This document shows, piece by piece, positions 1-64,000 of a stretch of DNA of 64,000 nucleotides. The DNA comes from Amoeboaphelidium protococcarum X5 (Eukaryota > Fungi > Aphelidiomycota): positions 640,189 to 704,188 of the forward strand of contig JALDTO010000206.1 of NCBI GenBank assembly GCA_023515725.1. The letters are read 5' to 3'. The stretch's first letter is position 1. Every line of letters begins with the position of its first letter. The position numbers and the translations under genes are program-made. The notes beneath the pieces were generated by a model, which saw only the letters and a list, made by a program, of their open reading frames with translations, ran no database searches and was not told the origin of the DNA.

Positions 1-879
<879 letters not shown>

Positions 880-1023
880 ATTAATAAAGTGAATGAAATT
901 GCAGATCCTCTTACTTTGCAAAAACGTTACGCGTAAAAAAAATCTAGACTATCATAGTACTATAAAAGTCAAAATATGAGAATTGCTGAAATTTTATAAA
1001 TTCACCTAAAACGAACACTGTAA

Positions 1024-1962
1024 TCATATGTCAAACTTGACTTTGGTCAACTCTTCACTCAAGTTCCAGAGTTTCTTGGCAACTTCCATGTCTTGACCAA
1101 CTGGCGCAGTCTTGGCCACAACTACGCCATTGCCGCGGAATTCTTTGAACCCATTCGGACCATAGTATTCACCTGGCTGGGCACCATCATCCACCGCTGC
1201 GTATATAGAAGGCAATGCTCCATTATCAGCTCCCTGCATAAACGGAATAAATGGCGAAATCAAGATTATCTGCCAGAAAGAGGCATTGCGACCCAGATTT
1301 GTCAGGCTAACTCCAGGATGAACAGAGCACACAACAAGCTTCTTTAAATCTTGACTCTCTGCGGCGCATCTCTGTAACTCCTTGGTGAACAAAATATTCG
1401 CTAGCTTAGAATTAGAATACACTGGCCATAGCGAGTACGATTTTTCACTCTGGAAATCTTCAAAGTCAATTTTACCATTCTGATGTGCCAGAGAGGAGAC
1501 ATTAACTACACGCGGAGCATCCGACTTCTTCAACAGAGGCAGCAACAGACCAGTAAGAGCAAAATGCCCCAAATGATTAGTACCAATAGTCAACTCGAAT
1601 CCATCCTTGGTTTACTCGCGAGTAGAGCCAGCCACCACACCAGCGTTATTAACCAGAATATCAACACGCGGATACTTGTGCTTCTCGCTGACATCAGTGA
1701 CGAACTAGCGCACACTATCCAGAGAGGCCAAGTCGAGACTACCAACTTGTACCTTATCAACATTACCAATCGCCTTCTTCATTTCATCCACAGCCTCAAC
1801 TCCTTTCTTTTCAGACCTTACGGCCAGCAGCACGTTAGCACCCTTCCTAGCAAGCTCCAGCGCAGTATAATAACCCAAACCTTTCACGCTGGCACCGGTC
1901 ACAATAACATACTTATCGCTCAAATCTGGAATATCACTCAATTTCCAATCTTCTGGTTTCAT
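1024..1962 (-). CDS. Short-chain dehydrogenase/reductase (retinol-DH/WWOX-like), 312 aa
   Basis: [34 protein letters not shown] (YxxxK). Track ORFs 1705-1962 and 1024-1593 join through in-frame TAR; ends in TGA. Confidence 0.93.
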
Positions 1963-1974
1963 TATGATTAAAAT

Positions 1975-2241
1975 GCTGATGTTGTTCGTTAATTGTTAAA
2001 ACCAAACTGGAATAGATTGAATCAGAAAAGCTTATCAGAGCCTACGCGCCTCAGTTTGAGGGCTGATGACGTAATAATAATGGGAAAGTAAGTAATCAAA
2101 GTAAAACAATTGGCATTAAATTATGAACACTTTTCATCGTGCTCAGATTGAGAACTGAACTTTAGTTAAATCCTCTGACAAATCCCACAACTTCTTTGCA
2201 TAGTCGGCATTCTCAGCGTCCGCAGTAGGCTTTTCCTTCTT
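1975..2241. repeat. Direct repeat copy R1 (intergenic DNA plus last ~33 codons of the second SDR), imperfect copy of ~4660-4918
   Basis: Shared sequence attgaatcagaaaagcttatca...tgatgacgtaataataatgggaaagtaagtaatcaaagtaaaacaatt...gctcagattgagaactgaactttagtta...cttctttgcatagtcggcattctcagcgtc at both loci. Confidence 0.9.
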
Positions 2242-4201
2242 CCGCACCACGAAACTCTCAATTCCCTTAGTCAAACACACGAAACAGATCGTGGATGACA
2301 TAGGCTCAGGTACAACTACCACTTGGGCATACTCATTCAACAGATGAACAAATTACCGCAGAGGGGTACTACCGATTTAGACCAGACTGCTCCAATACAT
2401 AGGATTCATAAAGGATCAGATAATTCTAGCGATTCGCTTGATCCAGCTTTCCACCACTCAAAGGCAGAAGGGTTCTGATATAAATCAAGTGCAACACTTT
2501 CATTTATGTGGTAGAGTTCAGTTTGCAAGTCAGCACCTATTCAGTCGAGTGATATTCGCGCATCGCTACAAATCTTCCAAAATATAGAGCCAGTCGGTTC
2601 TAGAGAACATTTAAATCAACAGTCTTAACGCCGCGAGCAAACTCCCGACTTTACAATGCATGTCTTTAGACAGCAACATCAGGCGACAGAATATTTTGCA
2701 CATAACGTGTTTTACTAATTACGACACGGACAGACTACTCATAATGAATCTAGCTTATAGGCAATACTACTACTCTATCAATGGCATGCAGGAAGCTATC
2801 CAATTATTCAACCCTGCATCACAGCCAATCTTGATGGCATTTTCGTAATTTATGATCCGAGGGACGTCAAATTGAATAGATTACCAGGACCTTGGCCGAT
2901 CCATATAAAATAGGAAATCACGATATACTCTGCGAAACCCATCTTCAATATGCTAAACATATTCTTGAGCGTTGCCAGCCTCCAACTCGCCATCATCTGC
3001 ATCATCAAACTCAAAATCGCCATTATCGCCATTAAGTTCATCTTAATCTAAGCCTTCGTACACGTTAACACCTTCACCATTATTAACCAGATCAACTCGA
3101 TCGACATCAATACAATTCATTACGCTATTCTATTTAGGAGCATATTCTTCAGGACATTTAAAAACATACTAGACTTGACAAGAATCAGTCCTTAACGCCC
3201 AAGGCTGGCCTTTATAATTTGAAATGTACTTGACGCAATCTCCTATTCTCTAGCCAGGGACCAAACATTTCATCAGCTTATAATCACTGATAGATAAGAA
3301 AGGTACGTTAGCCGAGACGACAGGCAATATGGAGCAAGACTTGACATTGCAATGATTGAGTAGCTTGGTACAATGATGAAACAGTTTCAAGTAGACAAAC
3401 CAAAACTTCTTGAATGCTCTTATTCTATAGATAGGATAATACACGCCGACGCGCACAGCATTTTTCAACTTCAACTCAGCGATTACTTCTTTAACCATTG
3501 TACAGAAAGGACGCACGATATTCTTCAATTCAGCCAGATCATTCTATAGAGCTGCTTGATTGGCTTTCAAACAGTAATTAAAATCCTCTTGATCCTACAA
3601 CAACTCATCTTAAACTTCCTATTCAGTCAGATTAACATCAGGATTCTATTCTGTCAAAACTCGCCCTCTCTCCACCTATCTGTAAACGATGCCTAACGTA
3701 CGTTTGATATGAATGCGCACTCTAACATTAGATTTACTCAATTTCACTGCCAGGGCACGCTTTACCATCTTTTTCAGATTCTTTTCTATATGCTCCTAAA
3801 ACGCTATCTCATATTAATTCGCAGCAGGTTCAAACACGTATTTGAAAAATATCCCATTCTCGCATTCAATGCGGTAGTCTGGTAAATCCAAAACTGCCTT
3901 CTAATGATTAACAAATTATTTTACCACATCAGACTCATGCAATCTACCAGGATAATTCGCAAACGCTCTAAAAAACTCTAATCATCTTGATATCCAACAG
4001 AGGGTAAAATCGATCCTTCTAGTTGGGATTCACGCTAAAAAAATTGACCACGTAATGCAAGATAGTAGTTGTAGCGAAAATTCAATGAACATATTGTCCC
4101 ATTACAGCCTTCTTCACGCGATCTAACCCCGGATGCAAATGCTCCATCCATAGTTCATCTAGAGAATCTTTAATAACAACAGTACGACAGTAATTCGGCA
4201 T
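2241..4201 (-). pseudogene. Decayed Fanzor1 (eukaryotic TnpB-family RuvC nuclease), C-terminally truncated
   Basis: ATG 4201 MPNYCRTVVIKDSL...; AANQYEIAFQEHIEKNLKKMVKR; SILPVVSANVPFLSI; LRTDSCQVQYVF; RuvC-I IKIGCDAGLNNWIAS (D at 2818-2820); GSTPLRQFVHLLNEYAQVVVVPEPMSSTICFVC (RuvC-II E at 2305-2307, then CxxC). Lesions: TGA at 4082-4084 and frameshifts near 3970, 2640-2740 and 2400. Confidence 0.75.
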
Positions 4202-4659
4202 TGTTTATTCTAAGTTTCTTTCAATAACTTTGTTCGATATGGAATCAAGATTCAGATGGCACAAACGCGTAACAAGTATCTTTGAGATTTCAACCGGTTT
4301 TAAATTTATCAACAATAAAATACTTGTTTTCACGCGCGACAGTATCAGAACTACTGTTAAATACTTTAAAATATGGAATATGTAATTTATTCAACATGGG
4401 GAATCCCGCTTGTGGGCACAGCCTTTAATGATATTTGGCAGTGTTGAGCTGACACCGTGTTGACGCATTTCAGTCACTCACTCGCTCTCTTTATCACACA
4501 AGAGTCGAAACAACTGTAAATATACTGTAAGAATTAATACAAAGTTAGTATGAGCTAGATGATGTATTTTATTCTCAAAGGCGAAGAGATAACACCTTTG
4601 AGATCATTCACATTTATCACTTTTCAACCTTAGACGATCCGTTTCAGTACACTCTCACA

Positions 4660-4918
4660 ATGCTATAGTTCGTTAGCTGTTTTAAATCAAAGTAGAATAT
4701 ATTGAATCAGAAAAGCTTATCATGGCAAGGCGCACTAGTTTGATGACGTAATAATAATGGGAAAGTAAGTAATCAAAGTAAAACAATTCGCATTAAATTA
4801 TGAAAACTTTTCATCGTGCTCAGATTGAGAACTGAACTTTAGTTAGTCCCTTCGACAATTCCCACAACTTCTTTGCATAGTCGGCATTCTCAGCGTCAGC
4901 AGTCGGCTTCTCCTTCTT
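4660..4918. repeat. Direct repeat copy R2 (overlaps the 3' end of the second SDR)
   Basis: See R1. Confidence 0.9.
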
Positions 4919-5755
4919 AACATTTTTGCCCCACAATTATTAAAAACCATCCGGACCATAATATTGTCCACTCTCCGCCAAGTCAGACGTGGCAGCAAAT
5001 AGTTGTGGTCTAGCCCCCTTTTCAGCCGATTAAGCGAAAAGAGCGTTAGACAATTTCTAACCAATCTACGGGATTCCAGTATTACTCTACAATTGCGTTG
5101 AACTGTAACCAGGATGACAAGCAGTTACAACAACATCCTTATTGGCCTCTGCAAATTTACGCGCCAGCTCCTTCGTAAACAGGATGTTGCACAACTTTGA
5201 GAATGAATAAGATCCCCATTGACTGTATGATTTTTCGGAGTGGCAGTTATCGAAATCAACTTTAGCACGCGTGTGCAAGAACGAACTCACATTAACAATG
5301 CGCGGCTTCTAGGCCTTCAAGATCAGCGGTAGAAGGTGAGCAGTGAGTGCAAAATGGCCCAAGTGATTAGTACCAAACTGCATCTCAAAGCCATCCTTAG
5401 TCTCGATGCGCTTTGGAAAGGCCATAACTCCGGCATTGTTCACCAGAATATCCACCTTGTCAAAATGGTGCTTATTCGCCACATCGTCAGTTGCAAACTT
5501 TTTCACACTCTCCAGCGAGGCCAGATCCAGATGTCCAACTTGAATCTTTTCACACTTGACACCTTCCTATTTTAACTATTGCAGAGCCTACTCAGCCTTC
5601 TCGGCAGATCTACATGCCATCAGCACATCAGCACCCTTGTTCGCGAGCACCTTCACAGTCTCATAGCCGAGGCCGCTGTTTCCTCCAGTCACGATAGCAT
5701 TCTTACCATCCAACGCAGGAATTTGATCAACACTCCACTACTGCTCAACAGTCAT
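4820..5755 (-). CDS. Short-chain dehydrogenase/reductase, paralogue of 1024-1962, 311 aa
   Basis: [54 protein letters not shown]; one open frame with TAR=Gln to TGA at 4820-4822. Confidence 0.92.
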
Positions 5756-6137
5756 TTTTTTTTGGAAAAAGAATTTGTGTTATTAATAATTGCTCAAACC
5801 ACGATAAATGGCTACGAAATAATGATGATGATGATGAAGGAGAGGTGAAATGAGGACGTTGGGATCTTCGCTCACAACAACAGGAGAGTCCCTGAAAATC
5901 ACGTAAGCTTCGACTGCGCCACTGCACTCGCTTTCACCGTTTTAAAGCTCCTTAGAGCAACAATGCAAGGACAAGGAGTTCTCTTCACACTCAGTTCGCC
6001 TTTTTCTCAAAATTTTGTTTCAACCATAAAATCTTTCTTTCATTCTTCTCTTTTTTACATTGACAGTCTCATTTATTGAATCTTATTATTATTCTAGGTA
6101 CAATATATATCACATAATTGAATACTATTAACACAGC

Positions 6138-8315
6138 ATGTCAAATAGTGGGAATGCACCGTACACTAAATTGAATATCATTGGCAAAGGATCGTATGGT
6201 GAGGTGTATAAGGGAATGAACACTAGGACTGGAGAGATTATTGCTATCAAGGTGATCAACTTGGAGTCTAAAGATTTTGTTGATGCAGACTTGTCAGAGA
6301 TATAGAAGGAGGTGCATGTTCTCAGTACCATCACTAGTGGAAGTAATTCTGTAACATAGCAGAATGCCGCCGGCTCAGAGTATATTGTGCGGTATCGAGA
6401 GTCTGTTCTAATGTCCTTTGAGTTGTGGATCATCATGGACCATGCAGGTGGTGGTTCAGTCAGAAATCTGTTGGAAATGGGGCCATTGGAAGAAAAGTAC
6501 ATTGCCTAAATTACAGTTGGAGTGTGTTATGCTCTCTCTTATCTGCATAGAATCGGTGTTGTTCATCGAGATATAAAGAGCGCCAATATATTACTCACTG
6601 AAGATGGATGTGTAAAGCTATGTGATTTTGGTGTTGCGGGTCAGATTACGGCCAGGCACATGAAGAGATTTAGTTTTGTTGGAAGTCCATTCTGGATGGC
6701 TCCGGAGGTCATCAAGCGATCAGCTTACAACTTTAAGGCTGATATTTGGTCACTGGGTATCACCGTTTATGAGATGGCTGAGCAGGTGCCTCCTTATGCT
6801 GATGTGGATCCAATGAAGGCGCTGTTTTTGATTCCTCGTAATCCGCCTGCCTAGTTGGAGGGAGATTAACATTCTAAGCCTCTGAAAGAATTTGTATCTG
6901 CCTGTTTGAATGATGACCCAGAGCTACGACCAACAGCTGATGATTTGCTCAAATTGAAGTTTGTAAAGTCTTAAACTAAGCGTAAGCTACCAGGTTTGAG
7001 TAGTGTCACGTCTAATAACAGCGGAAGTGGTCAAAATAGTGGTGCAAATGCCGAACTGGCTGAACTGATTGTGGAATATAGAAAATGGAAGTTGGAGAAT
7101 CAAGAGCCTGATATTACAGCTGGTGCAAACGATTCTTAGTAACCTGAAGATGGCGATTATGATGATGCCTAGTAATCTCAAGATGCGCAGATAGAGCCGT
7201 GGTCATTTGATACCATAAAGTCAACTTTGAATAGGCCTAGGAATTCTCAATAAAATTTCGAAAGTAATGACAAGCGGTACGAAACTGTACTTTAGTTATC
7301 TTAATAGAATTCAACCTCATCTCATGCTGTCTTGCTAGATAGACCAGAAAGAATTCAGTCTTTCTATGAAGATCCTGATGCTGATGACACCATTGATCCT
7401 AGTGCTTTGATTGTGAATAATGACTCTGTACATATTGAATGGGCTCAGGATGGTATAGTCATTACGCGAAAGAACCCAGGTAGTCACAAAAATATTTCAT
7501 CTGATGAAGATGATAACTCTGTTAATAGTGCAGACTCGTAGGTGACTCCGAAGCGGGTCGCACTTACTGAGCTTTCGCGGTTGAAAAGTCTCTCTGGCTC
7601 TACAGATAGTTCACAGCTCTTGGTGGATCCCAACGCGTACTCTGGAGCGGGCTTTGAAGATCCTCTGCGCCTTCCTAGTGATGTCGTTGATACTACGTAC
7701 GCCAATCTCTAACAAATCAAGTCTCCTGTTGATTACAATGGGATCAAATCACCAGGGGAGTACAATTCGTCATCCAGTCACTCAAATTCCACTTTCAGCG
7801 ATGTTAAAGCAAGGCTACCTGTCAGTATAGCCGTGGATCTGGATAAGTAGCAATAGGCGCAATAGTAAAAATCCTTCTCTACTGGATCACCTGATTTATC
7901 AAATCATTTGCACAAGTTTAAGCGTTAATAACGGCAGAAGAGAGGATTGCCTTCACAGTAGAATAGAATATCATCTCTGCAAGTGCCACTGAAAACTGAT
8001 ACAACGTCGTCTTCTGATCATCAGAAATACGTTGATACGAGTCCGATGGATATTAGAAGACGAATATTGAGCAACTCTCATTTTGTCGCGCCTTAGAGTC
8101 TTTTGAAAATTGAAGGGAAAGATGGGAACAATATTGAGTACTTGCATGCTCTTATGCGTGATCCTCTCATCAAACCACCACGAATTGAGAAAATTTAAAA
8201 CGATGATGTGGTGAAAGTATCAGAGATGCTCCAAGACACGTTTGTACATGGCGAGTAGTGGGCCTCGAGTCTGAAAATTATTCTGTAGTTGTAGCAATCA
8301 TAACAACGCTCATGA
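6138..8315 (+). CDS. STE20/GCK-family Ser/Thr kinase (Kic1/Nak1-like), ~725 aa
   Basis: [51 protein letters not shown] at the N-terminus; long low-complexity C-terminus. Confidence 0.92.
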
Positions 8316-8618
8316 ATTTGATATTCTATTAAACATTTGTCTCTCTACAGTACATTGAAAATATGGTGTCATTTTTACTTGCACAATCACCTCCATCAAA
8401 CTCCACCGAGACTGTCGAACTCAACACAGAAATGTGCGCGCGCGATTCTGTTTCAACTTTTTAAAACTTTCCAAAGAACTGCTCACCGATTCCTCTCCAT
8501 CCGTTCATCTGTTGGTATAGCTATTATCAATATTACTTTATCGGAATCGCTTTAGTATTACGTCTGAGCGATCAACTTCTAGTACTTATAATCTGAAAGC
8601 GAACATTTTAATAAGACG

Positions 8619-10313
8619 ATGGAGACTAGAAAGAGAAGAAGCGGGCGCTTTAATCCTCATACTCCAGTGAAGCCATCCCCTCTGAATACTGAGCTGTACA
8701 ATTCAACGGTGGATTTCGGATTTGAAGAGTCTGCCGAATTTGACAAGAGCCGCGATGATGCTGACAATGTATTTATGCCGCCCAAGTAGAGCAGTACGTC
8801 TTCTTCTTCGCTGCGTCTGTTGCATCATGCTGATGGTGGTGGTGCTGGTGGCTAATCCGGCCTGGCGAATTCCATTATGAGCCCATTCAAGTAGGGAGTT
8901 GAGATGTTTTTGCAGTCTCCTGGTCCACAGGCGATTCATAAACGATTGAAGCAATCTTTTGTAGGTGGTGGCTCTTCTGATGCTCCACCTGCTGCCAGGA
9001 GTCAACGCTCTGCAAACTTGCGTCTGAATTTTGGCGATGCATAAGGATCTGCTGCATCTCACTCATCTCGCTAATCGTCTAATACAAAGGGGAAACATTC
9101 AGGTTTATCGTTAAAATCTGATAAGAGTGTTCGACCAACTTTGGATAAATGGCTCGTTGCAGCTCAAGATTAGCTAATGTAAATGGTTTAGAAGTTGGAA
9201 TCTGGTGTGAATTACACTTAATAGTTTTTGCGCAATTATGGTAAGGTTGTTGGTCAAATTCTGGCTCTATCTGCGGCCATACTTGCCTTAATGTTCCTAG
9301 CTCGATATCTGGTTAATTCTATCGTTGGTGAGTTGGAAAGTTTTGAGCCGCACTCTTAGACATCTTCTGCTGATACTAATGGACTACCTGGTGACCAGTA
9401 CATTCAGCATGAAGATTATGCGTTTCCATCTGAGTAAATGCCATCACCGTAAGAGGAAGAGTCTAATGAGCTTGAGCTATTTCAAAGAGATTCTGACTCA
9501 GTGCCTTTAAAATATCTAACTTTGGCTGTGAATAAATTATTTAATGATAGAATGCAAGAGCTGGAGATGAAGATCAGGGCCAAGTAAACTATATTTGATG
9601 TCAAGGAGACTGCTGACTATGCTCTACTTAGTGGTGGGGCATCAGTTGTGAAGGAACTGACATCGAAAACTGTTATTGATAATAGATTGCTGCAAGAGTA
9701 TCAACTATCAAAGACCAAGTGGGCACTGTTAAAGAGAATGCTTGGATTTGAACATTAATCAGCTGAAGGTATCAAATCCTAGATCAATTCATGGCTGAAT
9801 CTACACGGCCCCAATATTGCTCTGTCTTCTGATATTGAGGCCGGCAAGTGTTGGATGATGAGAATGGTGAATGGTAGAGGTCAACTTACTATTCAGTTAT
9901 CGCAACCGATTATGCCAGTCTCTTTCAGCGTGGAGCATATTTTTAAAGAAGTTGCTCTCAAGGGCGATATATCCGATGCACCAAAGTCTATCCAAGTATT
10001 TGGCCTATTTTAAGATCCCGCTGCTGCTCATTAAAACTATATCTCTTTGCATTAGAAAGCTGAGCTGTTAGCCTCGATTGAGTTGAAGGAAGAACATCTG
10101 AGTCAGGATTATGTAAAGAGTGACGCTGAGAGTATCAAGTTTCATGACAGTTTGATTAGTCGAACATTCACATTTGATGCCAATATCTCAGACGATCTAC
10201 GTGCTTAAATCAATTAAATTGGAGGCTTGAAGTATATACAGTTTCGTATACAGTCCAATTTTGGGAATCCTCAGAAGAGCTGTATTTACAGATTGCGCGT
10301 TCATGGACATTGA
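8619..10313 (+). CDS. SUN-domain (Sad1/UNC-84) nuclear envelope protein, 564 aa
   Basis: One hydrophobic segment (~9250-9320); C-terminal DYALLSGGASVV...AGKCWMM...GQLTIQLSQPI...SVEHI...DAPKSIQVFG...SNFGNPQKSCIYRLRVHG. Confidence 0.9.
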
Positions 10314-11255
10314 TTGAGCTTGTATTTTGAAGGTGATATAATTAGTGGAGTATGCATGAGCACATATTGTTGAATTGAATAAAGATAAGCTGGTTGCTGA
10401 CTATAGAACTTTCTGATCGGTCAAATTTTGTTTAGATTCCACAGATTGTAACAATAAAATCAATGACTTTTTCAAGAGCTTCCGGATGATGGTAATTCTC
10501 ACGAAACCAACGATTTTGTATACACCGGTACTGATAATACAGTCTGTGACCGTAAAGATAATGAACCAAGTTAGAGAGCTAGCAAAGACAGCATACAAAT
10601 TCGTTCACTTGCCAGACGCTTGACATCAGCTCTCTAAAAGTCCGCGTCAGTGCGTCGTGACATATTATCAGCCACGATCAGCTAATTCCCTTGTGAGTTT
10701 AGGTAGCTGTAGGAAGATTGATTGCGGCAGTCAAGTTACGAATATCATCGCAGCTGAGCCACTTGACACTGTACTCGCCAAATGTCTTGACCAAAAAAGG
10801 ATTCGAAGGATAGATCTTACATATATGAAATACCTTGAAACTGAGTCGTTGATAAGGTATACAGTAATTATTATGTACGCGCTGCTGTATACACGGTTAT
10901 GATGTTACCGTATACTTTTCAGTATTGACATAGTGAGTTTAAGTGTTTAAATAAATTTTCATCCGGGAGTAATATTCCATGACCTGTCTGACAGCTGTGT
11001 CTTTTAGAACGGCGGCTCCCGTATCTCTGCGCGCTCTCATGCATCTCACAGTCATGCGTTACTGTTGATGTAACCAACTGTACAGGGTTTTACATATATG
11101 TATATATATGATTGCCATGGAACATGACCACACCTTCCGGACGACTCTCTTGATATAAGTACACCTGAATTCATGATGATCTACATCCGCCCGCTGCTTA
11201 AATGGTTTTTCTCATTCTAATAGCAGAAGCATAGCAGTCAATATCAATCACGCTC

Positions 11256-11276
11256 CCAATCAGAGTGTTATCCAAT
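11256..11276 (+). promoter_or_regulatory. Twin CCAAT boxes 16 nt apart upstream of nuclease-kinase copy 1
   Basis: CCAAT at 11256 and 11272. The same 16-nt-spaced pair lies upstream of copy 2 (17210/17226) and copy 3 (20712/20728). Confidence 0.5.
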
Positions 11277-11380
11277 CACGGTTTACATTACGCTTTAGAC
11301 GCTTTGGCTGGTTTTTATTACTTCATAATCGTTGATATAAAAAAGCTCACTAAAGCTTTACTTTAGTTATAGCAATCAAA

Positions 11381-13114
11381 ATGAGTAAAGAGTCTGATAT
11401 TGTTGTATCCGAGGGTGATTTAAACTTTGATTATCCAAATGCTAGAGAGCATGCAGGATATCAAAGTGCATCTGGAAGCTCATGTGTTGGTAGTGGTATT
11501 GCTGCTGCAATGGTCCTCTGTGTTGATCTGATTTTAAGTGGTGAAAAGCATCTTTTGAGATATTCGAGCGATATTGACAGTAAGAGAATCAGTTAGATTG
11601 CTGAGCTGGTGCGCGTAAAATTGATGGATTTCGACCAACTTCCTTTAGACTCGGATGGAAATAGCACGTAGGAGCATGTGAAATAATTGCTACAATACGC
11701 GACTGATCAGGTTCAAGTAACGCCTAACAGTTATGAGTGGAAGTATAATGTGGAGATGCCACCGAGTGTTGCCGGGCATTAAAAGTAGAATGTGCAAGAC
11801 AGCTATATGATGAGTAGGATATTTTGGCCTCGTTCAAGCATCTTTAACTTTATGCTATCAAGAAGAGCCGGTGTTGAATCAGTTATCGGTCCTCTAGCAT
11901 AATGTAAGCCGGATAGTGAATTGTCCAAGAAGCTGGATTAATATACTCTGCAAGCTGGGCTGAATGGTATCGGTTTTCTGCAGCGCGTATTTCCTATGCT
12001 ACCAAGCCAGGATATCAGTAGTATATTCGGACAGGAGTGGTATGTTTATGTGCCGCTGATGTCTCATAAAAGCCTATACATCTTGCGCATAGATTTACAT
12101 GACATTTATAGCAGTGGCAAAATTATCATATTTAGGTCTGATCCTCTCTAAGGCGCGGAAATGGCTCGTTGGCTGACGGTCTGGATAACGTGGGCTATCG
12201 GAGTCTATGATCAGTTATTGAAACGTGTAAATTAGCTGAATTAACCAGTTGCCTAGTATTGCTGGATTCCGCCTCATCTCTTATCTCGTAAATTTCCACA
12301 GGTGAACCTGTTCAAGTTGGTAGCTCGTCCATCATTCTACAATCCTATATATATTGAGCTGAATGATGAGAATGATAAGGATTCTGCAGATGTTAAAGTA
12401 GATGGATACGTTTATAAATTATACAGTACATGGACTGCGAATTCAGTTTCTGTTAGAAACAAAATTTTAAATGACGGGTAGTTGTGTCAGGGGTGGGTTT
12501 TTGATGGCGCTGTTTTAAAGATGCCCTATTATCACCGTGGCGATTTGTATCAAACCCCTCCTCATGATTTTAAGAAGCTAGTGGACGTGGTACTGTAAGT
12601 TTTAAATATATTGACGCATCTTCAAGAGAAGCATCAACTTTGCCATTGCGACATTAGAGCCCCAAATATTTGCTGGTATACTGAGAACTCTGTTACGTTA
12701 ATTGATTATGATTTGGCCTCGGACATTGGCTCCGCCTCGCCAAAGGACAGAGACGCTCGTGATAATGCTCCTGAATAAGTCGTGTACGTAAATCACGATT
12801 TGTGGCTTCTTGGCGTTATGATACTTTAACTTACATCTGATTACTTTACCTGGGACTTGATTGTTTCGCATCGGAATGAATTAGTAACGCTATTTAAAAA
12901 CTGGAAGCAATAATAAAGCCAGAATCAGGATAGGGCGCCTGCTGAACCATAGTTTCATCCTTTTGATTTTACCTCTATTGAGTGGAAGGAGACATTTGTG
13001 CCGTATGTGAACCAATTGCAATTCATAATTGAGAAATGCTTGTAGTTGCACAATCGTCGCTGGTAGATGGATGAGTTAAAAACTCACCTGGAATCCTTGA
13101 AGCAGAACATCTGA
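11381..13114 (+). CDS. Crinkler-type REase-fold + protein kinase fusion, copy 1 (nuclease motif degenerate), 577 aa
   Basis: Open frame with TAR=Gln. FNFMLS...GPLAQCKP corresponds to PDFVLS...GPLVEVKK in copy 2. Kinase motifs YVYKLY, HCDIRAPNI, LIDYDLA, DLWLLG. Confidence 0.8.
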
Positions 13115-13508
13115 TCACTGGACTTTAATTGCATGTAATGAATTGACTGTATTACTGGTATGAATAAATTGCATTTTAATATCAAAATCATCTATCTTTA
13201 TTAACTATGGAGTAGATTTAATAATGTTGTAACGACAGGTTAGCAAAACAGCTATCTAATTCTATCATTAATTTTAAAATCTCTCGCCTGTTATTTCCTA
13301 TTTGATTGATTATCTGTGGGTTTGTGCAGCATAAGAAGATTAGTTCAATTAGTGCCTCATAATAATTTGCCAGCGATAAATTAGAATTTAATAACTTAAG
13401 TATGATGTTTACTCCTGCGTCACACTTTGAGATTGTTTTAATAGTAATCTCAGAAATGGCTTAATAAGAAACGTCCAAGCGTAATATTCTGATGTAAAAA
13501 TAAGATTC

Positions 13509-14807
13509 TCATTTATTGCCACATGTCAATTTCTTGCCCTTTACAGAGTAGAATACACAACGACCGCCAGTGCGTGCCTTACCAGTCTCAGCACAGAACG
13601 TGCGGCAAATCTCGATTGGTGGTGAGTAGAGATGAAGCGATACAGCCGGCTAATCTTCATTAGGATTCGACACGCGATGAAGACCTAATTTGTCATGCAT
13701 ATACGCCACCTAATTAGTCTTCATAGTGAACTGAGATTTTACATTTAATGAACTAGCGCACAAAGAACTATCGCTGTCATCCTCACCACCATTACCATCG
13801 CAGCCATTACTATCAATATCACCACAGAGTAAGCTCTACGACATTGATTTTTACAATCCAGCGGGCGGCATAACACGTCCCTACGGCCAGTCATATCTGG
13901 TTTCCTGCAATTCTCCGCTCATAACTTTCAGCAGGCAATGACTTCCACTATGATCATGAACAGGGCTAACTTGACGCGGTCCCCAACAGAGAAGTAGAAG
14001 ATTGTATTTGCCATTGCCATCGTCGACAAGATTCCTAGTATATCTGTATGGATCATAGAAGGCGTACTATCGCCAGTCATTATAGTGATGCTCTTTGTTG
14101 ATATTATCATCTTGAGCGGTATCACAGTCATTGATAACATTCACCATACTTGCGTCAAACTTGGACATTATTGCCTGCAACCTACTAATATCCGCATCAT
14201 CCATGTCCATCAGACCAAATTATTTCATTTCATTCCTAATCATCATCACAAGATCATTGAATGTCGCCGGAGTAGGAATCTCATCCTACTTACCTTATAA
14301 CATGCTATCATTCCTGGCAGCAGTATGATCAAAAGCACCAGCAGAATGACGGGGAGGTGAGTGAGCAACAGCAAATCCAGTATTTACAGGAGATAAATGA
14401 CGATCAGCTTCATCATTGAGCTCGCTATCAACCTAAAAGGCATTATTACTTTAATCATTCATAAGCAACTTCTATGTCGGACTCTCATCGCATTGCTACG
14501 AACTAATACGATGATCCATAACGCCATCCGACTCATCAGATTCTGCATCAGTATAGTTTGCCTGTAGATACGGAGCGGGAGTGAGAGATTGACTAGACAT
14601 GACATCACATCCGCTGTCGTCGTGGTAAGAATTTTGCTATTCATCTGCATGAGGAAGATGAAGGTGATTATTACGAGAGGCAGTGGAGGAGTACTTACAG
14701 AGATGCTCCATTCTCGCAGGTGTCGCCTGAATATCGCTAAATGATAGAGGTAGTACTTTCTACTACTTTGGCGAGTCAATCACTTATATTTATCGCAAAC
14801 TATTCAT
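13509..14807 (-). CDS. CDO1: Cysteine dioxygenase type I with a long N-terminal extension, up to 432 aa (start uncertain)
   Basis: [24 protein letters not shown]...[15 protein letters not shown]...LHRVSNP...[10 protein letters not shown] (3-His site, Cys-Tyr cofactor residues). Confidence 0.9.
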
Positions 14808-15399
14808 ACTAATCAGACAGAATGGCTATTTCGTATCTCTTAGGTAAACGTAACTCTTTTACAATATAGCCAAATGTACTACGAGGATAAACAAAATATT
14901 CCCAGACTAATTATTATAGTAAATACTTCAAAAACCTTTTACTTGCTGTAAAAAGATAAAGCCCAAAGAGTCTCTGAATGACGACAAAAATTTACAATGA
15001 TAACTCAGAGGAATGTGAATGTTTAAATATCCAATACAATCGCTACCCAAAATGATGATTGTATTAAAGTGAAGTGCGTGAACAGAGCTTGGGAAAGAAG
15101 AAAACGATTCGGCGGCTGTTGGACTTGAAAGGGCGAAATGATCAACTTTGTCGGCCTTCAAGTTGTCGTGACAGATGGTGGCGACGGGTCTCGTGATTGA
15201 TCAACAAAGTGATTGGCCGGAGATTTAACTCACGTATCATTATAGTTGCTACTAGGCTATGCTTTGATATTAGATGCTAGTGCTAATAGCTGCGATCTAT
15301 CATAAATTATAAAGAGATAGAAGCTGATTATGATATTTAAATGCAATTTATTCATACCATTAATACTATCAATTCATAACATGCAATTAAATCCAGTGA

Positions 15400-17103
15400 T
15401 CAAATGTTCTCCATCAACGATTCCAGGTGAGTTTTCAACTCAACCAATTACCAGCGAAAGTTGTGCAACTACAAGCATTTCTCAATTATTAATTGCAATT
15501 GGTTCACATAAGGCACAAATGTCTCCTTCCACTCAATAGAGGTAAAATCAAAAGGATGAAACTATGGTTCAGCAGGCGCCATTTCCCAATCTAAGTCATC
15601 CTGAGGTGGTACTAATACATCCCGATGCTCAGTAATAACACCCCAGGTAAAGTAATCAGATGTTAGTTAGAGTACCATTGCGCCAAGAAGCCATAAGTCG
15701 TGATTTACGTACACTTTTTCATCCGGTGCTTTATCACGAGCTTCTTTGTCCTTTGGCGAAGAGTTGCCTATTTCACAGGCCAAATCATAATCAATTAACG
15801 TGACAAGATTCTCAGAATACCAGCAAATATTTGGGGCTCTAATGTCGCAATGGCAAAGTTGATGCTTCTCTTGAAGATGCATCAATATGTTTAAAACTTA
15901 CAGTACCACATCCACTAGCTTCTTAAAGTCATGAGGAGGATTTTGATACAAATCGCCACGGTGATAATAGGGCATCTTTAGTACAGCACCATCAAAGACC
16001 CACCCCTAACACAACGAACTGTCACTTAAAATTTTGTTTTTAACAGGAACCAAATTCGCAGTCCATATACTGTATAATTTATAAACGTACCCCTTTTTCT
16101 TATCATCTCCAGAATCCTTATCATCAACCTTTTCAATGTATATAGGATTGTAAAATGATGGACGAGCCACCAACTTGGACGGGTTCACCTGTGAAAATTT
16201 ACGACTCAAGAGATGAGGAGGAATCCAACAATACTAGGCAACTGGTTAATTCAGCTAAGTAACACGTTCCAATAACTAATCATAAACTCCGATAGCCCAC
16301 GTTATCCAGACCGTCAGCCAACGGGCCATTTCTGCGCCTTAGAGACGAACAGATCTTGCGATAATGATTCTGCCACTTCTATAAATGTCGCATAAATCTA
16401 TGCGCAAAATGTAGAGGCTTTTATGAGACATCAGCGGCACATAAACATACCACTCCTCTCCGAATATACTGCTAACATCTTGGCTTGGTAGCATAGGGAA
16501 TACGCGCTACATAAAACCGATGCCATATAGACCGGCTTATCGAGTATACTTATCCAATTACTTCGACAAATCACTTTCCTTCTTAACTTCAACTAGAGGG
16601 CCAACAACCTTGTCAAATCCGATGTAAGAGAGCACAAAATCGGGCTGATTAGTATATGGACAATATATCCTACTCATCATAGGAAAATCCTCCACATCCT
16701 TCTTTTACCCGACAACATTGCGCGGCATCTCTACATTTCCTTTCCACTTATAACTGTTGGGTGTGCTTTTCACAAGTTTAGACGCACACTTAAGCAGCTC
16801 CTTCACATACTACTACGTGTGATTTATCTCATATTTCTCGGGAAGTGGGTCCATTTATGCAATTTAAGCGCGCACCTCCTCAGTATTATCATCAGCTCTC
16901 TATACATCACTATCGCTCTAATAGCTATAATATCTCGTTAAATTATTTTCAGTTCTTAATCGCATTTTTTCTATGTCAATCTAAGCTGCTGCACTGCTTT
17001 CAATACAGGAGCTTCGCGTTGCACTATGACGTACTTGATGCTCTCTGACGTTAACGTAATCCAGATTTCTGTTACGCGCTGCTACACTTTCAAATGAACT
17101 CAT
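15400..17103 (-). CDS. Crinkler-type REase-fold + protein kinase fusion, copy 2 (PD-(D/E)xK motif intact), 567 aa
   Basis: NQPDFVLSYIGFDKVVGPLVEVKKESDLSKQLDKYTRQ; kinase motifs HCDIRAPNI, LIDYDLA. Confidence 0.8.
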
Positions 17104-17394
17104 ATTGATTGATTTAATTATTGTTGTAAGAAAATAGCAGATAGATGTCACGAGAAAGAAGAAAGGATCAAACTGAATTAGGAAATGGCAACCGATGCTT
17201 TGAAACGTGATTGGCCCATCGATTGATTGGCCGGGAAGAAGGAAAGTGGATGGTTGCTTCAGCTTATTAGGACAAGAGTCGTCCAAGAATTAGCCGGAAA
17301 TAATATGTTGTTAATTAGGTTTTAAGGAATTATAGCACGGTAGCGCGAAAGATCCAGTCCTTGTAGCGAACGACTTTTGTTTCAATTTACAATA

Positions 17395-17655
17395 AGCTAG
17401 TTTAAGGCCCTGCTTAAAAGAGAACCAAATGATACAAGTACTTCAGTGCCTGCGTTCAGAATTGAGAAAAATATTTTGATAGGTGTTATTTTATATCAAT
17501 TTTATTTTATGCAAGCTTAACTTTGTCAATGCTTTTGATTCAAAATCTGTATTCTGTCATCTTTCTACCTTGCATTATTAAGATAGTTTTAGGCCAGGCC
17601 TAAATGCGAACCAAAGGATACAAGTAATTCAGTGCGCAGGCACTGAATTAGAAAA
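17395..17655. repeat. Two imperfect ~80-bp direct repeats containing hairpins (17395-17470 and 17580-17655)
   Basis: tagttt(a/t)aggcc...taaa..gaaccaaa.gatacaagta.ttcagtgc in both units; perfect 11-bp stem TAATTCAGTGC-gcag-GCACTGAATTA at 17625-17650. Confidence 0.75.
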
Positions 17656-18435
17656 GAGTTTTAAGAGAGACGTCTTTAGTATATCAGCTAACGTTCGTGC
17701 TATTAATATTTGCTATCGCTTTTAATGTCAAAGCTCTCCTGCCTATTCAGCTGTGTGATGATACAACATTTCTAACGCATACATTTAAGTTAGCGTTGAG
17801 ACTACAACGGCGATATAGAATGATGACCTGTAATTAGTATTTATCCACCGAAGTCTTGAATCAACAACCAATGACAGGAGCTTTTTGTCAAAGTCTGATT
17901 GCTTATAGTGTTGTCCTCGCAAAATCTATTAACGTGTCTTGCCTTATCATACTCATGAGAGCTAACGCACTTAAAGCCGCCTTTAGCCATACCAACTAAC
18001 AATTACTTAAACGCAGAGACTAAGGATGCACATATATACTTGACCACTTGCCTACAGAATTTAGAGGTAGTCTTCTCTTACAACACGTTGTTCCAAGTAC
18101 TTTACGATTTCATAACTGAATAACATTCCCAGGGATTACCTGATTAGTCAAAAAAATTCAGTACCTGCTATCCAACACTGTTTAAAAATACCTAGTCTCA
18201 ACACTCCGTGGCAGAAATCAAGCTCTACTTCTGAATTGATTGTTAATCATCCACAATCTTCATATGCATTTTTTGTTACAGAAACGATTATCTCTTCTTA
18301 ACCCAATTAAACTTCAACGCGTTCTTGATGTTCCATAGCAGAATGAGAAGAGGGACCATAAGTAATATTCTGATTCATCGTTGATATTTCAGGACGTGTG
18401 GACGTATTTGGGCTTTAATCATCCATATTCTCCAT
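17526..18435 (-). pseudogene. Disrupted orphan reading frame
   Basis: ATG at 18435 (MENMDDQSPNTSTRPE...) gives protein-like sequence, interrupted by a TGA near 18248 and a frameshift in a T-run near 18150; no recognisable family. Confidence 0.3.
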
Positions 18436-18799
18436 GTATTTTAGAGTGCAGAAGAGAAGGACGCGTAGAGCTCAATCAGTGTGAAACAGTGAAAAACTGC
18501 GTGAGAAAAGTGAATCCGCCTTGTGGCCAAACTAAAGAAGCTATTTAAAATCTGAAAAAAGAATTGTAATCTACGCGTCGAATTAGCCAAGAATGCTTAT
18601 TTTTAGATAGATTGAACGTCTGGGGAAAAAGTTTTTTTTTGATGACGAACAGAATTTCCGGAAACTCTCAACCTAGGATTTGAAACGAATCGCCCAAAGA
18701 GGAAATGCAATGAAACCGACTGGTTTAATAACGAACTCCAATTCCATTTGCGTTGCTCACCTTGATTAAGGATTACAACATCACAATATATACTGAATA

Positions 18800-20821
18800 A
18801 TAAAGAAATAGAAGATGGTTTTGATAATTAAATGCAATTTATTCATACCATTAATACAGTCGATTCATTACGAGCAATTAAAATCTAATGATCAATTGTT
18901 CTCCAGCAAAGTTTCCAGGTGAGTTTTCAACTCAACCAATTACCAGCGAAAGTTGTGCAACTACAAGCATTTCTCAATTATGAATTGCAATTGGTTCACA
19001 TAAGGCACAAATGTCTCCTTCCATCCAATAGAGGTAAAATCAAATGGATGAAACTATGGTTCAGATGGGGCCCTATCCTGATTCTGGCCTTATTATTGCT
19101 TCCAGTATTTATATTACCTTACTAATTCATCTCGATGTCTAGTAATCACGCGCCAGGTAAAGTTCTCGCAAGTAAGCTAAAGTATCATAACGCCAAGAAG
19201 CCATAAGTCGTGATTTACGTACACGAACTATTCAGGAGCATTATCACGAGCTTCTCTGTCCTTAGGCGAGGCGGAGCCTATTCTAGTAGCCAAATCATAA
19301 TCGATTAACGTAACAGAATTCTCAGAATACCAGCAAATATTTGGGGCTCTAATGTCGCAATGGCAGAGTTGGTGCTTCTCTTGAAGATGCGTCAATACAT
19401 TTACAACTTATATTACCACGTCCACTAACTTCTTAAAGTCAAGAGGAGGATTTTGATACAAATCTCCGCGGTGATAGTAAGGCATTTTCAAGACATTCTC
19501 ACTTTACACCCAGCCCTGACAAAGCGTCTTATCATTAATAATTTTAGAATTAACAAAAGTCGCATTCGCAGTCCATGTACTATATAATTTATAGACGTAT
19601 CCATTTATATCACCATCCTTATCATCATCCAGTTCAATATATATAGGATTGTAGAATGATGGACGAGCCACCAACTTAGACGGGTTCACCTGTGGGAACT
19701 CACGACATAAGAGATGAGGCGGAATCCAGCAATACTAGGCAACTGGTTAATTCAGCAAATTTACCCGTTCCAATAACTGATCATAAACTCCGATGGCCCA
19801 CGATATCCAGACCGTCAGCCAACGGGCCATTTACGCGCCTTAGAGAGGATCAGACCTAAATATGATGATTTTGCCACTGCTATAAATGTCGCATAAATCT
19901 ATGCGCAAAATGTAGAGGCTTTTATGAGACATCAGCGGCACATAAACATACCACTCCTCTCCAAATATGCTACTGACATCCTGGCTTGGTAGCATAGGAA
20001 AAACGCGCTACAGAAAGCCGATACCATTCAGCCCAGCTTGCAGAGTATACTAATCCAGCTTCTTGGACAATTCACAATCCGGCTTATATTAGGCTAGAGG
20101 ACCGACAACTGATTCAGCCCCAGCTCTTGATAGCATAAAGTTAAAGATGCTTGAACGAGGCCAATATATCCTACTCATCATATAGCTGTCTTGCACATTC
20201 TACTTTTAGTGCCCGGCATAACTCGGTGGCATCTCCACGTTATACTTCCACTCATAACTGTTAGGCGTTACTTGAACTTGATCAGTCGCGTATTGTAGCA
20301 ATTATTTCACATGCTCCCACGTGCTATTCCCATCCGAGTCTAAAGGAAGTTGGTCGAAATCCATCAATTTTACGCGCACCAGCTCAGCAATCTAACTGAT
20401 TCTCTTACTGTCAATATCGCTCGAGTATCTCAATAGATGCTTTTCACCACTTAATATCAGATCAACACAGAGGACCATTGCAGCTGCAACACCGCTACCA
20501 ACACATGAGCTTCCAGATGCACTTTGATATCCTGCATGCTCTCTAGCATTTGGATAATCAAAGCTAAAGTCACCCCCGGATACAACAATATCAGACTCTT
20601 TACTCATCTTGATTGCTATAACTATAATAAATCTTCAGCGAGCTTTTTTATATCAACGATAATGCAGTAATAAAATTCAGCCAAAGCGTCTAAAGCGTAA
20701 TGTGAACCGTGATTGGATAACACTCTGATTGGGAGCGTGATTGATATTGACTGCAATGCTTCTGTAATAGAGTGAGAAGAGTCATTTCTGCAGCGGGCAG
20801 ATGTAGATTGTCATGAATTCA
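18800..20821. repeat. Right arm of the inverted duplication (partner 11166-13203)
   Basis: See left arm. Confidence 0.9.
18892..20607 (-). CDS. Crinkler-type REase-fold + protein kinase fusion, copy 3 (nuclease motif degenerate), 571 aa
   Basis: N-terminus nearly identical to copy 1 (MSKESDIVVS...); FNFMLS...GPLAQYKP; HCDIRAPNI, LIDYDLA. Confidence 0.8.
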
Positions 20822-21049
20822 TGTATAGATAACTTCGGTACGGTAGTAAGAATGGTCAGATTCTGGTCGCAAGCAGTATTCTAATTACAGTTTCAAAGTT
20901 TTGGTGCAGGGCGGCTCAACTACGACGGAGCGATATCTAATCACGTTCTACAGAGGATACATATTTTAAAATAAATCTTTTTTATAAAGCCTAAAGTTTA
21001 TTTAGTAAATAGCAAAATGTGTATATCTTTTCATCATAGCAACACCTAT

Positions 21050-22273
21050 TCATCGGCGGTGAGTTTTCAACTCATCTTGCAGTTTATAACACAATTCCAG
21101 CTAACTTACCGTCTGAACCATGTAAGGTCTTTATCTTCTCAGAGAAGTGACGATATCTAAAATGACGTCTTTATGACAATCTTCCTTGTAAATTATTCCG
21201 TTGTTAATGGCGAACTAATCTTGGTCAGTATCCGACCTATTACTTACATCAATCTGATCTACATCAATACTCTCATGATGTTACGCATCATAGCCGCTAC
21301 TTCGTATAAGAGATAAATAATAAGAGATAGCAATAAAAGTGCCGGTGCGTCCACATCCGGCGCTACAGTGTACTACAACTGGAGATGATAAATGAGAGCT
21401 AGTTTGGCACAGTTCAGTTACTTTGTCATGTAACTATATAAGAGCTTAAGTATCGGAGGGAACTGAATGATCAGGCCAGCCGGTATATTGCAACTAATAG
21501 ACGCTTCTGTCAGGTTGACCAGGCGAGGAGAGTATAAATCGACGTAGTATACAGTCATTGGCAATAGAGTTGATGCCTAGAGACGGAGATGGTTTATTAT
21601 GAGCAGCAGACGCGTGTTCTGAGTGTAAGCGGACACTGACAGATTTCAATGAGCTCCTATTTCCCGAGCACGTACAACTACCAGTATCATTACCGGTAGT
21701 CTTATCTTCACAGTCGAAAGTCAAAACTGTATCCAGAGAATGCGGCCAATATCGCCAACACTTTTGCATATCACCATCTGTGAGGCCGGTCAGCATTAAA
21801 ATAACACCAACACGTTCGCGATAGATCATTCGCCAGAAATCATGCACGGTATTCTACTTTGGTCCCTGTGTGGCGATATAGTGACCTGTGGTGACTCGGT
21901 TGCTAAGGGAGGCGCCGTCGATCATTGCAGCGTCAAACGGATAATTGATATACGAAGCATTTATGTAGTTATTAGGAAGCCCACAATCGACATAATTGCC
22001 ATCATACGGGAGCACATCCGAGTATCGGTTCAGCTAGTGATTAGTCCTGGCAACGCTGTGATTATAAAATTTCATCGGCAAATCTTAAGGGCTTCTACCA
22101 GCCGATCTTCCAGCGGCCTGCAGCTCAAATTAGATACCATTCAACATCTACACAAACCGGATGAATAGGAGTCAATAAAACACTCAGATTAAGAATAAAC
22201 TAAATTAATAGCGCAAATGTTTTACTTTAAACTTTCGAGCGTAAAATGATGACGCTGATGACGGAGTGCCCAT
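21050..22273 (-). CDS. Classical protein tyrosine phosphatase; probable 78-nt intron 22148-22225 (otherwise start at ATG 22147)
   Basis: [64 protein letters not shown]. Confidence 0.92.
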
Positions 22274-22511
22274 GACGTAGTGCTTTTGAAATCGACGGCG
22301 ATTCGAGAAATGTTTCCGCAGAGAGAAAACACAAAAGGGGCGCGCAATTTGGCCGGTTTTTAGATTTCGGACAATTTGAAGTAACCCTCTTACATGTTTG
22401 AATTGATGCAACAGAATTAGAAGAAAGATTGGACAAAATTACAAACAGTATTACTGGATAGCTCCCTATTCATTTATATCCTTGAACAACTTTCACATTT
22501 TTGTAAATTAT

Positions 22512-24473
22512 TCACATAGCCTTCACGCGCGCCTTGTCACTGTTATTCCCGCCGCCAAATAGTGACGACTTTAAACTTTTAAATATGCCTTTACCCTCCT
22601 GCTTCACCTTCTTATGTTAGCCTGCAGAATTAGCAGAGGGTACCGAGACTTGAACACTCTCTCCGGAAGTTGCAGTACTCCCGTGAACTTTGTACGGATT
22701 AACGAGCGTCGGAAGGCTAACAAAATCGTCACCAAACTTTTAGATTAGAGCTACATCAATCGCCAACACAGCGAACCATAGCATCAGATTTACTTGATAC
22801 CCAAACAGAGATGATAATAACATTGCAATAGATATAACCAATAGTACAGAGAGCGCATAGAATACCAGTGATGCCGGCTTCACTAGACGATGTGCAACAG
22901 TGTCCAAATCAATAGACGTCAGAAGATCAAGAGTATCCTATCTGGCTGCATCGAAAAAGTTATTCTTCACGTAGCGAGCAATAGAATTACCCAAATCATT
23001 CACAGCTCCCTACCAACTTCTCTTCCCCGTACGCGTGAAATCAGTCTTAAGAGCAGGAGTGCCACTATACATTATAGAGATGACGTCCGCATGATCAGCC
23101 CACATGTGTCTGTACAGAGACATAAACTCGGGCAATGCAACTTAAATCTACGCAGAGCCGTCCAACAATGACAACTATCGCAGCCAATCTGTCAGTAATA
23201 GCTTAGAGACCTCACTCTGCACCACATTAGTTCTATCAAGACAATCTATACAGTTAGTCCTGACAACACCATTCTACATTCTCAACACCTGGCCACTCTT
23301 CCGGGAGAAGTAGCCAATATTCCTAATCTCGGCAGCATACTTTTCAAAAAGCTTTGCAATATTACCCCACTGCATATTCTTACATTCGTGATGGAAATCG
23401 AAATGCGTATACTTGAACTGTTCATCCTTCATAAGCTCAACCTGATTCTTAAACTCTTTGGCCAGCACAAACTCTTTTCCCTTGGAATTAACCAGATTGA
23501 ACAAGAGCAAATCTCCACTCTCATTTATAGCGTATTACTTCTTCAAATCTATCAAATGTTTACGTATAGCAGCAGAAGCATCAGCTACAATTTCCATAGA
23601 TGGAGCATACTTTACATTGATCTTCTAATGCCAAAAGAGAGGAATTGATCCTCTAATCTAGACAAAAGAAAACACATGAGACTTGTCATTAGTCCATAGA
23701 ATCTATTCAGTCTCTACGAAATTGGACACATTACCATCCTGATCAATACCACGACTAAAGTATCTGGTACCCATTCTGGAGACTCCTCTCCGGGACAGCA
23801 GCGTGAGGTTCACCACACGATCTCCACCAAGCGTAATCTAAATGTTCTAAACAAATCCGCTCAGCAGAGGCAATATGAACTTTGACAGATCCTAATCCTT
23901 CTACCCACTCTGAGTGATACCAATCAATTTGGTACACAGACGACGGTTAAAGAAGAATCTAGAATCAAACTACTTCCAAAGATGCTCCATCTTGCCATAC
24001 GATTTATCCAGTGGCCTCTCAACAGACTGCACAGATCTCGAGAGGTCACGATCATAGCTGTAATAGAAATGATCTTGGGCAAACAAATGTTCAATCTATC
24101 TAATCTAATTATACTCCACCTGACTGGTAACAGCTACTTGACCCACTCTGTTCAACTTATTAAACGGCAATAACTTGACTTGCTTCACTCGCCACACTTC
24201 ACCCAGGTAGTGCTGAGAGTTGAGCACCTTTTCTCGCTCACTCACCACCATTAGGTACTCATTCAACCACAGAGTGATGGTTCCAATAATACCAAAGATT
24301 ACCATCACTGTCTCTTGCTGAGTAGTAGGCACAGCAGGAACATTTCTTCTAATAGCACCCGACGATCTAGTGATGTACAGATTCTCACTCAACACCGAGG
24401 GATCCATGTACGATGGCTCAATGATGAAATTCTCATCAGATATGTACAATCTCAAAGACTCATGCACCTTCAT
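22512..24473 (-). CDS. SAC1: Phosphoinositide phosphatase Sac1, 653 aa
   Basis: RGIDQDGNVSNFVETEQI, FVQIRGSIP, catalytic RTNCIDCLDRTNVVQ, YSGTPALKTDFTRTGKR, two C-terminal hydrophobic segments. Confidence 0.95.
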
Positions 24474-25109
24474 ACTCTATACTCTTACGTTGCAAGCAGT
24501 TAGTTGATGAATTAAAAGACAATGTATAAACTAGTATTGAGACAGGGAGTGCGTTTACAACTGTTTCGGCGGTGACTGAAAAGTTTGGAGAAAGACGAAT
24601 AAGACCGCGCCCACAGAGCGACAGAGATAGTCGGTGAAAGGGAAGTAAGCTCACTGTTGAGAACTGCCCTAGTAGCTATCGTAATTTTCACTGCACAGAT
24701 ACTCCAGTAAAGTCCACAGTACAGTATGTGCTGGTAATGCCTTTTGCTAGTACGTGAAATTAGACCGAGTGCATACTAAACGTTTCTCTACTGATTTATT
24801 TCATTTACTTTCGAAAGAGTAAGATAATGAGTGAATGTTTAGATTCACCGTTTTAGTAATAGATGGGGACTTTGAAGGATACGTGTAAATTGGCTGTGAG
24901 CACTGTCGGGTGGGCCCATTTGACAGCTTAAAACTGCGTGTGAAACCGTCCGTCGCAGGTTCAAGAGCAAGCGAATGATTCGCTGCTTGACGCGCATTGT
25001 CGCCACAATTTACCACGATGGCGCCATCACTAATCCCGTATTTCTCTGTCTATTTACACATTTGTGACAGTTCAAACTTGTTAGAATCAATCTTCCTGAG
25101 GAGTGTAAT

Positions 25110-25760
25110 ATGAATCTAAGCCCATAATTCAGTGGTCATTTTATAGGTCCTGCTGATGCTCCTCATTCCATTCAAGTCTTTTTGGATTACGCGTGTCCAT
25201 TCTCCAAGCGTATGTATTAGATGCTGACCAAGAATGTGATTCCAAAATGGAATGCTGAACATGGCGATGATCTCAAGATAAAGCTAGTGTTTAGTAATCA
25301 GGTACAGCCATGGCATCCTTAGTCCACCTTCCTGCATGAAGTCTCCCTGATTCCAGAACTGATTGGCTACCCTGAAGGATTCAAATCAGTGTCTGATGCT
25401 CTGTTTGAACACTATGATGATTTCACTGATGCTCAGACGTATGACATGTCGCGTCAGTAGATTTATGATAAGCTGTTAAAGACTGTTGTTGAACCATCTT
25501 TACGTGAACATTTAGCTGGTAAGTAGTAGAAGGATGATAATGCACTGGACTATTTAGGTGACTATGTAAAATTTGATAAAGCACTGAGTGGAAACAAGTG
25601 CACTCTGGCACTCAAGTATCATTTGAAGATTGCAAGATAGCTGAGTGTTCACGTTACGCCATCAGTGTACATTGATGGAATATTCGATTCAACGGTGTAG
25701 AGTTCTTATCAATGCTCCGAGTGGGAAGAGTTGTTGACCAAGAAATTCTAAAAGTTCTGA
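25110..25760 (+). CDS. DsbA-like thioredoxin-fold protein, 216 aa
   Basis: IQVFLDYACPFSKR, QVQPWHPQS, LSVHVTPSVYIDG. Confidence 0.85.
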
Positions 25761-25888
25761 TTAGCTCTATGAGGTGTTAAATGGCTAGAACAATTGCAAT
25801 AAAATTCAATGTCTTTAATTAATAAAAGTTAAACTCGACTAGTGTTATTTAATCACAATAGCTGTCAACAAAATTCAATACATTACGA

Positions 25889-27079
25889 TCACTTTGCAGT
25901 GGACTTCTTTCTACCTATTCCACCAGCGGTATTGCCACTGTGAGCACTAGTCTAGTCAGAGTCATTGGCAACTTCCAACTGTTCAACTTCAGCCAGCAAT
26001 TGCTTGAGCGCGGCATGTTCAGACTCCAGATTCTTCATCAGCCTGTCTCTCTCACTGACCAACTTGGCTTCCCACTATCTAAATCTCACCTCCTCAATCT
26101 GCACCTTCTACGCCAGACGAGCTCTAAACTTCTCATCCTCGTGCTTCAGATGGTTCTCAAATTGGTCTCTATTGATGGAGCCATCAGAATCAGAGAATCG
26201 ATTCTAACGATAGTTCTCATAGTGAATGTCATGCGTCGTCTCAATCAAATCATTCATATGAGCACGAATGAGCAGAGTACGCAGTTTCTTAAAGTCGCAG
26301 TGCTCCTCATTCTCAACCTCCACCAAGCCCCATGGATACTTGCGCCCAATAACCTTGCGCCCGTCGTTGGTGGTAACTTCCGAACCACCAATAACTCCAA
26401 AAGGCATTGCACTCAGCACTGATATATTTCTCTTTTTCGAATCTTCATCATCGGTATCGAGAGGACATGCATAGACTTGAATGTTATAGTGTGCAATACA
26501 CTACCTCACATTATCTTTCAGTTGCATGAGAGCTGAGGAGGACAAAGTATCAGCCTTGGCAATCACTGGAATGATATTGACAAGAGGACACAGAGCAGTA
26601 AGAGCCCGGATATCAAGAGGACGTAGAGTGGGATAGTGTGGAGAGATGAAATAGACCAGAGCATGAACTCTCAAATCCACAATAGCTTTGCTGCGATTAG
26701 GTTTACTCTCCTATCTCAAGTAGAATTCATGCTGATTCTACAGAAATTTCATAATCGGAACATAGCCTTCAGTGTTATCGACAAAATCACCAAAACCTTG
26801 CGCATCAATCACCGTCAAGTCCACTCTAAAGTTCTTCTCCTCCACCTGAGCTCTTATGAGATTCATCTTGACACCCGATTCCGTGCTTTCAAATCTCTAG
26901 TCATATTTCTTGCCCTCAAGCAGAGAGGAGGTGAACAATGTGTTGACAAACGTAGTCTTTCCCAAACCACTCTCACCCACAACCATGATGGTGTACTTGC
27001 CACCCTTCTTGCTGACAATCTTATGAAGCTAGTTTGGTAAATTGGCAATCCCCACAGAATTGAACATTGGTGCAGGCAT
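25889..27079 (-). CDS. CDC12: Septin, Cdc12-type, 396 aa
   Basis: GIANLPNQLHKIVSKKG...MVVGESGLGKTTFVNTLF, NIIPVIAKAD, GRKYPWG, HCDFKKLR, C-terminal coiled coil. Confidence 0.88.
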
Positions 27080-27394
27080 ACTGTTCTTAAAGTGCTATCT
27101 ATCTGAATTTAATATGTTATACACTTCAAACGGGAAAAGCTATGAAGAAGAAAAAGAAGGAACGACGCTTTGACAGCAGAAGCGCTTTTCCTGGTGGAAA
27201 GAACGAGAGAACTGAGAAGTGTTGGTTCTCAGAAACACTCCACACACGATGTCTTTCCTTCTCTGAAACAACCGTAGACGCTTATCATTCCTGCTGGATT
27301 AGAACGCGCTTGATCATTCTTTCCCATTGTTGCTTGCTTTTTAACTTAAACACTATCATTCAACTAACTTGGAATTAGAAGATTAAATATCATT

Positions 27395-27835
27395 ATGAGT
27401 AGTGAAGATAAGGAATTGAAGAGAAAGTTAGTGGATGACGACGTGAAAGAGAGCACATCATCATCAAAGACCACTGAGAGTCCATCCAAGGCGGATAAGA
27501 AGCAGAAAAAGTCGAAGGAATTTGTAGTATCAGACAGTGAGGAGCAAGGCAGTGGTAGTGATCATGATGAGGGTGAGGATAGTCTAGTGCCAAAGAAGTA
27601 GAAGAATGACTAAGGTGAATACTTCTTCACCATCGGAAATCCACGTCATAAGAAGCGTGTCACTGTCCGCAGATGGAAGAATTCAACACTGATTGACATT
27701 CGCGAATTTTATGAAGACAAGGATGGAGATTTGAAACCGGGCAAGAAGGGAATTTCGTTAACAGCCGAGCAATGGTTAGATTTGACGCGTATTGTCGGTC
27801 CTGTTGATCAATTGATTGAGGAAGCTGATAAATGA
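27395..27835 (+). CDS. SUB1: Transcriptional coactivator PC4/Sub1, 146 aa
   Basis: KRVTVRRWKNSTLIDIREFYEDKDGDLKPGKKGISLTAEQW. Confidence 0.92.
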
Positions 27836-28818
27836 ACATTGGTTGCGTACATTTTATCTTTATTTACTTTTACTTTCAGTATTTCTCAGTATGTACATAT
27901 TCAAAAGTCGAGTAGCATTTTCATATCTTAGTTATCATCGTCATGAGATGAAGAGTTGCGGAAAAAGACATGTTACCCACCATGTTCGCCTACATCGACA
28001 CCATTTGTTCCTTCAGAAACTTGGTTACCATCTTGATTAAACTAGTCCTGGTGCCGCGGTGTCAAGTCCGCAGAATATTACTCTAAATTATTCATAACTT
28101 TAAACAAGAGACTAGATCTAATCTAATGTTCTTATACGGCGGGGAGCTGATGTCTACCAAGGAACTCCAACGACTCGTTCTATGACCAATTCAGAGGCGG
28201 CTTAGAGTATTACAACTACTGAGACAACTTTAAAAGTCTATCAATACCATCGCGGTTGTTCAAGTGTTCACAAAGTGCACGCGATTACTTTGACATTGTT
28301 TAGGCGTCTTACGCGATCTTTCGTAATTCAACATGCAAATTGAGTAGATTCTTCATTGTATTCTATGACTCTACTCTTCTCTAATGAGTCTACAGCGCAA
28401 TTTCTCCAATTTCAGCAATCTTCTGTTCATGTTAAGCAACCTGATGCTGTAAGGCAGTCTACTCTCTGTGACATTTACTCAGTGTTTTGGACGCGTTATG
28501 TATCTGGGCAAGGACTGAAGGCATCTGCAGTCTAGTGTCCCATTGTCTAAAATCAAGCAAGTCCAATATTTCCTCATTGCCTAGCGATAGTAGAGCATCT
28601 TTTAGCTAAGATAAGGATTTCTAAGTTTAATTGGCATTTTGCTCACATTGACTTTTAATGGAGCCGGGCATTTTTCTACTCCAGCGACGTTGGAACTGAG
28701 AGAAGCTCACGGCCAAGCAAAATCCAAGATTGCATATGTTAATGTTTAACAAAAAGTTGTATAAACCCGTTTTATCAGTTAACAAAGAGCTATTTGAGTT
28801 ATTATAGAACAAATAATA

Positions 28819-29478
28819 ATGGGCACTCGCGGTCTTTACATATTTGTCTATAAGGGTAAGCGATACCGCTTTTACAACACTATGGACTCTTACCCTGAAG
28901 CGTTGGGTGAGCTGCTTGTAATGATGATAAAATGTGAAGATTGGACCAAGTGGGGTCCAGAGATTGAACGGTAAATCTTGCACAAGTAATTCGAAATTAG
29001 AGTTTTTTAATCATCAAAGTATCGCGATTTTGAACTAGTTGATGTTGATGTCAAAGAAGAGCTTGAAGGATACAGTGACGTGAGCACTGATGGTGGTAGT
29101 GACGACGAACTAAGCGATAGTGAAATTAGAACGGAAGATGGATACTCTAAATTTGTAAATTCTGATAAGTGGTTCTATTCTTATTGTAAATTCTACGAAG
29201 GAGGAGAGAGCAGGAACACTCAAATTCTAAAGTGGGATTTTACTAAGCTGGTCAAGTCTCAGTTGCTTAGGCTTTTGATCAACAGAGCCTGCCCTACTTT
29301 AATAAGATCGTGTTATGAACCTGATATTACCGAGTCTAGTGTGAGATACGCTTACATTATTAACCTCGACTCAGAGTAGTTTGAAATGCGCGATTTCAAG
29401 TTTCCATTTGACAATATTCCTTAAGATTGGATTGATCAAGTAAGAGGTAAGAGTAGGTTGAATGAACAAACGTCTTGA
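28819..29478 (+). CDS. Uncharacterised MGTRG...DSYP.xLG family protein, 219 aa
   Basis: MGTRGLYIFVYKGKRYRFYNTMDSYPEALG...YAYIINLDSEQF...FPFDNIPQDW, a pattern I recognise from a widespread uncharacterised family; intact frame. Confidence 0.7.
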
Positions 29479-30080
29479 CTCTTGGTGGAAAACAATTAGT
29501 ATAAGTTCACGTTTTGTGGAATACTTGGATCGAAAAAGATATTACATTATTATACCAAGTTGTAACGGTAGCAGTGGTACCATCGAAAGAAACTATGAAC
29601 ACGCTTTATAATGAAAAAATATAAACAGCTTTTAAGCCGTCTTTTACTCTGCAGGGCTCATCTAACTAATTTGCTATTCTACTGGACATTAGCTGAATCT
29701 AGGTACCGTGCTGTCGCCAATACGCGGCGGTCTGGCTGAAACCTCGCTTTCTGTCATCGCCTCGACAATCCATACAGAGACACACGCGTATGAGAATACT
29801 ATATGCAAGCACTATGTGTATGGATGAATTCGCTGCATTTGAATTGCACATTTTAATCTTGCCCCGTTGTGAGCATTAAAAAATTTTAAAAAATTATGCA
29901 GCGTTAGATCGTCTTTTATAAAGTAGGCAGCATCCTCTTGGATATATCGCGTTTGTGCACGAGGTTGTAACATCCTGTTAGATCGCACACATGGTTGTGG
30001 TAGGACATTTCAGAAGCATTTTCTTTACTTTTTTGAAAGTCCGCCAAAATTAGAAAGAGTAGATATACATAGAATTTTAA

Positions 30081-31151
30081 ATGATGATAATGAGTGTTTT
30101 CTAATTGATGCTGCTAATGCTATGCGTGATTAATAGCATTTAATCTTCCTTTTAGATCCAAGAGACATGTGCAGTGTCTAAGAAAAATTTGAAAAGGACT
30201 GCTGATGGTAATGAAAGACCAAATCAGGACAACCGTCTGACCTTTCAACTATACGTTGGCGATACCTCCGTACAAGTAATGGGAATTTTCGATGGTCATG
30301 GCGACCGTGGCCACGTTATTACCGAGCTTATTAAACGCGATCTTCAGACCTGGATGAAGAAAATCTCGGATATTCCCAAAATGGCCGCTGCGATTCAGAG
30401 TGGTGACGTGGACAAAATCAAGCGCGTCATTACCAAGATTGTTCTCGCATTAGATCTTGTCTTATGCTCCAGAATGAATTACTGGTCACTTGCATACAAA
30501 AATGGATCCACCATGACTTTGGCCGTATTGATCGGGGAGGACATTTTCTTTGCGCATCTCGGAGACTCTCTATACGTGTTTGGTGAGAATTATAAGCATG
30601 GAGTAAATATTTTGAGTACAAATTTTGAATCCTTGCACTAGCCTAATCAGTTGCCAGATGAATAAGAGAGAGTTACGTCTAAAGGTGGGTATATTTAATC
30701 AGGATATATCGGATTTCCTGGAGAGAGGTCTTTGCTAGCGATGACTCGAGCTCTTGGTGACTGTGGACTAAAAACTAATAAAGATATCGGCCATTATGTG
30801 CAAATAAAACAAGCGTTATATGATCATAAGGCGCAACTGGGGTAAGATCAGACATCGCAGAATCGCGATCACGATCGCGAGCTTGTCTCTCAAGGTTATG
30901 ATAACCATGGTGTTGCCTCTGCAAAGCCCCATATAGAACATGTAAAACTGGAATCTGATAAAAGATACGCGCTATTTATGTCTACTGACGGCTTGTACGC
31001 TGACACCGAATTGAAAGATGTCATAATTGGCATGGAAAAGGAAGAGGCAAGACGCGATTCATGTAGCAAGCTGATTTAGAATTTCAGGCGTAGATCAACT
31101 GATGACACCACGGTTTTACTTTTTGATATTTAGAGAGCTGAAGGGTATTGA
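30081..31151 (+). CDS. PP2C/PPM phosphatase with predicted signal peptide, 356 aa
   Basis: MMIMSVFQLMLLMLCVINSIQS; NQD, IFDGHG, GST, HLGDS, MTRALGD, STDGL, DDTT. Confidence 0.88.
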
Positions 31152-31499
31152 ACATGAAAATAGATTTGGATGAAGTGAATGGATGATGCTTTGAATAAGA
31201 ATATAAAAGTTTAGTTTTAAAACGTTGCTGTTCCGGGCTTCTAATCACCCTGAAAAATACGCGTTGATTCTTAGAAGATTGCATCAGAGGAGGGCCTTAT
31301 GATATTGAGCTCATACCTATACATTGACCATTGCATATGAATTGGACTAGCGGTGTATAATTGATTTAAATCTACAGTTCCAATCTATTGGCTGAAACAC
31401 TGTATTCACCTTGTCAGGGGTCAATTGAAGATGAAAATTTAGCGAGATTGCAGATCAAGCCTATATTTTCCCACCCTCATCAAAATCTATAACGTGAAT

Positions 31500-32501
31500 A
31501 TGCTCACCTTGAAATCTATATCATTGGCCTCAGTCGCACTCTTTCATGTAGCACAGGCAGTTTTCTACCCATAGCAGTTGTGTCTCGAGAGCGTGGAGAA
31601 CAGACGTGGACTGCTTGGTCTGTTACCCAAGTATCGTAATCAAGACAATGCTATGTACGGTGATACGATTATAAATGGAAATCGCCTCACAATTGCTGCT
31701 ATATTTGATGGACATGGTGTTAGAGGTGATCTGATTAGCTTACAGGTGAAAAATATCCTATATCGCGAAATCAGAAAATTTCTAATGCGTGAGGATGCCG
31801 CCGCCGCTGCCCAATCTGATAATGTTGAGTATCTTCAACAGGGCATTAGTGATGCTGTACTATCTACTGATCGTGAGCTTTGTGTTTCTCGCGATGATGA
31901 CGATTATCTGGATAAAGAGTTTACTGAAAGCGGAACCACTGGCGCATTCGTAGTGGTAATTAACGAGCATATGTTCATGGGCCACATTGGTGACTCGCTG
32001 TACGTGGTGCGAGAAGAGGACCCAGTAACAGATACAATTAAAGCCTTTTCCAATTAGATAGAGTTTCACACTGTTGATATTAAGGAAGAGAAATTCAGAG
32101 TCGCGGGTAAAGGTGGCAGCATAGTGAAGAATGGCTACGTCCGCGTGCCTGGCAAAGACAAAATACTTGGAATGTCCAGAACATTGGGCGATTGTGAGTT
32201 CAAGATTGATAGGAGAAACCCAAAGATCTATGACAGCCAGGGAATCATCTCTGCCCAGCCATCGTTGAAGTATCATCGTCTGAAACGCGGCTCCAATTAC
32301 TACATACTGCTCGCCTCTGATGGACTGTTTGAGACGAGCGATGTGCGATATGTAGCTCGCCGTATGTCTTATTGTTCTGTTGATGTCAATACTTGTGACG
32401 ACCTGATTGCTGAATGGAAGCAAAATTCTAGGGATGACACGACGGTACAAATTGTCAAACTTGACGAACGTCTTTCACCCGAAGACTTTATTGTTGTTTG
32501 A
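31500..32501 (+). CDS. PP2C/PPM phosphatase with predicted signal peptide, 333 aa
   Basis: MLTLKSISLASVALFHVAQA; NQD, IFDGHG, GTT, HIGDS, MSRTLGD, ASDGL, DDTT. Confidence 0.9.
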
Positions 32502-32730
32502 AAAGTGCTAGTAATACATAGATAATGCAGTAGATGTTCCATCTTGATAGCGAAATATTGATACGCGTGTATTATTCTCGCTTCGGTTACGCCCTTCATT
32601 TCCTTCAAATTTTCATCAATTGAAGCTTTGCTTTTTTCTGTGCTGTAGAAAAGATATTCGCGTAAACACCGCTCAGTTTTCTTCAATATTTCGCTGAGAT
32701 TAAGTCGGCTAGTAGAATCCCGCGAATATA

Positions 32731-35607
32731 ATGAGACCGCCACATGGAGGATAATCTTTTAAGCCAGAAATGGTATTGAAGCGTGCCGAGGAGCTCGAGA
32801 ACGCTGGCTAGGAATAGAATGCGTTGACTTAGCTGCACGAGTGGGTTGTCAACAGAAGATACAAGACGTTTAATGAACATTATGAGGCACTGATGACCAA
32901 GTTGATTACGCTTAGTGTCCGTCAGAGCAAGTAGAGAATGGCCAAGGATGCGCTGTAGTATTATAGGAACAGTACGATGAATGTGAGTCTGCCTGCTCTC
33001 GAGAAGATGGTTGATCACTGGCTGATGGAGAGTGGATTGAATGTTCAGAACGCGTTGTCCAAAGCTGGAGCGGCGGCAGATGTATCTGGTGTGGAAGGTG
33101 GTGATGGTAAAGCTGTATCTATTACATAGCTGGATCTTGATGAGGATCTGACACCTCAGGCTGTAATGGAGGCAGCGTTGAGTTAGAATGATGAGCTGTA
33201 GACTAGATTGACCCGGCGTGAGGTTCTTCTACCTGCGTTTAGATTTCATTGGGAGTCATTCAGATCTATTTTGGATTTGTTGAAGATGAACGCAAAAGTG
33301 GAGCTAATCTACCACAAAGTCGCACTGCAAGCCTTTGACTTTTGTGTAAAGTATTAGAGAAAGACGGAGCTGCGTAGAATTGCCGACCTGTTGAGAAATC
33401 ACGTCCAGAGCTTGCACAAGATCTAAAGTAGCAGTAATGCGCAGACTTACAATATCGATCTGATGGATGATGGTAGTTTCAAGAATCATATTGAGGTTAG
33501 AGTCAAGTTGTTGTAGGCAGCGAAGCAATTGAATTTGTTTTAGGAGATGAATAAAAGTATTGAAGATGTTCAGTTTCTGTTGAGTGTCGCATAGTACGAT
33601 CAACTATTACCTGTGAATGGCATCAAGTTAGAATGGATTACGACTTACTATGAAGCACTGGCTGATATTCTGTTGCAAGGTGAGCATTTCCTGCATCATT
33701 CAGTGGCTCTGTTGAGAATGTTCATCGCGATGAAGGAGTCAAAGTCTAGTGATGCTGGAAAGTTGAAGGAATTGGCCGATAGAATTCTGGTTAGTGCTCT
33801 GGCATGTAGTGATATTGCTTCGCTATCAGTGGAGAAATTGTCTGAAGATGATCGTGACCGTGAGTAAAAGTTATCGTTCATGGTTGGATTTGAGTCTGTG
33901 ATTGTGACGCGTCAATGGTTGGTATCGTAAATCAAGTCATTGGATCTGTGCAGTGCTGCAAGTGACGGATGTTCAAAGTTTTATCGTGCTGCCGAGTCTG
34001 CTACTGACGCAAAGTCTAAATTGTCCGAGTTACAGCAAAGTAGTAAGGTGATTATGGAGAGTCAGTTGAGTGTTTATCTGAGTCCAGTGTATTAGTCTTT
34101 TGTATTCTGCTATTGCATCGAGCTGGGAGAGAAGTCTGAGGCCATTGCATTAGATTAGTTGCTTGAAACTGCAAAAGTTGTCGGTGATTAGTCTTTCACT
34201 TCCATTAAATTGCAGTAGGCCTTTACCAAGGGCGTTAAATTGGGCAAGTTTAAGGCGCGTATCTGTCAAGCTTCTGCATAGGTGAAATTCACTCCATCTC
34301 ATTAGAAGAAGACTGGCGGCGTTAAAGTTACAGATTTACTGTCTCAGCTGTAAACTTAATTGAAGAGTGCTGGAGCCACTTCTAAGGACGGCGAATAGTC
34401 TGTCAGACGTGGAGGAGATGATAGAGTGAAGTTGGTGGAGAAGTAGCTTGAGAGCTGGAATCAGTTGGTTGAGCAGAGAACTCGCACACTGCAGCAGGAG
34501 AGACAGCTGAAAGCACAGCAGGAAGCTGATGCAGAGAAGGTACGTCTATTGAAGGAGTAGCGCGAGAAGGAGTTGGAGAATATCAAAAAGCATCGCGAGC
34601 AGTTGGAGAAGGAGCGTGCCCAGAAGATTGCTGATGAATTGAAATAGAAGAATGTCAACATCGCAGCTGAAGATCTGGAGACTATGGACAAGAACAAGTT
34701 GTTGAAAATGCAGATTGAATAGATTGAGAGTGAGAAGAAGGCGAAGGAGTAGAAATTGTCCGCTCTTTGCAAGAGAATAGATCATGTGGAACGTGCATGT
34801 CGCCAAGAAGAAGCTCCTCTTATTGCTGCGAGTTATGAGAAGTAAAAGTAGCTAGATGTCGAGTCTCATCGCAAAGCTCATGAGCTGTTGTTAGAGGCTA
34901 CCAAGCGCCAGTTTGACAAGAATTTCAAGTTGAAGTAATCTCTGGGCCGCTTGCAGTCCAACTGTGATGAATTTAAGGAGGCCAAGTTGGCAGCGCTACG
35001 TTAGAAATCCAAGAAGAAGGTGGAAGAAGCCAAGAAAGCATATGAGGCAGAGAAGGAAGCTCTATTGGAGCAGTTGAGAGTTGAAAAGTATGAGCGTCTA
35101 CTGAAGGAGTAGAAAGAGCGCAAGGAACGTGAGTTGCAAGAGCTGGAGGAGTAAAAGTAGCGTGAAGAGCAGGAGAAGGTGCAAAAGGAGCGCATTGAGG
35201 CTCTGAAAAAGGAGAAGGAGGAGCGTGAGTAGTAGATGAAGGAAGCTTAGGAGATTGCCAGATTGAGAATGTAGAAAGAACAAGAGGCTGAGAGAAGAAT
35301 GCAGGAGCGTCTGCAATCAGCATCCAAGCCATCCTTTTCAACGGCTATTCCGGCTACTACCACCACATAGGCTGAGAGTGACGAAAGTTCATCTGGCAAG
35401 TGGATTTTTACACCTAAGAAGAAGAGCTATTAGTCTTCAGGAAGTAAAGCATCTGATGTGGCAGTGGCTAATGGTAGTGGAGCTAGTTCTATGCAATCTA
35501 GTAGAAATGGATCTAGTTCCTCCCTAGATTAGAAGACTGGCGCTGCTCCTAAAGACAAGTTTATTCCTCCTCACTTGAGAAAGAAGATGGAGTAGAATGG
35601 AAGTTGA
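32731..35607 (+). CDS. TIF32: Translation initiation factor eIF3 subunit a (divergent), ~958 aa
   Basis: KPEMVLKRAEELENAGQEQNALTQLHE, PAFRFHWESFRSILDLLKMN, FCVKYQRKTELRRIADLLRNH, RIDHVERACRQEE, long charged helical C-terminus, FIPPHLR. Confidence 0.88.
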
Positions 35608-35706
35608 ATTCAATGAGTTCTGCTGATAGTATATTCCAAGAAAGATTAAAGGATTTAATATTGAAGATGAAGTGAGAAATAAGATCATTTTATTACAATT
35701 AAGCAT

Positions 35707-38031
35707 TCAATTCTGATTCTTTTTCGACTTGGCAGAACTTCCCCCACCACCTCCTTTCTTTTTTGTGGCGCTATTACCAGCTTTCTATGACGAAGCCTGT
35801 CTCTACAATTGTTATTGAAGCTGCAATTATTATTAGGCTTGAAGTTGTAATTACTACTGCGCCAATTGCTGTTATTACTATTACTGTTATTACAACAGCA
35901 ATTACTGAGCCTACTATTAAACACCACCAAGAGGAATTGACTACTGAGCAAGACTTTGGGGACTTCCACCCGCGGCAAGTTGAGCTTATCGCAGCAATTA
36001 CTACCGCAGAATAAACTGCTGCACCTGCGCCTGAGTCATTGTCATTTACATGTAAGGTACTGTTGACTTGGGTGCGCTTGCTGGAGATTCTTTCTTCTAC
36101 TGCTGTTACTGTTACTACTACTAAGGAGACTTGGATTACTACTGTTACTACTATTATAGCTACATAATCTACTGAGACTGCGATTACTGCTATTATAGCT
36201 ACTGTTGTTGCTATTACAACTATTATTAGTGCAGCAACTACTATTGCAGATTGTTGTTATAAGCGGCCAAAAGATTACTCTGGTTTGGTCGAAGTGCAGC
36301 ATTAATTTAATTGGGCACACTGACCGGAACTCCAGGAGCGCCTCGAACAGGATTCTTGCCACCAGATATACCACCACCACTCGGTCCATCAACACCAGCG
36401 GCATTGGCTTAAGCTGCACCCAAATTACCATTGCTTGCATTCATCAGACTGTGCATGAAACCTGGATTACTAGCAAGCAATGTAGCATTAGCAGCCTTAC
36501 TCTGATCCAACTTCATCTGCTACATCCTTCGTTCATTGTGATCAAGCACAGATTGCACAACATTTAAATCAACACCAGCCCGAGTAGCTATTGCTTAATG
36601 AGAGATGTGAGCATTATTTAAAATCTTTTAAATAGACTCTTTAGTAGCTTTAGTCTTTGCAGGTCCAGTTATACCGACACTCACCGACTTGCTAGTTTTA
36701 TCACTATCTACTTTCTAGTCCGTTTATGATGATGATTATGACTATTATTAAATCTATTGGCTCTATTCAAGCTATTGTTATTACAACTACAACTTGCTTT
36801 AATCTCGCTTCTTGGCCACGACACTGAGAGAATTTAAAAAGTGTTAATGACTCGCGCCTTGGAGTTTTAATTAGTCCATCTTTATAACGATATTACTGTT
36901 GCCATTACTGCCAGTATTCAAGTCAACATCACCCTGCCCATCATTCTATATTCCCATAATCAAGTCAAGATCAAAATCTCTCCGTTTATAATCTTCCCGT
37001 GACTTTAAAGCAATAAATCTATTATGCAAGTCCCACGCAGACTTACTCTATCTCCCCATAGATGCTGGGTTATTACTAATATTACCGACACTGCTAAAAT
37101 TATTACTCTGCGTAAAGTCAGACTAAACGACACTCGCGATAATGTCCCAGTTGTAAGACAGGTAAGGACTGAACGTGAGTATCTCATCTTCATCCAGGGT
37201 CCACTGCAGCTAAGCCATTCTTCCAGCCACATTCCTCGGCTATAGTGGAATCCGAATTTCCTCCGAGTCACCTTTAGTGTTAAATTAATAAGGATATTCT
37301 TCAAGAACCTATGTAGAACTATTAATCTACCGTGCACCCATACTCAGCTTTGGTATATAACTGTACGGAACGACACTCAGGGGATCAATATACCGACTAC
37401 TACCATCACTGGGACAATATACATTCTCCAGTGACGAAAAGTCTCTCTAGCAATGAAATAGCGAGTAAGTACTCAGCATACCATGATCTTTCTATTCACG
37501 CAGCTTATTACTAAACTGCCCGCTATTGACCACTTGCGCGCATTGCAAAGCCAAGGACAGAGCAACAGATTACTTCCATCGACGTTCCTGGCGATAATCC
37601 AAAGACAGCCACAGAGCTTCATCAAGCATAAAATCCCATCTAGATTTCCTTCGCTGAGGTGGAATGAATCTCTTTGGCTATTTTAGTAATCGCATTTACT
37701 GCCCCAACAATCTATTGTACAGGGCATCAGAGTGGACTACCTGATAATCCTGAGTGGAGATGACTTTACTCGAACTCAATTGCAAAGGCTAATGAATAAT
37801 CTTCAAATTCAATTCGGCCAACTGCAAATCATGTACATTAGCTGGCTGAGCATTCTACAACTGATCGGAACTGGACACTAATAAAGGATGTGCTGACAGT
37901 TTAATTCGTTTAAATCGAAAGTTCTTAAGCTCTTCAAATTCCAGTTACAGCTTTGACTTTTGCCTACTTAACTAGTCCAACTACTTTTAAATATCAGCGG
38001 CGGCAACATCAACAGTCGACCCAGAGTCCAT
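35707..38031 (-). CDS. EAF1: NuA4 scaffold Eaf1/Vid21-like protein (HSA + SANT, Gln-rich tail), ~774 aa
   Basis: HSA: PPQRRKSRWDFMLDEALWLSLDYRQERRWK; SANT: WTLDEDEIL...YNWDIIA...RSAWDLHNRF; polyQ tracts of mixed CAA/CAG/TAA/TAG. Confidence 0.8.
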
Positions 38032-38356
38032 ACTCGCCCGTATCTATGAACTAGAGTGTATATTAATGGACTGCCGATATCTTCCTACTCAACAAAAAGA
38101 AGAAGATGGTTAAAGTAATAGAGAGAAGAAACTCTGGCAACAACGTTGTCGCAATAAAACGCGCGCGCGTCTCGATTCAGTTCAATTCCAATTGAAGGAA
38201 GAAGACAGAAAGGAAAAGGGCGAAAAGATTATGGCGGGCGAGATGGATGATGTTGATCGCGATGGGAGAAGTAGAGAAACACGCCTCAACACAGAATCAA
38301 CGTGTACAGTATACAGACAGACAGCTCAGAGAGACTTTGATCATTGGCAACATTTG

Positions 38357-38848
38357 TCATTACTGCTACTACATTTGGAATGCATTCATCTTTGCAGAGT
38401 ACGTGGCATCTACAATTTTCTTTACATTGATTTTACTATCGACAACCTTCTCGAGTTCCTCTAGCTGAGACTTGACGTATGCGACTCGCCTGTTAAAGTA
38501 AGATGTTGCACTACTACCGCCGTTATTTTTCTTATCATCGTCTTTATCTTCAACAACCGCCATCTCTGCAAAGTAGCCCGTTCCAATGTCAACCATCACT
38601 TTATCAGCATTGCACTTTTTAGCTGGAATATATAGAGAACTGGTTAGTGGGATCATTACATCTTGACCACTGCGAGAGTAAGATTAGATCGCGTCGAGAC
38701 TATCTTGGTATCTAGCTGCGGCCATTTACAACTTCTAATACGCCTAATTCAGGCCTTGCAGCTCAGCATCTACCGACTATTTCACCTCTTGCAATTATTA
38801 AGGATTCAATTAATCAATTCTAACTGATTACTACTTTTACGCCGACAT
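38357..38848 (-). CDS. GIM5: Prefoldin subunit 5, 163 aa
   Basis: VMIPLTSSLYIP...DKVMVDIGTGYFAEM; N-terminal helix LNPQQLQEVKQSVDAELQGL. Confidence 0.9.
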
Positions 38849-39063
38849 TTTAGTAGTTTGGCTTCTATGAAAAGTTTTACGCTTCAAAGAGCAACGCGCA
38901 ATGGAACGACAGTCCATCAGTAAAGATTGACAGACGCCGTAAAGAGCATGAAGCTAACTATAAAGTGATTTAAACCAAAATTGATTTTATTTTTAATCTC
39001 GTCACATTTTAAACCTTATATCATTTCTACCTGAATACCTAATTACCATTCAATTCAATTCAA

Positions 39064-41541
39064 TCATACCATCAAGTTCTCATTCTGAACCTCATTGACA
39101 TCAGTTCTGTCCTTGAACAGTGGATTGTCGTGAGCAGAGAACTGAGCAGCGTACAATGGATTTGTTGCAGCGGAGGTAGCATCAGCTCCAAAGATGTAGT
39201 TGATGTCACGAGCAACTGCACGACTACGACGCAGCATGAACAGACCGAAAGCACTAGCAACAGCAGCAGTTGGAGCCAATACCGCCATCATGGAGATGTT
39301 GGATGGGTTGTTGGTGGAAGCTGGAGTACCGTTAGAGCCCTATGGAGCATCGGTAGCAACAACCTTAATAACAGCTGGAGTAGCTGGAGCAACTTCAAAG
39401 TTCTCTGGAGGTGCAGCAACATTTTCGTCTGGAGGCATGATGAACACTGCACCAGCGCCACTCTCAGATCCGGACTCACCAACAGGGTTGTTCAGCTCTT
39501 CCATCAAATCAGGGATGATAAAGTCCTTGAAGTCATTGGTTGGAGTTGCAGTCTCACTCTCAGTAGTAGAAGTGCTAGTTTATTCAACTGCAGTTTCAGT
39601 CTCAGTAGCAGAAGTAGTGGTTGTCTCTTCAGCGCTAGCACTGGAAGTTGTAGAAACTTCTTCGGAGGCAGTTGAGGTGCTAGAAACTTCCTCAGTGGTA
39701 GAAGTGGTAGTTGGAGCGCTAGTACTAGATTCAGAGGTAGAAGTCTCTTCAGCGACGGTAGTAGAAGAAGAGGAGCTTGTAATCTCCTCAGTAGAGCTAG
39801 AGCTAGTAGAAGTAGTAGTCTCAACTGCAGCAGTAGAAGAGCTGGTGGTGACAGGATCAACGGTGCTTGAGCTAGAGGTTACTACAACTTCAGTGGTGGA
39901 GGTAGTCTCAGGTGCAATACTGGTGCTAGTAGAAGTAGAAGTTGGCTATTCAGTACTAGAGCTGGTGCTGGTTGAGATGGAAGTGGAGGTAGACGAACTA
40001 GTCGGAGCAGCAGTGCTAGTGGAGGTGCTTGTAGAGGTGGTGGTTGGCACCACAACTACACTTGAGGACGTGCTAGTGCTAGTGGAGGTTGGAACTACAG
40101 CTACACTTGAGGATGAGCTAGTAGAAGTGCTAGTAGAGGTGCTAGTGGAGGTAGGAGTAGAGGAGGTAGAAGTGCTAGTACTACTAGAGGTTGAAGTAGT
40201 AGTCGTGCTTGTGCTAGTACTAGTAGAGGTGGAGGTGGAAGTAGAGGTGCTGGTACTACTGCTAGTTGAAGAACTTGTGGAGGTGGAGGTAGAAGTGGAG
40301 CGACTAGAGGTAGTGGTGTCAGGCACGAATACACACTTCTGCTGGACATAGCTAGTGGTGGTAACAAACTAGTCAAAGAAAGCATCGATGATAGCCTTGT
40401 TCTTAGCATCAATGAAGGTGTTAATATCAAACACTCTCATGAAGTTACCACTCTTCAGCATACGAGCCTGCAGAGAGTTACCCAAACCCAAAGCATTCAG
40501 AGCAGTCAGAGTCTTCTAGCCATCAAAGTTGGCAAAAGTTTGCTAGTTCTGGCTCTAGAAGTTAGGATGACCAAACTGGTAAGAGACAACGTTAATGTTA
40601 TCAGCATTGCTCAACTTCTTGGTCAGGAAGTAATTGCTAGTGGCAGAAGAGTAGCCACTGATAGGGTACACTTGATTAGTATCGGTAATGAACTGCTCAG
40701 TACCAGCAATCATACTGACCAAACTGTTGACGATAACACCATTATCAGCCAACATCTTTGCAGTCTCAATGATCTCATTCTCGAAACCATCAGTCAGGGT
40801 CAGAGCATTGCCCTTACGATAGTAATTCTGCAGGCCAGACAAGCTATAGTAACCAGCTTTGGTCTTACGATTACCAGAGTGATAGTAGATGTAGTCAGTT
40901 CTTTCGACAGGACCAAAGCCAGGCTCGAATTGAGCAAAAACGTTGTACAACTTGGTCAAGTAACACTTCTTAGCGCCAGAGTCGTACAGCTAGACACAGA
41001 AAGCATCATCAACACCCTGATCCTTTGCATAGTAAGAGGACACGGTAGGCAGGTCAGAGTCCTCATCGGTAGCATGCAAAAACACCTTAGTTGCACCAGC
41101 ACGCCAGTCCAGGATACAGTCAGCAGCAGACACTTTGCTTCCACAAGCCTTGTTCATGTCTCTACCCTTGTTAGTCAGAGCCATACGCATAGCCTCAAAG
41201 GAAGCCTCCTAACCACCCGAAGTACAGTCGATAGCCTCCAGAGTAGAAACCAGCTGACCATGGTTTACGGTGAGAGGCAAACGAATCTCAGGCTTACCTC
41301 CAAAGACAACCAAGGAGTATTGAGCATCAATCTTACTAGATTGAATCTTGTTAGCAAATTTCTTCATACCGTGGATGACACCCTTAATCTTGTCACACAT
41401 GGAGCCAGACGCGTCGACCAAGAAGAGGAAGTCGGCCTTCTGCATCTCGACAGTCTCAGTGACAGTCTCATCCTTGCACACGTAACCAGCACTAATAGTC
41501 TGAGCAATTAATAAAGCGGCTAAGCTCGTTAGCAATTTCAT
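39064..41541 (-). CDS. Integrin-beta/SibA-like surface receptor A: signal peptide, vWA, Ser/Thr stalk, TM, double NPxY/F tail, 825 aa
   Basis: MKLLTSLAALLIAQTISA; DFLFLVDASGSM (MIDAS); DWRAGATKVFLHATDED; S/T/E stalk; TM ISMMAVLAPTAAVASAFGLFML-RRSR; NPLYAAQFSAHDNPLF. Confidence 0.85.
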
Positions 41542-42389
41542 TATTAATGTTACGTTTGTTATTAGTTGTTGGGAAGATTGTGATAGAAGGGAGGAGGAGA
41601 AGCTGTTTGGCGAGTGGTTACGACATTGCTTTCAGCCATATGCTACGTAATCTGGTGCTGATTGGATGCGTTTGGGCTCGCAGATTGGATGCTTATTTAT
41701 TTTTAATGTATTTATATACCTCATGCTTGTTAGGAATATTCTAGAAAGATGAGAGATTGAAGTTTAAGTGAAAGGCATGTACAAAAATAGCCTATCAAGG
41801 ATGTTAGATGGATATCCTTCAAAGTGCGTGGTATTCGGACTTCTACATCGTTTTATAGAGCTTGATCGCTATAACGCTGATGCAGTCACAGCTAAGGTCC
41901 GGCCAAACTGAATCAGTGTTGCTACCTATCTTATCTTGTCCCTATTAGGAAAAATCATGGATTTGAGAGATGAGCGTTATTCAGAGGACCACGCTTTGTG
42001 AGATTTTACTATCGTTCATAGAAGAGTAACGCATTACTCTACTGATTAGCAGATATGATCTTATGCTTCTCCCTTTTCAAAAATATCAGACCTCCGCCTA
42101 CAAAACTGCTGGTTTTACAAAACACGCCCTCAATGAAAGCAATGGCCACATAAACTGGGGGTTGTGGAACTCGCTTAAGGATAATGGCGTTTCCTGGCAC
42201 TGATATGGAAATGGATCATTACGAGCTCTCATGATGAATAGTGACTCTGGCACGTATCTCTCTGTATTATCTCTTATCGATGATGCTGGAGGCTGTAATT
42301 TTGACGTTGTTGGAGAGAGTTATAGCTTGTGAGGCAGAGAGTTAAAACTTGTGAGGCAAGTGAAGTAATCTTTTACTGTACTTTTACTT

Positions 42390-42566
42390 GCAGTCTGTAA
42401 GGTGGAGATTAGCGTTTGTATAACTAAATTAGCGTTTGTATCATTAAATATCCGTGTATGTTGGCAATGTTGGCAGGCAGTCTGTAAGGTGGAGATTAGC
42501 GTTTGTATAACTAAATTAGCGTTTGTATCATTAAATATCCGTGTATGTTGGCAATGTTGGCAGGCA
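42390..42566. repeat. 87-bp tandem duplication (2 copies) with internal sub-repeats
   Basis: Units start at 42390 and 42477; each contains attagcgtttgtat twice and atgttggca twice. Confidence 0.92.
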
Positions 42567-42786
42567 ATTGCAATTGGAAGACTCTTAAACGACGCGTTCA
42601 TACCAAGCCTCCGCCTTCGTACCAATGAGAGCTATGAGACGCTTTCAAAATATCAAAAAATAGACATGGAAGTTTTACATCGCCATTATTTATTCATTAT
42701 TCATCTTTCATTCCCTATTTATCCCTATTTATTCTTCATTTCATTATTCAACATTCAACCCAATTAGAGCTCAGGCCAGAGCTTGA

Positions 42787-45735
42787 TCAAACCATGATGT
42801 TCTCATTTTGAATCTCACTATCATCGGCTCTGCTCTTGAACAGAGGGTTTTCGTGAGCGGAGAACTGAGCAGCGTACAAAGGATTCGTAGCAGCAGATGT
42901 GGAATCACCTCCAAAGATGTAGTTGATGTCACGCGCAACTGCACGACCACGACGCAGCATGAACAGACCGAAAGCAGCAGCAACAGCGGCCGTTGGAGCC
43001 AAGATGCCGATAGTAGCATTGGAAGAGCTATTATTGGAGGAGGTAGACTGATTAGCACCCTATGGAGCATCAGTAGCAACGACCTTAATAACAGCAGGTG
43101 TAGCAGGAGCAACTTCAAAGTTGACTGGAGGAGCAACAGCATCATCCGAAGCAGGCATGATAAAGACTGGCGCAGCACCTTGTTCAGATCCAGACTCACT
43201 AATAGGAGGACTGTTCATCTTCTCAAACAAGTCAGGAATAATAAAGTCACGAATAACAGCCTGAGTAGGAGATGGAGTTTCTTCCTCTTCCTCAGTCTCA
43301 GATGGGAGCTCTTCTTCAGGCTCTGAAGGAGTTTCAGTTTCCTCAACAATTTCAGTGGTAGAGGTAGGAGTCTCTTCCTAAACTTCTTCAGTAGTGGTTG
43401 TAGTTTCCTCAGCAACAGGCTCAGAAGAGGTAGAAGTCTCTTCAACAACCTCGGTACTGGTAGAAGTTTCTTCAGCAATAGGCTCAGCAGATGTAGAAGT
43501 CTCCTCCGCAACCTCAGTGGTAGACGTGGTTTCCTCAGCAGCCTCAGATGTAGTGGTGGTTTCTTCAACAGCAGCAGAGGTAGTGGTCTCTTCAACAGCA
43601 GCAGAGGTAGTAGTCTCCTCAACAACAGGCTCGGACGTAGCAATCACTTCAGACGTGGTGGTAGACTCTTCAGCAACCTCAGATGTGGAACTAGTCTCCT
43701 CAACTGCCTCAGTAGTAGTTGTAGTGATGACTTCCTCAATGGTGCTTGATGATGTTGTAGGCTCAATCACAACCTCTGAGGTAGAGGTAGTTGCCTCGAC
43801 AGAAGACTCAGTAGTGGACGTCTCAGCAGCAGGAGTAGACGAGCTAGTTACTTCCTCAGTAGTAGACGTGGTGGTCTCAGCAGGAGAAGAGCTTGTCACA
43901 GCCTCAGTAGTAAAGGTAGTACTTAGAGTGGATGACTCTGAAGTAAACACAACAGCAGCGCTAGAGGACGAGGTGGTGGTTGGCTCAACAATAACAGTAG
44001 AACTTTCAAGCAGAGCAGAGGATGAGGAAGTACTAGTAGGCTCCACAACGGAGGATGACATAATAGAAGTAGTTGTTGGTTCAACAATGATTGAGGTGCT
44101 AGTAGGCTCAATAGTAGTTGTGGAGGTGCTAGTAGAGGAGCTAGTGCTTGAGCTAGTGGAGGTGGAAGTTGGAGTGGCAGAGCTTGTGCTAGTAGTAGAC
44201 GCAGCGGTGGAGGTGGAGGAGGATGTGATAGGAGCAACAGTGGAGGTAGGACGTGAGGAGGTGGTAGTACTACGAGCAGGTGTGGTGGTAGAGGTGGTAG
44301 TTCTACGAGTAGAAGTAGTAGTGGTGGTAGTAGGTGTGGTAGTAGTAGTTGTTGTGGTGGTGGTAGTGGTAGTTGTTGTAGTTGTTGTAGTAGTAGTCGT
44401 GGTAGTAGTAGTAGTAGTCGTCGTAGTCGTAGTCGTAGTAGTGGTAGGACGAGTAGTGGTGGTAGTACGAGCAGGTGTGGTGGTAGTGGTAGTAGTTCTA
44501 CGAGTAGTGGTGTCAGGGACGAATACACACTTCTACTAAACATAGCTAGTAGTAGTAACAAACTGCTCAAAGAAGGACTCAATGATAGCAGTGTTCTTAC
44601 CATCAATGAAGGTGTTAATGTCAAACACTCTCATAAAGTTACCACTCTTCAGCATACGAGCCTGCAACGAGTTACCCAAACCCAGAGCATTCAGAGCAGT
44701 CAAAGTCTTCTGTCCATCAAAATTGGCAAAAGTCTGCTAGTTCTAACTCTGATAGTTAGGGTGACCAAACTGATAAGCAGCAACGTTAATGTTATCAGCA
44801 TTACTCAATTTCTTAGTCAGGAAGTAATTACTCGTGGCAGAGGAATAGCCGCTGATAGGGAACACCTGATTAGTATCAGCAATCAATTACTCGGTACCAG
44901 CAATCATACTGACCAGACTGTTGACGATAACACCATTATCAGACAACATCTTAGCAGTTTCAATGATCTCATTTTCGAAACCATCAGTCAAAGTCAGAGC
45001 ACTACCAGTGCGGTAATAGTTCTGCAGACCAGACATACTATAATAACCTGCCTTATTCCAAAAATTGCCAGGATAGTAGTAAATGTAGTCAGTCTGCGCA
45101 ACGGGACCAAAGCCAGGCTCGAATTGAGCAAAAATTCCATATAATCTGTCCAAATAGCATTTTTTTGCAGCAACATCATACAACTGAGTACAGAAAGCAT
45201 CATCAACACCCTAATTCTTCGCAAAGTAAGAGGACACAGTAGGCAGGTCAGAGTCCTCATCGGTAGCATGCAAAAACACCTTAGTTGCATCAGCACGCCA
45301 GTCCAGGATACAGTTAGCAGCAGTCACCTTCTTGTCACAAGCCTTGTTCATGTCTCTACCCTTGTTGGTCAGAGCCATACGCATTGCCTCAAAGGAAGCC
45401 TCCTAACCACCAGAAGTACAGTCGATAGCCTCCAGATTAGATACCAGTTAACCATGGTTAGAGGTTAAAGGTACGCGAATCTCGGGCTTACCACCAAAAA
45501 GGACCAGAGAATACTGAGCATCAATCTTGCTAGATTGAATCTTGGATGCAAACTTCTTCATACCCTTGATGACACCATCAATCTTCTCACACATGGAGCC
45601 CGACGCGTCAATCAGGAAGAGGAAGTCAGCCTTCTGCACCTGGTTGGTTTAGGTCACAGTTTCATCAGAGCACACGTAGCCGGCACTAATTGTTTGAGCT
45701 ATTAACAATGCAGCTAAGCTGGTTAGCAATTTCAT
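42787..45735 (-). CDS. Integrin-beta/SibA-like surface receptor B, 982 aa
   Basis: Same architecture; DFLFLIDASGSM; poly-Thr and EETT stalk repeats; NPLYAAQFSAHENPLF. Confidence 0.85.
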
Positions 45736-46049
45736 CTTATTAACAGTAACGTAGTTTAGATACACAGACAGACGGATGAGGAGTTGATAGTAAAAGAGAA
45801 GAGAAGAAGGCAGACTAGACTTTGGCCCAAGTGGACTATATTCGATATGCGCGCCACAATTCAGCTGATTGGACACCTTACGATGATGCGATTCGCTGGC
45901 AATGAAATTCCCAAACTGGTATTTCAGATTTCGCTTACAGTTTCATTTCCTTGGCAACGCGTAATATCAGTAAGGGCTGTACAAAACAAAAAACGAATTT
46001 GTTACCACTGTACTGTGCATATGGAGCTCTTGTGTGCAATTGTATGAGG

Positions 46050-48350
46050 TGAAACCTATTGCCTTACGACCGGAGTGCTAAGAGCAATGACGTAGTTCAA
46101 TGCTCGAAGACCGGGGTCGCTATGGCCTTAGATGATTTTACATCCTTGCTGATCGTTTTGGAAGTTTTTCCGATCTGCGTCTTTTGTAGTGATGAAACAT
46201 TAGTGAAACTAGTGGTTAACAAGTACATATTATTTGACTATACAACCCCTTTTAGCTGTTTTAACACCGACGATTTTGGCTGCCCTTTACTCATGACATA
46301 TGCTTTGGCAATTTAGGCATATTGGCTTCGAGTATCAATTGATTGCAGATTAATAGTAGACTCTAAGGCTAAAGGCAGTCATTAAAAAACAGCAGTAAAC
46401 AATCCTTGTTTGCTCTTGTGGTGCCAGTAGCTGAGCACGTCAACGACCTCTCTATCACGAACGTAACACAAGATAGAATTTCACGATATTAAAGGCGATT
46501 TAACCATATCACGAAATACAAATTTATGTTATTCGCACTTTATATAGTATCAGGTGTGGAGTCATTGGTTGTTTTACCTTTCTTCTTCTTCGTCATTAAA
46601 TATCCATACGATTTTAAAAAAATGCGTCAACAATCAATATTAGATATACTCATCCAATATTCTTGTAATAAGCGCAAACTCTCAGTCTCCTATGACGTTT
46701 CAGTTATTAGTGGTTATTAAAATGTGTCAGCCGTTGACAAGATACATCTTCCTAAAGGTAATTAGAGTTGGTCCATCGGTTTAATTTGGCTTTAGAAGAG
46801 TTTGCAAAGACAATGTTGATAACATGATCTGCTTATAAGTACTTGGATATTCTTAAAGTCGTTTCTGTCATTCTAATCAGAAGAAAGCGTAGCTGGTAGA
46901 GTTTAGCTAAATTTAGTAATACTGTCGGCGCAACTGCTATTTCATCTTAGCGTGACACACGCTGGTCTGCTCGTTGAAGCAACATTGCCAATTTTAGGAG
47001 GATGTTGGCTCGTTTTGCAACATTATGTCTCGACTCCTTGCAAGATGATATCGTGGTCTGCTTTGGTTCTTTCAACTTTATCTGTAATATCAAGTTTCTG
47101 CAACTTCTGAATTATTTGATAGCGTGTTATATAAGTGGATATTGTATACTAAATCTTACACGGCAAGACAACGGAGTCATCTAAAGCCATCACCGCAATT
47201 AAGTGTCATAGACCTTACATTAAAGACTTAATTCTTCGTATTAGCGCTTATGTTGAAGACTTAGAAAATGGTAGCGTCTGAGTAGTTTGCTGAATTGAAA
47301 TTGTTGTTAGAGTAACACTAGAATTAGTTTTTACGTGGTGAAGCCTCTGATCCTCATGCTAAAGACAATTTGATTTATATGACTGTTATATCCACTTGCC
47401 TTGAATTGTTAGAAGAACCGAGATGTTTGATTTCTGACTTAAAATCAGTAGTTGTTGATGGAGATCGCATTTTAATTGATTTTACTTCAGCTAATCTTAT
47501 AGGGCATCAAGTTAGTTGTATCAATGAATAGTTTGAATTAGATGTTACGGAGCTTAAAAGTTAGTGGAGACTTGCGCGTGGCGTTATTAAAGATAAGAGA
47601 ATAGCTAGCAAGGATTCATCCCTGGGAAGAAGTGATCAACTGGGTATAGAATTTGCTCTTAAAAAATTTGCACATGGAAAAGTTGTCTGAATGTGAGAGC
47701 TCTCTCATTATTTACTCATTCCAGTCGCGATGTTGACTATTGGCCTCAGTCTGAAAATTTGTTTGATTAGCTCCTAGCTAATTGCTCTATTCTGCCCTAT
47801 TCTCAAATCCGAGCCATCTGCTTAATTATTCCATTTAAAGCATTGCTCCATATTTGTAATGTTCTTCACTGTATTATAACAATGCCTTAGTCCTAATACT
47901 ATGCAAGCTGTTAAACTCGTAAATCTAATCTTGATATCGACTAGCTGCTTAGGGAAAATTGATCATATATTGCGATTATCTGTGCGTTATAAACGATCTG
48001 GCTTCACTAAAGAACAATTGAAGTAAAATTTCCGATATTAGAATCAAGATAAGGAGTATATTTACATATCGAGATGATGACATTAAATTTGAGCTGTCGC
48101 ACTCTGGAAATAGAACTACGCTGGCTTCAGTTTGATTCTCTTCCCGTCTACAATCAAGCGTTAGTTCCTGCGCTAACTTTGGCTATCTAGTAATTGCAGC
48201 AGTGAATGGTCTTTTTCCATTTTAGCCAATGTGAAGTGTGCATAGAAAAATAAGTATGGCCGTCAACGTAATAGTTATCTGATGTAACTGGTGTATTATG
48301 CTGATGCTGTGAATAAGATTAATTTATATGAATTGAGTTATTTGTCACTG
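46050..48350 (+). mobile_element. Heavily decayed hAT-like transposase remnant
   Basis: Frameshifted fragments ALVVPVAEHVNDLSI (~46410-46460, resembling the hAT CxxH region) and LPVYNQALVPALTLAI/SNCSSEWSFSILANVK...KNKYGRQR (~48140-48270, resembling the hAT dimerisation motif). No convincing TIRs. Confidence 0.5.
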
Positions 48351-49220
48351 TAAACGAGAAGAGTGGATTCAATGTGACAGACAAATCTGTATGGAAATGA
48401 GTAAATTTTGGTAAATCCCTACTACTGTATCTAAGCAAAGTCATCCTTCTTTTACTGCCCAGATTATTTGACCCGGACCAGATACGAGGCAGGTACTTAA
48501 ACGCTCCATCCCTGCTCTTCACGCTTACATTAGATGAGGTTATCAAAACCAAAAATTAAAAGTGTTCTGCTTTAAGTGCGGTATCAATTAGTTATTCACA
48601 ATTCCGTATGTCCATACACAAATGGCGTTTCTGAACGTGGTAATCGTTTAGGAAGTATTATGAGCGCGTTTCACAGCCAGCGGGCTTAAGCTCTCTAGTA
48701 TGCTGTCGTCACCAAGAATTCGTACTCGACCAGCTCAGCTTTTAATTCGTTCTTTCACAAATGTCTATCGTCTCTGTTATGTCTCCCTGCGTCATATTAT
48801 CATTCCGACATCCTAGAAAGATGTCGATCGAATGGTCTTGCACTAATAGCACATTGTTCTCCGCGCAGTACTGCATCTGCAGACAAAAGTAAGTTCAATT
48901 GATTCAACACAAACTTTATCATGCAAATATCGCATTTCATTACGCGATAACCCGTCGTCACGTACCAGAGGAAAAATACTAATTCTGGGCAGGCCCTCAC
49001 ACGTTTGATGACGAGAGCGCTAGCGCACTCGACAACCATCGTAAGCGAGCCTAAGTTCTAAATGGTAAGAGGTAAGATGGTAGAAACAATTAGCAAAGTA
49101 AAATGTACTCAGCCTAAATGTCCGTTTCATTCATTCATTCATTACTCATCTTTCATTCCATATTATTCTTCAATTCATTATTCAACATTCATCCCAATTG
49201 AAGCTCAGGCCAGAGCTTGA

Positions 49221-52139
49221 TCAAACCATGATGTTCTCATTTTGAATCTCACTGTCATCAGCTCTGCTCTTGAACAGAGGGTTTTCGTGAGAAGAGAACT
49301 GAGCAGCATACAATGGGTTCGTAGCAGCAGATGTGGAATCACCTCCAAAGATGTAGTTGATGTCACGAGCAACTGCACGACCACGACGCAGCATGAACAG
49401 ACCGAAAGCAGCAGCAGCAGCAGCTGTTGGAGCCAAGATTCCGATAGTAGCGTTGGAAGAGCTATTATTAGAGGAAGTAGACTGATTGGCACCCTATGGA
49501 GCATCAGTAGCAACGACCTTAATAACAGCTGGTGTAGCAGGAGCAACTTCAAAGTTCACTGGAGGAGCAACAACATCATCAGAAGAAGGCATAATAAAGA
49601 CTGGCGCAGCACCTTGTTCAGATCCAGACTCACTAATAGGAGGGCTGTTCAGTTTCTCAAACAAGCCAGGGATGATAAAGTCACGAATAACCGCCTGAGT
49701 AGGAGATGGAGTTTCTTCCTCTTCCTCAGTCTCAGATGGGAGCTCTTCTTCAGGCTCTGAAGGAGTTTCAGTTTCCTCAACAATTTCAGTAGTAGATGTA
49801 GAAGTCTCTTCCTAAACTTCTTCAGTGGTGGTTGTAGTTTCCTCAGCAACAGGCTCAGAAGAGGTAGAAGTCTCTTCAACAACCTCGGTACTGGTAGAAG
49901 TTTCTTCAGCAACAGGCTCAGCAGATGTAGAAGTCTCCTCCGCAACCTCAGTGGTAGAAGTGGTTTCTTCAGCAGCAGCAGATGTAGTAGTCTCCTCAGC
50001 AACAGACTCAGAAGAGGTAGTAGTTTCCTCAACAACAGGCTCAGAGGTGGCAATCGCTTCAGACGTGGTAGTAGACTCTTCAACAACCTCGGATGTGGAA
50101 CTAGTCTCCTCAACTGCCTCAGTAGTAGTTGTGGTGATGACTTCTTCAATGGTGCTTGATGACGTTGTAGGCTCAATCACGACCTCTGAGGTAGAGGTAG
50201 TTGCCTCAACAGAAGACTCGGTAGTTGACGTCTCAGCAGCAGGAGTAGAGGAGCTAGTTACTTCCTCAGTACTAAACGTGGTAGTCTCAGCAGGAGTAGA
50301 GCTTGTCACAGCTTCAGTAGTAGAGGTAGTACTTTCCGTGGTTGACTCTGAAGTAGACGTAACAGCAGCGCTAGAGGAAGAGGTGGTGGTTGGCTCGACA
50401 ATTACAACAGAGGAAGTAGAAGTTTCAACTACAGCAGAGAATGAGCTAGTACTAGTAGGTTCCACAATGGAGGATGACATAATAGAAGTAGTTGTTGGTT
50501 CAACAATGATTGAGGTGGTTGTTGGCTCAACAGTAGCAATAGAGGAGCTAGTGGTTGAGCTAGTGCTAGTGGAGGTGGAAGTTGGAGCGGCAGAGCTTGT
50601 GCTAGTAGTAGACGCAGCGGTGGAGGTGGAGGAGGATGTGATAGGAGCAACGGTGGAGGTAGGACGAGTAGTGGTAGTACTACGAGCAGGTGTGGTAGTG
50701 GTGGTAGTAGTTCTACGAGTAGAAGTAGTAGTCGTGGTAGTAGGAGTGGTAGTGGTAGTAGTAGTGGTGGTGGTAGTGGTGGTGGTAGTTGTAGTAGTCG
50801 TGGTAGTTGTAGTAGTAGTAGTAGTAGTGGTAGTAGTAGTAGTAGTGGTAGGACGAGTAGTGGTGGTAGTACGAGCAGGTGTGGTGGTAGTGGTGGTAGT
50901 TTTACGAGTAGTAGTATCAGGGACGAATACACACTTCTACTAAACATAGCTAGTAGTAGTCACAAACTGCTCAAAGAAGGACTCAATGATCGCAGTGTTC
51001 TTTCCGCCAATGAAGGTGTTAATGTCAAACACTCTCATAAAGTTACCACTCTTCAGCATACGAGCCTGCAAAGAGTTACCCAGTCCCAAAGCATTCAGAG
51101 CAGTCAAAGTCTTCTGGCCATCAAAGTTGGCAAAAGTCTGCTAGTTCTAACTCTGATAGTTAGGGTGGCCAAACTGATAAGCAGCAACATTAATGTTATC
51201 AGCATTATTCAATTTTTAAGTCAAGAAGTAATTGCTCGTGGCAGAGGAATAGCCGCTGATAGGGAACACCTGATTAGTATCAGCAATCAATTACTCGGTA
51301 CCAGCAATCATACTGACCAGACTGTTGACGATAACACCATTATCAGACAACATCTTAGCAGTCTCAATGATCTCATTCTCGAAACCATCAGTCAAAGTCA
51401 GAGCACTACCAGTGCGGTAATAGTTCTGCAGACCAGACAAACTGTAGTAACCTGCCTTGTTCCTTCTATCACCAGGATAGTAATAAATGTAGTCAGTCTT
51501 AGCAACAGGACCAAAGCCAGGTTCAAATTGAGCAAAAATGTCATACAGACTGGTCAGATAGCATTTTTTAGCAGCAACATCGTACATCTGAGTACAGAAA
51601 GCATCTTCAACACCCTAATTCTTCGCGAAGTAAGAGGAAACGGTAGGCAGGTCAGAGTCTTCATCAGTAGCATGCAAAAACACCTTAGTTGCATCAGCAC
51701 GCCAGTCCAGGATACAGTCAGCAGCAGACACCTTCTTGTCACAAGCCTTGTTCATGTCTCTACCCTTGTTAGTCAGAGCCATACGCATAGCCTCAAAAGA
51801 AGCCTCCTAACCACCAGAAGTACAGTCGATAGCCTCCAGATTAGATACCAGTTAACCATGGTTAGAGGTTAAAGGTACGCGAATCTCGGGCTTACCACCA
51901 AAAAGGACCAGAGAATACTGAGCATCAATCTTGCTAGATTGAATCTTGGATGCAAACTTCTTCATACCCTTGATGACACCATCAATCTTCTCACACATGG
52001 AGCCGGACGCGTCAATCAGGAAGAGGAAGTCAGCCTTCTGCACCTGGTTGGTTTAGGTCACAGTTTCATCGGAGCACACGTAGCCGGCACTAATTGTTTG
52101 AGCTATTAACAATGCAGCTAAGCTGGTTAGCAATTTCAT
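49221..52139 (-). CDS. Integrin-beta/SibA-like surface receptor C (recent duplicate of B), 972 aa
   Basis: Same architecture; NPLYAAQFSSHENPLF; flanks match those of B. Confidence 0.85.
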
Positions 52140-53331
52140 CTTATTAACAGTAACGTAGTTTAGATACACAGACAGACGGATGAGGAGTTGATAGTAAAAG
52201 AGAAGAGAAGAAGGCAGACTAGACTTTGGCCCAAGTGGACTATGTTCGATATGCGCGCCACAATTCAGCTGATTGGACACTATACGATGATGCGATTCGC
52301 TCGCAATGAATTTCTTACTGGCAACGGATCCAAAATTATACACAGCGCTGATGATAACAACCAATCAGAATATTCAGCAGAGCTCAGTTTGCTTGTTCTT
52401 TCGAAGAATTCATTTTACCGCCAGCAAATGTGATATTAGATTACGTCTTTATGTATAACAAAAACACGAAATGCACTCTCATTGTTTGAAACACTTTCAT
52501 TCCGCTAATTTTATTCATACTTCAGTGTCGAAGAAACTCTCGCAAGAAATCCTGAAACATCAAAACGCGACCGTATTCCTCTGCATCATTAGACAAGTCA
52601 AGATATGATGATAAATTCGATGAACATTGAGCCTTGCTATTTTAGATACAATCCCAGCTTGGTGGGGGTGTGATATACTATCCATTTGCAATCTACATTT
52701 ATTAACTAGTGACATCAGATGCAGGAATATAAATCAGTAAACTTACCATGTGTTTCCGATCAGAGCAGAAGAGGTCTAAATATTTTCGCGCTGAAACGAC
52801 ACGAAAACCGCTACCAAATTCAAAATAAAGTTACGACTCAAGCAGTATAATAAACCTTACGGCATGAATTATGGCAGACTAAGATCAAACGTGGAATCAA
52901 TATAAGTTTGTAAATCCACTGGAAACTCCAACTAGGAGTCCAAATCAAATACCAGGAAATTTCCAATGCTTTCATCTTTTCTGAGCAACACGACGTGGTA
53001 GTCCCAAATTACATGGCTCCTCTGAGCGTGGTGTCTCAAGAGGACTTGTTTTGCATTGTTGGTGATAAATATCACGCTCAATTCATTGATATCCGGAATC
53101 ATCTAATTCGCCATCATCCATACATTCTCTACATATCGTACATTACATAACACAACTGGAATTCAAAAAATAAAAAGTTTGATAGTATTCGTACCTTCAC
53201 AATAACACTTGGCGTATTTAAAGTCGCATTTTTACCATAGGTCCATGATGTCAACGGCAGTTACGAAGAAGAAGAAAAGAGACGTGAGAAAACACGCACT
53301 ATCGATGTATTTCAAATCTCAACATTAAAAC

Positions 53332-55074
53332 TCACTTCCAAATGGAAGGCCACCTAGATTCCTGGGGCTTCTCAGATTTCTTCTCAATCAGCTCTACTTT
53401 CAATTCACCATCTTTGACAATTAGAGCCACCTTATCGCCATCACCTATCGTTTCATCTTCGTACGCGTTGGCGATGAGACTGATTATAGAGCGTTCGACT
53501 TCAAACTTTAGACTTCTGGCACCATATCGTTCATCATAAATTCGCTCATTCTAACATATAAAGTCAATTACGGCTTAATCCCAAGTCAAATCTATATTAT
53601 GGCGCCTTCTAGCCAAGTCTTGCCATCGGTGCATCTCTTTCATAGTGATTCGACGAATGTGCTCCGGCTTCAGTGGAACATACACCAAAATGTCATTGAT
53701 TCTACCGATGAACTCATCACGTCTGAAATGTCGCCTCAAAATAGGATGAAGGATATGATCTTGGAAATTGTCCACCTCTTTCTTGGCCTCTAAATTTCGA
53801 GGATCCTCTGATGCCTTGACCAGAGATGGGGCAAAGTTGGCAATCTCCTTCTAAGCCAAATTAGAAGTCATTATGAATATGGCATTTCTGCAGTCTATAG
53901 TCTAGCCTTTGCCATCTGTCAGTCTTCCTTCATCGAACACTTACAGAAGAATGGTGGTCACATCAGGATGCGCCTTCTCAATCTCATCCAGCAATACCAC
54001 TACAGGAACATCTCCCTTGCACAGTTCAGCCAGCTTAGATGTCAGCTGCCCGCCCTCTTCATAGCCAACATATCCCGGCGGAGATCCAATGAATCTGTGT
54101 ACAGAATGCTTCTCTTAATATTCAGACATATCACATTTGATCATATTAGGAGGGATGCGATTTCCTACGGATGACGCGTCATCAGTTCCGGTATTCTAAT
54201 TGGTAAAATACCATCCTACGGCTTTAGCTGTCTGCGTCTTACCAATACCAGAATTACCCAACAGCATGAACACTAGCGGGCGCTCTTCATCATGCCATTT
54301 GTTCTCATAACGTCTTATGGCATTAGATATGACAGTGATAGCCTAATCCTGACCAATGACTACTTGTTTCAAATACGACTCTATAGGATTTAACTTTCGC
54401 CTCTTACGCGCTTCCTACTCTTATAGTGACTTTGCCTTCGACTCTGCGGCCTGCAATGCCAAGAATACACTTTCTGGTTAACTACTTTCATCATATATAT
54501 CTAAAGGCTTCAGACCATTGCTATCAGTAAGAAGAGCATTAGCGCCATTGTCAACTAGCAGCTAAATCAGTTGAGCATCCTCATCCGTCGCTGCTGACAG
54601 AGTGAGATAATGGAGTGGAGTGAAGCCTTTAGTATTCGCATTATGATGTAACAGTGTGGATAGTTCTCTCATTCTATGAACATACGCAGACATTCCATAT
54701 CTCTTGATATCATAATCATCTCGACAATTGACGTCAGCACCATTCTGAATAAGCAACTGAATCATCAGATATCGCTACTTATGATCAATGTTTCGCGACA
54801 TGGCTACCGTATGCAATATGTTCCATCCATACGTGTGCTTCTCGTTAACATCGCCTCCACTTTCAATGTAACTTTTCAAGGCCTTAAGCTTATCTGAATA
54901 TCTAGTACCAAACGCGATATTATCATCGTGGCTAGCAATTACACCACACAGTTTGTCAACCGCTTTTTATTAGCGGAACCTATCATCACCACGACTATAG
55001 CAATTCAAGCGGCTCTATGTATACCATTTTGATACCAGCGCGATAGTTAAAGCACTTCCTACGGCTCTGTACAT
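53332..55074 (-). CDS. CLPB: Skd3/CLPB-type ankyrin-repeat AAA+ disaggregase, ~580 aa
   Basis: Ankyrin repeats ([32 protein letters not shown]), then VIGQDQAI...[70 protein letters not shown]. Confidence 0.9.
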
Positions 55075-55237
55075 GATGAGTTTCTTTCTGCAGGTAGAAT
55101 ATTGTAATGATTATGGAGCTGAGAATGAGCGCGCGTTAAAAAGTGCGAGCTTCTTCCTTCACTAAGAGGCATTTGGATTTGGTTAAAGGTCTAAGAATCT
55201 CTGATTTAAACTGAAAGAACAGAACTTAATTGAAATT

Positions 55238-56047
55238 ATGGGAGATAATGTTGAGGCACATGATCCCTCAAATTCCTGGGGAAATGATAAACCACCAGCG
55301 AATGATTAGGATGGAATATAAGCCGTGTGGGACGATGAGTTATAAGGATACGTCAAGCCGGACAAAGATGATAGTAGCTTCCGATACTTATGGGATGCAA
55401 GTGTGAGAGCGTGGTTTCCCGTATTCAATGAAGATCATTAGCAGTAGTAATAGTCTGCTTACACAAGCATTGACCACCTGTAGTCTGATACTAAACGATC
55501 ACTGAATGAGAAGGAGTTAAATGATACTGGATCCGACTATTTTAATGATACAAAGACGCATAGTGTATCAGATAAGTAATAGACTGGTAAGAAGAGGAAA
55601 TAGAATACAAAAGATAATAAGCCTAATCAATCCCGTAATAGCTCTGTGTACGTGTCAAAATTACCGCCAGATGTCACCAAAGATGAACTGAAGCTTTTCT
55701 TCAACAAGTGTGGTGTAATTATGCCAGATCTTAGAAGCAGTGATAAGAATGATGTCAAAATTAAAATCTATCGGCAAGATGCGGATGATAGTAAAGATTG
55801 TAAAGGCGACGCGTTAGTGACATATTTTAAACCAGAGAGCGTGGATCTGGCCATCACTATTCTGGATGATACTGAGTTACGACCGGGTGTCACTATTAGT
55901 GTACAAAAGGCTGATTTTAGTCACAAGAAGGCAAAGCAAGATGTTGATATAGGTCAGGAATAAGTATAAGCAGCAGTATCATCATCACTTGATAAGAAGG
56001 TGGTGAAGAGTTAAATGAAACGAGTAGAGAAGAAACTCGGCTGGTGA
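55238..56047 (+). CDS. Cus2/Tat-SF1-like splicing factor (first RRM only), 269 aa
   Basis: NSSVYVSKLPPDVTKDEL...KCGVI...KIKIY...KGDALVTYFKPESVDLAITILDD...VQKADF. Confidence 0.82.
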
Positions 56048-56367
56048 TGATGATGAATGAGTATGTCACTTTTTTATTTACGCGCATCTTTTGAGTATAT
56101 TGTATCTTTCAACCATATTATACTCATGTCGTATTACTTTCCAATGGTGCACATTGATCTATCATTACCTTTAGTTTTAGTCATCATTAGTTGGAAATGC
56201 GTGTGACCAATCAGATGACTTGAGCAGATCGCTTTCATTTTCTGTTTCAGCTTTCAAAGTCGCGCCATTGAAGAATCTCTTTCCTCTAACTCTATTGATC
56301 ACTTGTATTGATTCACCTTCATTGTATCTCATAGCTTTCATTGAATATACATATTCATAATATAATT

Positions 56368-58440
56368 ATGGCCAAGAATATTTAAAAATTAGTTGCGCGT
56401 GAATATTAACAGATTAACAACAACTAATCGTCAGAAGAAGATGATGTTGAAATGTAAAGACTCCGGAATGCTGATGGACAGGAGATGAATTAGCTTGATG
56501 ATCGGTTATCCCAATTACTTCGGTATAAGTAATACTTTGGAAGTGATGAATTTTATCATGGAATATACAATTATTACATCAACAATGGGCTGACTGCTTT
56601 GATGCTCAAGCGTCTATTAAATCTACTCATAGTCGCGTTTGTGGTCTCATTCTCCACCTTCCTCATCAGCTGTATTGATCACTCTGCTATTCCAAAGACG
56701 CGTCAGCTAAGTGAAGCTCTTATACCTCATTGTCTATCCACCATAAATACATTTTAGACTATATCTCTATTTCTATTCGTGTGCTTTTGGATATATGAAA
56801 TGATGAAGATGGTGTCTGATTGGAGTCGATACTAGTTGATTTAATAGTTTTATAGCGATGTAATGCAGATTGATGATAGCCAATTGTCCGACTTGGAGTG
56901 GCACGTTGTTGTTGATAAGCTCGTTGATTTGGTGAATCGTTATCATTAATCTCAAAGTGTAAATACGAAATTTAGTGCTCAAGATTTGACTAATAGGCTC
57001 ATGAGGCGAGACAATTATCTGATCGCTCTTCTGAATTTGGACATACTTGACTTGTAGAGTCCTTGGTCGAGAATGTTTTAGAGTAAAGGCAAAAATATTG
57101 GTTAGAATTAGTAACTGAGTAAAGCTTTGCAAGTGCTTCTCGATTTCTGTGTATTTGATTATCTCTTTGAATCTCAGGATCAGGGCCCTTAGTTTGCCTC
57201 GAATTAATCAGGAAATAATCACTAGCCTGGATTAAATGCAAAAGTGCTTAAAGATATCCATAGAACTGCTTACATTGCGGGATTGAGAAGACGATTCATT
57301 TTGGCTGGTTTGGCTGCTTTTGTACTTGCACCTTTCGTGTTGGTCTTCCTAATGCTGTATTTTATCTTCAAGTATGGGGAGCAATTTCACAAGAATCCTG
57401 TTAAATTGTCGTCACGAAGTTTTACACCATTAGTCAAGTGGAAGATTCGCGACTTTAACGAATTACCGCATCAGTTTGAGCGCAGATTGAGTTTATGCGC
57501 TGATAAGGCGAGTCAATACATGAACATGTTCCCTTCTGCTTATGTTGGAGTGTTGGCGAACTTTGTCGCATATATCAGTGGCTCTATCGCGCTGGCATTG
57601 ACTATCCTGTCATTTGTGGATGATGATTTTCTGCTGCATTTCCATATTACACCTGGTAAGAGTGTCTTGTTCTATCTGGGTCTGTTTGGTGTTATATACT
57701 CGGCATCTCGTTCACTGGTACCTGATGCTTCAAGAGAGATTAAAAAACAATCTGCGGAAGATCTTGTAAAGGAAGTCATTGAACTTGTTCATTATTATCC
57801 AAGTCACTGGAAAGTGCACAGTCTGAACAGTAGGTAATTGTGGCGAGAGTTTAGCTCTATCTATCAGTACAAAGTGGTCATTTTCGCGTAAGAGATTTTG
57901 GCTGTTGTCACTGCCCCATTCCTGCTATGTTTCTCTCTACCATCTTGTGCTGAAGGTATTGTTGATTTCTTTAAAGAAAACACTATCCATGTTGATGGTT
58001 TGGGGTATGTCTGCAGCTATTCCGTGTTTGACTTTAAATCCTTTGACAGTCGGCGAGGTGTGATTAAAAGTTTGGATGCTGATGATGCTGTCAGTGAAGA
58101 AATCCGGGAATACTCACCAAACAAGATGGAACTATCAGTGATGAACTTTCAGGATAATTATCCAAACTGGGAGCCGGAAGATGATCAGGATAAAGAACAC
58201 GTCTAAATGCTCCGAAGCATGAGAAATATTTAGCCTCGAACGCGTAAAAGAATATCGCTTCTATCGCCTAATTAAACTCGTTTATCGCAGTCTGTCGTTG
58301 TCAGAAGACCATCTGCCGTGGTAGAGGACGTAAAAAGCCCACAAGCTGAATCTTCATCTGTGTATAAACCTCCAAAATTGCCTTAAATATTTGCAGAAGA
58401 CGTGTCTGACATAAGTACTCCCTCTAAATAACCTCTTTGA
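56368..58440 (+). CDS. ATG9: Autophagy lipid scramblase Atg9, 690 aa
   Basis: FYHGIYNYY...LLNLLIVAFVVSFSTFL, AQDLTNRLMRRDNYLIAL, WKIRDFNELPHQFERRL, IVDFFKENTIHVDGLGYVCSYSVF. Confidence 0.95.
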
Positions 58441-58766
58441 GTTTGTGTGCTTGTATAATAAACATTTGATTGCTTGTCTTGCATATCATCACTTTTGATT
58501 TGTAATGTGTTTATCTGCTTCTTCACTGTGTGTTAAAGAAGATGCGTATTCACTTAGATATGATCAATTTGATTCAAGGTGCCGGCCGACGACATATCTA
58601 AACAAACAAAGGGGATATTGTTTGATCAGTGTCTGTCCCCTACAGCCTTCCTAACAACCAAGTTCAGAATACAACACCCATCCATCTTTTACATCTTTTG
58701 AATAACCACTCACATAGTACAAAAAAGCATTTTTATACTTAAATAATCTGTGGTATTTTAAGTAAA

Positions 58767-59840
58767 ATGTCTCACTATCCAGCTGGTCATTAGTAATAGC
58801 CAATGTATGCCCCGGCTCAGATGAATACAAGTGAAGGTTCCTCCGTGCCACCTCCTATTCGATCAAGAAACAACTCTAGACAGAATTTGACTGGAAACAA
58901 TGACAACGACTACATGATTCAATCATCGTTTGCGCATGAAGCCAAAGATGGGGATTATCAGCAAGATACTGCTAGTACATGTTATGGTGCAATGATCAGC
59001 TCTTTCGGTAGCGTTCTGGGAGTGTTAGGCTCTATTCCTTGTTGTTTCTGTTTCCCTAATCCGTACAAGTCTATCAATCAGGGAACTGTGGGATTGTTCA
59101 CTGCATTTGGTCGTTACAGACGTACTGTGAATGCTGGCCTGGTCTACTATAATGTTATGACTGAGTCTGTGACTGTGGTTGATGTGAGAATGTAAACCGT
59201 GGACATTCCTCATCAGTAGACTATTACCAGAGACAATGTGTCCGTCACTGTCGACTCTGTGTTGTTCTACTCCATCTAGAACCCGTACAAGTCTGTGTTT
59301 GAGGTTGCCAATGTTCGCACTGCTTTAATTGAGCGTACTCTGACGACTCTGCGTGCGGTGATTGGATTGCATGATCTGCAGGAGGCAATCACTAACAGAG
59401 AGACTGTGGCGCGTGAGATTTACAAAAACATTACCGGAATTGCGGCGTAATGGGGTGTCAAGGTGGAAAGTATCCTGATCAAGGATATTGGATTCTCTCA
59501 AGAGTTGTAGGACTCTCTGTCTGCTGCTGCCAAGGCAAAGAGATTGGGTGCCAGTAAGATTGTGCAAGCCGAGGCTGAAGTCCAGGCTGCAATGTTGATG
59601 AAGAAGACCGCCATGCTGCTGTCTAATCCTGCTGCCCAGCAAATCCGTTACTTGGAGACGATGAAGTCTATGGCCGCTGAGAACAACACCAAGATCATCT
59701 TCATGCCGCCAAGTTTTGGCAATTAGCGCCAGATGACCGAGAAGGAGTTGAAAGATCTGGAGGAGATTGAAGATGAGACGTCCAAGAGTATGGGCAACAT
59801 GCAAACCGCCGCCTTGAACGACGTGATCGCCAAGTTTTGA
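58767..59840 (+). CDS. Stomatin/band-7 (SPFH) protein, 357 aa
   Basis: GSIPCCFCFPNPYKSINQG, ITRDNVSVTVDSV, WGVKVESILIKDI, AAQQIRYLE. Confidence 0.93.
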
Positions 59841-60145
59841 TGCGATTGATGATGATGATGATACTTGTGCTAAATGTTGAGAGATAAATTTGGGATTGAA
59901 TAGATAAATGTTCTTTAGTTTTCCTATCCTGAAAGCGATATTTTATCAAGTTTTGCGCGCCACATCTGTATGATTAATCCAGCAGTATGCATCACATCAG
60001 TGTAAAGTGCAAAGATCTTCATCGGCTCTTCATCTTCACACAGCGAGCGACGAAAAACTTTTTCGCTGATCTTCCCTTGGATCTAAACCCCCCATTATAT
60101 CCATCAAATTTAACGTTCAGCTATTGCTAGTATTAGACTTTACTT

Positions 60146-62185
<2,040 letters not shown>

Positions 62186-62405
62186 AGGCACAGGCTAATT
62201 TATTCAATAGAAAGTTACATTCATATATCGTTTCGCTTTTATCTTATATATTATTTGCCACTCAACTCTATTAAATTGACAGGATAATTTCTCACGGTAA
62301 TCATCTTTGACAGCAGAGCATCTCGGCGCGTGTTAACTTTGTCGATCTTCGAGGATCTCTACTTTTCTCACGAGCGCTGACTGACCTGAACCATTCGAAT
62401 AATTA

Positions 62406-62431
62406 CTCTCTCTCTCTCTCTCTGTCTCTCT
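62406..62431. repeat. (CT)n microsatellite
   Basis: ctctctctctctctctctgtctctct. Confidence 0.85.
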
Positions 62432-62463
62432 CCGTAGTTTAGAGAAGGTCATCAATATAAGTA

Positions 62464-64000
62464 ATGCCGACGAATAGCATAATGTAGAGAATTATAAAGG
62501 ATGAGCATGTCTACTCTGGGGAGGAAAGTGCGGATGAGTTTTATTACCGTTTCAATGCAAGTAGATTGATTCAAACTCTGATACATCCTTATTGTACTCT
62601 GTGCTTTACACTGCCAATCACTAGTATCATTCTATTTTGTGCTGTTCTATCTTTAATTCAGAGTCCTCACTCTCTTCTATTGTCCGCTGCAATTTATGGT
62701 CCATGTCTAATCGTCGCTGGCATAGCGTTAATTTTGAGTCTTTGTCAGTTGTATTTACACTTTGCGACAACTGCTGCCCGGTAAGAGCAACGCTGGCGTG
62801 AATGGAATAGAGAAATCGCTGTTATCACTGGAGGTAATACTAATAATGCTATCATCATCAAGATTTATATTACTTTCAAGCTTTTGATTACTATTATTAT
62901 TATTATTGAGAGTAGGATCCAGCGGAATTGGACTGTAATTAGCTGATAGACTCTCTAATCTCGGCGTCAAGGTGGCAATATTAGACATCTAAGCGCCATT
63001 GAAGCCAATAGGTACTAATTCGCGTTAAAACTTTATCCTTTATCATGATATTATACTCATTTATACATATTTGATTACATTATTGTAGAAAACGCCAAGT
63101 TTTATTAATGTGACGTCTCCCAGTATGAACAAGTATCTGATGTTGTGTAGAGAGTAGAGCAAGAAGTAAGTTGCAAACTGTTATTATTTGACCCTTATAA
63201 CAATAATATCCTACCCAAGTACTTAATTCAAAGTGTAGATTGGTGAAATTACAATTTTGGTCAATAATGCTGGTATAGTTAATGGTAAACCGATTGAAGA
63301 TCTCGATCCTCAGCGTATTTAGAAAGTGTTCGCCGTGAATACTTTGGCTCAGTTCTGGACGGTCAAAGCTGTGCTTCCTCTGTTCAAACGACGCCGATAT
63401 GGTCACATTATGACTATTGCCAGTACAATGGGACTGACTGCAGTCGCTGACATGAGTAGGTTTTAATATTTGTGATTTTCAGTTCATAATATTCCTGGAT
63501 GATTATTAACTAGTCGCGTGTCTGTGTGTAGCTGATTATTGTTCAAGCAAGTTTGCCGTTGTTGGATTTCATGAGGCTTTGAGATAGGAGATCCGTAGAC
63601 TTCCGTATGAACATTTAATTCATACCTCCATCGTATGCCCAGGCTTGATACTTACTGGAATGTTCAACGGCATTCGGATGGGATTTCCCTTCATTGTGCC
63701 ACCTCTAAAGCCTTCTATGGTGGTTGATTAAATTGTACGCTGCCTCAGCGATGTTGTACGTGTACCTTCTAATGATGGTAATAAATAGGTATCTTTAATT
63801 GAAGTGTTGGCGACTGAGAAAAAGTTCACTTTTAGCGATAGGTTGAAGTAACACAAAGCATCATGGATACCGCTGACTTATTACTTGCCACCATTGTTGA
63901 ATATTATCGCGCCTGTATATTTGAATGATCTTGTAAAGTCGGTGCTTGGTGGCAATGATGCAGTCACTTCAAGTTTTAAAGGACGCGGCGAAATTGCTAA
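62464..64000 (+). CDS. Membrane-anchored SDR (RDH10/DHRS3-like), 3' partial; introns 62834-62915, 63012-63088, 63166-63238, 63456-63531
   Basis: After GT-AG splicing: IAVITGGSSGIG, CDVS, ILVNNAG, TDYCSSKFA, IVCPG. Confidence 0.88.

Follow-up and report, generated by a model that had tools for sequence, protein, structure and literature searches.

Candidate talin-coupled receptors with a vWA head and a double NPxY tail in an aphelid and in zoosporic fungi

Apicomplexan TRAP and the receptors ANTXR1/2 combine a vWA head, a stalk, one membrane helix and a short actin-linked tail. In Dictyostelium, SibA functions without an alpha chain, binds talin through its membrane-proximal NPxY motif and carries force (PMC9197732, PMC12686525). 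Sib proteins have been reported from dictyostelids only, and reviews describe them as amoebozoan-specific. Basal fungi have kept talin, vinculin and paxillin, integrin is absent from them, and their receptor had not been identified (PMC5042518). Talin of chytrids has been proposed by Prostak et al. to serve in crawling, with no receptor named in the accessible part of that report (10.1101/2020.06.12.142943). That part and a second study place talin in the groups that carry the protein family described here (10.1101/2020.06.12.142943; PMC5042518).

Three members of this family are encoded in the window, which is the whole stretch of 64,000 nucleotides that was analysed from Amoeboaphelidium protococcarum X5. 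The window is 41% GC and its long frames are open only with translation table 6; the genome measures 23.6 Mb and holds two copies of most genes. The three genes, A, B and C, are intact, intronless and on the minus strand, with TAA and TAG read as Gln, and table 11 interrupts each of them at 9-12 such codons. Gene A (39064-41541) encodes 825 residues in code 6, its lack of introns being based on the open reading frame and on RNA contigs without joints; gene B (42787-45735) encodes 982 residues and gene C (49221-52139) encodes 972. With a head identity of 96% and 175 shared upstream bases, gene C is a recent duplicate of B. All three genes appear to be transcribed. Jointless contigs from a freshwater metatranscriptome span 39029-41568 and also the 3' portion of B, which suggests intronless transcription, given that such contigs carry neither strand nor level. 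Coverage is missing from 41683-42781, and a run of unknown type has a similar gap. Among the paralogues, TAR and CAR codons are swapped at conserved Gln columns where chytrids with the standard code have Gln, and the dN/dS values of the head, 0.05-0.11, indicate that A, B and C are under purifying selection. A reading of the genes as frameshifted or as pseudogenes was ruled out by the jointless contigs, the dN/dS values and the codon swaps. An earlier note on this DNA had stated that the standard code hides the genes, which is true of aphelids, where table 11 breaks the frames, but not of the chytrid homologues, which use the standard code, nor of paralogue D, which is annotated as hypothetical.

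The architecture that the earlier note had proposed, of signal peptide, vWA head, stalk, helix and double-NPxY tail, was located in full in A, B and C, and its DASGS, QEASFEAM and W..ATKVFLHATD segments were found as described. The signal peptide and membrane helix are predictions from hydropathy and conservation. In gene A, all on the minus strand, the predicted signal peptide covers approximately residues 1-18 (41488-41541), as it does in homologues. It is followed by a head of about 390 residues (40318-41487), assigned by profile and fold matches to a beta-I-like Rossmann core with inserts and flanked by Cys22 and Cys403. Within the head lie the MIDAS motif DxSxS (41401-41415), evident from the sequence and conserved in the alignment, and the conserved, alignment-defined QEA..EA.R and W...ATDEDSD segments (41053-41211). 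The stalk (39529-40317) is by composition Ser/Thr-rich and then Glu-rich, Cys-free and mucin-like; all eight Cys residues lie in the head and none follows residue 403. An Ala-rich membrane helix with basic stop-transfer residues (39220-39291) leads to the tail motif NPLY-x8-NPLF (39115-39162), 23 residues past the first basic residue, with NPLY at 39151-39162 and NPLF at 39115-39126, exactly where the earlier note had placed them. The corresponding head, helix and tail motifs are at 44512-45681, 42955-43011 and 42838-42885 in gene B and at 50916-52085, 49389-49445 and 49272-49319 in gene C. The helix is moderately hydrophobic, with a Kyte-Doolittle mean of 1.9-2.1 and one Pro; in paralogues A-D it is Ala-rich without GxxxG, a motif of the glycine-rich Sib helix that is present in paralogue E and in many homologues. 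A GPI anchor was ruled out because 55 polar residues follow the helix and the segment is not at the extreme C-terminus.

A head profile finds ten full family genes in the genome: A, B and C and their counterparts on contig C233, two copies of paralogue D and two of paralogue E. Both copies of D are on contig C155, the contig on which the A. protococcarum paralogue KAI3637808.1 lies; D has 604 residues, 55% head identity and the tail NPLY-x8-NPLY. Paralogue E, on contigs C200 and C158, has 541 residues, a decayed MIDAS, almost no stalk and the tail NPLY-x7-NELY. The length of the stalk varies among paralogues from near zero to more than 500 residues, with head and tail constant.

Beyond this genome, a HMMER search with a 171-residue piece gave 56 representatives at E values up to 1e-3; P0052 and P0055 were dropped as spurious repeat matches. 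Word-indexed searches had returned only P0001 and P0009, and their blanks reflect a limit of sensitivity, given that the HMMER scan recovered the family. By these matches the family is common to aphelids, chytrids and the rumen fungi (Neocallimastigomycota), a range from aphelids to zoosporic fungi that is missing from the earlier note. The aphelid carriers are A. occidentale and Paraphelidium tribonemae, and further named carriers are Rhizophlyctis, two species of Synchytrium, Polychytrium, Irineochytrium, Phlyctochytrium, Nowakowskiella, Caulochytrium, Pecoramyces and Neocallimastix. No member from Dikarya, animals or amoebae was among the 30 representatives looked up, about half of them named, in this search with one fragment, which cannot show absence. 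Forms of the rumen-fungus type have 2-5 head repeats and pAdhesive_15 domains, and this adhesive domain is fused to the head in both rumen fungi and Polychytrium. In two quick, unrooted trees, which did not include integrin or Sib sequences, the aphelids (minus the long-branch E), most chytrids and the rumen fungi each fall into a group of their own, a pattern consistent with vertical descent.

Across all six reading frames, the window holds three double NPx[YF] motifs versus 0.04 in shuffles, and the pair is retained by 18 of the 21 homologues that have a membrane helix near the C-terminus. In 20 aligned homologues the NP pairs are invariant and the remaining tail residues diverge, such that the expectation of a conserved tail is borne out among distant relatives. 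The two motifs are 7-10 residues apart in homologues and lie 21-29 residues from the membrane. Against the PDB, the best match of the tail profile is integrin beta-7, at a weak E value of 0.029, and beta-3 and beta-1 also rank high; the Pfam family PF08725 matches the tail only below the cut-off, at E values of 0.03-0.1. The LLxxxHDRKE alpha-contact motif is absent from every aligned tail.

The genome also encodes candidate partners through which such a tail could reach actin, namely the talin and vinculin that the earlier note had suggested looking for. Talin is present in two full-length copies, which have F0, FERM and rod as well as the actin-binding region at the C-terminus, and vinculin is found at an E value of 1e-60. 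The F2-F3 region of the talin matches talin-1/2 at E values of 1e-29 to 1e-31 and retains the RWA segment of F3, which contacts NPxY. Coupling to kindlin fared less well, since Kindlin_2_N has no match in the genome. This and the other Pfam negatives reported for the genome are weak, as the controls were prokaryotic and both the genetic code and introns lower sensitivity.

The proteins are probably talin-coupled single-pass adhesion receptors with a tail like that of SibA or integrin beta, a reading by analogy that draws on the fusion of the head to an adhesive domain, the conserved tail, the F3 site of talin and the vinculin gene. Counted against it are the homologues without helix or tail (Pecoramyces P0002 and Neocallimastix P0005) and the report that C1A scaffold genes are expressed most highly in germinating spores and sporangia rather than in zoospores (PMC5042518). 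The tail motif is also open to other partners. The genome encodes other FERM proteins, namely a two-FERM-domain myosin, a protein of the KRIT1/FRMD8 type and an additional pair, and NPxY serves in endocytosis and recycling too.

NPxY/F is a known sorting signal, and the head could capture ligand for uptake or recycling while the tail is read by endocytic or endosomal adaptors instead of talin. Aphelids do phagocytose the contents of their hosts, and the KRIT1/FRMD8-type FERM protein might act as such an adaptor. However, neither PID (PF00640) nor SNX17_FERM_C has a match in the genome, with the weakness noted above, and the integrin-like spacing of the motifs and their distance from the membrane are conserved, and an uptake receptor is therefore unlikely. 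It is less likely again that the proteins are primarily cargo of a MyTH4-FERM myosin and act as contact sensors at filopodial tips with talin secondary. The two-FERM-domain myosin could serve this role, and in Dictyostelium myosin VII and talin A act jointly on Sib tails, but nothing supports the idea directly and it is compatible with talin coupling.

The head itself matches Pfam VWA_2 at an E value of 6.8e-9 on the first stop-free piece; the window proteins were searched as such pieces, with an annotated paralogue (P0001) as a stand-in for the whole head. An AlphaFold2 model from 47 aligned rows has a pLDDT of 87.8 and a pTM of 0.91 and shows a beta-hairpin inserted into a Rossmann core; a fold of P0033 from its sequence alone, with a pLDDT of 39, was rejected. 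Integrin beta-I domains come first in Foldseek and in two VIA-align runs, the latter with Z scores of 16-17.4 over about 190 residues at an rmsd of 2.5-3.9, which upholds the description of the head as beta-I-like. Other vWA domains follow closely, with Z scores up to 16.2, and this small margin means that the result shows fold class and not ancestry. TRAP and ANTXR1/2 share with the family a vWA head, stalk, single helix and short tail but score lower than beta-I, at a Z of about 13, and have different tails. In the head alignment D43, S45, S47, E112 and D159 are conserved, with Glu112 invariant and Asp159 near-invariant. These two acids, which belong to the QEA..EA.R and W...ATDEDSD segments, are likely to supply the remaining MIDAS ligands; D159 aligns weakly with the VSDADS segment of integrin beta-6. 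The Asp pair of the ADMIDAS is absent after DxSxS, where positions 49-51 are mostly Cys, variable and Tyr/Lys, and at the SyMBS comparison the residues preceding E112 are Gly-Gly-Gln, with the conserved acids E160, D161 and D163 as possible ligands of a different site.

Closer relatives of the head were found by a motif scan of prokaryotic genomes, in a Vicinamibacterales PEP-CTERM protein and a protein from Planctomycetota (L058 and L059). Two metagenome proteins (L102 and L103) belong to the same set of bacterial surface vWA proteins. The family head aligns with a bacterial protein over the whole core by hhalign at a probability of 100, an E value of 5.9e-42 and 34% identity, and the five bacterial proteins placed in a tree form one group with an SH-aLRT of 99. 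Such proteins are rare, in 1 and 3 of 401 genomes with two phyla sampled. They represent the same vWA subfamily over their whole length but are compact, without the eukaryotic inserts, and end in PEP-CTERM or other C-termini with no NPxY tail. Judged by sequence, the nearest kin of the head is this rare bacterial set, far closer than integrin beta or Sib, a relationship that the earlier note lacks. It is likely that a transfer, in either direction, took place between bacteria and the lineage of aphelids and fungi.

These relatives bear on whether the proteins could be reduced true integrin beta chains that pair with a propeller-bearing membrane protein. Integrin beta membership was judged by the criteria of Kang et al. 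(10.1101/2020.04.29.069435). The family shares with integrin beta the beta-I-like fold that is its best structural match, the Glu/Asp MIDAS segments, NPxY-x8-NPxY/F and a similar distance of the motifs from the membrane. Unlike integrin beta, it lacks the PSI, hybrid, EGF and beta-tail domains, the Asp pair of the ADMIDAS and the HDRKE motif, its head has large inserts, and it has no clear alpha chain. PF00362 matches 8 of 47 family rows weakly, with a best E value of 3.7e-5, and has no match in the genome. As to the alpha chain, PF01839 finds nothing in the genome; an FG-GAP-like propeller protein with a membrane helix does exist (FG-GAP_2, E value 0.022) but lacks GFFKR. On the family profile six bacterial proteins score 91-191 bits versus about 25 for integrin beta-6. 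Direct descent from integrin beta was judged unlikely, and a reduced integrin heterodimer is very improbable. It is just as improbable that the proteins serve chiefly to attach cysts, as a glue or coat mucin that is shed or bound to the wall, with a tail for trafficking only, as the tailless homologues and the rapid variation of the long mucin stalks between copies might suggest, because the tail motifs are invariant in aphelids, chytrids and rumen fungi and even in the MIDAS-decayed paralogue E.

The comparison with Dictyostelium SibA-E is closer in plan than in sequence. Both are type I membrane proteins without an alpha chain, with a vWA domain, a helix of small residues, two NPxY motifs, tandem paralogues and talin in the genome, but the family is much shorter, at 500-1000 residues, and has a Ser/Thr stalk where Sib has a long ectodomain with a Cys-rich region. 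The Pfam model vWA_SIBA-E (PF24909) gives weak matches in 6 of 47 family rows, with a best E value of 8.7e-5, and none in the window proteins or P0001. In short, the label of integrin-beta/SibA-like receptors given by the earlier note holds for the fold class of the head and for the double NPxY tail, but not for PF24909, unmatched in the window proteins, nor for kinship, given that bacterial vWA proteins are closer. The family is neither an integrin beta nor a Sib member, because the kin of its head is bacterial and the PSI, hybrid and EGF domains, the ADMIDAS and the alpha-contact motif are missing. The receptor looks to have been assembled separately, from a vWA subfamily shared with bacteria and an NPxY tail, and to have existed before aphelids and fungi diverged.

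By analogy, talin-coupled adhesion by the family probably works like that of SibA. The vWA head would bind an outside ligand, such as substrate, algal wall or prey, through a putative metal ion, and a presumably O-glycosylated stalk of variable length would hold it off the membrane and set its reach. The membrane-proximal NPLY may bind the F3 lobe of the talin FERM domain, talin and vinculin would couple the receptor to actin, and the second NPxY/F may bind another FERM or PTB protein. With no hybrid domain or alpha-contact motif, conformational activation in the integrin manner is unlikely, and control by clustering and surface level would be more probable.

The family members are strong candidates for the anchor of fungal talin that was thought to be missing. 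It can be proposed more tentatively, at somewhat below even chances, that this is an undescribed family of aphelids and zoosporic fungi, put together separately from integrins and Sib out of a vWA head shared with bacteria and a tail of the integrin type, and that it is that membrane anchor. A description of the family was not found in the searchable literature, which did not reach the Curr Biol 2022 aphelid genome paper, so that a prior mention is possible. If the proposal is true, the family would represent a third way of achieving adhesion through talin, kept from the fungal ancestor, and a case of talin-binding receptors rebuilt via an ectodomain swap. The family provides named, testable candidate genes in chytrids and aphelids for a gap stated in the literature, and a likely handle on the attachment of aphelids to algae.

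Paralogue E, the nearly stalkless member of the receptor family in Amoeboaphelidium protococcarum, is encoded by two copies (L049:1270-2985, plus strand, and L050:1066-2745, minus strand). The MIDAS of paralogue E is decayed, its helix contains GxxxG, and its tail reads NPLY-x7-NELY; it is possibly a ligand-free or regulatory member of the family. A second pair of stretches encoding NPLY-x8-NPLY lies in the same genome, on contigs C214 (68607-68654) and C264 (1884135-1884182), both on the minus strand, and the head profile of the receptor family has no match at either. These stretches possibly represent the tail of this family carried by another ectodomain.

Contig C197 encodes a membrane protein (L034:3593-5707, minus strand) in which an FG-GAP-like propeller is joined to a short stalk and one membrane helix, and which lacks GFFKR. 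Its gene adjoins, tail to tail, a KRIT1/FRMD8-type FERM gene (L034:1948-3498).

Within the window, an 87-base tandem repeat of two identical copies lies between receptor genes A and B (42390-42563). Three mutually related ORFs of unassigned function (11336-13114, plus; 15400-17442 and 18892-20634, minus) include two near-identical, inverted members. Two tandem PP2C-like phosphatase genes (29697-32501, plus) both encode N-terminal hydrophobic stretches resembling signal peptides.

Six loci (L058, L059, L062, L063, L102 and L103) represent a rare bacterial vWA subfamily with the signature ATDEDSDLP, matched only weakly by Pfam VWA and bearing a PEP-CTERM anchor in some members. The homologues P0002, P0004, P0005, P0014 and P0016 are giant proteins of rumen-fungus type, with two to five tandem heads plus pAdhesive_15 domains, and end in either a helix with double NPLY or Cys-rich repeats. 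They are candidate fibre adhesins.
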